Positions 1 through 64,000 of a stretch of DNA of 64,000 bases are shown here, piece by piece (the first letter of the stretch is position 1; the number at the start of each line of letters is the position of its first letter). The notes beneath the pieces are model-generated. The model was not told where the DNA came from and ran no database searches. It saw only the letters and a program-made list of their open reading frames with translations. This DNA is from an uncultured Acidobacteriota bacterium (GTDB lineage Bacteria > Acidobacteriota > UBA6911): positions 128,001 through 192,000 of the forward strand of contig CAWJKZ010000015.1 in the NCBI GenBank assembly GCA_963843575.1. Direction: 5' to 3'. A program made the translations under genes and the position numbers.

Positions 1-1
1 C

Positions 2-271
2 AATCCCGGAGACGGGATGGGGTTGCGGGGGTCGGCCGGTGTCACCGTGATTGCCCCGGATGGAACCACGGCCGACGCGCTGGCTACCGCGCTGAGCGTG
101 ATGCCGGTCGCGGATGGTATGAGGTTAGTAGAATCGATGGAGGGGGTCTCCGCCGCTGTCGTGAGGCGAAGCGACGGCGTGTTGAGGCGCACCTCCTCGA
201 AGCGGTTCCCGAAGGCGGCGGGCGTTCGACCCGCACTGCGCGAGAGCGCCACCGCCTCCGGGCGGCGCTGA
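2..271 (+). CDS. apbE: FAD:protein FMN transferase (ApbE family), C-terminal part; 5' end outside the window
   Basis: NPGDGMG...VTVIAPDGTTADALATALSVM matches the ApbE C-terminal motif (DPxTG...SVTVIAxxxxxADALxTA); frame is open to the window edge. Confidence 0.8.
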   Translation, partial: NPGDGMGLRGSAGVTVIAPDGTTADALATALSVMPVADGMRLVESMEGVSAAVVRRSDGVLRRTSSKRFPKAAGVRPALRESATASGRR

Positions 272-341
272 TTACATATACGCTCACCGGCTCAGGGCGA
301 ACGCGCGCTGCGCCCTCCGGCTTGAACACAGGTTGTCCCCG

Positions 342-1898
342 ATGAGTCTTAATCCCGAAAAGAAGAAAGCACGACGCAAGTCCCGTTTCCTGTTTCTCGC
401 CGGCATGGTCATCGGCGTGGCCGCCATCCTTGGGGCAAAAGCAGGCGTAGACTACAGCTCGACAGACAAATTCTGCGACCAGTTATGCCATTCGCACCCC
501 CATGCGACCCAGACGTGGATCAAGTCGACCCACTTCACGACGAAGAGCGGCGTCGTGACACACTGCGTGGACTGCCACCTGCCGGGCGGCGGCATTGAGT
601 ACTACACCGAGAAGGCGCGTCTGGGCCTGCACGACGCCTACGGCAAGCTGTTCAAAGACCCCGCCAAACTCGACTGGATTTCGAAGCGCAGCATCGAGGC
701 GGCCTCCGACTTCACCTACGACTCGGCGTGCGTCCGCTGCCATCAGAATCTGTTCAGCGCCAAGCTCACAAAGAAAGGCGTGGACGGCCACCTGCACTAT
801 CAGCGTGCGAAAGAGTCGCTGCGCTGCATCAGCTGTCATCTGACCGCAGGGCACTATCGGGACAAGAAGGCCGACGAAGGAGTGGAGGCCGGCGAGGACC
901 TGTTCGACCTGACTGCCTACCCGGAAAAGATCGAAGGGTTCAAGGGTTACACGGAGGTGCTTCCCGGAACGCCGGTGAAGTTCGAGATGGTGGCCGTGCC
1001 CGGCGGGTCTTTCCAGATGGGGAGCCCCGACACGGAGCCGTATCGCCGGGTGGACGAAGGCCCCCAGCGGACGGTCAAGCTGAGCCCGTTCTGGATCGGG
1101 CGCACGGAAGTGCGCTGGCGCGAGTGGGAGGTTTTCTACGCTCAGCGCGGCGTCGCCGGCAAGAATGATTCGGACTACGATCCCAACAAGGCGGTGTCCG
1201 GCCCCACCCCCCCATACGGTTCGCCCGACCAGGGTTGGGGGCGCGGTTCGCGGCCGGTCATCACCATGACCCACCATGCGGCAACGGTCTACTGCGAGTG
1301 GCTTACCTCGGTGACGGGCAAGAAATTCCGCCTGCCGACCGAGGCGGAGTGGGAATACGCCTGCCGGGCAGGCACCACGACGCCGTATTTCTTCCCCGGC
1401 GACCCGTCCAGGTTTACCGCCCACACCTGGTGGAACCGGCTGGTCGGCGCCAAGTTGACGCCGATCGGCGACTATGCCCGCTTTGCGGGCACAAGCCGCA
1501 TGCGGACGTTCCCCCCGAGCGCGAGCAAACCCAACCCGTGGGGCATCGTCAACATGCTCGGGAACGTGCGCGAGTTCTGCCTGGATTGGTACGACGCCAA
1601 GGCGTACGGCAAGTACCCGGCTTCCGGGGTCGAGAATCCGCGCGGTCCCGAAGAAGGAAAGGAACACGTCGTCCGCGGCGGATCGTACAAGTCCGACGCC
1701 GCGGACCTCCGCTCGGCCGCACGCGATTTCACGCGTCACGACCGGTGGATGGTCACCGACCCTCAGTCCCCCAAGAGCATCTGGTGGTATTCGGACTGCA
1801 CGGATGTCGGGTTCCGCGTTGTGCGCGAGTATGAACCCGGAGAAATACCGGGAGGGCCGAAGCCCGCCGCGGTCCAGACGGTTGCGCAGGGCAACTGA
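342..1898 (+). CDS. NapC/NirT-type membrane-anchored tetraheme cytochrome c fused to an FGE-sulfatase (SUMF1-like) domain
   Basis: N-terminal TM helix; heme motifs CDQLCH, CVDCH, CVRCH, CISCH; C-terminal FQMGS...EGPQRTV...RLPTEAEWEYACRAG...NMLGNVREFC...RGGS...VGFRVV. Confidence 0.85.
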   Translation: MSLNPEKKKARRKSRFLFLAGMVIGVAAILGAKAGVDYSSTDKFCDQLCHSHPHATQTWIKSTHFTTKSGVVTHCVDCHLPGGGIEYYTEKARLGLHDAYGKLFKDPAKLDWISKRSIEAASDFTYDSACVRCHQNLFSAKLTKKGVDGHLHYQRAKESLRCISCHLTAGHYRDKKADEGVEAGEDLFDLTAYPEKIEGFKGYTEVLPGTPVKFEMVAVPGGSFQMGSPDTEPYRRVDEGPQRTVKLSPFWIGRTEVRWREWEVFYAQRGVAGKNDSDYDPNKAVSGPTPPYGSPDQGWGRGSRPVITMTHHAATVYCEWLTSVTGKKFRLPTEAEWEYACRAGTTTPYFFPGDPSRFTAHTWWNRLVGAKLTPIGDYARFAGTSRMRTFPPSASKPNPWGIVNMLGNVREFCLDWYDAKAYGKYPASGVENPRGPEEGKEHVVRGGSYKSDAADLRSAARDFTRHDRWMVTDPQSPKSIWWYSDCTDVGFRVVREYEPGEIPGGPKPAAVQTVAQGN

Positions 1899-1993
1899 CC
1901 CCGTCACCGCGGCGGGGAGGGTGAGATTTTTGTCCCGGGGTTTGCCGAACTGCGGTACAGTGCATTGATCTGTCATTATCCGAGGAGGCAGGA

Positions 1994-3346
1994 ATGAAAG
2001 AGGACTTCAGTCGTCGAGACTTTTTTGGGGCGGCTGCCGTAGCCGGCGCCGGCCTCGTCATGGCTTCATGTGCTCAAAAGAAGACTTTCCCAAAGATGAC
2101 CTTTACGGACAAGGCACCGGACGGCCCCGTCCTGAAGGCCGGATTGGTCGGCTGCGGCGGCAGGGGCACGGGTGCGGCCGAGAATTTTCTCAAGGCCGGC
2201 CCCAATCTCCAGGTGGTCGCTCTGGCCGACATGTTCCAGGACCGGATCGACAAGTGCAAGACACGCCTCGAGAGCAAGTATCAGCAGAAGATCGCCCCCG
2301 AGCGGACATACCTCGGGTTCGACGCCTACAAGAAGCTGATCGATTCCGAAGTCGACATCGTCCTGCTGGCTGCTCCGCCGCACTTCCGCCCCATCCACTT
2401 CGATTATGCGGTGGAAGCGAAGAAACACGTCTTCGCCGAGAAACCGGTCGGAGTCGACCCGGTGGGCATCCGCGCGCTGATGGCTTCGGGCGAAAAGGCG
2501 AAGGCCTACAACCTCAACGTTGTGACCGGCACGCAGCGCCGGCACCAGCGCCAGTACCTCGAGAACTACAGCCACGTCAGCAACGGCGCCATCGGCAAGA
2601 TCCTCGCTGCCCGCTGCTACTGGAACCAGGGCCAGCTCTGGTACAAGCAGCGCCAGAAGGAGTGGAGCGACATGGAAGCCATGCTGCGCGACTGGGTCAA
2701 CTGGACATGGCTCTCCGGCGACCACATCGTCGAGCAGCACGTGCACAACATCGACGTCATCGCCTGGTTCATGGGCGCTCACCCGGTCAAGGCCGTGTCG
2801 ATGGGCGGACGCATGCGGCGCGTGACCGGCGACCAGTTCGACTTCTTCTCGACCGACTTCACGTTCGAGAACGGCGTGCACCTGCTCAGCCAGTGCCGCC
2901 AGATCGACGGCTGCGACAACGAAATCTCCGAGTACCTGGTCGGCACCGAAGGCTCCACCAACTGCAGGGGCACGATCTGGGACAAGGAAGGCAAGATAGT
3001 GTGGCAGTTCCAGGAAGCCGCGAAGGAACAGGAGACCCCTGGACAGGTCACCATGCTGGATCCCGAAAAGTCCGACGTCTCGCCCTATGATCAGGAGCAC
3101 GTCGACCTGGTCACCGCAATCCGGACGAACAAGCCGATCAACGAGGCCGAGAGCACGGCCAAGTCGACCCTGACCGCAATAATGGGCCGCATTTCGGCCT
3201 ACACCGGCAAGGAAACGACCTGGGAGCAGATGATGTCCCTGGATCTGAAGCTCGGGCCCGCCGAATATGCCATGGGCCCGATCCCCACTATCCAGGCGAC
3301 CATTCCGGTCCCCGGCACCAGCAAGGTCGTGCTTCCAGCGGAATAG
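1994..3346 (+). CDS. Tat-exported Gfo/Idh/MocA family oxidoreductase
   Basis: SRRDFF twin-arginine signal; GLVGCGGRGTG Rossmann motif; AEKP; WLSGDHIVEQHVH; RBS GAGGAGG. Confidence 0.9.
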   Translation: MKEDFSRRDFFGAAAVAGAGLVMASCAQKKTFPKMTFTDKAPDGPVLKAGLVGCGGRGTGAAENFLKAGPNLQVVALADMFQDRIDKCKTRLESKYQQKIAPERTYLGFDAYKKLIDSEVDIVLLAAPPHFRPIHFDYAVEAKKHVFAEKPVGVDPVGIRALMASGEKAKAYNLNVVTGTQRRHQRQYLENYSHVSNGAIGKILAARCYWNQGQLWYKQRQKEWSDMEAMLRDWVNWTWLSGDHIVEQHVHNIDVIAWFMGAHPVKAVSMGGRMRRVTGDQFDFFSTDFTFENGVHLLSQCRQIDGCDNEISEYLVGTEGSTNCRGTIWDKEGKIVWQFQEAAKEQETPGQVTMLDPEKSDVSPYDQEHVDLVTAIRTNKPINEAESTAKSTLTAIMGRISAYTGKETTWEQMMSLDLKLGPAEYAMGPIPTIQATIPVPGTSKVVLPAE

Positions 3347-3436
3347 CTGAAAAGCAGGTTTTGGGTGTTGGGTTTTGGCAGAGATGCCTGAACCCAACAC
3401 CCGCCCTCGAAGTCTCAAATACAACTGCAACAACCT

Positions 3437-3506
3437 GCCACGGAAACCACGGAATACACCAAGTCTCAAATGTCAGTATTCCCTGTTCTTCCGTGTCTTC
3501 CGTGGC
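3437..3506. repeat. Palindromic intergenic repeat, family C (GCCACGGAAnnCACGGAA...TTCCGTGnnTTCCGTGGC)
   Basis: Imperfect inverted repeat between convergent genes; related copies at 12749-12810, 31009-31030, 40612-40663. Confidence 0.7.
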
Positions 3507-3579
3507 GAGTTTTTACCTGTGTGGGCGAATCCCTTCCGGGAAACACCAACACCCAGAACCCAGTCCCCACCCCCCACCT

Positions 3580-4449
3580 TTAATGCACCCAGCGTCCGAT
3601 CCCGTGCGTCAGGCGCGAGAAGGATTTCCTGGCCGAGGCCGGGATGTCCGGGATCATTCCCGACAGGGTACTCAGGTCGGGCAAGGATGGGACCATCCTG
3701 CGCCATCGTGGGGCCGGGGTGCGGTAACGAAGCGCCATCCTGGCGCCGTAGTATGCCAGCGCGCCGGCCGCGGTTCCGGCAAGCGCACGGTTTTCGGGAG
3801 ACCATCGACGCAGCCGTCCGAAGTCGTACGAAGGCATGCGGCGCATCACCCTGTCCCAACGCGAAACTGGTTTGTGCCGCTCCAGCGCGTAACGCACGCC
3901 GTAGTACGTTCCGATCCCGCCGGCCGTGAGTCCGAGAACCCTCCACGCCCGCGGCATTCCTCCCGGTACGCGCCGGCGGTGGCGCCGGTGTCCCTTCAGT
4001 GCCGGGGCGTTGTCGGCGGAATCGTGCACGGAGATTCTGTTTTCCGCACTTGTCACGCCAGGGGTACGGGCCACCTCGGTCATAAGGTCGTCGACTTCGT
4101 CCCTCAGGATATCGCCGGTCAGGATGACACTGCCGCCCTGGGCATTGACCGAGATGGCGGACGGGTACGACACCACGTGTCCAATCCGTGACCGGACTCT
4201 CGCTTCCAGAACGCTGTCGTCGCCAACCCCTTCCTGTCCTGCCACGCCCACACTGGCCAGGGTGCCCTGTGCCCGGTTGCCGATGTCTCTGGCGGTTGCG
4301 TCCAGTGCCCTGTGCCCCTTCCTCCACCAACTCGAAATCTTGTCGCGCACAAGCGCACGTCTGCGTCGCCCCGCTGCCGGGTCCAGGAAATACATGACGA
4401 CGCCTGCGCCAAGGCCTACTCCGCCCAACAGTGCAATTTTCCGGTTCAT
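3580..4449 (-). CDS. BON-domain membrane protein
   Basis: [38 protein letters not shown]-terminus; BON domain DDSVLEARVRSRIG...GVTSAENRI; GGAGG RBS before ATG at 4449. Confidence 0.8.
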   Translation of the reverse strand: MNRKIALLGGVGLGAGVVMYFLDPAAGRRRRALVRDKISSWWRKGHRALDATARDIGNRAQGTLASVGVAGQEGVGDDSVLEARVRSRIGHVVSYPSAISVNAQGGSVILTGDILRDEVDDLMTEVARTPGVTSAENRISVHDSADNAPALKGHRRHRRRVPGGMPRAWRVLGLTAGGIGTYYGVRYALERHKPVSRWDRVMRRMPSYDFGRLRRWSPENRALAGTAAGALAYYGARMALRYRTPAPRWRRMVPSLPDLSTLSGMIPDIPASARKSFSRLTHGIGRWVH

Positions 4450-4624
4450 GGCTGCTCCTCCTTGAGTGACACAGAAAACCCCGCCCCCGAGAGAGCAATT
4501 TCTGGCCCACGCGCGCCGAAAGCGGAACGGCTGCAGGTGCAATCACCTCCGGGGGCGCCGGTCGCGAAGCGGCTCCTGAGTTAAGGGGAGTTCCTCCCTG
4601 GCGGGACCCAAACAAATGGTAACC

Positions 4625-4711
4625 TGGAGTTTGGCGCCTCGGCGCCACGCCGAATTGCGAGATGCGACCCTGCGACCTCGTCCTTTGGTGGCGCCGAGCC
4701 GCCGCACTTCA
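4625..4711. repeat. REP-like inverted repeat, family B (TGGAGTGCGGC...GCCGCACTCCA), degenerate copy
   Basis: tggagtttggcgcc ... gagccgccgcacttca; matches cleaner copies at 52615 and 56797. Confidence 0.55.
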
Positions 4712-4772
4712 TAACTGCGTCACTACTTCCGCCTCACTTTATAAGGATCTGAAAGGAAGCGAAAGCATTCGT

Positions 4773-4802
4773 TTGACTCGGGGGGGACGTTCATCGTTTA
4801 AT
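4773..4802 (+). promoter_or_regulatory. Candidate sigma70 promoter for the Gfo/TIM-barrel pair
   Basis: TTGACT-N18-TTTAAT about 90 bp upstream of ATG 4895. Confidence 0.3.
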
Positions 4803-4894
4803 AGGTGCGAGCTGGCACGAACTTTCGTTATGATAGCTCCCACTTGAGCCGCTGCGTCCGGAGGATTCCGCGCAGGGCAGGAAAGGTTAAGGAC

Positions 4895-6094
4895 ATGAAA
4901 CGACGCTTTGATCTTACCAGGCGCGAGTTCATCCTGTCGTCAGCAGCGGCAGGGACCGCGGCCACCATTACCATCGTCAAACCCGAATCGGTTCGGGGCA
5001 CGCAGGCCAACAGTGCCATCACCCTCGGCTGGGTCGGCCTGGGCGGTCGCGGCACCGCCGATGCCAAGGGGCTCGCGGCTGCCGGCGCCCGGATCACGGC
5101 GCTGGGCGACGTGTTCCAGGAGCGGATTGACGCGGCGCGCAAGATTTTCACCGTCGACGACAGCATGTGTTTCACCGGTTTCGATGCCTACAAGAGAGTC
5201 TGTGACCAGAAAGTCGACGCCGTGATGCTGGTGACGCCGCCGGGATTCAGGCCCGACGAGTTCAGGACGGCGGTGGAGGCAGGCAAGCACATTTTCGCCG
5301 AGAAGCCGCTGGCGGTGGACGCCTGGGGCTGCCGGGACGTGCTGGCGAACGGCGAGAAGGCGAAGACGAAGAAGTTGAGCGTGGTGGTTGGGCTGCAGCG
5401 GCGCTACAGCACAGCCTACCAGGAGGCGCAGAAACTCATCGCCGGCGGAAGGCTGGGCACCATAGTCACGGCGCGCGGATTCTATCTGACCGGCGACGTG
5501 TGGAAAGGGAGAACCTGGCCGCGCGCCGACTTCCCTTCCGAGCAGCACTGGATGGCTCGGAACTGGTATTATTTCAGGGCGCTGTCGGGCGACCTGATCA
5601 CGGAACAGAACATACACAACCTGGATGCGCTCAACTGGGTCCTGGGATCGCACCCGGACCGTTGCGTCGGCTACGGCGGGCGCAAGTGGCGCAAATACAT
5701 CGGAGACATCTTCGATCACTTCAACGTCACCTATGAGTACCCCGGGGGCGTACACCTGACCTTCATGTCGGGCCAGTTCGCCACGCTGCACGACAGTTCG
5801 GAGCAAGTCCTGGGCACCGATGGCACCTTCATGACGACCGGCGGGATGCGCATCGAGGGTAAGGACCCGTGGAAGTACGAAGGCGATAGCGACTCCAACA
5901 AGAACGAGTGGGAAGCGTTCGTCAACAGCGTCAAGAACGGCCAGCCCCGTGCCGACACGGCTCACGCCGTCGACGGCACGTTCACCACGATCCTGGGCCG
6001 GGAAGCCGCCTACACCCGTAAAGAGGTTGAGTGGACGAAGCTCTGGGAAAAGAACGAGAAACTGGAGCGCAAGGCCTATCCGGTGGCGACCTAG
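4895..6094 (+). CDS. Tat-exported Gfo/Idh/MocA family oxidoreductase
   Basis: TRREFI signal; GWVGLGGRG; AEKPLA; RNWYYFRALSGDLITEQNIH. Confidence 0.9.
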   Translation: MKRRFDLTRREFILSSAAAGTAATITIVKPESVRGTQANSAITLGWVGLGGRGTADAKGLAAAGARITALGDVFQERIDAARKIFTVDDSMCFTGFDAYKRVCDQKVDAVMLVTPPGFRPDEFRTAVEAGKHIFAEKPLAVDAWGCRDVLANGEKAKTKKLSVVVGLQRRYSTAYQEAQKLIAGGRLGTIVTARGFYLTGDVWKGRTWPRADFPSEQHWMARNWYYFRALSGDLITEQNIHNLDALNWVLGSHPDRCVGYGGRKWRKYIGDIFDHFNVTYEYPGGVHLTFMSGQFATLHDSSEQVLGTDGTFMTTGGMRIEGKDPWKYEGDSDSNKNEWEAFVNSVKNGQPRADTAHAVDGTFTTILGREAAYTRKEVEWTKLWEKNEKLERKAYPVAT

Positions 6095-6160
6095 ATTCTG
6101 AGGACTTCGGGCCTCCACCGCGGGGGCCCGGGGTCAAACCGATAACAGGAGATACGACAC

Positions 6161-7093
6161 ATGATGAAAAACGTGAATCGCCGCGAGTTCCTGAAAGCCA
6201 CTTCGTCTCTCGCCGTGAGCGGCGCCGTGCTAGGCGCCGGCTTGGCCGTGCGCCCGGAAGCGGCGCCGGCGGCGCCGGCCCCCGGGGCGGGCCCCTGGAA
6301 GGGATTCTGCATCGGCGTCCTCCCGAAGGAGATGAGCGTACTGGACAAGTTCAAGCTGGCCAAGAAGGTCGGCATCGAGGGCATCGAGCCCAACACCCTG
6401 ACAACCCCCGAGGAAGTAGCCGAATACAAGGAAGCAGCCAAAAACACCGGGGTCAAGATTCTCTCGATCATGAACTCGGACCATTGGAAGTTTCCGCTTT
6501 CGGATAACGATCCCGAAGTGGTCAAGAAGAGCATCGACGGCGTGAAGACGTCGCTGAAGAATGCGGCGGAACTGGGAGCCCCCGTCATCCTCCTGGTGCC
6601 AGCGGTGGTCGCCGCGGATGTCCGTTATGCGGACGCCTACACGAGATCGCAGAAGATCATCACGGAGCAGCTGCTCCCGATGGCGAAGGACCTGAAGGTC
6701 ATCATCGGCATCGAAAACGTCGGCAACCGCTTCCTTCTCAGCCCTCTTGAATTCGCCCGCTACGTCGACGAATTTAAAAGCCCCTGGGTCAAGGCCTATT
6801 TCGACGTCGGCAACATCGTTTCGAACGGCTGGCCCCAGGACTGGATTCGCACCCTGGGCCCCAGGCTCTGCAGCATCCACATCAAGAGATTCGAACCGGG
6901 GAAGGATTACCCGAAATACGATCCGGCCGATAGGCGCGGGCAGGGCGTCGGCTGGCCTGAAGTTCGGAGCGCTCTGGCAGAAGTCAAATACACCGGCTGG
7001 ATCACCGCGGAAGTCCGCGGGGGCGACGAGGCCTACCTGACCGAGCTCAGCGCCCGGATGGACAAGATTCTCGCCGGAGACAGCCCCGCCTAG
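6161..7093 (+). CDS. Tat-exported sugar phosphate isomerase/epimerase (AP endonuclease 2 / xylose-isomerase-like TIM barrel)
   Basis: NRREFLK signal; IENVGNRFLLSP, FDVGN, IHIK, TAE metal-binding motifs. Confidence 0.85.
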   Translation: MMKNVNRREFLKATSSLAVSGAVLGAGLAVRPEAAPAAPAPGAGPWKGFCIGVLPKEMSVLDKFKLAKKVGIEGIEPNTLTTPEEVAEYKEAAKNTGVKILSIMNSDHWKFPLSDNDPEVVKKSIDGVKTSLKNAAELGAPVILLVPAVVAADVRYADAYTRSQKIITEQLLPMAKDLKVIIGIENVGNRFLLSPLEFARYVDEFKSPWVKAYFDVGNIVSNGWPQDWIRTLGPRLCSIHIKRFEPGKDYPKYDPADRRGQGVGWPEVRSALAEVKYTGWITAEVRGGDEAYLTELSARMDKILAGDSPA

Positions 7094-7324
7094 GTCACGC
7101 CTGCCCGGGGTTGCTCTCGTTTGTGGGGTTGTCGGGCTTGCCTCTCCCGCTGAGGCGGGCGAAAGCACTGCCCGGCAACCCCTAATCAAGATTTGGCCCC
7201 GGCTCCCCTCTTCCCTTGAAGTGCCCGGGAATGTATTCTCTGTCCCAAGTAGGGTCATAGTATTTCCCGGCAAGCGCAGAGCTTGCTTCCCGTTGAAGGC
7301 CAAGACCGACGCGGAGGTGCACTC

Positions 7325-8560
7325 TTGTCCATCCAGCGGTTTCTTCACGAGACGCTTACCTTAATACTGGCCGGTGGACAGGGGGAGCGACTCTACCCGC
7401 TCACGAAAGACCGCGCGAAGCCGGCGGTCCCGTTCGCGGGGGAATACCGCATCATCGATTTCACGCTCTCCAACTGCGTCAACTCCGGCCTGAAGCGCAT
7501 CTACGTGCTGACCCAGTACATGAGCCACTCCCTCGACCGGCACCTGAAGCTCGGGTGGAACATCCTCGCGACCGCGCTCGACGAATTCCTGTACACCATC
7601 CCCCCGCAATTCAGGACGGGCAACCGCTGGTACCTTGGGACTGCCGACGCGGTCTTCCAGAACGTCTACATCCTGCAAAACGAGCGCCCGTCCCACGTCG
7701 TGATCCTCTCCGGAGATCACATCTACAAGATGGACTACAGCGAGATGATCGAGGCGCACGCGCGCACCGGGGCGCTGTGCACCGTGGCGGTCGTGGAACA
7801 CGACAGGGCGACGGCGAACAGGATGGGGGTGGTCGAGGTCGACGCGGACAACCGCTTCGTGAGCTTCTCGGAGAAGCCGGCCGACCCGAAGCCCATGCCC
7901 GGCCAGCCGGCCGTCGCCTTGGTGAACATGGGGGTGTACGTTTTCGAGACCGCGACCTTGGTCCAGGCCGTGTCGGAGGATTCGCGGCGCGACTCCGCCC
8001 ACGATTTCGGCCAGAACATCCTCCCCTCGCTCATCCGTACGGGCAAGGTTTTCGCGCACCCGTTCCGGGACGAAAACCGCGCACAGGTGAAGTACTGGCG
8101 GGACATCGGCACGTTGGACGCCTACTACGAAGCCAGCATGGACCTGGTCAGGGTCAATCCGTCCTTTAACCTCTACGACCGCAGTTTCCCGATCCGGACC
8201 TTCATGGAGCCGAGGCCTCCGGTGAAGATGGTGTTCGGCGGCCAGGAGGAGGGGCGCGCCGGTATGGCGCTCGATTCGCTGCTCTGCAGCGGCTGCATCA
8301 TCAGCGGAGGACGTGTCGAGCGATCGATCCTCTCGCCCAACGTGCGGATAAACTCCTACTCGCTGGTGCAGGACTCGATCCTGTTCGATTACGTCCAGAT
8401 CGGCCGTCACGCCCGGATCCGCCGCGCCATCATCGACAAGGACGTGCACGTGCCCCCCGGGTTCCAGATCGGCTACGACCCGAAGGAGGACGCGCGCCGC
8501 TTTACCGTGACGGATTCAGGCCTCGTCGTGGTCCCGCGCGGCACCGTTATCGAGGAATAG
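7325..8560 (+). CDS. glgC: Glucose-1-phosphate adenylyltransferase
   Basis: LAGGQGERLYPLTKDRAKPAVPF, GTADAV, SGDHIYKMDY, YWRDIGT; TTG start after GGAGG. Confidence 0.95.
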   Translation: MSIQRFLHETLTLILAGGQGERLYPLTKDRAKPAVPFAGEYRIIDFTLSNCVNSGLKRIYVLTQYMSHSLDRHLKLGWNILATALDEFLYTIPPQFRTGNRWYLGTADAVFQNVYILQNERPSHVVILSGDHIYKMDYSEMIEAHARTGALCTVAVVEHDRATANRMGVVEVDADNRFVSFSEKPADPKPMPGQPAVALVNMGVYVFETATLVQAVSEDSRRDSAHDFGQNILPSLIRTGKVFAHPFRDENRAQVKYWRDIGTLDAYYEASMDLVRVNPSFNLYDRSFPIRTFMEPRPPVKMVFGGQEEGRAGMALDSLLCSGCIISGGRVERSILSPNVRINSYSLVQDSILFDYVQIGRHARIRRAIIDKDVHVPPGFQIGYDPKEDARRFTVTDSGLVVVPRGTVIEE

Positions 8561-8562
8561 AG

Positions 8563-8768
8563 TTAGTACCACATTTCGCAAATACGCTAACGTATTCTCG
8601 GGATGGAGCTGGTCACCGATTGACAACGTGCAGAACGCGGATCTTCCCGGATTTAACGGATTCACGCGGATCGGCCGGGCGCGGCCTGCCACCAGGTAGA
8701 AATCCGCGTGCATCCGCGCAAATCCGCGTCCTGGAAACGTTAGCGTATTTCTGAACACGAGTACTTAG
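8563..8768. mobile_element. MITE-like non-autonomous element (about 205 bp), copy 1
   Basis: Ends TTAGTAC...GTACTTAG; internal 14-bp inverted repeat AAATACGCTAACGT / ACGTTAGCGTATTT; right about 75 bp nearly identical to 17805-17885. Confidence 0.6.
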
Positions 8769-8907
8769 GGTTCGCGCAAGAATGAGTTCACATTTTGGCG
8801 CGAGCCCCAAGCTACAACGTAAATCCCCGAGAATCCGCGGCACTTCCACAATAGCTGGCCTGCTCACTGGTTTCAGGGTAAAGTTGTGGGTTCCCCCGGG
8901 GGTGCGC

Positions 8908-11900
8908 ATGGGAGCCCTACACCGTTTCTACCGGATGGCCGGTGCCGGATTCGAGAACTGTTTTTACGTCGAGGCCTGCGAGCCGCTGGAGCCGAACGAA
9001 CTCCAGGTACTGAGATGGCTTCTGGCCGAGACGTTCGAGCCGGACTCGTTTTCGTTCTCCTCGCTGATAGAAGCCGGCGGCGCCGTGGCCGAGGTCGGCC
9101 CGCGCCTGAATTTCGAGACCGCGTTCTCCACCAACGCCGTGTCGATCTGCCGCGCCTGTGGGTTGGGCAAGGTCGTGCGCGTCGAAAAGTCGAGACGCTG
9201 GTTGCTCCCGACCGGGGTTGCGCCGGCGGAATTCGTCGCCGCGCACCATGACCGCATGACCGAGTGCCGTTACCCGGAACCCCTCGCCAGTTTTGAAACC
9301 GGACTCGTGCCTGAGCCGGTGCGGCGGATCCCCGTGCTCGAGCAGGGATGTGAAGCCCTGCGCGCCCTCAACCGTGAATTGGGCCTCGGGATGGACGCCT
9401 GGGACCTGGATTTCTACTACGATTTGTTCCGCAACCATTTCCGGCGCGACCCCACCGACGTGGAGTGCTTCCAGCTTGCCCAGGCCAACAGCGAACATTC
9501 CCGGCACTGGTTTTTCAAGGGTCAGCTCATCATCGACGGCCAGGCGGCGCCCGAAACACTGTTGCAGATCATCAAGTCCACTCTCGAAGCGAACCCGTCG
9601 AACAGCGTCATCGCGTTCCACGACAATTCCAGCGCCATCCGGGGCTACGACGTATGCACGATCTCCCCCCGCGCTCCCGGCCGATGCTCGCCGTTCGACG
9701 TCACGCGAAATGCCTACGACATCATCTTCACCGCGGAGACCCACAACTTCCCGAGCGGGGTCGCGCCATTTCCCGGGGCCGAGACCGGAACGGGCGGACG
9801 AATCCGCGACGTGCACGCGACGGGCCGCGGAGCACTGGTCGTCGCCGGCACCGCGGGTTACTGCACGGGCGGGCTCAACATCCCGGGCCACGCCATTCCC
9901 GGGGAGGACCCCGGATTCGCCTATCCGGGCAATCTCGCGACCCCGCTGCAGATCCTCATCGGGGAAAGCAACGGCGCGTCGGACTACGGCAACAAGTTCG
10001 GAGAACCGCTCATCCAGGGTTTCGCGCGCTCCTTCGGGTTGCGGCTGCCGGACGGGAGCCGGCGCGAATGGGTCAAGCCGATCATGTTTACGGGCGGCGT
10101 CGGGCAGATCGACGCCCGGCACATTCGCAAGGGCGAACCACGTCGGGGGATGCTCGTGGTGCAGGTGGGGGGGCCCGCGTACCGCATCGGTATCGGCGGC
10201 GGGGCCGCCTCGAGCATGATGCAGGGGGAAAACAAGGAAGAGCTCGATTTCAGCGCCGTCCAGCGCGGCGACGCCGAGATGGAGCAGAAAATGAACCGGG
10301 TCATCCGCGCCTGCGTGGAACTGGGGGAGGCCAACCCCATCGTGAGCATTCACGATCAGGGCGCCGGCGGACCCTGCAACGTCGTCACGGAACTCGTGGA
10401 CCCGGCTGGCGGGCGCATCGAGATCAGAAACATCCGGCTGGGCGACCGGACGATGTCGGTGCTCGAGATCTGGGGTGCCGAGTATCAGGAGCGCGTAGCC
10501 CTCCTGTTGCATGCCAAGCGCCTGGCGGGATTCCAGGAGATCTGCGCCCGCGAGAAGGTGAGCTGCGAAATCCTCGGGGAAGTGACCGGTGACGGCAGTA
10601 TCACGGTGCACGACGAGATCGACGATTCGTGCCCGGTTGACCTGGAGCTCGCCCCGATCCTCACCAACATACCCCAGAAGCGGTTCGAGCTGGAGCGGCT
10701 GGCGCAGGCTCGCTCGCCCCTGCGCCTTCCGCCGGATCTGAGGCTGGTGGATGCGGTGCGCGACGTGTTGCGCCTCCCGGCGGTCGGTTCGAAGGGGTTT
10801 CTCGTGCGCAAGGTGGACCGCAGCGTCACGGGCCTGATCGCCCGGCAGCAGTGTTGCGGGCCGCTCCACCTGCCGGTCTGCGACGTGTCGGTGGTCGCTC
10901 AGAGTCACTTCGGTCTGACCGGTGCGGCCCTCAGCATCGGCGAGCAACCGGTCAAGAGCCTGGTCGACGTGCGGGCCGGGGCGCGCATGGCCGTCGCCGA
11001 AGCATTGACCAACATGGTTTGGGCCCTCATCTCCGACCTGTCGCACGTCAAGTGCTCGGTCAACTGGATGTGGGCCGCGAAGACCCCCGGCGAGGGTGCC
11101 GCGATGCACGATGCCGCCGTCGCGTTGCGCGACCTGATGGTCGAACTCGGCATCGCGGCCGACGGCGGGAAGGACAGCCTCTCGATGGCGGCCCGCGTCG
11201 GCGAGGAACTGGTCAAGGCCCCTGGCCAGGTGGTGGTCTCGGGGTACGCCTCGATGCCCGATGTGACCCGCGTCGTGACCCCGGACCTCAAGAGTCCCGG
11301 CGAGAGCCGTCTGATGCTGCTGGACCTGGCTCCAGGGAAGGCGCGCCTCGGGGGCTCCGCCCTCGCCCAGGCGCTTGGCCAGGTCGGGGATGAATCTCCC
11401 GACATCGACGATCCTGCCCTGCTCAAGCGCGCCTTCGTCGTGCTGCAGGACCTCATCCGGGAGGGCCTGGTGCTCGCCGGCCACGATCGCAGCGACGGCG
11501 GCCTGGTCACCACCGTGGCCGAGATGGCCATGGCCGGGAACTGCGGCGTCGACATCGGGCTGGAGGGGGAGTTCGACGATGTTTCTCAACTCTTCGCCGA
11601 GGAAGCCGGGCTGGTTCTGGAATACCTCCCGCAGCACGAGGAACGCATCCGAACGCTGCTCGGCGGGTGCGGCGTCCCGTTCCGCGTCCTGGGCGACACC
11701 ATCAGGGAGCGCCGCGTCACGATGCGCCGGGGCGGCCTCCGCCTCCTGGATCTACCGACCCCACTGCTGCTCTCCTGGTGGGAGGAGACCTCCGACCGCA
11801 TCGAGAGCCTGCAGATGAACCCCGACTGCGCCCGGGAGCAGGCCCTGGCGCACGACCGTCCGGGTCCGCGCTACACGCTTGCGTTCGACCCCGAACCCAC

Positions 11901-12728
11901 GACCGGCGCCTGTCCTTCAGCGAAAGACCAAGCCGAAGGTGGCCATCATCAGGGAAGAGGGGAGCAACGGCGACAGGGAAATGACGTCGGCATTCTATGC
12001 CGCCGGGTTCGAGCCCTGGGACATCACGATGTCGGACCTGCAGCGGGGCGACGTCGAGCTCGACCCCTTCAGGGGCGTCGTGTTCGTCGGAGGCTTCTCC
12101 TACGCCGACGTGCTCGACAGCGCCAAGGGCTGGGCCGGCATCATCCGGTTCGACGAGTCGCTGCGCCACATGTTCGACGGCTTCTACCGGCGCCAGGACA
12201 CGTTTTCGCTCGGCGTCTGCAACGGTTGCCAGCTCATGGCGCTCCTCGGATGGATCCCGTGGGCTGGTATCCCCGACACCAGCCAACCCAGGTTCATCAG
12301 GAACACCTCGGGCCGGTTCGAGTCCCGCTGGGCCACGGTGAAGATCGTCGAGAGCCCCGCCGTCATGCTGAGCGGCATGGAAGGCTCCACGCTCGGCATC
12401 TGGGTCGCCCACGGCGAAGGGCGCTTGCTCTGCCCGGACGGCTCGGTGCTCGACGAGATCCGGCGGCGGAACCTGGCGCCGATGCATTTCGTCGACGACT
12501 CGGGTGAAGCGACGGAGAAATACCCGTTCAACCCGAACGGATCGACCCTCGGGATAACTGTCGCTCTGTTCGGCCGACGGCCGGCACCTGGCGATGATGC
12601 CGCATCCCGAGCGCTCCTTCCTGAAATGGCAGTGGCCTTGGATGCCCGAGGACTGGCGGGCTTCTCTGCGCGCATCCCCGTGGTTGCGCATGTTCCAGAA
12701 TGCGCGTGCCTGGTGCGAAGCGGGGTAG
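8908..12728 (+). CDS. purL: Phosphoribosylformylglycinamidine synthase, large single-chain PurL; two +1 frameshifts (about 11902 and 12561), probably sequence errors
   Basis: QANSEHSRHWFF, AETHNFP, HDQGAGG, GGKDSLSM; glutaminase domain GVCNGCQ and MMPHPER in successive frames; stop TAG 12726-12728. Confidence 0.92.
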
Positions 12729-12748
12729 AGACACAACCACAACAACTT

Positions 12749-12810
12749 GCCACGGAAATCACGGAATTTCAAAAGTGGAGTTTTCGGTGTTCTTCCGTGG
12801 CCTCCGTGGC
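12749..12810. repeat. Palindromic intergenic repeat, family C
   Basis: gccacggaaatcacggaa ... ttccgtggcctccgtggc just after the purL stop. Confidence 0.7.
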
Positions 12811-12936
12811 GAGTTTTGGCTTGTGTGCGCCATAGTCTTCGGCGCCCCGATGTACTAATCTTATTCGGTCCCTCCCTGTATGGCATGCGGCCGCTTCCAG
12901 TGCCGCCGCCTCCAGCACACTGTCCATCGGCGATTT

Positions 12937-14865
12937 ATGTCATTGAAACCGGGAGTGCTCTTCAAGGTCGGCAGGGAGGTTGCCCGCCGGTACGCGATCG
13001 GGGCCGAGGTGCTCCCGCAGGGGGGCGTGCATTTCAGGGTGTGGGCGCCGCGCCGGCGCTCGGTCGAAGTTGTGCTGGAGGGCGGGCCCGGCTCCGGCAC
13101 AGGAGAACGGGTCGCGCTCGAGCTTGCGCCGGAGCCGGCCGGATATTTTTCGGTGGTTGCGCCCGACGCAGCCCACGGAACCCTGTACCGGTTCAAGCTG
13201 GACGGGGGCACGCCGGCATACCCCGATCCAGGCTCCCGTTTCCAGCCCGAAGGGCCTGACGGGCCATCACAGGTGATCGATCCGAGGCGCTTTCAATGGA
13301 CGGACGGCCGGTGGCGGGGCGCCGGGCTGAAGGGACAAATCATCTACGAGATGCACATCGGGACCTTCACCCAGACCGGGACGTGGAAGAGCGCGACGCG
13401 CGAACTCCCCGAAGTGGCGGAGACGGGGGTGACCGTCCTGGAAATCATGCCCGTGGCGGACTTCCCCGGCAGGTTCGGCTGGGGGTATGACGGGGTCAAC
13501 CTCTTTGCCCCGACGCGCCTTTATGGCGAGCCCGACGATTTCCGCCGGTTTGTCGACCGCGCCCACGCGCTCGGACTCGCCGTGATCCTGGACGTCGTTT
13601 ACAGCCACCTGGGACCGGATGGTGACTACCTGGGAGAATTCTCCGACTCCTACCTCACCGACCGTCACGAAAACGAGTGGGGGCGGCCCATCAACTTCGA
13701 CGGCCCGGACTCCGGACCCATTCGGGAATTTTTCCTCGCCAACGCAGGCTACTGGGTCGAGGAATTCCACATCGACGGGCTGCGCCTCGCCGCCACCGAC
13801 CAAATCTTCGACAGCTCCCCGGACCACATCATCGCGGAGGTGAGGCGGTGTGTGCGTCAGACGGCACGCGGCCGGACGACGCTCGTGCTGGCCGAGAACG
13901 AGCGCAGGGACGTCAAACTCGTGCGGCGCGAGGAACAGGGCGGATACGGTGTCGACGGCCTCTGGAACGACGACTTCCACCTCAGCGCCATGGTCGCGAT
14001 GACCGGGCGGAAGGAGGCCTACACCACGGACTACTTCGGAAGCCCCCAGGAGTTCATTTCCGCGGTCAAATGGGGTTACCTGTACCAGGGGCAGCGCTGC
14101 AAGTGGATGAAGAAGAAGCGGTGCGGAACCCCTTCGGCCGGCATCGAGCCGGCGGCGTTCGTCCTGTTCATTCAAAACCACGACCAGGTGGCCAACTCGC
14201 CCCGAGGGCTGCGGGTCCACGCCCTGACGAGTCCCGGGGTGTGCCGCGCCGTGACGGCTTTGATGCTACTGGCCCCGGGCACGCCGATGCTGTTTCAGGG
14301 GCAGGAGTTTGCCGCCTCGTCTCCCTTTCTGTATTTCGCCGATCACACGGCCGGCCTGGGCTCCGCAGTACGCAAAGGGAGGGCGGTCTTCCTGTCGCAA
14401 TTCCCCTCCCCCGAGGCGCAGGCGCTGCTGGCCGACCCCGGTTCCGACGAGACCTTCATGCGTTCAAAGCTCGACCTGTCCGAGCGCGCCCTCCACGCGG
14501 AGGCCTACGCGTTGCACTGCGATCTCATCAGGCTTCGACGGGAGGATCCCGTCTTCGTGGCGCAGCGCTGGGGAGGGGTGGACGGTGCCGTCCTCGGGCC
14601 CAACGCGTTTGTCTTGCGCTTCTTCGACGACGGCGCCAACGACCGCCTGCTGATCCTCAACCTCGGCGTCGACCTGCACCTCGATCCCGCCCCGGAGCCG
14701 CTGCTGGCGCCGCCTGAGGGCATGCGCTGGCGCACGATCTGGTCGAGCGAGGACCCGCGTTACGGCGGCAGCGGCACGACGGAGGCGGAAACCGAGGAGG
14801 ATTGGCGCATACCCGGCCACGCCGCGCTGGTGCTGGGTCCGGAAAGAGAAGAACCCGCGGGGTGA
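12937..14865 (+). CDS. treZ: Malto-oligosyltrehalose trehalohydrolase homologue (GH13 with N-terminal CBM48); catalytic nucleophile Asp replaced by Ala
   Basis: FRVWAP, IYEMHIGTF, WGYDGV, WNDDFH, QNHDQV, PMLFQGQEF; region II reads DGLRLAA instead of DGLRLDA. Confidence 0.85.
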   Translation: MSLKPGVLFKVGREVARRYAIGAEVLPQGGVHFRVWAPRRRSVEVVLEGGPGSGTGERVALELAPEPAGYFSVVAPDAAHGTLYRFKLDGGTPAYPDPGSRFQPEGPDGPSQVIDPRRFQWTDGRWRGAGLKGQIIYEMHIGTFTQTGTWKSATRELPEVAETGVTVLEIMPVADFPGRFGWGYDGVNLFAPTRLYGEPDDFRRFVDRAHALGLAVILDVVYSHLGPDGDYLGEFSDSYLTDRHENEWGRPINFDGPDSGPIREFFLANAGYWVEEFHIDGLRLAATDQIFDSSPDHIIAEVRRCVRQTARGRTTLVLAENERRDVKLVRREEQGGYGVDGLWNDDFHLSAMVAMTGRKEAYTTDYFGSPQEFISAVKWGYLYQGQRCKWMKKKRCGTPSAGIEPAAFVLFIQNHDQVANSPRGLRVHALTSPGVCRAVTALMLLAPGTPMLFQGQEFAASSPFLYFADHTAGLGSAVRKGRAVFLSQFPSPEAQALLADPGSDETFMRSKLDLSERALHAEAYALHCDLIRLRREDPVFVAQRWGGVDGAVLGPNAFVLRFFDDGANDRLLILNLGVDLHLDPAPEPLLAPPEGMRWRTIWSSEDPRYGGSGTTEAETEEDWRIPGHAALVLGPEREEPAG

Positions 14866-14923
14866 TCCGCCGCTCTGGATGCCGGATCGCTGTTGACCGG
14901 GGAACCGCGATTCGGCGAGGACC

Positions 14924-17410
14924 CTATTGCTGCCTAAGGGTGAGAAGCGGGTCCACGCGCGTCGCCCGTCGCGCCGGGAAGTAGATCGATATGGCGGCCA
15001 CGATCAGCAGCAAGACCGGCACCGTGACAAACGTCCACAAGTCGCGGGGGCCGACGCCGTACAGCAGCGACCCGATGACACGGGTGAGGTGCCAGGCGAG
15101 CACCCAGCCGGCCGCAATCCCCGCACCGGCCAGCAGCAACCCCTGCCGCACCACCATGTGGCGCACGTCCGTCCCGCTCGCGCCGAGCGCCAGGCGAATG
15201 CCGATCTCTCTCCGGCGCTGGCTCACCGAGTAGGCCATGACGCCGTAGATGCCCAAGGCCGCCAGCAGCAGGGCGACGACGGCGAAGACGATCAGCAGGA
15301 ACGTGTTGAACCGTTGCGGGGCGACGGACGCGTTGATCAGTTGGTCCATGGTCTGGACTGCAGTTACTGGGAGGGAAGCGTCCAGCTCCCGAATGGCGTC
15401 GCGCAGCGGGGTCACCAGCGCCAGGGGCTCGCGGTCCGACCGGATCAGCAGATCGACCGCGCGGAGCCAGCCTGTCACGGTTTCGGAGAGCTCCTCGTCG
15501 GGTACCTGCAGATAGGGCTCGTACACCTGCGGGATGGTTTCCGTGTGGAGCGGTCCGTTCTTTGTGTCCGCGACCACGCCTACAATCTCGTACCACGGCG
15601 CCGAGGAGTTTGCGATGCCCCACTTCATACGGCGGCCGACCGGATCCAATCCGGGCCAGAACGTGCGCGCCATCGTTTCGTTGACGACAACCACGCCTTC
15701 CCCTGCGTCGCCGTCCCGATCGGCCAGGTACCTCCCCCGCTTCAACTGGATGCCGAGGACCGTGAAGTAATCGCCGAAAATGCGGGCGCACGACACGACC
15801 TGGGGCGGGCCGTTTTCCCTCGCATACGCGGGTTCGGGGGAGAAGACCCTCCTTTCATGGACCGACAGTGGCAGGTCCGTGGCGATTGCGGCTGCGCGCA
15901 CCCCCGGCACGGCCCTGGCCCGCTCCAGCAGTCCGCGATGAAAGGACCGGATCTGGTACGCTCGGGTGTAGGCGGTGCCTGGCAAGCTCGTCGAGAGACT
16001 CAGCACGTGCTGGGACCGGAATCCAGGGTCCGTCGAGACGAGCCGGATGAAGCTGCGCGCAAGGAGCCCCGCCCCTACCAGGAGAGTGACCGCCAGGGCG
16101 AACTGGGTAACGACCAGGGCCCCGAGAACACGGCCGGGCCGTCTTCCCGCCGTCCCGGTGGGGCCGCCCTCCTTCAGGACCTCGACGAGGTCCCGGCCGG
16201 AGGTCCCCAGTGCCGGGGCGACCCCCGATAACACCGCCGTCAGCACGCAGAGGGTGAGGGTGAACGCGAGCACGCGGCCGTCGATGCCGATCTCGCCGGT
16301 CCGCGGGATGCTGACCGGGGCGAGCGAGACGAGGGCATCGGTCGCCCACTGCGCGATCATCAGCCCTGCTATCCCACCCGACAGGGCGACGGCGAACGTC
16401 TCCGTCAGCACCTGGGTCACGAGGCGGCGGCGCGGGGCCCCCAGCGCGCTGCGGACGGCCATCTCGCGCTGGCGCACGACTGCCCGGGTAAGCAGGAGAT
16501 TGGTGACGTCCGCGCAGGCAATCAGCAGCACCGCCCCTACCGCCGCCAGCAGGATCAGGAGCTGACGCCGCACCGCGCCCACGACCTCGTCGTGAAGCGG
16601 GACGAGCACGGCCCCGAGCTCGAAACTGGGCAGATTCCGGAGGTAAGCAGGGTACTGCTCCTGGAACCGGTGAATCACGACCTCGGCTTCCGCCGTCGCA
16701 TGGCTGAGCGTCGCCTCCGGGGCCAGGCGCGCCAGGACCCCGTTGTTGTACATCATCCCGAAACCGCCCAGTTCGCTGTCGGTAAACGACATCGGCAAGA
16801 ACACTTCGGCCGGCTCGTCGTTGTACACGGGGCCTCGAAGCGGAAACTCGAAACCGACCGGCAGGACCCCCAAAATGGTGTATGGGGTGCGGTCGAGGTA
16901 GATTGCCTGGCCCACCGCCTCGGGATTCCCGCCAAACTGCCTGCGCCAGAGGCCATTGCCGAGAACCGCAACCTTCGCCCGGATCGATTCTTCTTCCCGG
17001 GAGTAAACCCGCCCCAGCGCCGGTTCCACCCCGAGCAGGGGGAACAGGTCTGCCGTGGCCCGCAGGCCGATGATCCTTAGCGGCTGCCCCGAACCCGAAA
17101 GCTCGTACGTGCGGTTCTGGTACGCAGCCGTGCGCTCGAGGAGACGCACCTGCCGGCTGAACGCCACGTAGTCGGGCGCCGAAAAAGGGATCTTCGCCGC
17201 CCCCATCCTGGGCATGGCTTCGTGCACCGTCACCAGACGCTCCGAGTGGGCAAAGGGCAAGGGACGCAGCAGGACGGCGTTCACGACACTGAAGATGGCG
17301 GCGTTTGCCCCGATCCCCAGCCCGAGGGACAGGACGGCGGCAAGGGTGAACGAAGGGTGCTTCAGGAGCAATCTGAACCCGTGACGCAAGTCCCGCAGCA
17401 GGATATCCAT
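14924..17410 (-). CDS. ADOP-type duplicated ABC permease (MacB/FtsX-like, acidobacterial orphan permease)
   Basis: [46 protein letters not shown] ... [11 protein letters not shown] ... [10 protein letters not shown]. Confidence 0.92.
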
Positions 17411-17445
17411 GATGGCTCCAGTCTATGGCCCAAGCCTGCGACAGG

Positions 17446-17460
17446 GCAATACCTGTGCCC
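17446..17460 (-). promoter_or_regulatory. Candidate sigma54 (-24/-12) promoter of the ADOP permease
   Basis: Minus strand GGGCACAGGTATTGC (GG-N10-GC), about 36 bp upstream of the ATG. Confidence 0.5.
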
Positions 17461-17643
17461 ATCACCGGTGAGCGGAACTGAAGCCCACCCGCGACACGGA
17501 ACCGGCCGCATCGAATTACCGGCCTTAGCTCTTTGTTTGCTATGGAATATCAGTGCTGTGCAGAGGGAGTTTCAGGCTCGGGGCCCGTCGCCGAGGCGCG
17601 TGCGCCGGACCGCAAACGGAATGCGGCCGTCCCACTTTCGAAA

Positions 17644-17885
17644 CTAAGTAGACAGTCTCATGGGTACGCTGACTTATTTTTCAGGACGCAGAACAACACG
17701 GGCGATGAAAGACAAAAGCCAAAACAGAACGCAGATTCCGCGGATCCAACGGGTTCCCACGGATCGGCCGCGCCCGGCAGTCCTCGGGAAGGAATGCCGG
17801 GCGCGTCCTGCCACCAGGCAGCAATCCGCGTGCATCCGCGAAGATCCGCGTCCTGGAAACGTTAGCGTATAACACGAGTACTAAG
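17644..17885. mobile_element. MITE-like non-autonomous element (about 240 bp), copy 2
   Basis: Ends CTAAGTA...GTACTAAG; TACGCTGACT / ACGTTAGCGTA arms; shares ATCCGCGTGCATCCGCG...CCTGGAAACGTTAGCGTAT with copy 1. Confidence 0.6.
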
Positions 17886-17930
17886 GGAGTCGGAATCCAA
17901 CTTCCGGCTGCCGGCTTCTGGCTTCTGTTT

Positions 17931-18893
17931 CTACGTCTTCGCCAGGATCGTACGTTCCAGGACGGCCTTGGTCAGTCTGACCCCCTTCAGCTCGTTTTCC
18001 CAGATCTGTTCAGGAGGGATCTGGGGCGGGGCTGCGGCACCCGGGGCGCGGCGCTCCGTCCTGGGATATGAGGATTCTATGCCGTAGAAACCGTGGTATC
18101 CGGAGTCGCGGCAGATCGTGAGCAGTTTCTCGAGATCCCAGCCCGTGTGCGTCTCGTCGGCGTTCCAGGACGCCTTCACCGAGATGCCCTTGGCGTAGGG
18201 GACGATCTTGCGCAGCACCTCGGCATTGTCGTCTCCCTCGTTGACGTTGCCGAAATCCGGGAGGGTCCCGAAATTCGGGTTGTTGACGGTCTTCATGAGG
18301 CTGACCAGAATTCCCGGGTCCGAGGAGGCCCCGCCGTGATTTTCGATGACCACGTTCATGTCCGCCTGCTTGGCATAGTCGAGCAGGTGGTTGAAGCTCT
18401 CCGCCGCGCGGCTGACAAGGTCCCTATCCTGTTTCCATTCGTCGCCTCGTCCACCCCCCATGTTGCAGCGGATCGCGTGGCAGCCCAGGTAGTGGCCGAC
18501 GTCGATCCACTTGCGGTGCAGGACGGCCGCCTGCATGCGCTCCGCCTTGTCTTTCGCCGACATGTCCCCCTCGCCGTCGACCATGACGAGTACGAAGGTG
18601 ATCCCGTTGGCGTTGGCGTTGTTCTTCAGCTGTTGGAGGTAGCGCTGCACCGGGTTTTCGAAGAACTGGTTGACGAGTTCGATCCCGTTGATGTTGAACT
18701 CCTGCCGCACGATCTTGGGCAGGTCGAGCAGCTTCCATTTCTTCGCCTGGAAGAAGCTGCGATTGATGGACCAGGCCGCTATTGAGATATCGTCCTTTGT
18801 CGGACGGTCCGCGGCGCGCAATGCGCCGCTGGTCACCGCCGCCGCGGCAGCCGCTGCCGAAGCGGACAAAAACTCCCGCCTTGTCGTTTCCAT
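17931..18893 (-). CDS. Tat-exported sugar phosphate isomerase/epimerase (TIM barrel)
   Basis: TRREFL signal; IENHGG, LPDFGN, SVK, GIE motifs. Confidence 0.85.
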   Translation of the reverse strand: METTRREFLSASAAAAAAAVTSGALRAADRPTKDDISIAAWSINRSFFQAKKWKLLDLPKIVRQEFNINGIELVNQFFENPVQRYLQQLKNNANANGITFVLVMVDGEGDMSAKDKAERMQAAVLHRKWIDVGHYLGCHAIRCNMGGGRGDEWKQDRDLVSRAAESFNHLLDYAKQADMNVVIENHGGASSDPGILVSLMKTVNNPNFGTLPDFGNVNEGDDNAEVLRKIVPYAKGISVKASWNADETHTGWDLEKLLTICRDSGYHGFYGIESSYPRTERRAPGAAAPPQIPPEQIWENELKGVRLTKAVLERTILAKT

Positions 18894-19293
18894 GTGTGCT
18901 CCCAATGAGTTACGCGTACAGGCCGTGTCCGGCTCCCGTCGCAGGCGCCGAACCGCGGCAGGGCGCGATTATATGACGATTCGAAGCGAATCGACAGAAA
19001 TGATCGGGCTATCGAAACTAGAAGGCGGGGCTGTCGTCGATCTCAGGGGTGCCGCGAGAGTTCCTGTGCCGGGTCGGGGGGCTTTTCTTCTTCGCGTCGC
19101 GACGCGACGTCGCACGAATTGGACATTCAGGTCTGCACGCCTAGGCGCGGGAGCACCCAGCGCATGGCCGCGAAATAGGCGGCGAAGACCAAGACCATCA
19201 CGAGCCATTCGGGCATTTTAACCTCTACAAATAAGTATAGCACGACGCGAGTCCAAGGCTCAGCCGCTATCCTCGATCGAAGACAACACAACA

Positions 19294-19384
19294 CAAGTGG
19301 GTCCGGGCTTCAGCCCGGACGCAGTTTGATCTGAGCTATATAGCGACCGCAAACTACGTCCGGGCTGAAGCCCGGACCCACTTG
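19294..19384. repeat. REPIN doublet, family A (GTGG-GTCCGGGCT-TC-AGCCCGGAC, inverted pair)
   Basis: caagtgggtccgggcttcagcccggac ... gtccgggctgaagcccggacccacttg, right after the efflux operon. Confidence 0.85.
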
Positions 19385-19398
19385 GTTTTTAGGCGGTG

Positions 19399-20535
19399 TC
19401 AGTCGAGGCGCTTGCGAAAGAGGATGACGCTCAAGGTCAGGATTGAGGCGCCGAGCACGGTGAGCGACAGGATCTGCGGCCAGAGCAACTCGACTCCGAT
19501 CCCCTTGAGGAAGAGGCCGCGGACGATTTCCATGAAATACCGCATCGGGTTGAGGTAGGTGAGGTATTGCACGAGGGCAGGCATGTTGCGGATCGGGAAG
19601 GCGAACCCGCTCAGCAGCAGCGCGGGCATGAAGAAGAAAAAGGAAGATATCATCGCCTGCTGCTGGGTGTGGGAGATGCCGGAGATGAACAGGCCGATCC
19701 CCAGGGTGGCAAGCAGGAACAGAACGGAACAGGCGAACAGGGCCGGGACGCTGCCGCGCAGGGGAGTTCGAAACACCACGAGGGCGGCCAATGTCACGAG
19801 GGCGACCTCGAAGATTCCGATGATGGCAAACGGAAGGATCTTGCCGAGGATCAGCTCGACGGCCCGGATTGGGGTGACCATGAGCTGTTCCATGGTGCCG
19901 ATCTCTTTTTCGCGGACGACGCTCATGGCGGTGAGCATGATGGTGACCAGGGCGATGATGTTCACGACCACGCCGGGAACGAAGTAGTCCTGGCTCTTCA
20001 GCTCGGGGTTGAACCAGATGCGGTGGCGCACCGAGACGGACGGAACCGCGGCGGCCGCAGACCCTCCGCCTGCCGCCGCCTGCCGCCGGGCCGCCACCGC
20101 GGCCGCGTAGCTCGCCACGACCTGCCCGGCATAGCTGGAGGCAATGGCGGCGGTGTTCGAATTGGTCCCGTCGACGAGGATCTGGACCGCGGCGCTGTTC
20201 CCGCGGCGGATGTCGCGTCCGAAGCCGGGGAGCAGGCGCACTACGGCCTGGACCCTTCCGCGGTCGAGCAGTCCGCGCACCTCGTCCTCGCGCGCGGGGG
20301 TGGCGGTAATCTCGAAATAGCGCGATCCCTGAAACGCAGCCAGCAGTTCGCGGCTCTCGGGCGTGCGGTCCATGTCCATCCAGGCGGTGCGCGTGTGCTC
20401 CACGTCGAGGTTGACGGCGTACCCGAAGATGACCAGCTGCAGCAGCGGCGGACCGAACAGCAGGGCGCGCGTCCTCGCGTCCCGGAGGGTCTGGCGGAAC
20501 TCTTTCTTTATGATCTCCCGGATCCTTCCCCACAT
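19399..20535 (-). CDS. ABC-2 type transporter permease (YbhR-like)
   Basis: KEFRQTLRD, VREKEIGTMEQLMVTPI, multiple TM helices. Confidence 0.9.
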   Translation of the reverse strand: MWGRIREIIKKEFRQTLRDARTRALLFGPPLLQLVIFGYAVNLDVEHTRTAWMDMDRTPESRELLAAFQGSRYFEITATPAREDEVRGLLDRGRVQAVVRLLPGFGRDIRRGNSAAVQILVDGTNSNTAAIASSYAGQVVASYAAAVAARRQAAAGGGSAAAAVPSVSVRHRIWFNPELKSQDYFVPGVVVNIIALVTIMLTAMSVVREKEIGTMEQLMVTPIRAVELILGKILPFAIIGIFEVALVTLAALVVFRTPLRGSVPALFACSVLFLLATLGIGLFISGISHTQQQAMISSFFFFMPALLLSGFAFPIRNMPALVQYLTYLNPMRYFMEIVRGLFLKGIGVELLWPQILSLTVLGASILTLSVILFRKRLD

Positions 20536-20536
20536 G

Positions 20537-21673
20537 TCATGCCACCTTTTGTCTCAACCTGCGGGTTGCGAGCAGGAAAACGAGCCCGCCGTAGGCGGCG
20601 AGCAGGGCCGTTTCGAACCAGAGGATTTCGATGCCCACGCCGCGCAGGAATATCCCCTTGAGGATCGTGACAAAGTAACGGGTGGGGAACACGTAGGTGA
20701 CGACCTGGATGGGCAAGGGCATGTTCTCGATCGAGAACACGAACCCGGAGAGCAGGAAGGCGGGGAGGAACGAGGTCAGCATAGCCAGCTGGTAGGCGAC
20801 GAGCTGGGTGCGTGCGAGCGCGGAGAGAAGGATGCCCCAGAACAGGGCGCCGACCAGGAAAAGCGAGCCGGTGAAGGCCAGCAGGAGGAGGCTCCCGGCC
20901 ATGGGCACCTGGAACACGCCGACACCGACCACGATGGTCAGCGTCATGTCCACGATCCCGAGGCCGAAGTACGCCGACATCTTCCCGAACGCCACTTCGG
21001 ACGGCCGCAGCGGGGTCGAGAGCAGCTGCTCCATGGTGCCCATCTCCCACTCGCGAGCCAGCGTCAGCGAGGTGAGCAGGGCTCCGATGATCATCAGGAT
21101 CAGGGCGATCAGCCCGGGGACGATGTAGTTTTTCGACTTGAGTTCGCTGTTGTACCAGATCCGCAGCCGGGCTTCGACCGGCGGAGGGGAGACGGGGGCG
21201 CCGGCCCGGGCGTTGAGCGCTTTCCCGCGCATCTCCGCGAAATAGGCCTGAAGGAGGGCGTTGGCGTAGCCCGAGGCGATCGAAGCGGTGTTCGAATCGC
21301 TGCCGTCGAAAATCAGCTGCACCTGAGCTTCGCGCCCGGCCAGCAGGTCGCGTGCGTAACCCCTCGGAACGACCAGGGCCATCATGCAGCTGCTGCGGTT
21401 GATCTCCCGTTCGACGGTCCGGTACGTTTCGGCCTCGCCGACTAGCTCGAAGTACCGCGATCCCTCGAAGCGCGAGACCAGCGCGCGGCTCTCCGGACTC
21501 CGGTCCGAGTCGTAGACGACGGTGGGGATGCGGTCCACGTCCAGGGTGAGGGCGTAGCCGAACAGCAGGATCATCAGCAGCGGGAGGGCGAGCGCGAGCG
21601 TGAGGCTGCGCGGATCCCGGACGATGTGCAGGAACTCCTTGTGGGCCACGGCCTTGGTCCGGCGGAGGTTCAT
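20537..21673 (-). CDS. ABC-2 type transporter permease (YbhS-like)
   Basis: MNLRRTKAVAHKEFLHIVRDPRS, AREWEMGTMEQLLSTP. Confidence 0.9.
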   Translation of the reverse strand: MNLRRTKAVAHKEFLHIVRDPRSLTLALALPLLMILLFGYALTLDVDRIPTVVYDSDRSPESRALVSRFEGSRYFELVGEAETYRTVEREINRSSCMMALVVPRGYARDLLAGREAQVQLIFDGSDSNTASIASGYANALLQAYFAEMRGKALNARAGAPVSPPPVEARLRIWYNSELKSKNYIVPGLIALILMIIGALLTSLTLAREWEMGTMEQLLSTPLRPSEVAFGKMSAYFGLGIVDMTLTIVVGVGVFQVPMAGSLLLLAFTGSLFLVGALFWGILLSALARTQLVAYQLAMLTSFLPAFLLSGFVFSIENMPLPIQVVTYVFPTRYFVTILKGIFLRGVGIEILWFETALLAAYGGLVFLLATRRLRQKVA

Positions 21674-22614
21674 GACGTCTTGCGCTCCTCCCGCTCGATC
21701 AGGGCCACGAACACGTCCTCCAGCGAAGGCGGGATGGGCTCGAAGCGCCGGATGGAAATTCCCGCCCGGGTCAGCGCGGCGCGCGCTGCGGCGCCGGCCG
21801 CCGCCGGCTCGTCGACGGTGACGTGCAGGCCGCCGCCGAACACCGCCACGTCCCCGATGCCGGGCACGCCGCGCAGCGCTTTCATGCTGGCCGACGTGTC
21901 GGAGGACTCCAGGACCATGAGGTTGCCTGCGCCGAAATCCCGCTTCATGTGGTCCGGGGTGCCGAGCGCGATGATGCGGCCGCGGTACATGAGGGCCAGC
22001 CGGTGGCAGTACTCGGCCTCGTCCATGTAATGGGTGGAGACAAACACCGTGTGGCCCGCGTCCGACAGCCGGTAGATGAGCTCCCAGAAGGTGCGCCGCG
22101 CGAGCGGGTCGACGCCCGACGTTGGCTCGTCCAGGAACAGGATCGGGGGCTGATGAAGGATGGCGCAGCCGAGCGCGAGGCGCTGCTTCCAGCCTCCGGC
22201 CAGTTCTCGGGTCATGGAGGAAGCCCGGTCTTCCAGCCCGGCCATGCGCAGCGCTTCGGCCTTGCGCTCGTTGCGGATCGCGCCGGGGACGCTGTAGACG
22301 CCGGCGAAGAAATCGAGGTTCTCCCCGACCGTCAGGTCGTCGTAGAGGGAAAACTTCTGGGACATGTAGCCTATGCTGCCCCGCACGGTTTCCGGTTTGC
22401 GGGCGACGTCGACCCCTCCGACAAGCGCCTGGCCGGCGGTGGGGACCAGCAGCCCGCAGAGCATCCGGATCGTGGTCGATTTCCCTGCGCCGTTCGGGCC
22501 CAGGAAGCCGAAGATCTCGCCCCGGGACACCTCGAACGAAACGTCGTCGACGGCGACAAACGTGCCGAACCGCTTGACGAGGCGCCTCACCTCCACGGCC
22601 ATCGCGGGGGTCAT
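21670..22614 (-). CDS. ABC transporter ATP-binding protein
   Basis: Walker A GPNGAGKST, LAGGWKQR, Walker B FLDEPTSG, H-loop STHY. Confidence 0.92.
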   Translation of the reverse strand: MTPAMAVEVRRLVKRFGTFVAVDDVSFEVSRGEIFGFLGPNGAGKSTTIRMLCGLLVPTAGQALVGGVDVARKPETVRGSIGYMSQKFSLYDDLTVGENLDFFAGVYSVPGAIRNERKAEALRMAGLEDRASSMTRELAGGWKQRLALGCAILHQPPILFLDEPTSGVDPLARRTFWELIYRLSDAGHTVFVSTHYMDEAEYCHRLALMYRGRIIALGTPDHMKRDFGAGNLMVLESSDTSASMKALRGVPGIGDVAVFGGGLHVTVDEPAAAGAAARAALTRAGISIRRFEPIPPSLEDVFVALIEREERKTS

Positions 22615-23567
22615 GGTTGTGCTCCGGGCGGTCTGTCCGTGTCCGCCCCCGCCTTCTGCACGAGCGCGATGAACACGTCTTCGAGCGACGGGACCATGCG
22701 GGCGAGGCGGGCGGGGCCGAGTCCACGGGCGTCGAGCGCCTCCTGCAGTTGCTCCGGTGTCGCGGGCCCCGGCGCCAGGAACAGGTGTAGGGACGATCCG
22801 GCAGGCTGGACGCTCAGTACCTGCGGGAGCGTCTCGAGGAAGGCCTTGGCAGCCCGCCGGTCCGGCGCGAGCACTTCGTAGCACGGTTCCTCCATCTGGG
22901 TGCGCAGCTGCTCGGGCGCGTCGCACCGTATGAGCCTCCCGCGGTACATCAGGCCGACGCGGTTGCAGCGCTCGGCCTCGTCGAGGTAGGCGGTCGCGAT
23001 GAGGACAGTCAGCCCGTCGTTGACGAGCTGGTAGAGGATGGCCCAGAAGTCGCGACGCGAGACCGGGTCGACGCCGTTGGTCGGCTCGTCGAGGAAAAGC
23101 ACCTGCGGGCGGTGCAGCAGGGTGCACATCAGGGCGAGCTTCTGCTTCATCCCGCCCGAGAGTTTCCCGGCGGGCCTGTTGCGGAACGGCTCCATCCGGG
23201 TCATCTGCAGCAGCCGCGGCATGAGCTCCTGCCGCTCGGCGCGGCTGATGCCGAACAGGTCGGCGTAAAAGAGCATGTTCTCCTGGACGGTGAGGTCGAC
23301 GTAGAGCCCGAAGCGCTGCGCCATGTAGCCGATACGGTCTTTCACCCCTTCGGGCTGCGCGCCGACGTCGAGCCCGGCGACCGACAGGGTGCCCCCGTCC
23401 GGATCCAGCAGGCCGCACAAAAGCCGCAGGGTGGTCGTCTTTCCCGCGCCGTCGGGGCCCACCAGCCCGAAGATCTCCCCTGGCGCGATGTCGAGGCTCA
23501 GGCCGTCGACGGCCGTGAGCCCGCCGAAGCGCCGCGTCAGGTCCCGGATCTGCACCATGGGCGGCAT
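22611..23567 (-). CDS. ABC transporter ATP-binding protein
   Basis: GPDGAGKTT, LSGGMKQK, FLDEPTNGVD; with the next gene it corresponds to a split YbhF-like double ATPase. Confidence 0.92.
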   Translation of the reverse strand: MPPMVQIRDLTRRFGGLTAVDGLSLDIAPGEIFGLVGPDGAGKTTTLRLLCGLLDPDGGTLSVAGLDVGAQPEGVKDRIGYMAQRFGLYVDLTVQENMLFYADLFGISRAERQELMPRLLQMTRMEPFRNRPAGKLSGGMKQKLALMCTLLHRPQVLFLDEPTNGVDPVSRRDFWAILYQLVNDGLTVLIATAYLDEAERCNRVGLMYRGRLIRCDAPEQLRTQMEEPCYEVLAPDRRAAKAFLETLPQVLSVQPAGSSLHLFLAPGPATPEQLQEALDARGLGPARLARMVPSLEDVFIALVQKAGADTDRPPGAQP

Positions 23568-23571
23568 CGCT

Positions 23572-24762
23572 TCACCTGCCCCCGCCCAATAGGATTTCGG
23601 CGTCGGCGGGCATGTTCAGTTTCAGCTCGTGCTGCGGGTTCTCGATGTCGATCTTGATGCGGTAGACCAGCTTGACCCTCTCCTCGGGGGTCTGGATCTG
23701 TTTGGGCGTGAACTCGGCCTCCGACGCGATGAACGACACGCGGCCGCCGTACGCCTTGCCGGGGTACGAGTCGGTCGTCACCCGGACCGGCGCGCCCAGT
23801 TTGACCCGGCCCAAGTCCTGCTCCCGGATGTAGGCGCGCAGCCAAGGCTTGTTCATCTCCCCGAGGGTGAGCAGGGTGGTTCCCGCCGCCACGACCTCGC
23901 CGGCTTCGGCCGACTTGACCAAGACCACGCCGTTGATGGGCGAGTGGATGACCGTGTCGGCCAGCTGAGACTCGACGACGGCCACCTGGGCGCGGGCCTG
24001 TTCGGCCTGGGCCTTGCGGGTCGTCAGCTCCTGCTGCCTGCGCTTCAGCTCGATGCGCGCCGCCTCGGCGAGCTGCACGGCGGCGCGCGCCTGCCCGACC
24101 TGCGCGCGGGCGGCCTCGATCGTTTCCTGGCGCGGCCCGGCCTTGACGAGCGAGAGCTGCTCCTCGGCCCTCTTGAGCGCCGCGCCGGTCGCGTCGAAAC
24201 GGGCCCGGAACTGGTCGCGCTGGGCCGTAGATATGTCGTCGGTCTTGTAGAGCGCCTGGGCACGCTCCCAATCCTGGGCGGCCAGCGCCTGCTGGGTGCG
24301 CGCCTCGTCGGCCGCCGCCGTTGCCTGTCGGATCTCCTGTTCGCGGGACCCGGCCAGCAGCTCCGCCAGCCTCGCCTCGGCCTGCGCGAGCGCCGCCTTC
24401 CGCGCCTGGACATCGGCCTCCAGGGTGGCCCGCTGGTAATCGACGGCCGTGCCCTGCTGCGCCGTCTGCGAGTCGGCGACGGCGACACCGGCCTCGTTCA
24501 GGGTGCGCTGCTTCTGGAGCTGGTCGGCGTCCAGCCGGGCCAGCAGCGTTCCCTGGCGCACCTCCGTCCCTTCCTCGGCTGCGAGCTCGATCAGCCTGCC
24601 CGGCAGTTTGAAGGCGATGTCGACCTGGGTGAGCTCGATGTTACCGGAGAGGAGGATCCTGTCGGTGCTGCCCCCACGCCACCAGCGGCAGCCTGCCGGG
24701 AACATGCTCCAGAGCAGGGCCAGCCCGAGGAGTGGGAGGGCTCGGAGGGTCTTCGGCTTCAT
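23572..24762 (-). CDS. HlyD family membrane fusion protein (YbhG-like)
   Basis: LSGNIEL...coiled coil...SEAEFTPKQIQTPEERVKLVYRIKI. Confidence 0.9.
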   Translation of the reverse strand: MKPKTLRALPLLGLALLWSMFPAGCRWWRGGSTDRILLSGNIELTQVDIAFKLPGRLIELAAEEGTEVRQGTLLARLDADQLQKQRTLNEAGVAVADSQTAQQGTAVDYQRATLEADVQARKAALAQAEARLAELLAGSREQEIRQATAAADEARTQQALAAQDWERAQALYKTDDISTAQRDQFRARFDATGAALKRAEEQLSLVKAGPRQETIEAARAQVGQARAAVQLAEAARIELKRRQQELTTRKAQAEQARAQVAVVESQLADTVIHSPINGVVLVKSAEAGEVVAAGTTLLTLGEMNKPWLRAYIREQDLGRVKLGAPVRVTTDSYPGKAYGGRVSFIASEAEFTPKQIQTPEERVKLVYRIKIDIENPQHELKLNMPADAEILLGGGR

Positions 24763-24805
24763 GGTATCTCCTTGTCCCGGGGGAGACCCCGGACTGCGTC
24801 CCGTG

Positions 24806-26176
24806 TCATTGCGTGATGTCGCGGATCGTGCCCATGGCGGTGTGCAGGTCGACCCGGGCCACGTTGTAGCCGTAGAGCGCCAGGATCCGGTTCTCCCGCG
24901 CCCGCGCCAGGCGGGTCTGGGCGTCGGTCAGCTCGATGCTGCTTCCGAGGCCGGCCTCGTAGCGGCGTTGCGCGTGCGCCACCTCGTCCTCGGCGAGCGC
25001 CTGCCCCTCCTCCGCCGTCCTCAACTGCTCTTCCGACGACTTCAGGGTGTCGAGGGCCACCCGGATCTCCATCTCGATCTGCAGGGCGAGGTCGCGCGTC
25101 CGGACCTGTTCCTGCCGCAGCAGAGAGGCCGTCTCGGCGCGCCGCGCGTCGCGCCGGCCGCCGTCGAAGACGGGGACGCGGACGGCCACGCCGATCGTGC
25201 GGGTCGGGAGCGCGTTGTCGGCGGAGGTCCCGATGGCACCGTAATCGCCGAAAAGGCTCACGGCCGGGACCCGCTCCAGCGCGGTCGCGCTCCGGTTCAG
25301 CCGCGCCATGTCCTCGCGTTTCTTCTGGGCCCGGTAGTCGGAGCGCGACTCGAGCGCCGTCCGGAGCCGCTCGGCGGCCGGGTGCGGCTCGACCGGGACG
25401 AACGACAGGGGGTCGGTGAGCTCGACGTCCCGGTCGAGGGCGATCCCCATGGTCCGCAGCATCAGCAGCCCGGCCCGCGTCCGGTTGTTTTGCGCGACCA
25501 GCAGCCGCTGGCGCGCGTCGGCCAGCTGGACGCGCGCCCGGGTCACCTCGATGCCGGTGCCCGTGCCCGCCTCCTTCTGGTCCGCGGCGGTCTTGAGCAC
25601 CGCCTCGGCGAGGCTCACGTCCGCGGAGGCCGCGCGGACGCTGGCCTCGGCCCGCACCCCCCCGAGGTAGGCGCGGGCGACTTGATCGCGCACCTGGTCG
25701 TGCGCGCTGTCCTGTTCCGCCTCCGCCTGCCCGACCCCGGCGCGCGACGCCTGGTAGCGCCGGACCGCCCCGAGGTCGAATACCGTCTGGCTGGCCGTGG
25801 CGCGCGCGTCGAAGATGCTGAACGGCCCGACAAAGGTCGGGCTCTGGAAGCCCGGGATCGGGATCTGCAGCCTGATTCCGAAGGCGGCGAGGTTCCGCGT
25901 GACGCTCTGCTCGGCCACGGAGCCCTCGATGTTCGGGAGGAGCGCCGCCCTGGACTGGCGCGCGCGCGACTCCGCCTGCCGGATGAACTCCTCGGCGATC
26001 GTGGCGCGGGCGCTGCCGTCGGGGCCGAGCGCGACGGCCACCGCCTGCTTCAGGCTCAGCTGGAGCACGGGGCGCCCGGATCCGGGTTCGGCCGGGGTGG
26101 GCGGTTGCTGCGCTGGAGCCGGGGACGCCGGCAGCAGGAGTGTGCAGGTCAGAAGCTTGGCGATTCTCGGATTCAT
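24806..26176 (-). CDS. TolC family outer-membrane efflux protein
   Basis: Signal peptide; LSLKQAVAVAL, ARAYL, RYEAGLGSSIELTDAQ motifs. Confidence 0.88.
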   Translation of the reverse strand: MNPRIAKLLTCTLLLPASPAPAQQPPTPAEPGSGRPVLQLSLKQAVAVALGPDGSARATIAEEFIRQAESRARQSRAALLPNIEGSVAEQSVTRNLAAFGIRLQIPIPGFQSPTFVGPFSIFDARATASQTVFDLGAVRRYQASRAGVGQAEAEQDSAHDQVRDQVARAYLGGVRAEASVRAASADVSLAEAVLKTAADQKEAGTGTGIEVTRARVQLADARQRLLVAQNNRTRAGLLMLRTMGIALDRDVELTDPLSFVPVEPHPAAERLRTALESRSDYRAQKKREDMARLNRSATALERVPAVSLFGDYGAIGTSADNALPTRTIGVAVRVPVFDGGRRDARRAETASLLRQEQVRTRDLALQIEMEIRVALDTLKSSEEQLRTAEEGQALAEDEVAHAQRRYEAGLGSSIELTDAQTRLARARENRILALYGYNVARVDLHTAMGTIRDITQ

Positions 26177-26182
26177 AGGCGC

Positions 26183-26896
26183 CTACCGTCCGGAGGTCCG
26201 GGAATTGAGTGTGTCGCGACGGGGGCGGGAGCGCGCGTGCGCAGGACGCCTCCCGGGCGTGCGCTTGCGGTTGCGCGCGCCGGCTGGCGGGCTTTCCATG
26301 CCCCCCTCGATGAAGGCGACCAGCATCTTCACCGCAGTCTCCACGTCGCCCGGGTCGCAGGTGCCCCCCGAGACCAGCCGCAGCAGGTCCGGGGCTGCGA
26401 GGGTGTGGGCCATGGCCCCGATGGCAAAAAAGACGCGCCAGATGCGCTCGACGTCGGAAAGGCCCGGCAGCGCGCGCCGGAACGCGGCGACAAACCGGCC
26501 CGAGAGTTCCCGTACCTCCTCGGCCAGCATCGGAAAGCCCCCGGGGTCGGAATACATGCGACCCAGCAGGACTCCGAAACCCGTCGTGCCGGGGTCGCCG
26601 GCCAGGCGGAGCGGCGGTTCGAGCAGCCCCCGGACCAGTTGCGCTACCGGCACCGGTCCGTCCCCCGCCGCCGCCTCGAGCTCGTCCAGGAGCCGGAGGC
26701 GTTCGCGGTTCAACTGCCCGAGCCGGCGCCTGAACAACGCGCCGATCAGCGCCTCCTTCGAGTTGAAGTGGTAGTTGACGGCCGCGAGGTTGACCCCGGC
26801 CCGGGCCGTGATGGCGCGCAGCGAGCTGCCGTCGTAGCCGCGCTCGGCAAACAACCCCTCCGCGGCGTCGAGGATCCGTTCCTTGGTGGAGCTCAT
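26183..26896 (-). CDS. TetR/AcrR family transcriptional regulator (PsrA-like)
   Basis: TKERILDAAEGLFAERGYDGSSLRAITARAGVNLAAVNYHFNSKEAL helix-turn-helix. Confidence 0.92.
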   Translation of the reverse strand: MSSTKERILDAAEGLFAERGYDGSSLRAITARAGVNLAAVNYHFNSKEALIGALFRRRLGQLNRERLRLLDELEAAAGDGPVPVAQLVRGLLEPPLRLAGDPGTTGFGVLLGRMYSDPGGFPMLAEEVRELSGRFVAAFRRALPGLSDVERIWRVFFAIGAMAHTLAAPDLLRLVSGGTCDPGDVETAVKMLVAFIEGGMESPPAGARNRKRTPGRRPAHARSRPRRDTLNSRTSGR

Positions 26897-26924
26897 CGGT
26901 TACTCTCCGGCCCGAACGACCGTA

Positions 26925-26967
26925 TCAAACATACGTTTGAATAAAACAAACGTATGTCTCCTGTCAA
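26925..26967 (-). promoter_or_regulatory. TetR operator palindromes overlapping a sigma70 promoter
   Basis: TCAAAC-ATAC-GTTTGA (26925-26940) and CATACGTTTG-N7-CAAACGTATG; TTGACA on the minus strand at 26962-26967. Confidence 0.7.
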
Positions 26968-26986
26968 GAGAAAAACACGCAAACAC

Positions 26987-27154
26987 GTGGGTCCCGGGCT
27001 GAAGAGGCTGTCCAACGGTTGAACCCCCCGCCCTGCCCATCAAACAAGTGGGTCCGGGCTTCAGCCCGGACCCAGTTTGCAGTTGCCATGCAGGGGCAGG
27101 TGGAGCTTATGGAACGGATTTAAAGACGTCCGGGCTGAAGCCCGGACCCACTTG
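26987..27154. repeat. REPIN doublet, family A, plus linker unit
   Basis: Inverted REP pair at 27045-27154, preceded by the reverse complement of the ccgttggacagcctcttcag linker found in the 46.5-kb array. Confidence 0.85.
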
Positions 27155-27186
27155 TGGTTTGCCGTGCACTCGATGGCGCCCGCATA

Positions 27187-29334
27187 CTACAGGTAGAGGC
27201 GGTAGGTGATCTTGAAGATCGCGGCGCGCTGGCTCAGCATCCAGCCGCCGGCCCGGTCGAGCTGGCGCTCGTTGAAGACCAGGTACACGTTCGAATCCCT
27301 GGCGTAGATGACGCGCAGCAGGATGTTGGCCGAGAACTCCCGGGTGATGCTGTTCCACTGCAGCAGCCCGCTGATGCCGAGGTTGGGGTTGTGGTCGTAG
27401 CCGACCCGGACGCGGGCGACCGACGTCGAAAAACCGCCGGTCGGCAGGCGCACCCGGTTGTACTCGTACTGCCAGGTCGTCCGGAACCGGGGGGAGAACT
27501 GCACCGTGTTCGACAGCAGCGCGGTCTGCTCGGTGCCGTTGTAAAAGCTCCCCCATGAGCATTCCGCGCGGCCGTACACGCGGCGGCTGTTGGCGGAGGT
27601 GAAATCCAGGGTCGTCCGCTGGAAGCCGTAAGGGGCGAGGGGGATCGTCACCTCGGGCATGATGCGGAAATCCTCGGTCAGCTGTTCGAACTGCCGGGAG
27701 TATGCGGCGCCGAAGTGGGCGCCCGAGGGGAGGACGTTACTGGCCTCCACGGCGGCCACGCGCGTCAGCAGCCGTCCTCCCGTGTCGGTGAGATAGGAGA
27801 TGCCGGCCGTGAGGTCGACGTTGCGGCTCCAGCCCCGGTTGAAGCGATGCCGGTGCCGGCCGACGCCCTCGGCCGACCGGATGTCGCGCCGCCGCACGTA
27901 ACCGATGCCGGGGTCGAAGCCCGCGCCGACGGTTTTCTCGGAAAGGGTCAGGCCCCACGAGTCGGTCTGGTAATCGAGCGAGGCGAGGTGCGCCGTGCCG
28001 TCCGGGTCCGTCCCGCTGTTGACCGTCGAAGCCACGAAACCCTTGAACTGGAGCGTCGGGGAGAGCCACAGGCTGGTGTCCAGCCCATACGCGCGGTTCT
28101 CGTACCTGGTGTTGTCGGCATTGGTGAAGATCGCGCCGACGGTCGACCGGCCGCGCAGGCCCCGGCGCAGCCGGACGACCGAGTAGTTGGTGGCAGGCTG
28201 GTCGGGCGATTCCTTAGTCTGCATGTTCATGACGCCCACGTCGTACCTGCCGGCTTTCCCGGTGAGCCGCGCGCCGCCGAAGATGGGTACCTCGTGCCCG
28301 TTCGCGATCCCGATCCTGCGGCTGAAGAAGAGCTGCGTGTCGGCGGCAACGCCAAAATCAAAGACGCTGGCCGATTCCAGGAAAAACTCGCGCTTCTCGG
28401 GGAAAAACAGGCTGAACCGCGTGAGGTTCACCTGGGTCTCGTCGGCCTCCACCTGCGCGAAATCGGTGTTGGCCGTCAGGTCGAGCGTCATGTTCGAGCC
28501 CAACACGTACTTGACGTCGAGGCTGGGTTCGACGTCGTACCGGGCGCGCTCGAGCCCCTCGGCCTGCAGCCTCGTCGGGACCAGCGCCGGGATCGCCTGC
28601 AGGTTCCGCTGCTGGGCGAGGTCCGCGAAACCCGACAGGTTGCCGGCATACCCGAGGTGCGAGACGTCGTACTGGGTCGGCACCGGTGACCAGTAATCCC
28701 ACTCCTGCTTGTGCTGGATGCGGCGCTGCACGTTGAAGCCCCAGACGTCGCGCCCGGGCTGGAAGCGCAGCACGCGCACCGGGATCCGAAACTCGGCGCA
28801 CCAGCCGTCGGGCTGCAGCGACGAGTGCACATCCCAGACCTCGTCCCAGTTGTTGTTGAACCCCTTGAACCCGTCCACCTGGGTGTCGTGTTTGGCGCCG
28901 TTGGCGTTGGTGAGAAATATGAACCCGCGCAGGTGATCGTGAAAGGTGTCGAAGATCACCTCGATCGTGTCGTCCTGCGGCAGGTTGTCGTGCCGCCGGA
29001 TCTTGTTCCGCCTTATGGATCTCGGCTCCTGGTACATGTAGGCGCCGACGTAGATGTAGCGATCGTCCCGCATGATCCGGACGACCGTTTCGTCGGAAGC
29101 CTTCTCCCCGTTGTAGGGCACCCTTTGGGTGAAATCCCCGAGCACGGTCGCATCCAGCCACGCGGCGTCGGTGAGGACGCCGTCGATCACCGGGGCCCGG
29201 GACGTCCGGGAAATCGCCGCGGACCGGTTCGGCGCATCCGCCGCAGGGGCCTGGCCGCAGAAACCCGCGGCATGTTCCCAGAGAAGCGCCAGCAGCAGCG
29301 TACACAGCAAGTTCCTGAAACCGACCACGTGCAC
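27187..29334 (-). CDS. CBM9-like sugar-binding domain plus DUF5916 predicted outer-membrane protein
   Basis: APVIDGVLTDAAW, GWCAEFRIP, NTDFAQVEAD, RFSLFFPEKREFFLE, C-terminal KITYRLYL; start codon uncertain. Confidence 0.8.
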   Translation of the reverse strand: MHVVGFRNLLCTLLLALLWEHAAGFCGQAPAADAPNRSAAISRTSRAPVIDGVLTDAAWLDATVLGDFTQRVPYNGEKASDETVVRIMRDDRYIYVGAYMYQEPRSIRRNKIRRHDNLPQDDTIEVIFDTFHDHLRGFIFLTNANGAKHDTQVDGFKGFNNNWDEVWDVHSSLQPDGWCAEFRIPVRVLRFQPGRDVWGFNVQRRIQHKQEWDYWSPVPTQYDVSHLGYAGNLSGFADLAQQRNLQAIPALVPTRLQAEGLERARYDVEPSLDVKYVLGSNMTLDLTANTDFAQVEADETQVNLTRFSLFFPEKREFFLESASVFDFGVAADTQLFFSRRIGIANGHEVPIFGGARLTGKAGRYDVGVMNMQTKESPDQPATNYSVVRLRRGLRGRSTVGAIFTNADNTRYENRAYGLDTSLWLSPTLQFKGFVASTVNSGTDPDGTAHLASLDYQTDSWGLTLSEKTVGAGFDPGIGYVRRRDIRSAEGVGRHRHRFNRGWSRNVDLTAGISYLTDTGGRLLTRVAAVEASNVLPSGAHFGAAYSRQFEQLTEDFRIMPEVTIPLAPYGFQRTTLDFTSANSRRVYGRAECSWGSFYNGTEQTALLSNTVQFSPRFRTTWQYEYNRVRLPTGGFSTSVARVRVGYDHNPNLGISGLLQWNSITREFSANILLRVIYARDSNVYLVFNERQLDRAGGWMLSQRAAIFKITYRLYL

Positions 29335-29451
29335 CCGCCCGTCAATGAGATCGGCGTCGATCTTCCTACAGTTGGGCAAGGAATCGCAACAAAAAGTACG
29401 GAAAAATAAGCACATGCGGAAGCAGGCCGCCGCGCCGAAGACGCGCGCACT

Positions 29452-29495
29452 CAAGTGGGTCCGGGCTGACGTAAACCGGCCCGGTTCCCATCTTT
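29452..29495. repeat. Degenerate, collapsed family A REP
   Basis: caagtgggtccgggctgacgtaaaccggcccggttcccatc. Confidence 0.5.
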
Positions 29496-29595
29496 GCAAA
29501 TGCTCGCACGGCCGATCGCGGGATCCGCCGGCCAACCCAATCTTGTGGATTTTCGGGGTGCTCCGGACGAGAATGGCTCATCCTGGAGGGGTGCC

Positions 29596-30955
29596 ATGGC
29601 AGAACGGAAATCCACGTCGGACGGTGCGGGGAGCATGCCCCGCCGCGAGTTCGTAAAAAAGACTTCGCTCCTGGCGGTGGGCGGGGCGGTGACGCAGTTC
29701 CCGTACGTCGTCACGGGGCACGCCGAGCCGGACGATCCGATCCGGGTCGGCGTGATCGGTTGCGGCGGGCGCGGCACGGGTGCGGCGCTCAACATCCTGG
29801 GCGCGCAGACGAGGGTTGTCTATCCGCGGACGGGCTACCACACGGAGAACGCCCTCCCGAATGCGCGGGTACAGGTGGAGAACGTGAAGGTGACGGCGCT
29901 GGCCGACCTGTTTCGAGACCGGCTGGATCATTGCCGGACGCAGCTGGCCGCAGTGGGCAACCCCGTTGCCGAAGACCACTGCTTCTCCGGGCTTCGACGC
30001 CTACAAGAAGCTGACGCATGCTCCCGGATGTGAATTACGTCATCCTCGCCACCCCGCCGCATTTCCGCCCTGCGACGCTGCGCGCCGCGGTCGAGGGCGG
30101 GCAAGCACGTGTTCATGGAAAAGCCGCTGGCCGTGGACGGTCCGGGCGTGCGCTCGGTCATCGAATCGGCCGAAATTGCCACGAAAAAGGGGCTGGGCAT
30201 CGCCTGCGGCGCCCAGCGACGGCACCAGTCGAGCTATGTCGAGGCGGCGCAGAGGATCCGCGACGGTGCCATCGGCGAGATCGTCGAGTGCCGCGCTTAC
30301 TGGAACGGCGGGGGATTGTGGGTGATCGCGCGCCAGCCCGGCTGGTCCGACATGGAGTGGCAGCTTCGCAACTGGAACTATTTCACCTGGCTGTCGGGCG
30401 ATCACATCGTCGAGCAGCACCTGCACAACTACGACGTCATCAACTGGATCCTGGGCAAGCCGCCGGTCAAGGCCACCAGCCTCGGCGGCCGCCAGGTGCG
30501 CACCGCCCCGGAGTACGGCAACGTTTTCGACCATTTCGCCACCGAGTTCGAGTACGACAACGGCATGCGGCTCTTCAGCCAGTGCCGCCAGATCGACGGC
30601 TGCTCCGGGTAACGTGAGCGAAGCCATGGTGGGGACCAAAGGGACGACAAACTGCAGGGACTCGATCAAGGGGGCGCAGGAGTGGCGCTACGGCGGGCCC
30701 AATCCCAACCCGTACGAGGTGGAGCACGCGGAACTGATCGCGAGCATCAGGGCCGGCAAACCGCTGAACGAGGCTCGTTCCGTCGCCGAAAGCACTCTGA
30801 TGGGGATCATGGCGCGCAATTCGGCCTACACCGGGCAGACCCTGACCTGGGAGCAGGTCCTCAATTCCAAGCAGGATCTGTCGCCGCCGAATTACGAGTT
30901 CGGCGACCTGCCGATAGCCCCGGTGCCCGTGCCGGGATCGTACACCTTCGAATGA
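29596..30955 (+). CDS. Tat-exported Gfo/Idh/MocA oxidoreductase; four +1 frameshifts (about 29990, 30017, 30096, 30608), probably sequence errors
   Basis: PRREFVK signal; GVIGCGGRGTG; successive frames give GFDAYKKL / VILATPPHFRP / FMEKP...WLSGDHIVEQHLH / GIMARNSAYTG; clear paralogue of 1994-3346. Confidence 0.85.
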
Positions 30956-31059
30956 CTTGGAGATGCGGCGCCAAAGTCGTTTTTGGATGCCCCGAAAATC
31001 AAAAGCCCGCCACGGAAGATACGGACGGACGAGTCCGACCTCGTCGGCCGCACTCCAGG

Positions 31060-32202
31060 TCATTTCGAGGTGGTGGCTGGGGCGCGGCCGGCCGTGCGCA
31101 CGAATTCGTGCAGGTGGGAATTGGCCGGCTCCAGGAATTCGGCCGCCTTCAGGTACTCCATGAACGCGCCGACGTCGTCGCCGGAGGGCAAGGGCAGCCT
31201 GGTGCCCCTGTGTAGAGCAAACGGCTTCGCTCCGTCGAACACCAGGCAGGCCCGCCCTTCCCCGTAGACCTTGCTGATGCCCACGTCGATGAGGATCACC
31301 TTGCCGCCGAATCTCGGCAGCACTATCCCGGGCGTGGGGCTGTGGGCGACGACGATGTGGCTCGCACCAAACCGGGCCAGGACCGAATCCACGTGTGCGG
31401 CCATCTCCGGTCCAGTCTGTTCGGACAATCCCCGATACCACAGGGGTCCCTCTGGGTCCGTGACCAGCCCGCCGTTGATCTTGGAGAAATCCTGCAATTC
31501 CGCCCTGATCCGGTCGTTGATCTCCTGAAGGCTCAAGGCGGCGTATTTCGGGCTGATGCCGCCGTGCATGAAAAGGGCTTTGTTGATCTTGACGACCGCG
31601 TTCTTCTCCCTGAGCCAGCGGCCGTATTTCCCGGTCTTCCCGAAGGCGAGGCGATGCTCCACCCAGCCGAGCGGGTGTTCATCCTCCCACTTGCTGCGGT
31701 ATTTCCCGTCATCCTTCTTCGCGGGATCGGCCAGCTGTTCGTAGTTGTGGTCGCGCAGGGCGCGGGACTCCGGGGTCCGGAAGGCGTCGTATTCCCCCCT
31801 GTCCACGTAGCGCAGGTCACCCAGCATGTTCATGGTTTCGTGGTTGCCCAGCAGGGCGTGCACCATCCCTCCGGCTTTCGGCGCCTGCCGTTCGAGGTCC
31901 ATGAGCAGATCCAGCACTTTTCTGGAATCGGCTCCCCGGTCGACCACGTCCCCCGTCTGTACCAGGTGCGAGTCTCCCCCCTTCCACTGGTTGCGCCCGT
32001 CGATGAGACCGGCGGTACGCAGCAGGGAGACGAACTGGTTAAAACCGCCGTGTATGTCGCCGACGGCAACGATCCGGCCGGTGGTCTCGAACTCGGACTG
32101 AGCCCACGTGGAGCCGCCGGACAGCAGCGCCAGGACGAATGCAAAGACTGCGAATGTCCGCAGTTGCCGGCGGGTACGGCCTACATTTTCAGTCATAACC
32201 AT
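31060..32202 (-). CDS. Secreted metallophosphoesterase (Shewanella-like phosphatase type)
   Basis: GDIHG, GDVVDRG, GNHE, HGG, GPLWYRG, AHSP, IDVG; signal peptide. Confidence 0.88.
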   Translation of the reverse strand: MVMTENVGRTRRQLRTFAVFAFVLALLSGGSTWAQSEFETTGRIVAVGDIHGGFNQFVSLLRTAGLIDGRNQWKGGDSHLVQTGDVVDRGADSRKVLDLLMDLERQAPKAGGMVHALLGNHETMNMLGDLRYVDRGEYDAFRTPESRALRDHNYEQLADPAKKDDGKYRSKWEDEHPLGWVEHRLAFGKTGKYGRWLREKNAVVKINKALFMHGGISPKYAALSLQEINDRIRAELQDFSKINGGLVTDPEGPLWYRGLSEQTGPEMAAHVDSVLARFGASHIVVAHSPTPGIVLPRFGGKVILIDVGISKVYGEGRACLVFDGAKPFALHRGTRLPLPSGDDVGAFMEYLKAAEFLEPANSHLHEFVRTAGRAPATTSK

Positions 32203-32284
32203 GGTCCAGTACAGCAAACTCTAATAAAACAATAGCTTACCTCACCGACACCCCGCCTTCCAGCCTCAACAGGAGAGCAACAAT

Positions 32285-32360
32285 TTGGCGCGGCGCCGAG
32301 GCGCCGAGCGTTCCGGCCCTCGGACGTAGGGGAAAGCGGTGCCCAGGCGCCGCACTCCAG
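32285..32360. repeat. REP-like inverted repeat, family B
   Basis: ttggcgcggcgccgaggcgccg ... gaaagcggtgcccaggcgccgcactccag. Confidence 0.55.
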
Positions 32361-32513
32361 AACGACGCCCTCGTCGATGTCCACCAGTGGCTGACCCGGG
32401 ACCCCCGCATCCCTGACGCACGACTTGCCACCTTGCTGAAGAGACGCGATCGGCTGGTGAAGCTGTTCGAGCAGCACCTATCTGCCAACGGAGAAGCGAC
32501 GGCCTATCCCTGA
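32361..32513 (+). pseudogene. Startless 50-codon C-terminal gene remnant between two REP elements
   Basis: Frame reads NDALVDVHQWLTRDPRIPDARLATLLKRRDRLVKLFEQHLSANGEATAYP-stop with coding-like codon use and no upstream start. Confidence 0.35.
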
Positions 32514-32517
32514 AGAA

Positions 32518-32685
32518 CAAGTGGGTCCGGGCTTCAGCCCGGACGCCGTTTGCGGTTGCTATAACGTGCGCCCGTTGCCACATAGATCAGATCAAAAGAC
32601 GTCCGGGCTTCAGCCCGGACCCACTTGTCTTACGGGCAGTCAACCGTTGGACGATCCCTTCAGCCCGGATGCAGCTTGCGGTCGC
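32518..32685. repeat. REPIN doublet, family A, plus linker and partial next unit
   Basis: Nearly the same unit as the 46.5-kb array, including the spacer gctataacgtgcgcccg...catagatcagatcaaaagac. Confidence 0.85.
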
Positions 32686-32732
32686 CCTGCGGGGCGCCCG
32701 TTGGGTAGCGTGACGTACACATGCTGCGCGTT

Positions 32733-34782
32733 TCAGACGGGTTTGTAGTCGAAGGGTTCCATGGAAAAGCTGCCGTGTCCCTGGGTGAGGGACCTTACCT
32801 CGGTCGAGTAGCCGAACATGCCCGCTAACGGGACGAACGCCCGTATCACGGCGACCGGGCCAGCGATGCTGCTTTCGGTGATCTCGGCCCGGCGCGCGCC
32901 CAGGTCGCGCACGATGGCGCCCAGAAACTCCTCCGGCACCCTGACTTCCAGCGTCATTACCGGCTCCAGCAGGATGGTGCCGGCGGCGGCGAAGGCGCGG
33001 CGCAACGCCAGTGTCAGGGAGGCGCGCAGGGGTATCAAGGGGTCCGGGCAATCGTTGTAGCGCGCCTCGAGCACCCGGATTTTCACGTCCACGACCGGGT
33101 AGCCGTTCGAGCCTCCTCCACTGCAGACGCCCGCCAGGATCTCGGTGGCCTCCGACTGCAGCTCGGCGGTGAGCGAGCGGGCGTGGCCTGCGAACTCCAT
33201 CTCCACGGGAGGCCAGCCCCTTTCCCCGGGCGGTCGCGGCCTCGGGTGCGCCTCCACGGCGGCGCGGCCGGAGACCATGGTGTCGCCGATTTTCTTGGCG
33301 AAGTCGCCCGCACCGGTTGCGGCGGTCGCCACGGTTTCGCGGTAGGTCACCCTGGGTCTGCCGAAGCGCGCGGCGACGTTGAACTGCCGCCGCATCCGGT
33401 TTTGCAGGATCTCGAGGTGGAGTTCACCCATGCCCGACAAGATCAGCTCCCCGGTCTCCTCGTCCGTGTGGTAGGAAAATGTCGGGTCTTCCCGGGTGAG
33501 CCGGCTCACGACCTCGAGCAGCCGGTCGCGGTCCGAAGAGGTCTGCGCTTCCACCGCGGCCGAGACGACGGGTTCGGGGAAGTGTACCGGCTCGAAGGTG
33601 ACCGGATGGGCGATGTCGCAAAGCGTATCCCCGGTCACAACAGTCCTCGGACCGGCCACCGCCACGATGTCCCCGCACTCGGCGCGCGCGACCGGCTCGG
33701 TGCGGTCTGCGAAGATGCGCAGGAATCGTCGAAGGCGGAGCTGGGCTCCGGTGCGCGGGTGCAGACAGCGGTCTTCCTCGGTCAGGGTACCGGAGTAGAC
33801 GCGCAACCAGAACAGGTCCGAGCTCGGCGCCGTCACCACCTTGAACACCAGGGCTGCGAACGGGCCCGAGCGGCTCGGCTCGGAGTTCCACCGGCATCCC
33901 GGTCCTGGGGACGTGTCCCCGGGCCGGAGGGCGCTCCTCGGGCGAGGGGAGATAGTCGCAGACCGCGTCCAGGATCGGCCTGATGCCGAGGTCGCGCAGG
34001 GCCGCACCGCAGAGCACGGGTACGAACCCCCGGGCGAGCGTCGCCTGACGGATGGCGCGCCGGAGCGTGTCGGCCGGGATGGTCGCGTCGCTGAGGTAAA
34101 GGTCCGCGAGCCAGTCGACGGCTTCCGCCGTGCGCTGAACCAGCCTGTCCCTGGCCGCTGCGGCGGCCGGGGCGGCTGCCACCGGAATCTCCCGGGTTTC
34201 CTGCTCACCGCCCCGGGTAGCCGGATCGAACACGACCCACTTCATCGCGAGCAGGTCGATCACGCCGTCGAGCCGGTCTTCCAGGCCGTGCGGCAGGTTT
34301 ATGAACGCGGCCCGGGCCCCGAGACGCTTCTCGATATCAGCGAGCACCCGCTCGGGTTCCGCCCCCGCCCGATCGAGCTTGTTGATGAAGGCGATGCGCG
34401 GCACGCCGTAGCGGTCCGCCTGATGCCACACGGTCTCGCTCTGCGGCTGCACACCTTCGACCCCGGAGAAGATCACGACCGCTCCGTCGAGCACCCTGAG
34501 GCTGCGCTCCACCTCGGCCGTGAAGTCGATGTGGCCGGGGGTGTCGATCAGGTTGATCTGGTGGTCGTTCCAGAGGAAGGTCGTCGCCGCCGCTGAAATC
34601 GTGATCCCGCGCTCACGCTCGTCCTCGCGGAAGTCCATGACGGTATCGCCGTCGTGGACTTCGCCGATCTTGTGTGTCAGGCCGGCATAAAAAAGGAAAC
34701 GCTCCGTCGCCGTCGTCTTCCCCGCGTCGATGTGCGCAATGATCCCGATGTTGCGTACTCTGCCAAGAGGTCTCAGAAGCAT
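32733..34782 (-). CDS. fusA: Elongation factor G paralogue (EF-G2-like), outside the str operon; one +1 frameshift near 33870
   Basis: [24 protein letters not shown]; GMGELHLEI; LLEPVM...[14 protein letters not shown]. Confidence 0.88.
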
Positions 34783-35002
34783 GGTTCTTCCATCGCGCAG
34801 GCCAGGCCGCGATAAACCGTCCGTAACAAAAAAAGAGCATCATGCCACTTTCCGGACAAGCCACAAACCCGAAATTTTTCTCGTCGAAGGCATACATCGG
34901 ACCGAATATTGCTTTGGGACGACCACCCTCCCCCGGTATGGATTGGCAAATTGCGGCGGTGCGGTCCTTTGAACCGGCACTGCGGATTGTGAACCGACAC
35001 TG

Positions 35003-35119
35003 GAAAACGGCAAGGTTTCCCGCTTCTTCGAACAGCTCGGCCCCGGCCTGATCACCGGTGCGGCCGACGACGATCCTTCGGGGGTTTCCACGGACCTCGC
35101 GCTGCTCCTTCTGCTCTGA
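35003..35119 (+). pseudogene. Remnant of an Nramp-like divalent metal transporter gene
   Basis: ENGKVSRFFEQLGPGLITGAADDDPSGVSTDLALLLLL-stop; LGPGLITGAADDDPSG is the Nramp-related TM1 signature; no ATG and the rest of the gene is absent. Confidence 0.7.
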
Positions 35120-35127
35120 TTCCTGCC

Positions 35128-35232
35128 TGGAAGTGCGACGCCTCGGCGCCTTCCCGAATCGTACTCTGCCAGCTCGAAATGCGGCGGCGCCCAGGCGCCG
35201 CCCACAAAGCGGCGTTGAGCCGCCGCACTCCA
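35128..35232. repeat. REP-like inverted repeat, family B
   Basis: tggaagtgcgacgcctcggcgcc ... aaagcggcgttgagccgccgcactcca. Confidence 0.6.
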
Positions 35233-35304
35233 TTGCTAAGAAAGGGCTGCTGTTTCGTCTATTAATAAACGTGATATGAGTGAACGGCTTCATTCGAGGA
35301 ACAA

Positions 35305-37251
35305 ATGCGAGCATTTTCGGTGTATGGGGCGGCCGTTGTGGGCGCCTTCATTTTTGCGGCAGTGCCTGCCGGCTTCGCTTCGAGTCAGCCGATGAGCCTC
35401 ACGGCGGCTGTGGTCAGCAACGGCTGGCCAATTAAGAGATTCGTTTTGAACGACACGGGCGCGGTGGTATTCGCGGGTGGCGACTTCCAGGGGAGCGCCG
35501 ACGGGATTGTCTTCTCCGCCCCGTCCCGCTTTTACCGGCTCGCGAACCTCGGGTACGAGCCTCCCGGGTCCCCCGGGATGGTCTTCGCCGGTTTCCCCGG
35601 GCGGTATTTCGGCGATCTGGCCCTGAATCGGGCTGGGGACGTCGTCTTTTCCGCAAGCATGGTTGCCTGTGCGAGCTACGACCTGGAGTCCTGCCTCAGA
35701 ACGAGTCCCCGATTGAACGGCCTGTTCAGGATCCACAACGACCAGGGGAGCCGGATCGTCGTCGAAGGGGACTCGGTTCCCGACCACCCCGGCTACCTGT
35801 TCCGCTCTTTCGACCGGATCTGGCTGAACACGGGGAGCGACATCGCCTTCCGGGGCCACGTCTACGATCCTGCAAAGCCGTCGGAGTCGGTGGCCGGTCT
35901 GTTCGTTTACAGCGCGGGCCGGCTCCAGACCGTGGCCCTCGTCGAGACGACGCCGCGGAGACCGAGGACGGATGTGAATTCCCCGGGGTTCGAGCTGACG
36001 ATCGACGACGAGGCCAACGTGGTCTTCTTCAGCCCCCTTGCCGGCGCGGTATGCCGCTACTCAGGCGGAGTACTCTCGACCGTCCTATCGGCCGGCGCCT
36101 CGCTCGGGCCGGCCGAGACACTCACGAGCCTTCACGAGGCGGTCCCCAACCGAAACGGCGATATTGCGTTCCACGCATCGTTCGGCCCGGAGCCGGCGCA
36201 GCAGGGAATTTACCTGATGCGCCGCGACGGTAGCATCGAGCGCCTCCTGGCGGACGGGGATGCCACCCCGGCGGGAGGCCGGTTTGCGCTCTGGCGGGAA
36301 GAGACAGACCGCTTCGGCTACAAGCATCAGGTCATGGTCGGCACCTCGCTGCAACTGAACGACTCCGGGATGGTCCTATTCGTCACGCCCGTGCGCGAGG
36401 GACCGACGTCGGCCGGTTTATTTTCGTACCGGAAAGGGGAAATCTCGACCGTGGCCGCCGACGGCGATCCGCGGCCGGATGACCCGCGGCAGCGCATCAG
36501 CTTCGGCTTTCAGGGTCAGGACATCTCGTTCCTGCTGAACAACAACGGGATGACGGCCTTCAATCCGGCCGGAGCCGGGATTTTCCTCGCCCTGGACGGG
36601 AAGCGTGCCGCGGTCGCCCTCAACGGAGGCCCGACCGGCCCCGTGGAGGGGACCGAATACTCGATTCGCGAACTCAGGTCCTTCTCCCTGAACGAGTCGG
36701 GTACGGTCGCGTTGCAGGCCCCGCTCTGCTGCGGTCCCTATGTCGAGGGGATCTTTCTGGCGCGCCTTCGCCCCCCCGCAATCCCGAACGGCGGTTTTGA
36801 AGGGCCCGGCGATTTCAGACTCCCCCAGGCGTGGACGACCTGGTGGACGAACTCCGGCACCGGCGACGCCAGCCAGTACGACAGCGGGGGCCACGACTCG
36901 TTCGATTGGTACTCGAGCCTGAGACTCCACGTCGGCCCGGGCGGCGGATCCGTATTCGTGCTTTCCGACCCCACCGCCGTGACTCCCGGGACAACCTACC
37001 TCCTCGAGAGCCGCATGCGGTTCTTTTTCGACGCCGCCGCAGATACGGCCTATTTCACCGTGATCCAGTTCGACAGCGCGGGGGGTGTGGTCGGAGAGGA
37101 CGAGGTGCTTGGGGTGGCGGGCGACAGCCTCTGGACCTGGGAACCGAAGCGGCTCCTGATCTACACCGCGCCCAATGCCGCGTTTGTGCGGTACCGCTTC
37201 GGCCTCATCTCTCCGCACGAGAAATACCTCGACGTCGATTACCTGCACTAG
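35305..37251 (+). CDS. Secreted NxxGxxAF-repeat (beta-propeller-like) protein with a C-terminal CBM-like jelly-roll domain
   Basis: Signal peptide; repeats NDTGAVVF, NRAGDVVF, NTGSDIAF, NRNGDIAF, NDSGMVLF, NNNGMTAF, NESGTVAL; C-terminal IPNGGFE...VTPGTTY...YLDVD. Confidence 0.65.
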   Translation: MRAFSVYGAAVVGAFIFAAVPAGFASSQPMSLTAAVVSNGWPIKRFVLNDTGAVVFAGGDFQGSADGIVFSAPSRFYRLANLGYEPPGSPGMVFAGFPGRYFGDLALNRAGDVVFSASMVACASYDLESCLRTSPRLNGLFRIHNDQGSRIVVEGDSVPDHPGYLFRSFDRIWLNTGSDIAFRGHVYDPAKPSESVAGLFVYSAGRLQTVALVETTPRRPRTDVNSPGFELTIDDEANVVFFSPLAGAVCRYSGGVLSTVLSAGASLGPAETLTSLHEAVPNRNGDIAFHASFGPEPAQQGIYLMRRDGSIERLLADGDATPAGGRFALWREETDRFGYKHQVMVGTSLQLNDSGMVLFVTPVREGPTSAGLFSYRKGEISTVAADGDPRPDDPRQRISFGFQGQDISFLLNNNGMTAFNPAGAGIFLALDGKRAAVALNGGPTGPVEGTEYSIRELRSFSLNESGTVALQAPLCCGPYVEGIFLARLRPPAIPNGGFEGPGDFRLPQAWTTWWTNSGTGDASQYDSGGHDSFDWYSSLRLHVGPGGGSVFVLSDPTAVTPGTTYLLESRMRFFFDAAADTAYFTVIQFDSAGGVVGEDEVLGVAGDSLWTWEPKRLLIYTAPNAAFVRYRFGLISPHEKYLDVDYLH

Positions 37252-37358
37252 GGAGCGCGGCGCCTGGGCGCCATGCCGAATTGCGAGACGTGGCAAAATC
37301 TCCGTGAATGTACGGAGTTCTGTGTAGAATCGTCCCGTACCTTCGAAAGGAGTACGGC

Positions 37359-39764
37359 ATGATCCGGTCCTCCGTCTGTCTCGCCACAGTACTCTGCGTG
37401 ACCGGATGCGGCTTTCGGCCTGTTTCAGACTACGCGGTCACAGACGTGCCGCTCACCGCCGTCCGGCTGACCGACGGTTTCTGGGCGCCCCGACAGCAGA
37501 CGGACGTCCGGGTGACGATTGCGCACCAGATCAGGCAGAGTGAAGAGACCGGCCGGATCAAGAATTTCGAGCTCGCCGCGGACGCGCTGAAGGGGGCGAC
37601 CGGCGCGAAATGCGCTACCCGTTACGCCTTCGACGATTCCGACGTCTACAAGCTGATCGAGGCCGCGTCCTACACCCTGGTGCTGCAGCCGAACCCGTCG
37701 CTGGATAAGGTGTTGGACGATTGGATCGGGAAGATCGCGGCCGCGCAGGAGCCGGACGGCTACCTGTACACCGCCCGCACGATCGACCCCAGGCATCCAC
37801 CCTCCATGTCCGGCCCCGAACGGTGGGTCAAGCTTCAGGACAGCCACGAATTGTACAACCTGGGCCACCTCTACGAGGCGGCCGTCGCCCACCGCCAGGC
37901 GACCGGCAAGCGCACGCTCCTCGAGGTCGCGCTCAGGAGCGCCGACTTTGTCGGCGAGACTTTCGGGCCCGCCAAAGGGCAATTGAAGCTCGTGCCGGGG
38001 CACGAGGAAATCGAGATCGGCTTGGTCAAGCTCTACCGTGAGACGGGGAAACGCCGGTACCTGGAGTTGGCGAAGTTCTTCGTGGACGAACGCGGCGACG
38101 CGGGAGGACACGAGCTCTACGGCGAATACAACCAGGACCACAAGCCGGTGCTCGAGCAGACCGAAGCCGTCGGCCATGCCGTCCGTGCAGCCTACCTGTA
38201 CTCGGGAGTGGCCGACGTCTCCGCCCTGACCGGCGACCCGCGCTACATGGCCGCCCTGAACCGGATCTGGCAAGACATCGTCTCCCGAAAACTCTACTTG
38301 ACCGGGGGGATTGGCGCCGCCGGCGGGATCGAAGGGTTCGGACCCCCGTACGACCTCCCGAACGAAACGGGCTATGCGGAAACCTGCGCCACCATCGCCT
38401 ATGCGCTGTGGAACTACCGCATGTTCCGCTATCACGGGGACGCCAGGTACATGGACCTGTTTGAGCGTGCGGCCTACAACGCTTTCCTGTCGGGCTCCGG
38501 GCTGAGCGGAGACCGCTATTTCTATCCCAATCCGCTGGCGTCGTTTGGCCAGCACGAGCGCAGCCCCTGGTTCACCTGCGCGTGCTGCCCGCCGAACGTC
38601 GCTCGGTTCATAGCCGCGATGGGCGGGTTCGCCTATGGTGTCCAAGGGAACAAGGTGTACGTGAACCTGTACGCCCAGGGAACGGCTACCATCACGACAG
38701 CCGATGGGAAGGTCCGCCTCGAACAGAGCACCGAGTATCCCTGGAGCGGGAACATCAGGATACGTCTTTCCCCCGACAAGCCCGGCCGGCTCATCCTGAT
38801 GCTGCGCATACCGGGGTGGGCTGTGGGCCGGCCGCTCCCGAGCGGCCTGTACAGGTATGCCGGCGCAAGTGCGGGGCAGCCGGTTGTCAAGGTCAACGGC
38901 AAAAACGTCTCCTACGGCCTCGACAAGGGCTATGCCCCGATCGATCGAACCTGGTTCCGGGACGACATCGTTGAGGTCTTCCTGCCCATGGAGATTCGCC
39001 GCGTGCTGGCCGATGAACGCGTCAAGGCGGATGCCGGCCGCGTCGCGGTGGAACGCGGCCCGCTCGTCTATTGCGCGGAGTGGCCGGACAACGGCGGAGC
39101 GGTGTCCAACCTGGTCCTGGAAGACTCCACACCGCTCACCGCGGAACTGCGTCCGGACATTGCCCAGGGTGTCACGGCCGTGACCGGGGAGGCGACCGCG
39201 TATCGGCTCGAGGGCGGCAAAACCGTGTCCGCGAAGCAGCGGCTCACCTTGATCCCCTACTACGCCTGGGCGTACCGCGGCAAAGGTGAGATGACCGTTT
39301 GGCTGGCCCGCGAGCCCGCAAAGGCGCGCCCCGTTCCGGAACCGACACTCGCTTCCACCGCGCACGTGAGCGCTTCCGAGGGGATCCGTGGGCTCGAAGG
39401 CATCCACAACCTGCGCGGCCCGGAGAGTTCGGCCGACCAGGCAACCGGCTACGCCCACTGGTGGCCCAGAAAGGGGACGACGGAGTGGGTGCAATACGAT
39501 TTTGCCAGTCCGGTTATGCTGTCGGAATCGTCCGTTTACTGGTTTGACGACGCTCAAGAGGGCGAGTGCCGGGTCCCCGTCTCCTGGAGGATCCTCTACC
39601 GCGACCGCGGTTGGCTCCCGGTCAAGGCGGCGGGGCCCTTCGGCACTGCAGAGGATAAGTTCAACACCGTGCGCTTCGCTCCCGTCCGCACGACGGCGGT
39701 GCGACTCGAATTGCAGGCGCCCGCTGCCTTCTCGACGGGCATCCAGGAGTGGAGGATAAAATAG
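37359..39764 (+). CDS. GH127 beta-L-arabinofuranosidase family lipoprotein with a C-terminal discoidin-like domain
   Basis: FDDSDVYKLIEA, HELYNLGH, GHEEIE, GHAVRA, YAETCA, CACCPPN. Confidence 0.92.
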   Translation: MIRSSVCLATVLCVTGCGFRPVSDYAVTDVPLTAVRLTDGFWAPRQQTDVRVTIAHQIRQSEETGRIKNFELAADALKGATGAKCATRYAFDDSDVYKLIEAASYTLVLQPNPSLDKVLDDWIGKIAAAQEPDGYLYTARTIDPRHPPSMSGPERWVKLQDSHELYNLGHLYEAAVAHRQATGKRTLLEVALRSADFVGETFGPAKGQLKLVPGHEEIEIGLVKLYRETGKRRYLELAKFFVDERGDAGGHELYGEYNQDHKPVLEQTEAVGHAVRAAYLYSGVADVSALTGDPRYMAALNRIWQDIVSRKLYLTGGIGAAGGIEGFGPPYDLPNETGYAETCATIAYALWNYRMFRYHGDARYMDLFERAAYNAFLSGSGLSGDRYFYPNPLASFGQHERSPWFTCACCPPNVARFIAAMGGFAYGVQGNKVYVNLYAQGTATITTADGKVRLEQSTEYPWSGNIRIRLSPDKPGRLILMLRIPGWAVGRPLPSGLYRYAGASAGQPVVKVNGKNVSYGLDKGYAPIDRTWFRDDIVEVFLPMEIRRVLADERVKADAGRVAVERGPLVYCAEWPDNGGAVSNLVLEDSTPLTAELRPDIAQGVTAVTGEATAYRLEGGKTVSAKQRLTLIPYYAWAYRGKGEMTVWLAREPAKARPVPEPTLASTAHVSASEGIRGLEGIHNLRGPESSADQATGYAHWWPRKGTTEWVQYDFASPVMLSESSVYWFDDAQEGECRVPVSWRILYRDRGWLPVKAAGPFGTAEDKFNTVRFAPVRTTAVRLELQAPAAFSTGIQEWRIK

Positions 39765-39829
39765 GCCCGGACCCACTTGCTCTGCCTGCTGTGCGAAATG
39801 GGTATCGGCCAGTTTTCGGGAGGAACATC

Positions 39830-40594
39830 ATGAACAGGATCTGGATCCTATTGCTACTATCGGTGCTTCTCGGTTCATGCGGGTGCGGGACGGCCACTCA
39901 GGCCCCCGCGCCGGCGGCGGTCTCCGGTTGCCAGGGTGTCAACGTCCTCACCGATCAGGAGAAGGCCGCCGGGTGGGAACTGCTGTTCGACGGGCAGAGT
40001 TTCGCCGGATGGCACGGCTACAACGGCCAGAGCACCGCGGCCTGGAAAATCGAGGACTGCGCGCTGAAGACAACCGGCACCGAGGGGAACTACGGCAGCG
40101 ACACGCGCGCGGACCTCGTCAGCGACAAGGAGTACGAGAACTTCGAGATCAACATCGACTGGAAAGCGAGCAAGGGGGGCAACAGCGGGCTCATGTACGG
40201 CGTGGTGGAGGACCCGAAGTACAAGGCGCCCTGGATGACCGGGCCCGAGTACCAGTTCATCGACGACATCGGCTTCCCCGACAAGCTGGAAGAGTGGCAG
40301 AAGGCCGGGGCCGACTACGCGATGCACCTGCCGAACGATCAGAAGGAGCTGAAGGCCGTGGGCGAGTGGAACAACACCCGCATCGTGGTCAACGGCCCGC
40401 ACGTCGAGCACTGGCTCAACGGCAAGAAGATCCTGGAATTCGAACGCTGGAACGAGGATTGGAACAAGCTGCGCGATTCGGGGAAGTGGAAGGAAGCACC
40501 CGATTATGGTCTGGCGAAAACCGGCCGCATCGCGCTCCAGGACCACGGGAGCATCTTCTGGTTCCGGAACGTCAAGATCCGCCCGATTCGCTAG
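39830..40594 (+). CDS. DUF1080 (3-keto-disaccharide hydrolase family) lipoprotein
   Basis: GWELLFDG, GGNSG, GPEYQ, GEWN, IALQDHG...FRNVKIR. Confidence 0.9.
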   Translation: MNRIWILLLLSVLLGSCGCGTATQAPAPAAVSGCQGVNVLTDQEKAAGWELLFDGQSFAGWHGYNGQSTAAWKIEDCALKTTGTEGNYGSDTRADLVSDKEYENFEINIDWKASKGGNSGLMYGVVEDPKYKAPWMTGPEYQFIDDIGFPDKLEEWQKAGADYAMHLPNDQKELKAVGEWNNTRIVVNGPHVEHWLNGKKILEFERWNEDWNKLRDSGKWKEAPDYGLAKTGRIALQDHGSIFWFRNVKIRPIR

Positions 40595-40611
40595 GCTACA
40601 AGCCAAAGCTC

Positions 40612-40663
40612 GCCACGGAAGACACGGAGGAAACACGGAAGGCTGGCATTAGGAATTCCGTGG
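40612..40663. repeat. Palindromic intergenic repeat, family C (partial)
   Basis: gccacggaagacacggaggaaacacggaa ... ttccgtgg between convergent genes. Confidence 0.6.
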
Positions 40664-40673
40664 ATGCCGGTCG

Positions 40674-41021
40674 CTACTGGCCGGTCCGAATATCGATCCT
40701 GGCCGCGTTGATTTGATCCTTGAGGCCGACCTTTCCGAGCACGATGACACGGCGGGAGTCCTTCACCTCGTCGACCGTCGACGGCTCGTTGCGGTACGTG
40801 AACCTGGTTTCGGCCGAATAGACCACGGTCCAGACCGCGTTGGCGGTACCCCGCTGCCGAACCAGGATCGTGGACTTGTCCTTGTTCACTGCCTGTACCG
40901 TTCCCTCGATCCGGTCGAGTTTAGTCTGAGTGTCTTTGGTGGCCTGGGCATAGCTCGCGGACACCAGCCCGATGGAGCACACCAGCGCGAGCGCGAGCAT
41001 GCAGGCGACGCTGCGTTTCAT
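40674..41021 (-). CDS. Small secreted beta-rich hypothetical protein (OB-fold/DUF5666-like)
   Basis: Signal peptide ending SYA-Q; IEGTVQAVN...T.F...RVIVLG...AARIDI pattern; GGAGG RBS. Confidence 0.7.
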   Translation of the reverse strand: MKRSVACMLALALVCSIGLVSASYAQATKDTQTKLDRIEGTVQAVNKDKSTILVRQRGTANAVWTVVYSAETRFTYRNEPSTVDEVKDSRRVIVLGKVGLKDQINAARIDIRTGQ

Positions 41022-41173
41022 AGAGCCTCCCTTTCCGTTATGGGAATTTTCAAAAGTCTAATACTCTGGCTCCCGCAATGCAATCCGACCCGGAAGTGGA
41101 CAAGGGCGGCCCGATCTGCGCTGCCCCGGGGCGAGCCCCCTCCGCCTCATCCGGCTGTTCGTGAGGAGGACAG

Positions 41174-43066
41174 ATGAAGCAGCAAACCACGCGGCGCGAG
41201 TTCCTCGCGGTCGCGACGGCGCTGGTCTCCAAGCCCGCGCAGGACGCTTCGAAGGCTTCGAGACCCAACATTCTCTGGATTGTCAGCGAAGACAACTTCC
41301 CTTACATCGGCGCCTACGGCGATCCGGTCGCCCGCACTCCGGTCATCGATGCCCTGGCCAGGGACGGCATCCTCTACGAGCACTGTTTCTCGCAGGCGCC
41401 CGTCTGCGCCCCGTCTCGATTCACGTTGATCAGCGGCATGTACGCGACGAGCTGCGGGCCGGCGAGCCACATGCGTGCTTCCGGCAAAGGGCCCACCGCC
41501 TTGCGCGGTTTTCCCGCGTACCTGCGTGAGGCAGGCTACTACTGCAGCAACAACGCCAAGACCGACTACAACGCGTCCATCGATCTCAAAGACGCATGGG
41601 ACGAGTCGGGCAAGTCCGGGCACTGGCGCAAGCGCCCCGCGGGGAAGCCCTTCTTCGCCGTCTTCAACTACGAGGTCACCCACGAAAGCCAGATCTTTCC
41701 GGAGGCGCAGGCCCGGCAGACCCCGCTGGCGCGGCCGACGGATCCCGCCGGTGTGCGGCTTCCTGCCTACATTCCCGACGCCCCGGAGACGCGGCGAGAC
41801 CGAGCCCATTACTACGACCAGATGGCGCGCCTGGACGCCCTCATCGGGGAGAGGCTCAAGGAACTCGAGGCGGACGGACTCGCCGACGACACCATCGTGT
41901 TCTACTACAGCGACAACGGCGGAGTGCTCCCCCGCTCCAAGCGGTTCACCTACGACAGCGGCCTTCACGTGGCGCTGATCGTGCGGTTTCCACCGAAGTG
42001 GAAACACCTGGCCCCAGCTGCCGCGAGAACCCGGATCGCCGCTCCGGTTTCGTTCGTCGACTTCGCACCGACGGTCCTGTCGCTCGCGGGGGTCAACCCC
42101 CCGTCCTATTTCCAGGGGAGACCGTTTGCCGGCCCCGGCGCGGCCCCGCGCGAGTACGCCTTTTCGTTTCGCGACCGTATGGACGAGCGCTACGACATGT
42201 CGCGGACGGTGCGCGACCGGCGCTTCCGCTACATCCGGAACTACAAGCCGCACCTGATCTGGGGCCAGCACATCGAATACATGTGGCAGCAGGCCGGTGT
42301 GGCCCTCTGGGAGAGGCTCTACCGCGCGGGCAAACTGGATGCGACGCAGCGGCGGTTTTGGGAAGAGAAGCCCGAGGAAGAACTGTATGACCTGTCGGCC
42401 GACCCGGATGAGGTTCGCAACCTCGCGGGGGATCCCGCCCACCGGGACCGCGTGGCGCGCATGCGACGTGCGCTCGAGTCCCACATGCTGGAGATCCGCG
42501 ACAACGGGTTCGTCCCCGAAGGTTCACCACTCGAGGGTTACGAGCCGACCCGGGACCGCAGGGCTTATCCGCTGGAGGAGATCCTCGTCGTCGCAGACGC
42601 GGCCACGCGCCGCGACCCGGCCGGTATCCCCCGCCTGATCCGTTGGATGGGGCACGATCACGAGTGTGTTCGCTACTGGGCGGCGCTGGGTTGCGTCATG
42701 CTAAAAGACAACGCGGCCCAGGCGGCCGGTGAGCTGGCCCGCCTGCTGCGCGACCCTTCCCCGTCGGTGCGGGTTGCGTCGGCAGAGGCACTGTGCTACG
42801 CCGGACGCGCCGACGAAGGGGTCGCGGCCCTCAGGGAAGCGCTCGCGCACGACAACGGCAGTGTGAGGCTGCAGGCCGCCAATGCGTTGGAGAATATCGG
42901 GGACCGTGCTCTGCCGGCGCTGCCGGACCTCGAAAGGTCGCAATCCGACGCCGACAACTACGTCTGCCGGGCCGTAATCCACACCGTGTCGAAACTCAAG
43001 GCTCGACGCAGCAGCCCTTCGGCAAGCCCTCAAGTGGGTCAGGGCTTCAGCCCGGACGCTGTTTGA
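41174..43066 (+). CDS. Cys-type sulfatase with C-terminal HEAT repeats
   Basis: RPNILWIVSED, CAPSR formylglycine motif, YSDNG, EELYDL; HEAT-like VRYWAA / VRVASAEAL / VRLQAANAL. Confidence 0.9.
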   Translation: MKQQTTRREFLAVATALVSKPAQDASKASRPNILWIVSEDNFPYIGAYGDPVARTPVIDALARDGILYEHCFSQAPVCAPSRFTLISGMYATSCGPASHMRASGKGPTALRGFPAYLREAGYYCSNNAKTDYNASIDLKDAWDESGKSGHWRKRPAGKPFFAVFNYEVTHESQIFPEAQARQTPLARPTDPAGVRLPAYIPDAPETRRDRAHYYDQMARLDALIGERLKELEADGLADDTIVFYYSDNGGVLPRSKRFTYDSGLHVALIVRFPPKWKHLAPAAARTRIAAPVSFVDFAPTVLSLAGVNPPSYFQGRPFAGPGAAPREYAFSFRDRMDERYDMSRTVRDRRFRYIRNYKPHLIWGQHIEYMWQQAGVALWERLYRAGKLDATQRRFWEEKPEEELYDLSADPDEVRNLAGDPAHRDRVARMRRALESHMLEIRDNGFVPEGSPLEGYEPTRDRRAYPLEEILVVADAATRRDPAGIPRLIRWMGHDHECVRYWAALGCVMLKDNAAQAAGELARLLRDPSPSVRVASAEALCYAGRADEGVAALREALAHDNGSVRLQAANALENIGDRALPALPDLERSQSDADNYVCRAVIHTVSKLKARRSSPSASPQVGQGFSPDAV

Positions 43067-43139
43067 GGCGCCATGCGGTGCGCCGATTGCTATCTAGCAC
43101 AGACAAGAGACGTCCGGGCTAAAGCCCGGACCCACTTGT
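43031..43139. repeat. REPIN doublet, family A, overlapping the sulfatase 3' end
   Basis: caagtgggtcagggcttcagcccggac ... gtccgggctaaagcccggacccacttg. Confidence 0.85.
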
Positions 43140-43149
43140 TGTGCGTTTC

Positions 43150-44085
43150 CTAGCCCAGGTGTTTGAGGGTCAGGTCGAGCAGGGTGCGCGTGCCCGCGTA
43201 GGGTTCCCCGGCGCCTTCCCACTCCATCGAGTAGTAACCTCGGTACCCGCTGGCCTTGGCGATCTGGAAACAGCGGGTCACGTCGACGGTGAAGAGCTTG
43301 TCCTTGTCCCCCACCTCGGAGTCCTTCACGTGCGCGATGTTGTAGGCCCGCGTGAACAGGGCGCGTAGCGCGCGGTCGTTGAACTCCTGGTCGTGGGTCA
43401 GCATCGAGTTGCAGAAATCGGGCAGGGCCCGCAGGTAAGGGTTGTTCACCTTCTCGAGGACCTGCATGAGGAAGAACGGGTCCTCGGTGAAGTTGTCGTC
43501 GTTTTCCAGGTTGGCCACGACGTTGCGGGTGGCCGCATAGTCCGCGACCTGTCTCAAGCTCTGCACGGTCGGATCAACGGCGGGTTTCTCCCCCTTGGCG
43601 CCGGCGACGTGCAGCCGGAGCGACGGACACCCGAGGGCGACGGCGATATCGATCCACTTCCGGCTGTTCGCCACCGCCTTGTCGCGCTGCGCTGGGGCCG
43701 GATCGTAGTAACTCGCCCCGGGGTCGACCGGGAGGTTGATGATCCTGGCCCCGGCCTTCTCGGTGGCCGTCCGGAGCTCGCGCAGATAAGCGGCATCCGT
43801 GGAGCGGAAGTGCTGATCGAGAGGCTCGATGTTGTGGACGGAAAACCTGGAGACCACCATGGCGCCGAAATCCTTCAGGTCCATCCCGGGCAGTTTCGGG
43901 TTGCGCGCCCACTTGTTCCCGGGGGCCTCGATAAAGGCGCGGAACGGCCAGGACGCGACGGACAGCCGATCGCGGATTGCGGCCGGGAACTTCATGTCCG
44001 GCCCGGTGGCGGCCGACAGGACGCGGCCCGCTACGGCGGCGGCCGCGGATTGCTTCAGGAAGGTGCGACGGGAGAAGTGCGGCAT
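43150..44085 (-). CDS. Tat-exported sugar phosphate isomerase/epimerase (TIM barrel)
   Basis: SRRTFLK signal; LENDD, LPDFCN, HVKD, SME. Confidence 0.85.
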   Translation of the reverse strand: MPHFSRRTFLKQSAAAAVAGRVLSAATGPDMKFPAAIRDRLSVASWPFRAFIEAPGNKWARNPKLPGMDLKDFGAMVVSRFSVHNIEPLDQHFRSTDAAYLRELRTATEKAGARIINLPVDPGASYYDPAPAQRDKAVANSRKWIDIAVALGCPSLRLHVAGAKGEKPAVDPTVQSLRQVADYAATRNVVANLENDDNFTEDPFFLMQVLEKVNNPYLRALPDFCNSMLTHDQEFNDRALRALFTRAYNIAHVKDSEVGDKDKLFTVDVTRCFQIAKASGYRGYYSMEWEGAGEPYAGTRTLLDLTLKHLG

Positions 44086-44134
44086 GTTTCGGGCTCCTTT
44101 CACGGTTGGAGTTCGTCCGTTGCGCGACATCCGG

Positions 44135-44968
44135 CTACTGGGCGGCCCTGTGCATGGCGCTCCACTTCTGCTGCCCGGAGCCGGTCGGCGGTCTGGTGAT
44201 GCCTTCGATCGAGTCGCCCACGACGCGCCCGTCATACTGGCGCGGGACGTTTCCGGCGACGAAACTGATGTGGTCCCCTTCCAGTTTCCCGTCCTTTATC
44301 GAAATCGCCTTGCCGTCGACCTTGAGGGTGCCGTCGATCTTCTGGAACGTCTGCCTGAGGGTCAGTTCGGCGTCCCCCGCCTCGGTGTGCCACGTCCAGG
44401 TGCCCTGGACTTTTGCGGGTACGACCCAGAAGTAGGCCGTGCGTCCCTCAACCTCGATGGTCTGGTCGGGTTCCCACTCCTCCATGGAGAAGGCGTGCGC
44501 GACCACCCTGGTGCCCGGCTTCATGTCGAGGATCTTCGGCCGCAGCCGCAGGTTGAGGTCAGGAAGCAGGTACATGGTGATGACGGTTGCCTTGCTGAAG
44601 TCGGCTTCGAAAATGTCCGCGCGCATGAAGTCCGCCTTCCCGGCGACGCCCTCTTTCTCCGCATTGTGCTTGGAAAGCTCGACCATGTCGGGGTTGTACT
44701 CGATGCCGAGGCCGCGGGTGCCGCGCTTGGCCGCCGCGATCACGATGCGCCCGTCCCCCGAACCGAGGTCGATCAGGTAGTCGCTCGGAGTCAGCTTCGC
44801 CATGTCCAGCATCGCGGACACGAGTTCCGGCGGGGTCGGGACCCAGATCACATCCTTGCCCTCCTGCCCCACGCTGGGCTGGTACTCCTGCGCGGCTGCG
44901 GGTTGGGGGAATGAAACGAGGAGCAGGGCCAGGGCGGCGACGACAATTGTTGAGGTCTTTTCTTGCAT
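44135..44968 (-). CDS. Class I SAM-dependent methyltransferase with an N-terminal signal peptide
   Basis: WVPTP, DLGSGDGRI, GIEYN, ADIF, TMYLL; hydrophobic leader ending PAAA-QE. Confidence 0.88.
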   Translation of the reverse strand: MQEKTSTIVVAALALLLVSFPQPAAAQEYQPSVGQEGKDVIWVPTPPELVSAMLDMAKLTPSDYLIDLGSGDGRIVIAAAKRGTRGLGIEYNPDMVELSKHNAEKEGVAGKADFMRADIFEADFSKATVITMYLLPDLNLRLRPKILDMKPGTRVVAHAFSMEEWEPDQTIEVEGRTAYFWVVPAKVQGTWTWHTEAGDAELTLRQTFQKIDGTLKVDGKAISIKDGKLEGDHISFVAGNVPRQYDGRVVGDSIEGITRPPTGSGQQKWSAMHRAAQ

Positions 44969-45082
44969 GGTGGGTAGCTTCTCCCTTCAGAATATTGGCT
45001 CGCGACCGAAATTCTAGCACGAACGCGCCTTGGTCGGACGGCAGGCGCGTGCTTTTAAGGGGCTGCCGGCGTCCCGGTCGTC

Positions 45083-46411
45083 TCACCAGAACAGCGCCTG
45101 CATGCCGAGCACGATCAGGATGCCCACAAGCGACGTGACGACCTTCATGACCGTCCACGAGCGCAGGGTCTGGGGTACCGACATCCCGAAAGACTGGTTG
45201 ACGAGCCAGAATCCGGCGTCGTTCACGTGCGACAGCACGGTGCCGCCGCAGGAGAGGGCGAGGAGGATCATCTCCGGTGTGTATCCCTGGACGTCCTTCA
45301 CGAGCGGGGCGACGATCCCTGCGGCTGTGATGATCGCGACGGTGGCTGACCCTTGCGCTACGCGCATCGCCGCAGCCACGATGTAGGCGACGATGAGCGG
45401 GGAAATGGCGGAAGCCGCCAGCACCTGTCCGGCGTAGGGGCCCACGCCGCAGTCGATGATGACCTGCTTGAACGCTCCGCCTCCCCCCATGATCGCCAGC
45501 AGTGCGCCCATGGGGGCCAGCGACTCGGCGCTCAGGCGCGCCACGTCCGCGCGGCTCAGCCCGGCCTTGAATCCGAAGACGCACATGGCCGACAGGGCGG
45601 TCACGGTCAAGGCCGTGAACGGGTGGCCCAGGAACCCGAGCACCGTCCGCCCGGGACTGCCGCTGATTTCGGTGACCGTCGCCGCCAGGATGAGGAGCAC
45701 CGGCAGGACCAGGTGGAACACCACGGTGCCGACATGCGGTGCCGCTTCGTCGGGCGCTTTGTCCGGGGAGGCGTGCGCAGGGACCGGGATGAACAGTCTT
45801 TTCGCGATCCAGGTGCCGTAGAAGATCCCTCCGGCAATGGCCATCGGGATCGAAACGGCGATCCCATACAGGATTGCGCGGCCGAGATCCGCGCCCAGCA
45901 ATTGCGCCGCCGCCGCCGGAGCCGGGTGCGGGGGGACCATGGCGTGGGTGACGGTGAGCGCCGCCGCGATGGGCAAGCCATAATAGAGAAGCGACTTCTT
46001 CGATTCCCGGGCAAGGCTCCAGGCCAGCGGGACCAGGATCACGAAACCGACCTCGAAGAAGATGGGCAGCCCGACCAGGAACGCCGCGGTCAGCACCGCC
46101 CACACCGCATGCTCCCGGCCGAACCGCCGCAACAACCAGTCGGCCAGCACGCGTCCGCCGCCGGAGTGCTCCAGCATGCGCCCGACGATCGCGCCAAGCG
46201 CGACCACGACCGCGATGAAGCCGAGGGCATCGCCGAATCCCGCCTGGATCGATTTGAGCACCTTGGCCGGCGGCATCCCCGTGGCAAGCCCCAGCGCCAT
46301 GCTGGTCAGCAGGAGCGCGACGAATGCGTGCAGCTTCAGGTAGAGGATGAGGAACAGCAGCAGGACGATAGATCCCAGGGTGAGCAGTATCAGAACATTT
46401 CCAGCGGCCAT
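45083..46411 (-). CDS. GntP family sugar-acid:H+ permease
   Basis: LKLHAFVAL, VPPHPAP, AQGSATVA, SHVNDAGFW. Confidence 0.92.
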   Translation of the reverse strand: MAAGNVLILLTLGSIVLLLFLILYLKLHAFVALLLTSMALGLATGMPPAKVLKSIQAGFGDALGFIAVVVALGAIVGRMLEHSGGGRVLADWLLRRFGREHAVWAVLTAAFLVGLPIFFEVGFVILVPLAWSLARESKKSLLYYGLPIAAALTVTHAMVPPHPAPAAAAQLLGADLGRAILYGIAVSIPMAIAGGIFYGTWIAKRLFIPVPAHASPDKAPDEAAPHVGTVVFHLVLPVLLILAATVTEISGSPGRTVLGFLGHPFTALTVTALSAMCVFGFKAGLSRADVARLSAESLAPMGALLAIMGGGGAFKQVIIDCGVGPYAGQVLAASAISPLIVAYIVAAAMRVAQGSATVAIITAAGIVAPLVKDVQGYTPEMILLALSCGGTVLSHVNDAGFWLVNQSFGMSVPQTLRSWTVMKVVTSLVGILIVLGMQALFW

Positions 46412-46478
46412 GGCCCCCTAATCTGCCACGTGATTGCCCACATCGCGAGGGAAATGTGGTGCCGGCACTGTGAAATGA

Positions 46479-46926
46479 CAAGTGGGTCCGGGCTTCAACC
46501 CGGACGCTGTTTGCGGTCGCTATAGCGTGCGCCCGTCGCTACATAGATTAAATTAAAAGACGTCCGGGCTGAAGCCCGGACCCACTTGTTTTGCGGCCAG
46601 GGCGGGCGGTTCGACCGTTGGACAGCCTCTTCAGCCCGGACGCTGTCTGCGGTCGCTATAGCGTGCGCCCGTCGCTACATAGATCAAATTAAAAGACGTC
46701 CGGGCTGAAGCCCGGCCCCACTTGTTTTGCGGCCAGGGCGGGCGGTTCGACCGTTGGACAGCCTCTTCAGCCCGGACACTGTTTGCGGTCGCTATAACGT
46801 GCGCCCGTCGCTACATAGATCAAATCAAAAGACGTCCGGGCTCAAGCCCGGACCCACTTGTTTTACGGGCAGGGCGGTTGGTTCGACCGTTGGACAGCCT
46901 CCTCAGCCCGGACGCCGTTTGCGGTC
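46479..46926. repeat. BIME-like tandem array: three full 136-bp units plus a partial fourth, built from family A REPs
   Basis: Units start at 46494, 46630, 46766, 46902; each is half-REP + spacer + full REP + ccgttggacagcctc linker. Confidence 0.92.
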
Positions 46927-47023
46927 ACTCCGCCATGTCTTGCGGAATCCGGGGGCTCAACTGTGATATCTTTCGTTCTCCAAATTTCAATGCGCGGCGA
47001 CGCGGATTCCGGTGGAGGATCCC

Positions 47024-47791
47024 GTGCGACACAACAGCACGAAAGAGAAGCTGAACAACGGCGAGACTGTCTATGGTGTTTTTGTGCGGTATCCGAACGC
47101 TACCCTGGTGGAGGTCCTGGGTTACTTCGGGTGGGACTACATCGTTTTCGACGGAGAGCACGGCACGATCGAGCCCGCGGATTGCGAACAGATGGTGCGC
47201 GCGGCCGAGCTGCAGGGCGTCACCCCCATCATCCGCGTTCCGGTCAATCAGCCGCACGTGATCCTCAGGTTCATGGACACCGGAGCCCACGGCCTGCACG
47301 TACCCATGGTCAAGTCGGCGGCCGACGCCGAGGCCGTCGTGCAGGCGGTGAAATACCAGCCGCGCGGGTCACGCGGGCTGGCGGCGATCCGTGCGGCGGA
47401 TTACGCTCAGCGGCTCCCGTTCGCCTTCGGCGAGTACATCGCGCGGGCCAATTCGGAGACCCTGGTCGTCGCCCACATCGAGACGGGCGACTCGGTCGCG
47501 CGCCTGCCCGAGATCCTCGCCGTCGAAGGGCTGGATGTCGCCTTCCTCGGCCCGACCGACCTCTCCAACTCGCTGGGGCACCCCGGGGAGGCGCAGCACC
47601 CGGAGGTGCAGGCGGCGTTCGAACGTTTCGCCGGCGCGCTGAAGGACTCCCGCGTGGCCTTGGGCGTGATGGTGCCGAACGTCGAGGCGGCTCGCCTCTG
47701 GAAGGCGCGCGGGGCCCGCTACATTTCGGTGGCCTTCGAGTCGGTGCTCGCACCGGCCTGCCGCAACTATCTGAAAGCCGCCCGCGCTTAG
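47024..47791 (+). CDS. HpcH/HpaI family aldolase (2-dehydro-3-deoxy sugar-acid aldolase-like)
   Basis: DGEHG, IIRVP, KYQPRGSRG, HIET, FLGPTDLS; GTG start after GGAGG. Confidence 0.9.
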   Translation: MRHNSTKEKLNNGETVYGVFVRYPNATLVEVLGYFGWDYIVFDGEHGTIEPADCEQMVRAAELQGVTPIIRVPVNQPHVILRFMDTGAHGLHVPMVKSAADAEAVVQAVKYQPRGSRGLAAIRAADYAQRLPFAFGEYIARANSETLVVAHIETGDSVARLPEILAVEGLDVAFLGPTDLSNSLGHPGEAQHPEVQAAFERFAGALKDSRVALGVMVPNVEAARLWKARGARYISVAFESVLAPACRNYLKAARA

Positions 47792-47840
47792 CGCCGACCG
47801 GCCTTCGCGGGCGCAATCATCCTGCTGAAAGGACTCTAAA

Positions 47841-48515
47841 ATGAGATTTCCGGTTTTCGCGATAACTGCGATTTTGCTCGCCGCCCTCGTCCTCGCCGCC
47901 GCCCCGGCCCAGCGGAAGGACCAGGACGGATTCATACCGCTCTTCAACGGTACGGACTTGAAGGGTTGGCAGCCGGCGACGAACTGGGCCGTCGAGGGCG
48001 GCCTGATCGTCCTCAAAGACCGCTCCGATCGCCAGGAACACAACGACAATTACCTCTGGACGCAACGGCAGTACGGCGACTTTGTCCTCGAACTCGACTT
48101 CCAGCCCAGCGAGGGCACCAACAGCGGCATATTCCTGCGCACATCGGACGTGAAGGACCCCGTCTACACGGGGATCGAGGTCCAGGTGGGCAGCCTCGTC
48201 GGCGCCCCGGCGAGAAAAAACCCGGTCGGGTCGATCTACGACCTCGTCCAACCCAAACCGGTCGACGTGAAGCCGGGCGAGTGGAGCCACTACGCCATCA
48301 CCTGCAAGGGAAGCAAAATCTCGGTCGTGCTGAACGGAACCCTGGTGAGCGAAATGGATCTGGACCAGTGGAGCGAGACGGCGAAGAACCCGGACGGCAC
48401 CCCGAACAAGTTCAAGAAGGCGCTGAAAGACTTTGCGCGCGTCGGGTACCTGGGGCTTCAGGACCACGGAACGCCGATCGCCTACCGCAATATTCGCATC
48501 AAGCCTCTGAAGTAA
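47841..48515 (+). CDS. DUF1080 (3-keto-disaccharide hydrolase family) secreted protein
   Basis: LFNGTDLKGW, NSGIF, IEVQV, GEWSH, GYLGLQDHG..YRNIRIK. Confidence 0.9.
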   Translation: MRFPVFAITAILLAALVLAAAPAQRKDQDGFIPLFNGTDLKGWQPATNWAVEGGLIVLKDRSDRQEHNDNYLWTQRQYGDFVLELDFQPSEGTNSGIFLRTSDVKDPVYTGIEVQVGSLVGAPARKNPVGSIYDLVQPKPVDVKPGEWSHYAITCKGSKISVVLNGTLVSEMDLDQWSETAKNPDGTPNKFKKALKDFARVGYLGLQDHGTPIAYRNIRIKPLK

Positions 48516-48698
48516 TGGGAACGTGGGCGGGGGCGGCCCGCCCACGCCCGAATGAGCGAGAGCCGGGAAGGGGGCAGGACCCGGAGCGGACTTCCAGCAG
48601 AAGGGCCGCGCCGGGCCTTCGCAGCCTACCAGGATGTATGGGCTTGATTCTTCCGGCCGGTTTGGGCTGTTATAGAGTTAACTCAGAAAGGACTTCTT

Positions 48699-49331
48699 AT
48701 GGCGGATAATCCCGAAACCAAGAGCTGTCATTCCCAGCCGGGGCTGAGCCGCAGGGGCTTCCTGTCCTCGGTGGGGACAGGGGCTGTGGCGGTCTCGATC
48801 GGGGGTGCCGCGGCATCTCCCGCTCAGGAAATCGAAACGGTCAAGAACAGCGTCACCGTCAACCTGCGCATCAATGGGCTAGCGCGCAAGGTCGCGGTGG
48901 AGCCGCGGTGGTCCCTGCTGTTCGTGCTGCGCGAGATGCTCGGGCTCACCGGGACCAAGGTGGGCTGCGAACGCGGCGAATGCGGTGCCTGCACGGTGCT
49001 CATCGACGGGAAGCCCCGCTACGCCTGCGCGACGCTCGCGGTCGAGGCGGAAGGGCACGCGATCACCACCCTCGAGGGGCTGATGGACGGGGAGCAACTC
49101 GGACCGGTGCAACAGGCGTTTGCGGAAGAGGACGCCTTCCAGTGCGGATTCTGCACCCCTGGGCAGATCATGGCGGTCGAGGGCCTCCTGAGGCAGAAGC
49201 CCGACCCCACGGTCGAAGACATCCGGCTCGGCGTCAGCGGTAACCTGTGCCGCTGCGCCGCCTACAAGCACATCTTCAACGCCGGGCTGAAAGCGGCGCA
49301 ACTCCGCAAGGAGAAGGGAGGCCAGCTGTGA
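48699..49331 (+). CDS. Xanthine-oxidase-family molybdoenzyme 2Fe-2S subunit with Tat signal (PaoA/YagT-like)
   Basis: SRRGFL; GCERGECGACTV; QCGFCTPG; GNLCRC. Confidence 0.92.
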   Translation: MADNPETKSCHSQPGLSRRGFLSSVGTGAVAVSIGGAAASPAQEIETVKNSVTVNLRINGLARKVAVEPRWSLLFVLREMLGLTGTKVGCERGECGACTVLIDGKPRYACATLAVEAEGHAITTLEGLMDGEQLGPVQQAFAEEDAFQCGFCTPGQIMAVEGLLRQKPDPTVEDIRLGVSGNLCRCAAYKHIFNAGLKAAQLRKEKGGQL

Positions 49332-51636
49332 GCGACTTCTACGAAGATCTGGAAGAATCGTTGCGCCACGCCTATGAGCCTGCCACGCCAGCGCCCGACG
49401 ACAAGATCCAGCCGTGGGGCGAAACCCGGGTAGTCGGCAAGAGCCTGCCGCGCGTCGATGCCTACAATCGGGTCTCGGGAGCGGCCCAGTACACTCAGGA
49501 CGTGATCCTGCCCGACATGCTGTATGCGGCGGTCCTGCGCTGCCCTCACGCCAGCGCGTTGGTCAAGAGCGTCGACACGGCCGCCGCGGAGAAGATGCCG
49601 GGAGTGCTCGCCGTTCTGACGGGCAAGTCCCCGGGCACCGACATCCCGTGGTACGGGGCGAAGCCGCCGCAGAGCAAGCTTTTCGACCCCCGCTGCCGTT
49701 ACGAGGGGGAAGAAGTCGCGGCCGTCGCCGCGCAGACGCCCTACCAGGCCTGGGACGCGGTCAAGGCGATCAAGGTCGAGTACGAGCAGCTGCCGTTCGT
49801 GCTACGACGAGGCCAGCGCCCTCAAGCCGGGCGCCCCGAAGGTGCACGAGAGCGGCAACTCACTTGGCGAGCCGCGCGGGTTGAAACGGGGCGATGTCGA
49901 GAAGGGTTTCGCCGAGGCGGACGTCGTGCTCGAGGAGACGTTTTACACGAGCGTGCAGATCCACGTCCCGATGGAGACCCATTCTTCCGCGGTGAAGTGG
50001 GACGGCGACCAGCTCACCATCTGGGAGTCGTCGCAGGGCGTCTACGACGCGGTGCTTTTCCCGGCCGCGCGCGCCCTCGGGATGCCGTTCAACAAGGTCC
50101 GGGTGATCTGCAAGTACATGGGGGGCGGGTTTGGCTCGAAGCTGGAGCTTGGCAAGCACACCGTGATCGCCGCGCTCCTCTCGCGTAAGACCGGCCGGCC
50201 GGTGAAACTTGCGCTGACCCGCGAGGAGAGCCTGCTGTGTGTCGGCAACAGGCCCGACGCGAAAATGACGCTCAAGGCCGGGGTGAAGCAGGACGGCACC
50301 CTGACCGCGTTGAAGCTGACCAACCTGGGCACCCCGGGAGCCTACGCCGGCGGCACCAACGTCGGGTTCCAGGTTGGGGAACTCTACAAGTGCCCGAACG
50401 TCTCGATCAACGAGAGCTCGTTTTACATCAACGCCGGGCGCGGCCGTGCGTTCCGCGCTCCCGGGCTTCCCTCAGTGTTCCTGGGCGCTCGAACAGATGA
50501 TGGACATGCTCGCGGAAAAGATCGGCATGGACCCGGTGGCGTTCCGGCTCAAGAACTTCACCGACTTCAGCCAGACCCGCAACATGCCCTACACCAGCAC
50601 CGGGTTGCGGGAGTGTCTGACGGAGGGCTCCAGGGCGTTCGGCTGGCAGGAGGCCCGGGCGGCGCAGAAGAGCAGCGGGGCGGTCAAACGGGGTGTCGGC
50701 ATGGCGGCGGGCATGTGGCAGGGGGGCAACGGCAGCCCGCCATACACCGCCGAGGTGAAGATGTTCGCGGACGGCGGCGTGACCGTCAAGGTCGGGGCGA
50801 CCGACATCGGCACCGGCACCAAGAGCGCCTGCTGCATCGTGGCGGCCGAGGAACTGAACGTGCCGGTCGACAGCATCCGGATCGAGAACGCCGACACCGC
50901 GACGACGCCATACGGGCAGAACAGCGGCGGCAGCATGACGCTGCCGGGCGTCACCCCGGCGGTGCGCAAGGGTGCCTGGCTCGTCAAGCGCCAGGTGTTC
51001 GGTTGGGCGGCGGAAGCCCTCGGCGTCCCCGAGGACGACCTGGAACTGAAGGGGAACTCGATCTCCTCACGCAGCAACCCGGAAAAGAAGAAGACCGTCG
51101 AGGAAATCTTCCGCTCGAAGGGCGTGATGGACGTCATCGGCATCGGCAATCGCGACCCCAATCCGCCCAAGGCCACGATGCCGTTCGCCGCTCATTTCGC
51201 CGAGGTGGAGGTCAACACCAGGACCGGGGAGGTCAAGGTGTTGAGGCTGGTGGGGGCTAACGAGAGCGGCCGGGTCATCAACCGCAAGACCTTCGACAAT
51301 CAGGTTCTCGGCGGCATGGCCCAGGGTGTCGGGTTCGGACTGATGGAAAAGCGGGTCCTGGACCGGCAGACCGGGAAGATGTGCAACCTGAACATGCACG
51401 ACTACAAGGTGCCCACGGCGCTGGACGTGCCCGTGGATCACCGGGTTTTGGCGATCGATCCTAAGGACACAGAGTGCAACATCGTCGGGTGCAAGGGCTC
51501 CGGCGAGCCTGCGACGATCCCGACGGCCGCTGCGGTCGCCAACGCCATCTACAACGCCATCGGCGTCAGGCCGACGCACGGGCCGATCGATCCGAAGACG
51601 ATCCTTGATCTGCTCGGCAATCAGAAAAGAGGATGA
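49328..51636 (+). CDS. Xanthine-oxidase-family molybdopterin-binding subunit (PaoC/YagR-like); two +1 frameshifts (about 49804 and 50462)
   Basis: VSGAAQYTQD, MGGGFGSK, FRAPG, DIGTGT, QVLGGMAQGVG, KGSGEP across three frames. Confidence 0.88.
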
Positions 51637-51639
51637 GCC

Positions 51640-52611
51640 ATGATGAATAACTTCTCTTACGTGAAGGCGGGCTCGGTTGCGGAGGCCATCAAGGCCCTCG
51701 GAACGAAGGGTGCCAGGATTCACGCGGGCGGGTCGGACCTGTTCGGCTGCATTCGCGACGGGGTGATGCCGGTCGAGAAGGTGGTGAGCATCAGCGCCAT
51801 CAAGGAACTGCAGGGCATCTCGACACGGCCCGACGGCGGAATCCGGATCGGAGCCCTGACCACCATCGCGGAGGTCGCTGCGCACCCGGGGCTCAGGCAG
51901 AAATTCACTGTCTTGGCGCAGGCCGCGGGCGACGTGGCCAGCCCCCAGTTGCGGAACCAGGGGACGATCGGCGGGAACATTTGCCAGCGGCCGCGCTGCT
52001 GGTATTTCCGCGGAGAGTTCCTGTGCGCCAGGAAGGGAGGCGACACCTGCTACGCCGTCCAGGGCGAGAACCAGTACCACGCCATCTTCGGCGGGGGCCC
52101 CTGTTTCTTCGTGCACCCGTCTGATACGGCCGTGGCGCTGGTGGCGCTCGGTGCCCAGTTGATGGTTGCCGGGCCGGCCGGGCCGCGGGCCGTGAGGATC
52201 TCCGAGTTCTTCGTCGGGCCCGACAAGAACATGGAAAAGGAAAACGTACTCGCCCCCAACGAGATCGTGACCGAGATCCATCTCCCGGCGCAGGCCGTTT
52301 CGGTGCGGAGCTCCTACCGCAAAGTGCGGGGCCGCGGTGCTTGGGACTTCGCGCTCACGAGCGTCGGACTCGTCCTTCAGGTCGAACAGGGGACCATCAG
52401 CCGGGCGCGGGTGGTCCTGGGCGGCGTCGGTCCGTTCCCGTGGCGCGCGCAGGCCGCGGAAAAGGCACTCGTCGGAAAGAAGCTGGATGCCGCGTCCGCC
52501 GCTGCCGCAGGGCAGGCGGCAGCCGAAGGCGCCACCCCCCTCGATCAAAACGCCTACAAGGTGCAGATGGTCAAAGGGGCGGTCGAGGAATCGCTTCTGG
52601 CGTTTGTGTGA
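51640..52611 (+). CDS. Xanthine-oxidase-family FAD-binding subunit with 4Fe-4S insertion (PaoB/YagS-like)
   Basis: AGGSDL, ASPQLRNQGTIGGN, CQRPRCWYFR...C...C, HPSD. Confidence 0.92.
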   Translation: MMNNFSYVKAGSVAEAIKALGTKGARIHAGGSDLFGCIRDGVMPVEKVVSISAIKELQGISTRPDGGIRIGALTTIAEVAAHPGLRQKFTVLAQAAGDVASPQLRNQGTIGGNICQRPRCWYFRGEFLCARKGGDTCYAVQGENQYHAIFGGGPCFFVHPSDTAVALVALGAQLMVAGPAGPRAVRISEFFVGPDKNMEKENVLAPNEIVTEIHLPAQAVSVRSSYRKVRGRGAWDFALTSVGLVLQVEQGTISRARVVLGGVGPFPWRAQAAEKALVGKKLDAASAAAAGQAAAEGATPLDQNAYKVQMVKGAVEESLLAFV

Positions 52612-52614
52612 TTT

Positions 52615-52669
52615 TGGAGTGCGGCGCCAAGGCGCCGCCTCGAAAGCGGCGTCGAGCCGCCGCACTCCA
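52615..52669. repeat. REP-like inverted repeat, family B
   Basis: tggagtgcggcgccaaggcgccgc-ctcgaaa-gcggcgtcgagccgccgcactcca between convergent genes. Confidence 0.75.
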
Positions 52670-52671
52670 TA

Positions 52672-53790
52672 TTACCGGTTCAGGATGACGCGTGCGACGG
52701 CGAGGATGTCCGACACGATGTCCGCCGTGCGCGACGGGAACCGGCCCGAAGGGTATCGGGTCGACGCCGGCTCGCTCGGCGCCCGCCGTTCCGTCGTGGC
52801 CGGGCCCGCCTCGGGCGACCACAGATAGTCGACCGTGAGCCAGTCGTTGTCTCTCATCTTCAAGGCCCCGGTGAAAACGCCGTCCGCCAGATCTATCCCG
52901 GCCGGATTGGAGACGCGCCGGCCAAATCCGTCCCTCCCGCCGTTGTAGCCCTCCAGAAACGCCGCCTGGGCCTGGGGCACTCCCTGTGGCAGGTCGCGCC
53001 ACTGTTCCCGGCGTGCCGCGGGATTCCAGTGGTCGTCCCGGATATTCCAGGGGCCGACGTCCCAGACGGGCGCGACCACCGACGTGCCCTGATAGGTCAG
53101 CCTGACCTGGAACTCGCGTCCGCCGGCGCTCGAGAGGGCGCGGCGCGACGGCAGTGCGACAAACCGGTCGTTGCGCCTCACAACGTGACCGTTGGCGGTC
53201 GTGCGGCCGACCAGGCCCTCGCGCGTCGCGAAGATCCGGCTCCCATCGGAGGCCTCCCTGCGGCCCCCGCGGACCGGCGGGACCCGGAGTCGCCGTTCGT
53301 GCGCGTATCCGTAGGGTGCGCCCGCCTCGTCCCTGGAAAAAACCAGCCCCACACCGCTGCCGCGCGTCAAGGCAAAGCGGCATTCGAGGGCCATCACGGC
53401 GCCTGGCAGGACCGCCACCTGGTCGAAAACCTGAATCTTGTATCCGGGCGCGAATGCGACAACGGTGTACGGGCGGGACGGGTACGGGGTCGGCACCCGG
53501 TTGACGATGAATTCCCCACGAGCGTTCGACTCCGACCGCCGTACGCCGGCCGCCAGCAGCAGGTTGTGCAACTCCGACGTCCAGCCGCCACTTCCCCGCA
53601 GCGGCCAGGGTTTCTCGATGAGGATCACGGTCGCGCCGCGCAACCCCCGGCCGCTCTTGGAGTCGACCACCTTGCCGACCACGTTCCCCACGTAACGGCT
53701 CTGGTCAAATGAGGAGGGCCGACGGGCGGAGGCGCCGTATGCCACGGCCCAGACGGACAAAAGCAGTATGGCGAACAAGCAGCGCTTCAT
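52672..53790 (-). CDS. Secreted protein: carboxypeptidase-regulatory-like domain plus RlpA/DPBB-like domain
   Basis: Signal peptide; GKVVDSKSGRGLRGATV...SNARGEF...APGY; GRTTANG...FVALPS...WDVGPWN...GIDLADG. Confidence 0.6.
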   Translation of the reverse strand: MKRCLFAILLLSVWAVAYGASARRPSSFDQSRYVGNVVGKVVDSKSGRGLRGATVILIEKPWPLRGSGGWTSELHNLLLAAGVRRSESNARGEFIVNRVPTPYPSRPYTVVAFAPGYKIQVFDQVAVLPGAVMALECRFALTRGSGVGLVFSRDEAGAPYGYAHERRLRVPPVRGGRREASDGSRIFATREGLVGRTTANGHVVRRNDRFVALPSRRALSSAGGREFQVRLTYQGTSVVAPVWDVGPWNIRDDHWNPAARREQWRDLPQGVPQAQAAFLEGYNGGRDGFGRRVSNPAGIDLADGVFTGALKMRDNDWLTVDYLWSPEAGPATTERRAPSEPASTRYPSGRFPSRTADIVSDILAVARVILNR

Positions 53791-53796
53791 AGGACG

Positions 53797-54318
53797 CTAA
53801 CCGGCCGGACCGCGGACCTCGCCCGCGGCACAGCTGTAGAGGAAATACAGGTCCTCCGGACGCTCCAGCAGCGTGGCGCGGAGTCTCAGGGTTTCCTTGT
53901 CGACCCAACCCTCGAAGTAAGTGGAAAAGCGCTCGTTAGGGGGAGGCAGCTTCACCTCGCGGAGCGCGCCGGAGCCCGCTTCGACCACCCATACGTGCGT
54001 TGTGGTCATGGGGCTGTGCCCCTCCAGGTCGAACGACTCGAACGCCACCAGGCGCCCGTCTGGCGACCAGCTGACGTTGCGCGCGGTTTCCCCCTCGGAG
54101 AGGGTCGCGACCAGGCGCCGCAAATTTCCCGGATACGCTACGAGCCACAGCTCCGTTTTCCGCGATCCCTGCACGATCTCAATTCCACGATCGCCGGCCG
54201 GGGAAACGACGGCCGCGCCGTCCGGCGCGCCGCGACGGCCAAGCACGACCCACAGAGCTGCCGCCACGAGGAGCAGCAGAACGGCTCCGGCGGCCACTTT
54301 CGAGGTAAGGCGCTTCAT
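53797..54318 (-). CDS. Membrane-anchored protein with a PD40/TolB-like repeat
   Basis: N-terminal TM helix; NVSWSPDGRLVAFES; HVWVVEAGSG. Confidence 0.6.
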   Translation of the reverse strand: MKRLTSKVAAGAVLLLLVAAALWVVLGRRGAPDGAAVVSPAGDRGIEIVQGSRKTELWLVAYPGNLRRLVATLSEGETARNVSWSPDGRLVAFESFDLEGHSPMTTTHVWVVEAGSGALREVKLPPPNERFSTYFEGWVDKETLRLRATLLERPEDLYFLYSCAAGEVRGPAG

Positions 54319-54377
54319 GTAGGATTAGACGCGCAGCGCGTGGATCGTTCTCAATCGAATCCGCATCCGAAAAAACC

Positions 54378-55502
54378 TTACGGGCGGAAGAAGCGGGCCG
54401 GGGCCAGCACGGGAGCGGCCGGGTGGCTGCTGTGGCCGTGGACGATGTGATCCGCGGCGATGGAGCCGACGGCCGCGGAGCAGGTGATCCCGTGTCCGCC
54501 CAGTCCGGCGACCCAGAAGAGCCCGGAGACCCGGGGATCGGGCCCGACGACGAAGTGCTGATCCGGGGAAAAGGTGCGCATCCCGGCCCAGAGGCGCGCT
54601 GCGCCCGCGTGGGCCAGGGTGGGAAGCCAGCGTGCCGCCTTGGAAGCGATCTGGCCGGCGACTTCCGGGTCCACGTTCTCCCCCTGCTCCGGCTTGACCC
54701 CTGCCGTGTCGCAGGACGAGAGGAGCAGGCCCCCGCTTTCGGGCCTGAAGTAGAATTCGTCTCCCATTATCCAAACGACAGGCCACGCGGGATCGACTTC
54801 CGTCAGCGGGCTGGTCACCATCAGGTGCCGGCGGCGCGGGGCCAGGGGGAGGGGATAGCCGGCAGCGGCCGCGAGCTCGTCGCCCCAGGCGCCTGCTGCC
54901 AGGACGACGCGCCCGGTCTCGAGTCTGCCCTCCGTGGTGTCGACTGCGGCGATCCGTCCATCCTCGGCATGGATTCGAAGCGCGCGGCAATTGAGTCGCA
55001 ACTCCGCCCCCGCGTTCCGGGCGGCCCTGAGGAACCCCTGGTGTAGAGCGTCGACGTCGACGACCCCTTCGTCGGCGCCGTAGAGCACGCGCGCTATTCC
55101 CGGGGCCAGGCACGGGATGCGGCTATACAGTTGCTCGGAGCCCGCTTCCTCGATGCCGTCGCCCCATTGCGCCGCCTCCGCCCATCCCTGCAGCACCTTC
55201 ACCTGGTCTTCCGGGGCCGCGATGTACAGACCGACGGTATTGACCAGCGGTGCTTCGGCGAACCCACGGGGTGGGCGGAGCAGGAAGCCCTTTGACTCGG
55301 AGGCCAGGGCATACAGCGCCCGGTCCGGGATCACCGATCGGAGGATGGCAGCGTTCCGGCCCGTGGAGTGCAGCCCGGCCACGGCCTCCTTCTCGAGGAG
55401 CAGGACGTTGCGGACTCCTTTACGGGTCAGGAAATATGCGGTCGCTGCGCCGGCGATCCCGGCGCCGACAATGATCACCGGCGAGTTCTTGCCTTCGTTC
55501 AT
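54378..55502 (-). CDS. FAD-dependent oxidoreductase (DAO / glycine oxidase family)
   Basis: IVGAGIAG, HSTGRNA, LAAGAW, WAGMRTFSPD, GLGGHG. Confidence 0.9.
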   Translation of the reverse strand: MNEGKNSPVIIVGAGIAGAATAYFLTRKGVRNVLLLEKEAVAGLHSTGRNAAILRSVIPDRALYALASESKGFLLRPPRGFAEAPLVNTVGLYIAAPEDQVKVLQGWAEAAQWGDGIEEAGSEQLYSRIPCLAPGIARVLYGADEGVVDVDALHQGFLRAARNAGAELRLNCRALRIHAEDGRIAAVDTTEGRLETGRVVLAAGAWGDELAAAAGYPLPLAPRRRHLMVTSPLTEVDPAWPVVWIMGDEFYFRPESGGLLLSSCDTAGVKPEQGENVDPEVAGQIASKAARWLPTLAHAGAARLWAGMRTFSPDQHFVVGPDPRVSGLFWVAGLGGHGITCSAAVGSIAADHIVHGHSSHPAAPVLAPARFFRP

Positions 55503-55558
55503 GGCTGAGTTGGTCCGTTCGGATTCGTGGGCCGTGGTTCCCGCGGGCCGCGCTCTCC

Positions 55559-56011
55559 CTATTGGGAACTCATGACGATCTGGATAAGGTCGTCCAGGAG
55601 GGTCACTTTCGGGTTTTCGACGATCCTGCCGATCTCCTTGCCGTCCCGGTAGACGATGAACGTCGGGACCCGCTCGACCTGCAGTTCTTCGACAAAGTAT
55701 TTGACGTCGTTTGAGGGTTTGCGCTCGACCGCGTAGTACCTGACGGCTGTCGTGGAGTTCAGGCTGTCGACTATCTTGAGGAAGGCGGGGATGTTGACGC
55801 GGGAGTCGGAGCACCAGAGCCCCAGGTACACGTCGATCCGCAAGTGCTCGTCTACCCTGGATTTGAGGAGGTCGAGCAGTTCCGGTTCCGCCTTGTACGC
55901 CTCGTAGTTTTCCCGCCATTCCTTTCCGTTTTCCAGAATCTTGTCGCGGGTGATCGCCTCGGGGCCCAGGAACGGCGTCATCAGGATGACCGCAGTCAGA
56001 ACGCTCAACAT
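55559..56011 (-). CDS. Thioredoxin-like protein with WCSDS motif
   Basis: LGLWCSDS, VERVPTFIVY..GKEIGRIVENP. Confidence 0.8.
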   Translation of the reverse strand: MLSVLTAVILMTPFLGPEAITRDKILENGKEWRENYEAYKAEPELLDLLKSRVDEHLRIDVYLGLWCSDSRVNIPAFLKIVDSLNSTTAVRYYAVERKPSNDVKYFVEELQVERVPTFIVYRDGKEIGRIVENPKVTLLDDLIQIVMSSQ

Positions 56012-56227
56012 CTCGTCCCCTCCATGCTCCCGGTTGTGCACGGTTCAATGAAGAGGTTATCCCGTTCCGGTCGTTTTTTCCAGAGGAGGGAGGGTTTCAG
56101 GGGGGGGGTGCGGTGGTGGGCCGCGGCGGCTCGCCGCGGCCCGGTGGATCTCGTTTGCGCAGTTCGGGTCCTGACATCGCGCAGTTGTAGCCTACTTGGG
56201 GCGGGGATCAGGCTGCCCCTGGGCTGC

Positions 56228-56659
56228 TTATCTGGCAGCCGCAATCACGACGCTCTTTCCGGGTTGGCTTGAGTACGCGAGCGCCATCTCGCGCTCGGCA
56301 GGGGTCTTGGCCACATCGGCTGCAACGCTGGTGTTCTGTAACTTCGAAAGGAAATAGGAGCTGCCGTAACGATTGAAGACCAGACAGGTCGCAGCGCGGG
56401 TGCTCGCACCAGGGATGGCGGTGAACAGGTGAACGACCCTTCCGTCCATGTTCCGGATAAGGACCGTCGATCCCGACGCCCGGCCAAGCGTTCCCTGCAG
56501 GTCGAAGACGTATACTCCGGCGGGAATCTGCTGGCTGCCGGCGAAAAACGAAAACGGAATGTCCGCCCGCAGCCGGTTTGCGCCGTCTGCGGATGCAGTC
56601 AAGGTCATGCCGAGAACGAGAACGCTCAATGCGACGATCGTGGTCAGAGTGTGTTTCAT
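56228..56659 (-). CDS. Secreted hypothetical protein of a type common in Acidobacteria
   Basis: Signal peptide; RADIPFSF...PAGVY...LVFNRYGSSYFLS...ERE. Confidence 0.75.
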   Translation of the reverse strand: MKHTLTTIVALSVLVLGMTLTASADGANRLRADIPFSFFAGSQQIPAGVYVFDLQGTLGRASGSTVLIRNMDGRVVHLFTAIPGASTRAATCLVFNRYGSSYFLSKLQNTSVAADVAKTPAEREMALAYSSQPGKSVVIAAAR

Positions 56660-56796
56660 AGGCCCTCCAGGTTCATCCCCACGCCCCCCGGTCCGACTTC
56701 GGGCGGGGGATCGTTTCTGTTTCGACGAGTTAGACGAACCAAGGCGCCGAGGCGACTACGAGGATTGGCCGAGGAATCTCTCAGGAATGAAGATCG

Positions 56797-56847
56797 TGGA
56801 GTGCGGCGGCCACCAAGGGGCCGAGGTCGCAGAGGCGCCGCACTCCA
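56797..56847. repeat. REP-like inverted repeat, family B
   Basis: tggagtgcggcg ... cgccgcactcca. Confidence 0.7.
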
Positions 56848-56885
56848 GATTACTGCAGTTAAGCCTCTGAAGCGCGGACCCGCGG

Positions 56886-57257
56886 TCAGACGATGAACGG
56901 GAGGACGATGACGAGTTCGTCCTCCTCGGCGAACGGGGAACCGCAGTGCGCGCAGAAGCGGAAGCGGTACCGTCCGGGCTGCTGGTAATCCGACCCGCAG
57001 TTGCCGCACTGTATGTCGGTGAGCCGCTCCCATTCGTTTTCGATGATTCGTCTCGCCTCGTCGAACTCCGGTTCCATGCCGTTCAGGGAAAGGCAGCACC
57101 AGGGGCAGAAGCTGTACTCCTCGAATCGGTCCTCGGGCAGAGGCAGCAGGCAGCGAGGGCAGAAGCGGGTATCCTCGTGCTCCCTGTCGAGGTAGATCAT
57201 CATTTCGGCGCGCAAGGCGAGGAGGATGCGCCGTTTTTCGTCCCGGGAATAGCGCAT
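56886..57257 (-). CDS. Double zinc-ribbon protein
   Basis: CPRC, CPWC, CGNC, CAHC. Confidence 0.7.
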   Translation of the reverse strand: MRYSRDEKRRILLALRAEMMIYLDREHEDTRFCPRCLLPLPEDRFEEYSFCPWCCLSLNGMEPEFDEARRIIENEWERLTDIQCGNCGSDYQQPGRYRFRFCAHCGSPFAEEDELVIVLPFIV

Positions 57258-57352
57258 TTCGCAGATTGTAGCATGCGGCCAAAGCGCCGGGAGCCGCGGG
57301 CGTGCTATCATCAGCTGCTGTCGCCATATACCATATTTAGGAGAGCACGGCT

Positions 57353-57781
57353 ATGTTGCGAAAATTTGGCGCTCTGATGTTCGTCGGGCTGCTCGCGGGG
57401 TGCTCCGCTCCCGGCGAGAGCAGCTTTGTCGCCACCCCGTCCGGTCTGAAGTACTACGACCATAGGAAGGGAGCAGGGGACGAAGCTGTGAAGGGTGCGA
57501 TGGTTTCCGTGCATTACACCGGGTGGCTGTACGAAAACGGCAAGCGCGGGGCGAAGTTCGACAGCTCGCGCGACGGGGCAGGCAAACCCTTCGGTTTTGA
57601 GCTCGGCCGGGGAGAGGTGATCGATGGCTGGGACGAGGGTGTTCAGGGCATGAAGGTCGGGGGCAAGCGGGAGTTGATCATTCCTCCCCAGCTGGGCTAT
57701 GGCGCCGCCGGGGCCCCGGGTTCGATTCCGGGCAACGCGACCCTGGACTTCGAGATCGAATTGCTGAGGGTCGCCAAGTGA
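57353..57781 (+). CDS. FKBP-type peptidyl-prolyl isomerase lipoprotein
   Basis: Lipobox LAGC; VHYTGWL, FDSS, VIDGWDEG, LIIPPQLGYG. Confidence 0.93.
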   Translation: MLRKFGALMFVGLLAGCSAPGESSFVATPSGLKYYDHRKGAGDEAVKGAMVSVHYTGWLYENGKRGAKFDSSRDGAGKPFGFELGRGEVIDGWDEGVQGMKVGGKRELIIPPQLGYGAAGAPGSIPGNATLDFEIELLRVAK

Positions 57782-57841
57782 TTCACCCCGGCGGGCGTGT
57801 CCCGGAGCGCACATCGGCGGCCGGGAGAGAGGAGGAGGACT

Positions 57842-59368
57842 TTGCTGCTGTACGACGTGATTCGACGGGGGGCGGAAGGGTATCCGGGCAGGGACGCGCT
57901 CCTGTACCGGGACAGGACAATCACCTATGGACAACTCGCGGCGGAGGTTAACCGAATCGCTGCAGGGTTGCGCGCCCACGGGATCGGACCGGGGGACGCG
58001 GTCGCCCTGTTGCTGCCGAATTGCCTCGAGTTTACCTTCGTCTATTATGCCGCGACCTCGATTGGCGCCCTCTGCGTCCCGGCCAACCCGCTCCTGAAGC
58101 CCGCGGAGCTCGAGTACATCTGGGGCGATTGCCGGTCCCGGATGGTCGTGACGGCACCGGGGCTCGTCCCGGGGGTCCTGGAGGCGGGGCGCAACCTGCC
58201 GCACCTGGGCTCGGTGCTGAGCATCGGCCCCGAACCCGCGCCAGCCGGCGCCCTGGCTCTCGAGGACATCCTTGCGGCGGCCCCCCCACCTGCCCTGGAA
58301 CTCCATGGTATTCAAGAAGATGATCCGGCTGTCTGCATTTACACCTCCGGCACGACCGGCCGGCCCAAGGGCGCCCTGCTGTCTCACAAGAACCTGCTCG
58401 CCAATTCCAGACAGGTCGCCGAGGCGTTCCAGTTCACCCGGGATGATACGGTGGTCTGCGTGCTCCCGTTGTTTCACTCGTTTGCCGCGACGGTGTGCCA
58501 GAACACCATCCTGAACTGCGGCGCACGCGTGGTGCTGCTGGAGCAGTTTCACCCGGCGCGGACTTTGGAAGCGATCGCCGCTTTTCGGGCAACCGTTTTC
58601 CCGGCGGTGCCGGCCATGTTCGCCGCCCTCCTGCAATTTGCCGGCGACCGCCCGGAAGCCTTCTCCACGGTGAGGGCCTGCGTGTCGGGCGGGGCGCCCA
58701 TGCCGGTTAACATCATGGAGGCATTCGAGAAGAAGTTCCGCACCAGGGTGCTGGAAGGGGACGGACCCACCGAATGCTCACCGGTGACGGCGGTGAATCC
58801 TCTCAACGGTCCACGCAAGGTAGGGAGCATCGGGCTCCCGATCCCCGGGGTGGAGATGTGCATTTTCGACGAGGATGACCGGGAGGTGCCACGCAACCAG
58901 GTCGGTGAAATCGTCGTGCGCGGCGAGAATGTGATGCTCGGGTATCTGAATCAGCCCCAGGCGACGGCCGAGGCGATGAGATCGGGCTGGTACCACACCG
59001 GAGACCTCGGGAAGCAGGACGAGGACGGGTATTTCTACATCGTCGACCGCAAGAAGGACATGCTGATCGTCGGCGGCATCAACGTCTATCCGCGGGAAGT
59101 CGAGGACGTGCTCGTCACCCACCCGGCGGTACTGGACGCCGCCGTTATCGGCGACGCCGATCCGCTGAAAGGCGAGGAGGTCCTGGCCATCGTGGTCCGG
59201 AAACCGGGAGCGGAAGTGGCGGAACCGGATCTGATCAAGCACTGCCGGTCGCGGCTCGCGAACTTCAAGGTGCCGCGCCGGATCATTTTCCGCGATACCC
59301 TCCCGTACAGCAACACGGGCAAAGTGCTGAAGCGCATGCTCCGCAAGGAGCTCGACCTCGGCGCCTGA
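57842..59368 (+). CDS. Long-chain fatty-acid--CoA ligase (ANL superfamily)
   Basis: YTSGTTGRPKG, LPLFH, GWYHTGD, VDRKKD, TGKVLK; TTG start after GGAGG. Confidence 0.92.
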   Translation: MLLYDVIRRGAEGYPGRDALLYRDRTITYGQLAAEVNRIAAGLRAHGIGPGDAVALLLPNCLEFTFVYYAATSIGALCVPANPLLKPAELEYIWGDCRSRMVVTAPGLVPGVLEAGRNLPHLGSVLSIGPEPAPAGALALEDILAAAPPPALELHGIQEDDPAVCIYTSGTTGRPKGALLSHKNLLANSRQVAEAFQFTRDDTVVCVLPLFHSFAATVCQNTILNCGARVVLLEQFHPARTLEAIAAFRATVFPAVPAMFAALLQFAGDRPEAFSTVRACVSGGAPMPVNIMEAFEKKFRTRVLEGDGPTECSPVTAVNPLNGPRKVGSIGLPIPGVEMCIFDEDDREVPRNQVGEIVVRGENVMLGYLNQPQATAEAMRSGWYHTGDLGKQDEDGYFYIVDRKKDMLIVGGINVYPREVEDVLVTHPAVLDAAVIGDADPLKGEEVLAIVVRKPGAEVAEPDLIKHCRSRLANFKVPRRIIFRDTLPYSNTGKVLKRMLRKELDLGA

Positions 59369-59443
59369 CCCGGGGTGGCCTGTCGGGCGAAACCCATCAC
59401 GAGAACAGACCGAAAGACCGAACGGAGGAAGAATCCGCGAACC

Positions 59444-60706
59444 ATGAAAACACTGATGCCGCTCCTGCTGGCTTTTTGCTCTTCCGCGCTTGCGCAAACC
59501 CCCGATGCGGTGGTGGCTCGCGTCCTCAGCGATCCGAAGTTCCGGGACGCTGCCGCCTACATCGAGAAGGACCACGAACGGATCGTGCAGGACATCGTCC
59601 GTCTGACGGAAATCCCGGCCCCGCCCTTCAAGGAAGGCCCCCGCGCGAAGGCGTTTCTGGCCATGCTGCGGCAGCACGGACTCAGCGACGTCGAGCGGGA
59701 CGCCGAAGGGAACGTCATGGGGTTGCGGCGCGGCAGCGGCGGAGGCCCTCTGCTCGCGATTGCGGCGCACCTCGACACCGTTTTCCCCGAGGGGACGAAC
59801 GTCAAGGTCAAGAGGGAGGGGACGATCCTGACTGCGCCGGGCGTCGGCGACGACTCGCGCAGCCTGGCCGTTCTGCTCGGCATCCTGCGGGCCCTGGACG
59901 CGTCAGCCATCCGAACCGCGAGCGACATCCTGTTTATCGGGAACGTCGGCGAGGAGGGACAGGGCGACCTCCGCGGCATGCGCTACATCTTCGGGTCGGG
60001 CCGCTACAAGGACCGCATCAAAGCCTTCATCTCGGTCGACGGCGCGGGAATGAACCGGATCACTAACGGTGCCCTGGGAAGCAAGAGGTACCGGGTCGTG
60101 TTTCGCGGGCCAGGCGGGCACAGCTATGGTTCCTTCGGCATTGTCAGCCCGGCGTTCGCCCTAGGCCAGGCGATCGACCATTTTTCCCGGCTCCGCGTGC
60201 CGGCGGATCCCAGGACCACCTTCAACGTCGGGGTGCTCGGCGGCGGTACTTCGGTCAATTCCATCCCCCATCAGGTCTGGATGGAAGTGGACATGAGATC
60301 GGAATCGCCGGAGGAGCTGAAGCGGGTCACGGGCGAGTTCCTGAAAATCGTCCAGGAAGCGGCCGATGCCGAGAACCGGACGCGTTCCACGCAGCAGGGA
60401 AGTGTCACGGTCGAATGCAAGTTGATCGGGGACCGGCCCTCCGGGCAAACCCCGTTGACCGCGCCGCTGGTTCAAGCGACCGCAGCCGTGTTGCGCAGCC
60501 AGGGGATGGAGCCCCGGTACGAAATCAGCAGCACCGATGCCAACATCCCGATCAGCCTCGGGATTCCGGCCATAACGATCGGTTCCGGTGGCCGCGGCGG
60601 CCGGGGCCATTCTCTCCAGGAGTGGATCGACGTTGAAAAGACCGTAAGCGTGCGCGGCATCACGGCCCTGATGGCCGTGCTCCTTTCGGCGGCGGGCGTG
60701 CAATAG
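59444..60706 (+). CDS. M20/M25/M40 family metallopeptidase, secreted
   Basis: AHLDTVF, GVGDD, GEEG, GGHS, STDAN, HSLQEW. Confidence 0.88.
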   Translation: MKTLMPLLLAFCSSALAQTPDAVVARVLSDPKFRDAAAYIEKDHERIVQDIVRLTEIPAPPFKEGPRAKAFLAMLRQHGLSDVERDAEGNVMGLRRGSGGGPLLAIAAHLDTVFPEGTNVKVKREGTILTAPGVGDDSRSLAVLLGILRALDASAIRTASDILFIGNVGEEGQGDLRGMRYIFGSGRYKDRIKAFISVDGAGMNRITNGALGSKRYRVVFRGPGGHSYGSFGIVSPAFALGQAIDHFSRLRVPADPRTTFNVGVLGGGTSVNSIPHQVWMEVDMRSESPEELKRVTGEFLKIVQEAADAENRTRSTQQGSVTVECKLIGDRPSGQTPLTAPLVQATAAVLRSQGMEPRYEISSTDANIPISLGIPAITIGSGGRGGRGHSLQEWIDVEKTVSVRGITALMAVLLSAAGVQ

Positions 60707-60783
60707 TCGGGAGATGTGCCGCGGAGCCTGACTGCGCCCCAATCTTGTGTTTTTAAGATAGATAGCTTCGTGATTCTTTGCGG

Positions 60784-60838
60784 TCTTGAAGTCTTGGAGG
60801 TGTGTTCTGAAGCGCACCTCCAAGTCTTCGCTTCAAGA
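60784..60838. terminator. Long hairpin between convergent genes, possible bidirectional terminator
   Basis: tcttgaag-t-cttggaggtg ... cacctccaag ... cttcaaga, ending next to the kinase stop codon. Confidence 0.45.
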
Positions 60839-60839
60839 G

Positions 60840-63156
60840 TCAGGGGCGGGCGAAGAGGATGTAGGCTAGAAGGGCGACAACACAAATCAGTAACGCGACG
60901 CCCGCCAGTACGACGACCCGCAAGCCCCGTTCGCCAGCGCGCGGCGGCGCTGCGCCGAGGTTCAGGTTCGACAGCGGCTGCTGGCGGGGCACCGGGGCCG
61001 GAGGCTCCGCAGCTTCCCGGGCCGGTTCCGTGGGATTCGACCGGCGGGCCTCCCGGATTCTGGCTAGGAGCGTCAAGGCCTGCTCGTTGCGCGGCGCGAG
61101 TCCCAGGACGCGGTTTACCTGTTCTTCCGCGGCTTCGGGCGCGTCGGTGATGAAGAGCTGGCGCGCCTCGACGAGGCCCGCCTCGACTGCCGACTGCAGC
61201 TCCTGCTGGCGGATGCCGGCCTCGGCCTCGTCGATCCCCACACGGACGATTGGGTCATCCCCAAGCCACTCGGCCGCGCGGTGCAGGGCGGCGCGGCTCT
61301 CTCTGTACCTCCCTTCCCCCAGCAGCTTGAATCCCGCGACCTTCTCACGTTCTCCGGCGGTCCTGCGTTCGAGCTGCGCATGTTCGGCTTCGACGGCCGC
61401 CAGCGCCTGTTTTCGGAGTTCGGCCGCCTCCGTGCACGACGGGTCGAGGGCCAGTATCTCGTTGGCGATGCGGACGGCGTCCGTGTGAGCAGCGGTGGAG
61501 AGCGATTGGCGTGCCGAGTCGAGCAGGGACGAGACCCGTGCCCGACGCTCTTCCCGGAGACGCTCACGCTGCGCTGCCTCCTGTTCGGCGCGCTGAATCC
61601 GCGAGGTCAGCTCGGCCGCGGCGGTGCTCGTTCCGGCCAGTTCCAGCGCCCGCGCGACCTCGGTGCGCGCACCGGGGAGGTCTCCGGCTTCGAGCCGGCT
61701 GCGTGCCGCCGCGAGCGCTTCGAGGTTCCGGCTTTCGTTCAGCTCCGCCTGTTCTCTCAAGAGATCCCTGGTGCCGGCGAGCATCGCCAGGGCCCCGGCG
61801 TGCGCCGGATTGAGCCGGAGCGCCTGGTCCAACAGGCTTGCGCACGTCTGAAGGTCGCCTGAGGCCCCTGCTGCGGCGGCCTTCGTGAAGAGCTCCTGCG
61901 CCTGCTCAAGCCGCTGGCGCTCTTCCCTTGCACTTTCCAGCCGGGCATCCAGCTCGGACCGCAGGGAGGCGGCTTCGCTGTACGTCGGGTCGTCCCCGAC
62001 GACGTAGTTCAGCATCTGGAGGGCGTTTTCCAGCTGACCGGTCCGGTCCAGGTCCTGCACTTCCATCAGGAGGTAGGACGACCGTTTCCGTTTATCGAGC
62101 AAGGCGTTCACCCGGTCGCGCTCGCGCTCGATATGGGTGCGCTGCTTGGCCAGTGCCATGTATTCGAACTGCGACGTGCGTTTCCAGCCGGTGCCCCCGT
62201 CGGACCTGGTGCCGTCGCGGTTTTCGGGTGCCCGCTTCAATTCTTCCAGCCGAGGTGCACTCTCACCCAGTAGCCCGGGGTTGGCGCCGACGAGCCGTTC
62301 GAGCTCCGCGATGACGTCGAGATTTTCTTGCCGGAGCCTCTGTTTGCGGTCGTCGAGGGTCAGCCGGAAAATCTCCAGCTCGTTCAGCATGTCCTCGATG
62401 TTCTGATAGCGCGCGCCCGGGTCTTTTGCCAGCGCCTTTGCTATCACCGTCTCCAACTCCGGGGGGAGGTCGGGGACGACCTTGTCGATCGCCTCGGGCT
62501 CGCTTTGGAGGATCTTGTAGGTGATCGCGTATTCGGAGTCGGCGTAGAAAGGCTTGGTGTGGGTGAGAAGCTCGTAACAGACGACGCCAAACGAGAAGAT
62601 GTCGGACCGGTGGTCGGGCGCCTCGCCCTTCACCTTTTCGGGCGCCATGTACGAGGGGGTGCCGGCCAGGCTCCTGTGCGTCGGATCTGACCCGACCATC
62701 CGGGCGAGGCCGAAGTCGAGGACCTTCACCTGTCCGGCGCGGGTCAGGAATATGTTTCCCGGGCTTGATGTCGCCGTGGACCACCCCCATCGAATGCGCG
62801 TGGGCGAGCCCCTCGCAGACTTCCACCATGATCCGGAGCTTTTGTTCGAGCGACATCGGGGTGCGTTGTGCGATGTGTTCCTTGAGCTCGCTGCCATCCA
62901 GGAATTCCATCGCGATGAATGCGATGCCGTCGGCTTCGTCCATTTCGTAAATGGTGACGATGTTCTTGTGCGAGAGGGAACCGGCGGAGCGGGCCTCCAT
63001 CAAGAGGCGGTTGCGGAGTTCGGGATCCGGGTTGAGCTGTGCCGACAGGGTTTTTATAGCGACGGTGCGCCCGATGCGAGGGTCGAGCGCCTTGTAGACG
63101 ACCCCCATGCCCCCTTTCCCGACGGTATCGATGACCTGGTATTTGCCGATGTTCAC
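60840..63156 (-). CDS. Hanks-type Ser/Thr protein kinase with TPR-like helical region and C-terminal TM; one +1 frameshift near 62760
   Basis: GKGGMGVVY, VAIK, HGDIKPG(N), DFGLAR, GTPSYMAPE, SDIFSFG; TPR-like repeats; hydrophobic C-terminus. Confidence 0.88.
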
Positions 63157-63382
63157 AAGAGTAACGGAACGGTTAGGTTGTTGTCGGGCAAGATCATAGC
63201 ATTGACCCGAAGGAAAGGGAGGCCAGAATCTGGAGTGTGGCGCCCGTGCCCGCACCTGCACGCATCTTCGACGTGCGCGCACGAATACCCCGAAAACCAG
63301 AAACCCGCCATTTTCGTGGCAGGTAGTTACAGTTGCGAGCGAGCTGCTGACAAGGCGCTCTTGCCGGGGCTACACTAACGCT

Positions 63383-64000
63383 ATGCAGATCGCAAAACTC
63401 GCGATTCTCGCCCTGTTGGCTGTTGCACCGGCCGGTTGGCGGCAGGGCACGGCGCAGAAGGCGGCTCCGGCCGGGACGCCCGCGCAGAAGGCTGAGATAC
63501 GGCGCCTGGTCCTGAAGGACGGAACGTACGAAAACGTCAATCGATACGAAATCAAAGGGGACCGGGTGCGTTTTCTCAGCTCCGAACGGCGCGAGTGGGA
63601 AGAAATGCCCGCTTCCCTCATCGATTGGCCCGCCACGGAGAAATATGCCGCCGATGCGGCTGCGGAAAAACGGTCGCGGCTTCGCGACCTCGCCGAGAGC
63701 TCGGCCAGCGATCGCGCCGAAACAGAGTCGTCCACCCCCACCGTGGCCCCAGGGATACGGTTGCCCGACACGGGTGGCGTCTTCCTGCTGGACGTCTACC
63801 AGGGTAGGCAGGAGCTGACCCCAGTCCATCAGAACGGGGCCGATGTGAACAAAAACACCGGGGCCAACATACTCCGCGGCATCATCAACCCCGTGGCCGG
63901 CTCCAAACGAACGATCGAGTTGAAAGGTCCGCACGCGCCGGTCCAGTCTCATGTGACCGCGCCGGTCTTTTACGTGGCGATCGACCTGGAAGGCGACTAC
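63383..64000 (+). CDS. Secreted hypothetical protein, 3' end outside the window
   Basis: MQIAKLAILALLAVA...RLVLKDGTYENVNRYEIKGDRVRFLSSERREWEEMPASLIDWPATEKY; frame open to the window end. Confidence 0.75.
   Translation, partial: MQIAKLAILALLAVAPAGWRQGTAQKAAPAGTPAQKAEIRRLVLKDGTYENVNRYEIKGDRVRFLSSERREWEEMPASLIDWPATEKYAADAAAEKRSRLRDLAESSASDRAETESSTPTVAPGIRLPDTGGVFLLDVYQGRQELTPVHQNGADVNKNTGANILRGIINPVAGSKRTIELKGPHAPVQSHVTAPVFYVAIDLEGDY

Follow-up and report, generated by a model that had tools for sequence, protein, structure and literature searches.

The first three genes of the window (the whole 64,000-nucleotide stretch analyzed here, from an uncultured Acidobacteriota bacterium) may, with about even likelihood in our judgment, encode a dehydrogenase:quinone oxidoreductase module of the periplasm. 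In this module, an FGE-like domain would carry covalent FMN that re-oxidizes enzyme-bound NAD(P)H and feeds hemes. A Tat-exported Gfo/Idh/MocA (Gfo) enzyme with tightly bound NAD(P) would oxidize a sugar-like periplasmic substrate. ApbE would place the FMN on Thr292, in a loop of the FGE-like domain that is clade-specific and flexible. The FMN would re-oxidize the Gfo-bound NAD(P)H and pass the two electrons of the hydride one at a time to four hemes in the fused, membrane-anchored NapC/NirT domain; these hemes would reduce membrane quinone. A flavin-type two-electron/one-electron converter is needed because hemes cannot accept hydride from NAD(P)H. More tentatively, we propose that the FGE/SUMF1-fold domain is a previously unrecognized ApbE-flavinylated redox class, whose loop-tethered FMN would swing into the active site of NAD(P)-locked Tat-Gfo enzymes and accept hydride there. 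The original prediction of a flavo-cytochrome conduit is supported by conserved synteny, the lack of another partner, a motif-like loop, the ApbE lineage, and the co-travel of the Gfo enzyme.

The three genes form a unit of their own. Open reading frames and Pfam matches bear out the predicted co-directional, closely spaced arrangement, with gaps of 61 nt between apbE and the fusion gene (70 nt from an alternative ATG start at 342, where the database gene call of 518 amino acids begins) and 95 nt between the fusion gene and gfo. The window holds the 3′ end of apbE; the whole gene lies at L001:14141-15271 (contig C15:127141-128271), and its product belongs to the flavin transferase family (PF02424, 259.4 bits against a cut-off of 25.6). 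The gene 5′ of apbE runs divergently (L001:12320-13633, minus strand), which makes apbE the first gene of the operon. Downstream of gfo lies a convergent gene (3580-4542, minus strand). The genome assembly is 88% complete, and all whole-genome negatives below refer to its assembled part.

Table 1. Features of the module and of nearby genes, in window coordinates.
Feature	Position	Strand	Details
apbE 3′ end (flavin transferase)	2..271	+	Last 89 aa; PF02424, 36.1 bits (cut-off 25.6)
NapC/NirT tetraheme cytochrome::FGE-like fusion	333..1898	+	521 aa; PF03264 and PF03781
N-terminal helix of fusion, residues 8-42	354..458	+	Single long helix in AlphaFold2 model; hydrophobic stretch
Four heme c motifs	474..839	+	CDQLCH 474-491 (CX3CH form), CVDCH 564-578, CVRCH 729-743, CISCH 825-839
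FGE/SUMF1-fold domain, residues 218-466 by Pfam (fold runs to ~500)	984..1730	+	PF03781, Foldseek
Insertion 1, KAVSGPTPPY (candidate flavinylation loop)	1188..1217	+	T292 codon 1206-1208
Insertion 2, WMVTDPQSPKSIWWYSD, residues 472-488	1746..1796	+	Clade-specific
Tat-signal Gfo/Idh/MocA dehydrogenase (Gfo1)	1994..3346	+	450 aa; PF01408, PF22725, PF02894
Second Tat-type Gfo/Idh/MocA paralogue	4895..6094	+	Pfam; outside conserved core
Tat-signal xylose-isomerase-like TIM barrel (AP_endonuc_2)	6161..7093	+	Pfam and signal profile

Gene order is conserved across phyla. The survey covered the neighborhoods of FGE-like relatives at 78 loci; the two insertions described below are present at 40 of these and absent at 38. 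One locus (L058), which has no insertion 2, was treated as an alignment artefact and not counted in the insertion 1 set. A Gfo1 homologue occurs at 26 of the 40 insertion-bearing loci, an ApbE at 14, and at least one of the two at 30, while neither gene occurs at any of the 38 loci without insertions (0/38 for each). Gfo1 homologues (45-59% identity) lie directly downstream of all eight full-length fusions for which downstream DNA is available. The order apbE-fusion-gfo recurs in each of the five further genomes of the window's phylum in which the fusion occurs. Such a grouping goes well beyond chance, and the loss of synteny in other genomes that would have refuted the original prediction is not seen. 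ApbE adjoins just 14 of the 40 loci, which counts against the conduit.

Partial versions of the module point to its core. Four loci (L011, L022, L024, and L043) pair the FGE-like gene with ApbE without a Gfo gene, suggesting that the client of ApbE is the FGE-like protein. In relatives, the NapC module is either absent or replaced by a monoheme cytochrome c domain of planctomycete type, which leaves the presumed FGE-like flavoprotein and the Gfo enzyme as the invariant core. No protein that fuses the FGE-like domain to Gfo occurs among the 120 top-ranked of 1641 long relatives, which counts against the conduit.

The FGE-like domain has the SUMF1 fold, yet differs from FGE and PvdO. It matches PF03781 (FGE-sulfatase) with 141.9 bits against a cut-off of 23.3, and Foldseek assigns a probability of 1.00 to both PvdO and FGE structures. 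The closest solved structure is PvdO (5hha; Foldseek E 9e-19, 29% identity), with FGE structures at ~1e-16 to 1e-17; phmmer matches to this fold reach E-values of 1e-22 and 2e-21. The AlphaFold2 model of the fusion has a pLDDT of 89.2 and a pTM of 0.87. Relatives are numerous (7935 at E<=1e-10 among 8000 scored) and carry database names such as “formylglycine-generating enzyme” and “SUMF1/EgtB/PvdO family”.

These names and the PF03781 match would suit a true formylglycine-generating enzyme, or another protein-maturation factor, that is wired to the quinone pool and has no relation to its neighbors. We regard this as very improbable. In FGE, the copper-binding Cys pair sits just after the RGGS motif, in the RGGS...R segment. 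The corresponding segment here (RGGSYKSDAADLRSAARD) is free of Cys, and the only Cys residues of the domain are 321, 344, 416, and 489. No sulfatase gene occurs in the first 9 kb of the window or in the 15 kb upstream. Furthermore, linkage to Gfo and ApbE is restricted to the insertion-bearing clade. Unlike FGE and PvdO, this clade is linked to neither sulfatase nor pyoverdine genes, has cytochromes either fused to it or as partners, and carries two insertions of its own.

It is also possible, but unlikely, that the domain is a small-molecule catalyst acting on the product or substrate of Gfo, so that the two genes are linked as consecutive metabolic steps and the hemes, and perhaps a flavin, serve its active site. 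Its closest folds are indeed enzymes acting on small molecules, or helpers (PvdO, the FGEs, CalU17 6vqp, ToxD 7spq, and EgtB/OvoA), and its strongly conserved insertions could form a substrate pocket. The “dihydropyoverdine dehydrogenase” PvdO is also its top NCBIfam match, at 104.4 bits, far under the cut-off of 500; assignment to GldK (92.9 against 350), EgtB (51.8 against 360), or SenA (46.1 against 420) fails likewise. However, a catalyst of this kind would leave the Gfo enzyme without a route for cofactor recycling, the metal-ligand pattern of FGE is absent, and linkage to ApbE together with a flavinylation-like loop suits an electron carrier at least equally.

Insertion 1 is a candidate flavinylation loop. 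It follows the pattern DA[VI][TS]x[PA][TS]xPY. G290, T292, P293, and P294 are invariant among 22 sequences, and T292 is at least 90% conserved among 101. The loop has low pLDDT (56-77) in the AlphaFold2 model, which would fit flexibility. Insertion 2 is present in every loop-bearing relative that reaches that far and is absent from 38 generic FGE homologues; its residues D476, P477, Q478, P480, S482, and W484 are invariant among 101 sequences.

An excerpt of a review (PMC12052999) gives the ApbE flavinylation motif as D-x-x-[S/T]-G-A-[S/T] in an exposed loop, and reports that a D-to-A change has a minor effect and that G-to-A or A-to-V changes retain ~50% of flavinylation. The KAVSGPT of the window agrees at S (-3), G (-2), and T (0), and has K for D at -6 and P for A at -1; this departure at two places speaks against the conduit. 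Most members of the wider clade depart at -2 and -1 (R/H/Q-P). Two relatives, L003 (DGITGAT) and L009 (DGISGAT), have the exact published motif at the same aligned column. T292 is the candidate site of flavin attachment. A link between P at -1 and the dedicated ApbE lineage described below was considered and rejected: five loci with P at this position come from genomes that show only other ApbE types (L006, L007, L008, and L036, all metagenome-assembled, and L023, an isolate draft assembly).

The ApbEs of the module form a lineage largely of their own. In a quick maximum-likelihood tree of 27 ApbEs, a branch with an SH-aLRT of 99 separates 13 of 14 module ApbEs from 12 of 13 non-module ApbEs and L023. 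The module label changes three times on this tree against 9.4 times in shuffles, none of which was as low (0/500). The window's apbE product, one of four ApbEs in its genome, falls within the module-linked lineage. Other clients for it were sought: FMN_bind, NqrB/RnfD, and DUF2271 substrates (PF04205, PF03116, and PF10029) have no match in the genome as assembled, and a Pfam scan of 119 open reading frames around 15 module loci found no FMN_bind, DUF2271, or NqrC-like gene.

Such evidence bears on whether the FGE-like domain might be a cofactor-less docking scaffold that holds Gfo at the cytochrome, in the manner of PorK/GldK, which have the same fold and a structural role. The motif likeness would then be coincidental, with ApbE working on a different client or as an FAD pyrophosphatase of the periplasm. 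Of the 40 clade loci, 26 have no ApbE; the loop motif in the window is not the canonical one; and ApbE adjoins Tat-Gfo without an FGE-like gene at L082 and L091 (in the window's genome and one other). These pairs suggest that ApbE could have some other connection with Gfo enzymes, and they weigh against the conduit as well. Nonetheless, we consider a scaffold quite unlikely. The circuit would stay open because NAD(P)H cannot directly reduce heme, exact canonical motifs occur at the aligned site, the ApbE lineage is dedicated, and FGE-like genes pair with ApbE where Gfo is missing.

The flavinylated carrier that we favor would share the logic of known ApbE-flavinylated systems (NqrC/RnfG FMN_bind, DUF2271, and others; PMC8238504), in which apbE lies beside a membrane-linked redox protein with a motif-like loop and covalent flavin is an extracytosolic electron relay. 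It would differ from the FMN_bind and DUF2271 systems in its FGE/SUMF1 fold and in a motif where P is frequent at -1. The words FGE, sulfatase, Gfo, NapC, and NirT are all absent from the main text of PMC8238504 (eLife 2021), as are FGE, sulfatase, Gfo, and NapC from that of bioRxiv 10.1101/2024.03.13.584918. We found no published description of an apbE-fusion-gfo module.

The N-terminal half of the fusion belongs to the NapC/NirT superfamily. PF03264 matches residues 13-174 (90.3 bits against 24.1), following the superfamily layout of an N-terminal helix, here a predicted membrane anchor (residues 8-42), and then four heme c motifs (C48-x3-C52-H53, C78xxCH82, C133xxCH137, and C165xxCH169), whose Cys and His residues are invariant in 22 aligned homologues. 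This layout is that of the tetraheme and pentaheme quinol dehydrogenases NrfH, NapC, CymA, and TorC. The fusion is not NrfH, NapC, or TorC proper: it falls below the NCBIfam equivalog cut-offs (NrfH, 65 against 134.2; NapC PRK10617, 46.5 against 349; napC_nirT, 44.2 against 310.6; TorC, 50.5 against 478.2) and has no cognate reductase gene nearby. The predicted absence of nap, nrf, and tor reductases holds, with no NrfA (PF02335) in the genome as assembled and its three molybdopterin matches on contigs C25 and C10 rather than C15. Neither a canonical ApbE substrate nor a Nap/Nrf/Tor partner emerged upstream or elsewhere in the assembled genome. The fusion further differs from these proteins in its FGE-like partner, its CX3CH first heme motif, and its proposed direction, namely quinone reduction rather than quinol oxidation.

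Electrons could instead flow in reverse, from a quinol-oxidizing NapC/NirT domain through the FGE-like domain to a Gfo enzyme that reduces a periplasmic keto-sugar or similar compound, which would make the module a new respiratory reductase. NapC, NrfH, CymA, and TorC are usually quinol-oxidizing. The free NAD(P)+ couple lies at ~-320 mV and menaquinol at ~-74 mV, and reduction of bound NAD(P)+ by menaquinol would be strongly uphill. Many clade members from aerobic Bacteroidota also lack any quinol-oxidizing module. Gfo/Idh/MocA enzymes are reversible, and Zymomonas GFOR reduces fructose, according to an excerpt of PMC8121099. On balance, we judge reverse flow improbable.

Gfo1 represents an orthologue group that accompanies the FGE-like gene. 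Its domains exceed their cut-offs (PF01408, 40.9 bits; PF22725, 35.7; PF02894, 28.7), which places it in the Gfo/Idh/MocA family. It carries a Tat signal (TIGR01409, 17.2 bits against 16.7) that terminates in a lipobox-like MASC; R7, R8, and F10 of the RR-x-F motif are at least 90% conserved among 68 homologues. In other lineages, 12 of 14 module-adjacent Gfo proteins score 254-509 bits against Gfo1, compared with 238 for the best paralogue in its own genome, which has 42 Gfo/Idh/MocA matches in total. Gfo1 is neither a BT_2158-family glycoside 3-dehydrogenase nor IolG (39.7 against 750 and 63.7 against 355; NCBIfam), and its best PDB match is a myo-inositol 2-dehydrogenase (E 5e-13).

Gfo1 shares its Tat signal and fold with Zymomonas GFOR and the BT2158/AL3 glycoside 3-dehydrogenases, to which it is distantly related, and presumably also their non-exchanging periplasmic cofactor. 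As in the BT2156-2159/AL clusters, the surroundings include xylose-isomerase-like TIM barrels. GFOR and BT2158/AL3 use a second sugar substrate to recycle NAD(P)H, whereas we propose a protein acceptor for Gfo1. In LacABC and FAD glucoside 3-dehydrogenases, periplasmic sugar oxidation reaches the respiratory chain through c-type heme, as described in excerpts of PMC8121099 and PMC9007349, and the same coupling is proposed here. The LacABC type has an FAD-dependent catalytic subunit; here, the catalyst would be an NAD(P)-bound Gfo, with flavin on a separate FGE-fold carrier. Glycoside hydrolases and TIM barrels in some neighborhoods hint at the predicted sugar substrate.

Tat-exported Gfo dehydrogenases are very numerous in glycan-degrading bacteria, and once in the periplasm they cannot exchange their nicotinamide cofactor. 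Work on oxidative glycoside-cleavage pathways has called their turnover in vivo unresolved. If our reading is true, a dedicated, conserved protein acceptor answers this question for one large Gfo orthologue group, and widespread NAD(P)-locked enzymes gain a protein through which electrons can leave for cytochromes and the quinone pool. Sugar oxidation in the periplasm would be tied to energy conservation, and glycan oxidation there would be directly respiratory in Acidobacteriota, Bacteroidota, Planctomycetota, Verrucomicrobiota, and Gemmatimonadota. The known flavinylated domains would gain a new fold, and new names would be needed for thousands of uncharacterized proteins now called “formylglycine-generating enzyme” or “SUMF1/EgtB/PvdO family nonheme iron enzyme”.

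Two further genes downstream are possible accessories of the module. The second Gfo paralogue keeps its position only in L002. The AP_endonuc_2 TIM-barrel family also adjoins the module in L005, L035, and L038, and in L028 a homologue lies ~4.5 kb upstream on the opposite strand.

The apbE, fusion and gfo genes form a unit of their own, because the gene upstream of apbE lies on the opposite strand and the gene after gfo is convergent. Open reading frames, Pfam matches, the Tat signal, strands and gaps of 61 nt (apbE to fusion) and 95 nt (fusion to gfo) confirm the three-gene arrangement described in the original prediction. The host genome (6.68 Mb, 27 contigs) is 88% complete; the window occupies positions 128001-192000 of its contig C15, and the closest relatives in public data carry the label Acidobacteriota. 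The upstream neighbour, a Tat-signal aminotransferase-like ORF, has no Pfam match at E ≤ 0.001. The fusion joins a NapC/NirT domain (PF03264, residues 13-174) to an FGE-sulfatase domain (PF03781, residues 218-466). One helix (residues 8-42) lies at its N terminus, and its four heme c motifs do not vary across 22 aligned homologues. The first of these motifs is CX3CH, as it also is in acidobacterial relatives; members from KSB1, Latescibacteria and Bacteroidota have CXXCH there, a motif one residue shorter in the alignment. A lipobox-like MASC closes the Tat signal of Gfo, so the exported enzyme may be a lipoprotein that stays attached to the membrane. Between the two Gfo genes lies a 320-aa ORF whose only match, to a BON domain, is sub-threshold (17.9 bits against 27), and its position is conserved in a compared locus, L002.

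Features of the module, the rest of the window and other ApbE loci (plain coordinates are window positions; L-numbers are loci with their own coordinates)
Feature	Location	Strand	Remarks
apbE, 3' end	2-271		PF02424; whole gene a 376-aa ORF, 259.4 bits
NapC/NirT-FGE-like fusion	333-1898		521-aa ORF; database start ATG at 342
First heme motif of the fusion	474-491		CDQLCH
Gfo/Idh/MocA protein (Gfo1)	1994-3346		450 aa, twin-arginine signal
Tat signal of Gfo1	1994-2071
320-aa ORF	3580-4542	-
purL-like ORF	8782-12507	+
Split Gfo1-like gene	29470-30952	+	PF22725 on 30109-30612
Group II intron reverse transcriptase/maturase	L080:36-1053
Tat-signal DUF362 protein and the ApbE directly downstream	L080:4500-6805		host genome, contig C9
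DoxX fusion, 515 aa	L081:4265-5812	+	host genome, contig C21, ~61265-63965 (with ApbE)
ApbE after the DoxX fusion	L081:5682-6965	+
ApbE and Tat-signal Gfo/Idh/MocA, no FGE-like gene	L082:6403-9342		host genome, contig C24
ApbE and Tat-signal Gfo/Idh/MocA, no FGE-like gene	L091:1462-3703		Draconibacterium MAG

The fusion has no canonical reductase partner in the genome as assembled. It is the only NapC/NirT protein there (phmmer) and falls well short of what the NCBIfam models for NrfH, NapC and TorC demand. The absence of nap, nrf or tor reductase genes, noted for the window in the original prediction, is borne out: no NrfA family match occurs genome-wide, and the three molybdopterin-enzyme matches are all on other contigs. 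The fusion falls in a very large family that is uncharacterised: of 8000 candidates scored, 7935 proteins reach E ≤ 1e-10, and the best 120 are 52-100% identical. Database names in the family do not go beyond “SUMF1/EgtB/PvdO family” or “formylglycine-generating enzyme”, and atlas clusters agree. Among solved structures, PvdO and the copper FGEs come closest to the FGE-like domain. The segment after RGGS, where the copper ligands of FGE lie, contains no cysteine, the domain's four cysteines being elsewhere, and the NCBIfam equivalogs of the FGE fold are all missed by wide margins. For the Gfo enzyme, a myo-inositol 2-dehydrogenase ranks first among structural relatives (E 5e-13); against the BT_2158 glycoside 3-dehydrogenase model it scores 39.7 versus 750.

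Two insertions in the FGE-like domain track the gene linkage. A genome scan with one genome per species gave 78 loci with FGE-like relatives, and an alignment of all shows both insertions in 40 of the 78 ORFs and neither in the other 38. One locus flagged by the column rule, L058, was left out of the 40 as an artefact because insertion 2 is missing. The consensus of insertion 1, the candidate flavinylation loop, is DA[VI][TS]x[PA][TS]xPY, and that of insertion 2 is W..[TQ]DPQxPKSxW[WY]. A homologue of the window's Gfo, mostly directly downstream, accompanies 26 of the 40 insertion-bearing genes, ApbE 14, and one or the other 30, versus 0/38 for each at loci without insertions. Three of the ten loci with neither neighbour end within 60 nt of the gene. 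The Pedobacter isolate of L023 carries FGE-like, Gfo and ApbE genes together, while Eudoraea adriatica (L029) carries the first two with no ApbE alongside. Where full-length NapC fusions have downstream DNA (Acidobacteriota, Bacteroidales, Prolixibacteraceae, Draconibacterium and one unclassified MAG), the Gfo gene is next in 8/8, with 45-59% identity. Within the window's phylum the fusion (E ≤ 1e-100) is found in 6/301 sampled genomes, the window's own included, among them one of six in its own family and all four in another; the other five all keep the order apbE, fusion, gfo. Synteny, on which the original prediction depended, is thus conserved.

The front end of the FGE-like protein varies. 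Pfam matches of 119 ORFs, drawn from 15 module loci and their surroundings, show a NapC tetraheme domain, a monoheme cytochrome c or none; the planctomycete-type monoheme domain is present in L017 and L019, and CXXCH also in L015, L018 and L028. In several of these neighbourhoods there are glycoside hydrolases or xylose-isomerase-like TIM barrels, and none of the 119 ORFs is a canonical ApbE client. An insertion-bearing sub-branch from Pirellulaceae, Rubripirellula and Pirellula (L024, L025, L030, L033) carries DAIT[AVS]P[TS]ELY or PLY plus DPNxPxSPWW. It has no Gfo neighbour and has ApbE only in L024; this sub-branch may serve a different partner.

Two orthologue groups, one of Gfo and one of ApbE, travel with the FGE-like gene. 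From other lineages, 12 of 14 module-adjacent Gfo proteins match the window's Gfo at 254-509 bits, versus 238 bits for its best same-genome paralogue. A quick maximum-likelihood tree covers 27 ApbE proteins, with one long branch, L091, at the drawing root; in it a branch with SH-aLRT 99 separates 13 of the 14 module-adjacent ApbEs from 12 of the 13 non-module ones plus the Pedobacter L023. The module label changes three times on this tree versus 9.4 in shuffles, and 0/500 shuffles are as low. The best matches of acidobacterial ApbEs from the other fusion-holding genomes of the phylum are also module-type (221-306 bits versus 148-161).

A candidate flavin site lies in insertion 1. The ApbE motif, as set out in a 2025 review (PMC12052999), is D-x-x-[S/T]-G-A-[S/T] with FMN on the last residue; there, D to A has a minor effect, and G to A or A to V keep about half of flavinylation. 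At one aligned column the motif is exact in L003 (DGITGAT) and L009 (DGISGAT), while L029 (DAISSAS) differs only at -2 and L005 (DAIVGAT) only at -3, counting back from the presumed flavin-bearing residue. Most fusions have DA[IV][TS]GPT and the wider clade DA[VI][TS][RHQ]P[TS]; the window's loop, K-A-V-S-G-P-T292, is non-canonical at two positions. Across 22 sequences G290, T292, P293 and P294 never vary, and in a set of 101 T292 reaches at least 90% conservation. Within the domain, an AlphaFold2 model of the fusion (pLDDT 89.2, pTM 0.87) leaves only this loop poorly defined (block means 66, 56 and 77), which fits a mobile arm. The complete chromosome carrying L009 encodes one ApbE only, which would therefore need to serve all clients. 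In L011, L022, L024 and L043 the FGE-like gene is paired with ApbE in the absence of Gfo, which favours the FGE-like protein as the ApbE client. We dropped the idea that P at -1 tracks the dedicated ApbE lineage and A at -1 general ApbEs. That rule fits all 14 clade loci where an ApbE adjoins (module lineage in 13, another type in L023), five further genomes of the phylum, and G001, G003 and G004 (A at -1, no module-type ApbE); it was rejected because it fails in L006, L007, L008, L036 and L023.

Comparative evidence supports the putative role originally proposed for the fusion, that of a flavo-cytochrome conduit between enzyme-bound NAD(P)H, covalent FMN, hemes and quinone. That reading gains precision from a candidate flavin site, from the two signature insertions, and from the Gfo group and dedicated ApbE lineage that travel with the FGE-like gene. 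The Gfo enzyme would be exported folded with NAD(P) and would oxidise a periplasmic substrate; loop-tethered FMN would take the hydride, and single electrons would pass to the hemes and then to quinone. Hemes cannot take a hydride, so a flavin step is chemically required. Several observations count against such a flavin relay: the two non-canonical positions of the window's motif; P at -1, whose compatibility with flavinylation is putative, and its occurrence without a module-type ApbE in five genomes; ApbE adjoining just 14 of the 40 clade loci; and ApbE beside a Tat-Gfo with no FGE-like gene (L082, L091). So, weakly, does the lack of an FGE-like-Gfo fusion with PF01408 among the best 120 of 1641 long relatives (913-2605 aa), a list crowded by multi-domain generic FGE-repeat proteins. 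Complex prediction with Gfo residues 27-450 and FGE-like domain residues 196-505 scored 0.30 and 0.10, where the mark was 0.32, and counts neither for nor against the relay. We rate the module as belonging with flavinylation-linked extracytosolic electron transfer.

In excerpts of Liu et al. (PMC8121099) and Nasseri et al. (bioRxiv 10.1101/2024.03.25.586180), Gfo enzymes exported by the Tat route bind NAD tightly; both leave in-vivo re-oxidation of these enzymes open and consider cytochromes possible. FGE, sulfatase, Gfo and NapC do not occur in the main texts of two flavinylation surveys (PMC8238504; bioRxiv 10.1101/2024.03.13.584918), nor NirT in that of PMC8238504. Full-text literature searches yielded no report joining FGE-like proteins with ApbE or flavinylation, or with Gfo enzymes; survey supplementary tables might hold such clusters.

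The host genome encodes four ApbEs, and each of the other three adjoins a different candidate client. FMN_bind, NqrB/RnfD and DUF2271, the classic clients, have no matches in the assembly, which is no proof of absence since it is incomplete; all clients of this organism may be non-canonical. In L081, ApbE directly follows a protein that begins with a DoxX membrane domain, continues with HAITGATIT, a textbook motif for flavinylation, and then has a ~300-aa domain with no Pfam match; this looks like another, different flavinylated quinone-linked module. The second candidate client is the Tat-signal DUF362 protein of L080, a locus that also has a group II intron gene. The third candidate is the pair in L082, a Tat-Gfo and, between it and ApbE, a DoxX-like membrane protein of 180 aa; the ApbE of L091 has no obvious signal peptide. 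L082 and L091 are a second type of ApbE-Gfo link, outside the scope of the proposed explanation.

An uninformative scan of the window's own locus (L001:13500-18500) gave no promoter-like sites and three terminator-like sites versus 4.0 expected. Metatranscriptome contigs from three runs of one sediment study match gfo only (1996-3329; 170-394-nt pieces, 97-100% identity), with just ~30-40-nt pieces on the fusion, over a conserved motif; contigs of this kind reveal neither a transcript nor an operon, and may stem from carried-over DNA. Elsewhere in the window, a Gfo1-like gene split over three overlapping frames, whose best piece is 54% identical to Gfo1 over 171 aa, is a pseudogene or reflects assembly frameshifts. 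A purL-like ORF, judged from its translation, turns arginine-rich and seemingly out of frame over its last ~200 residues, a sign of a possible frameshift near 11800.
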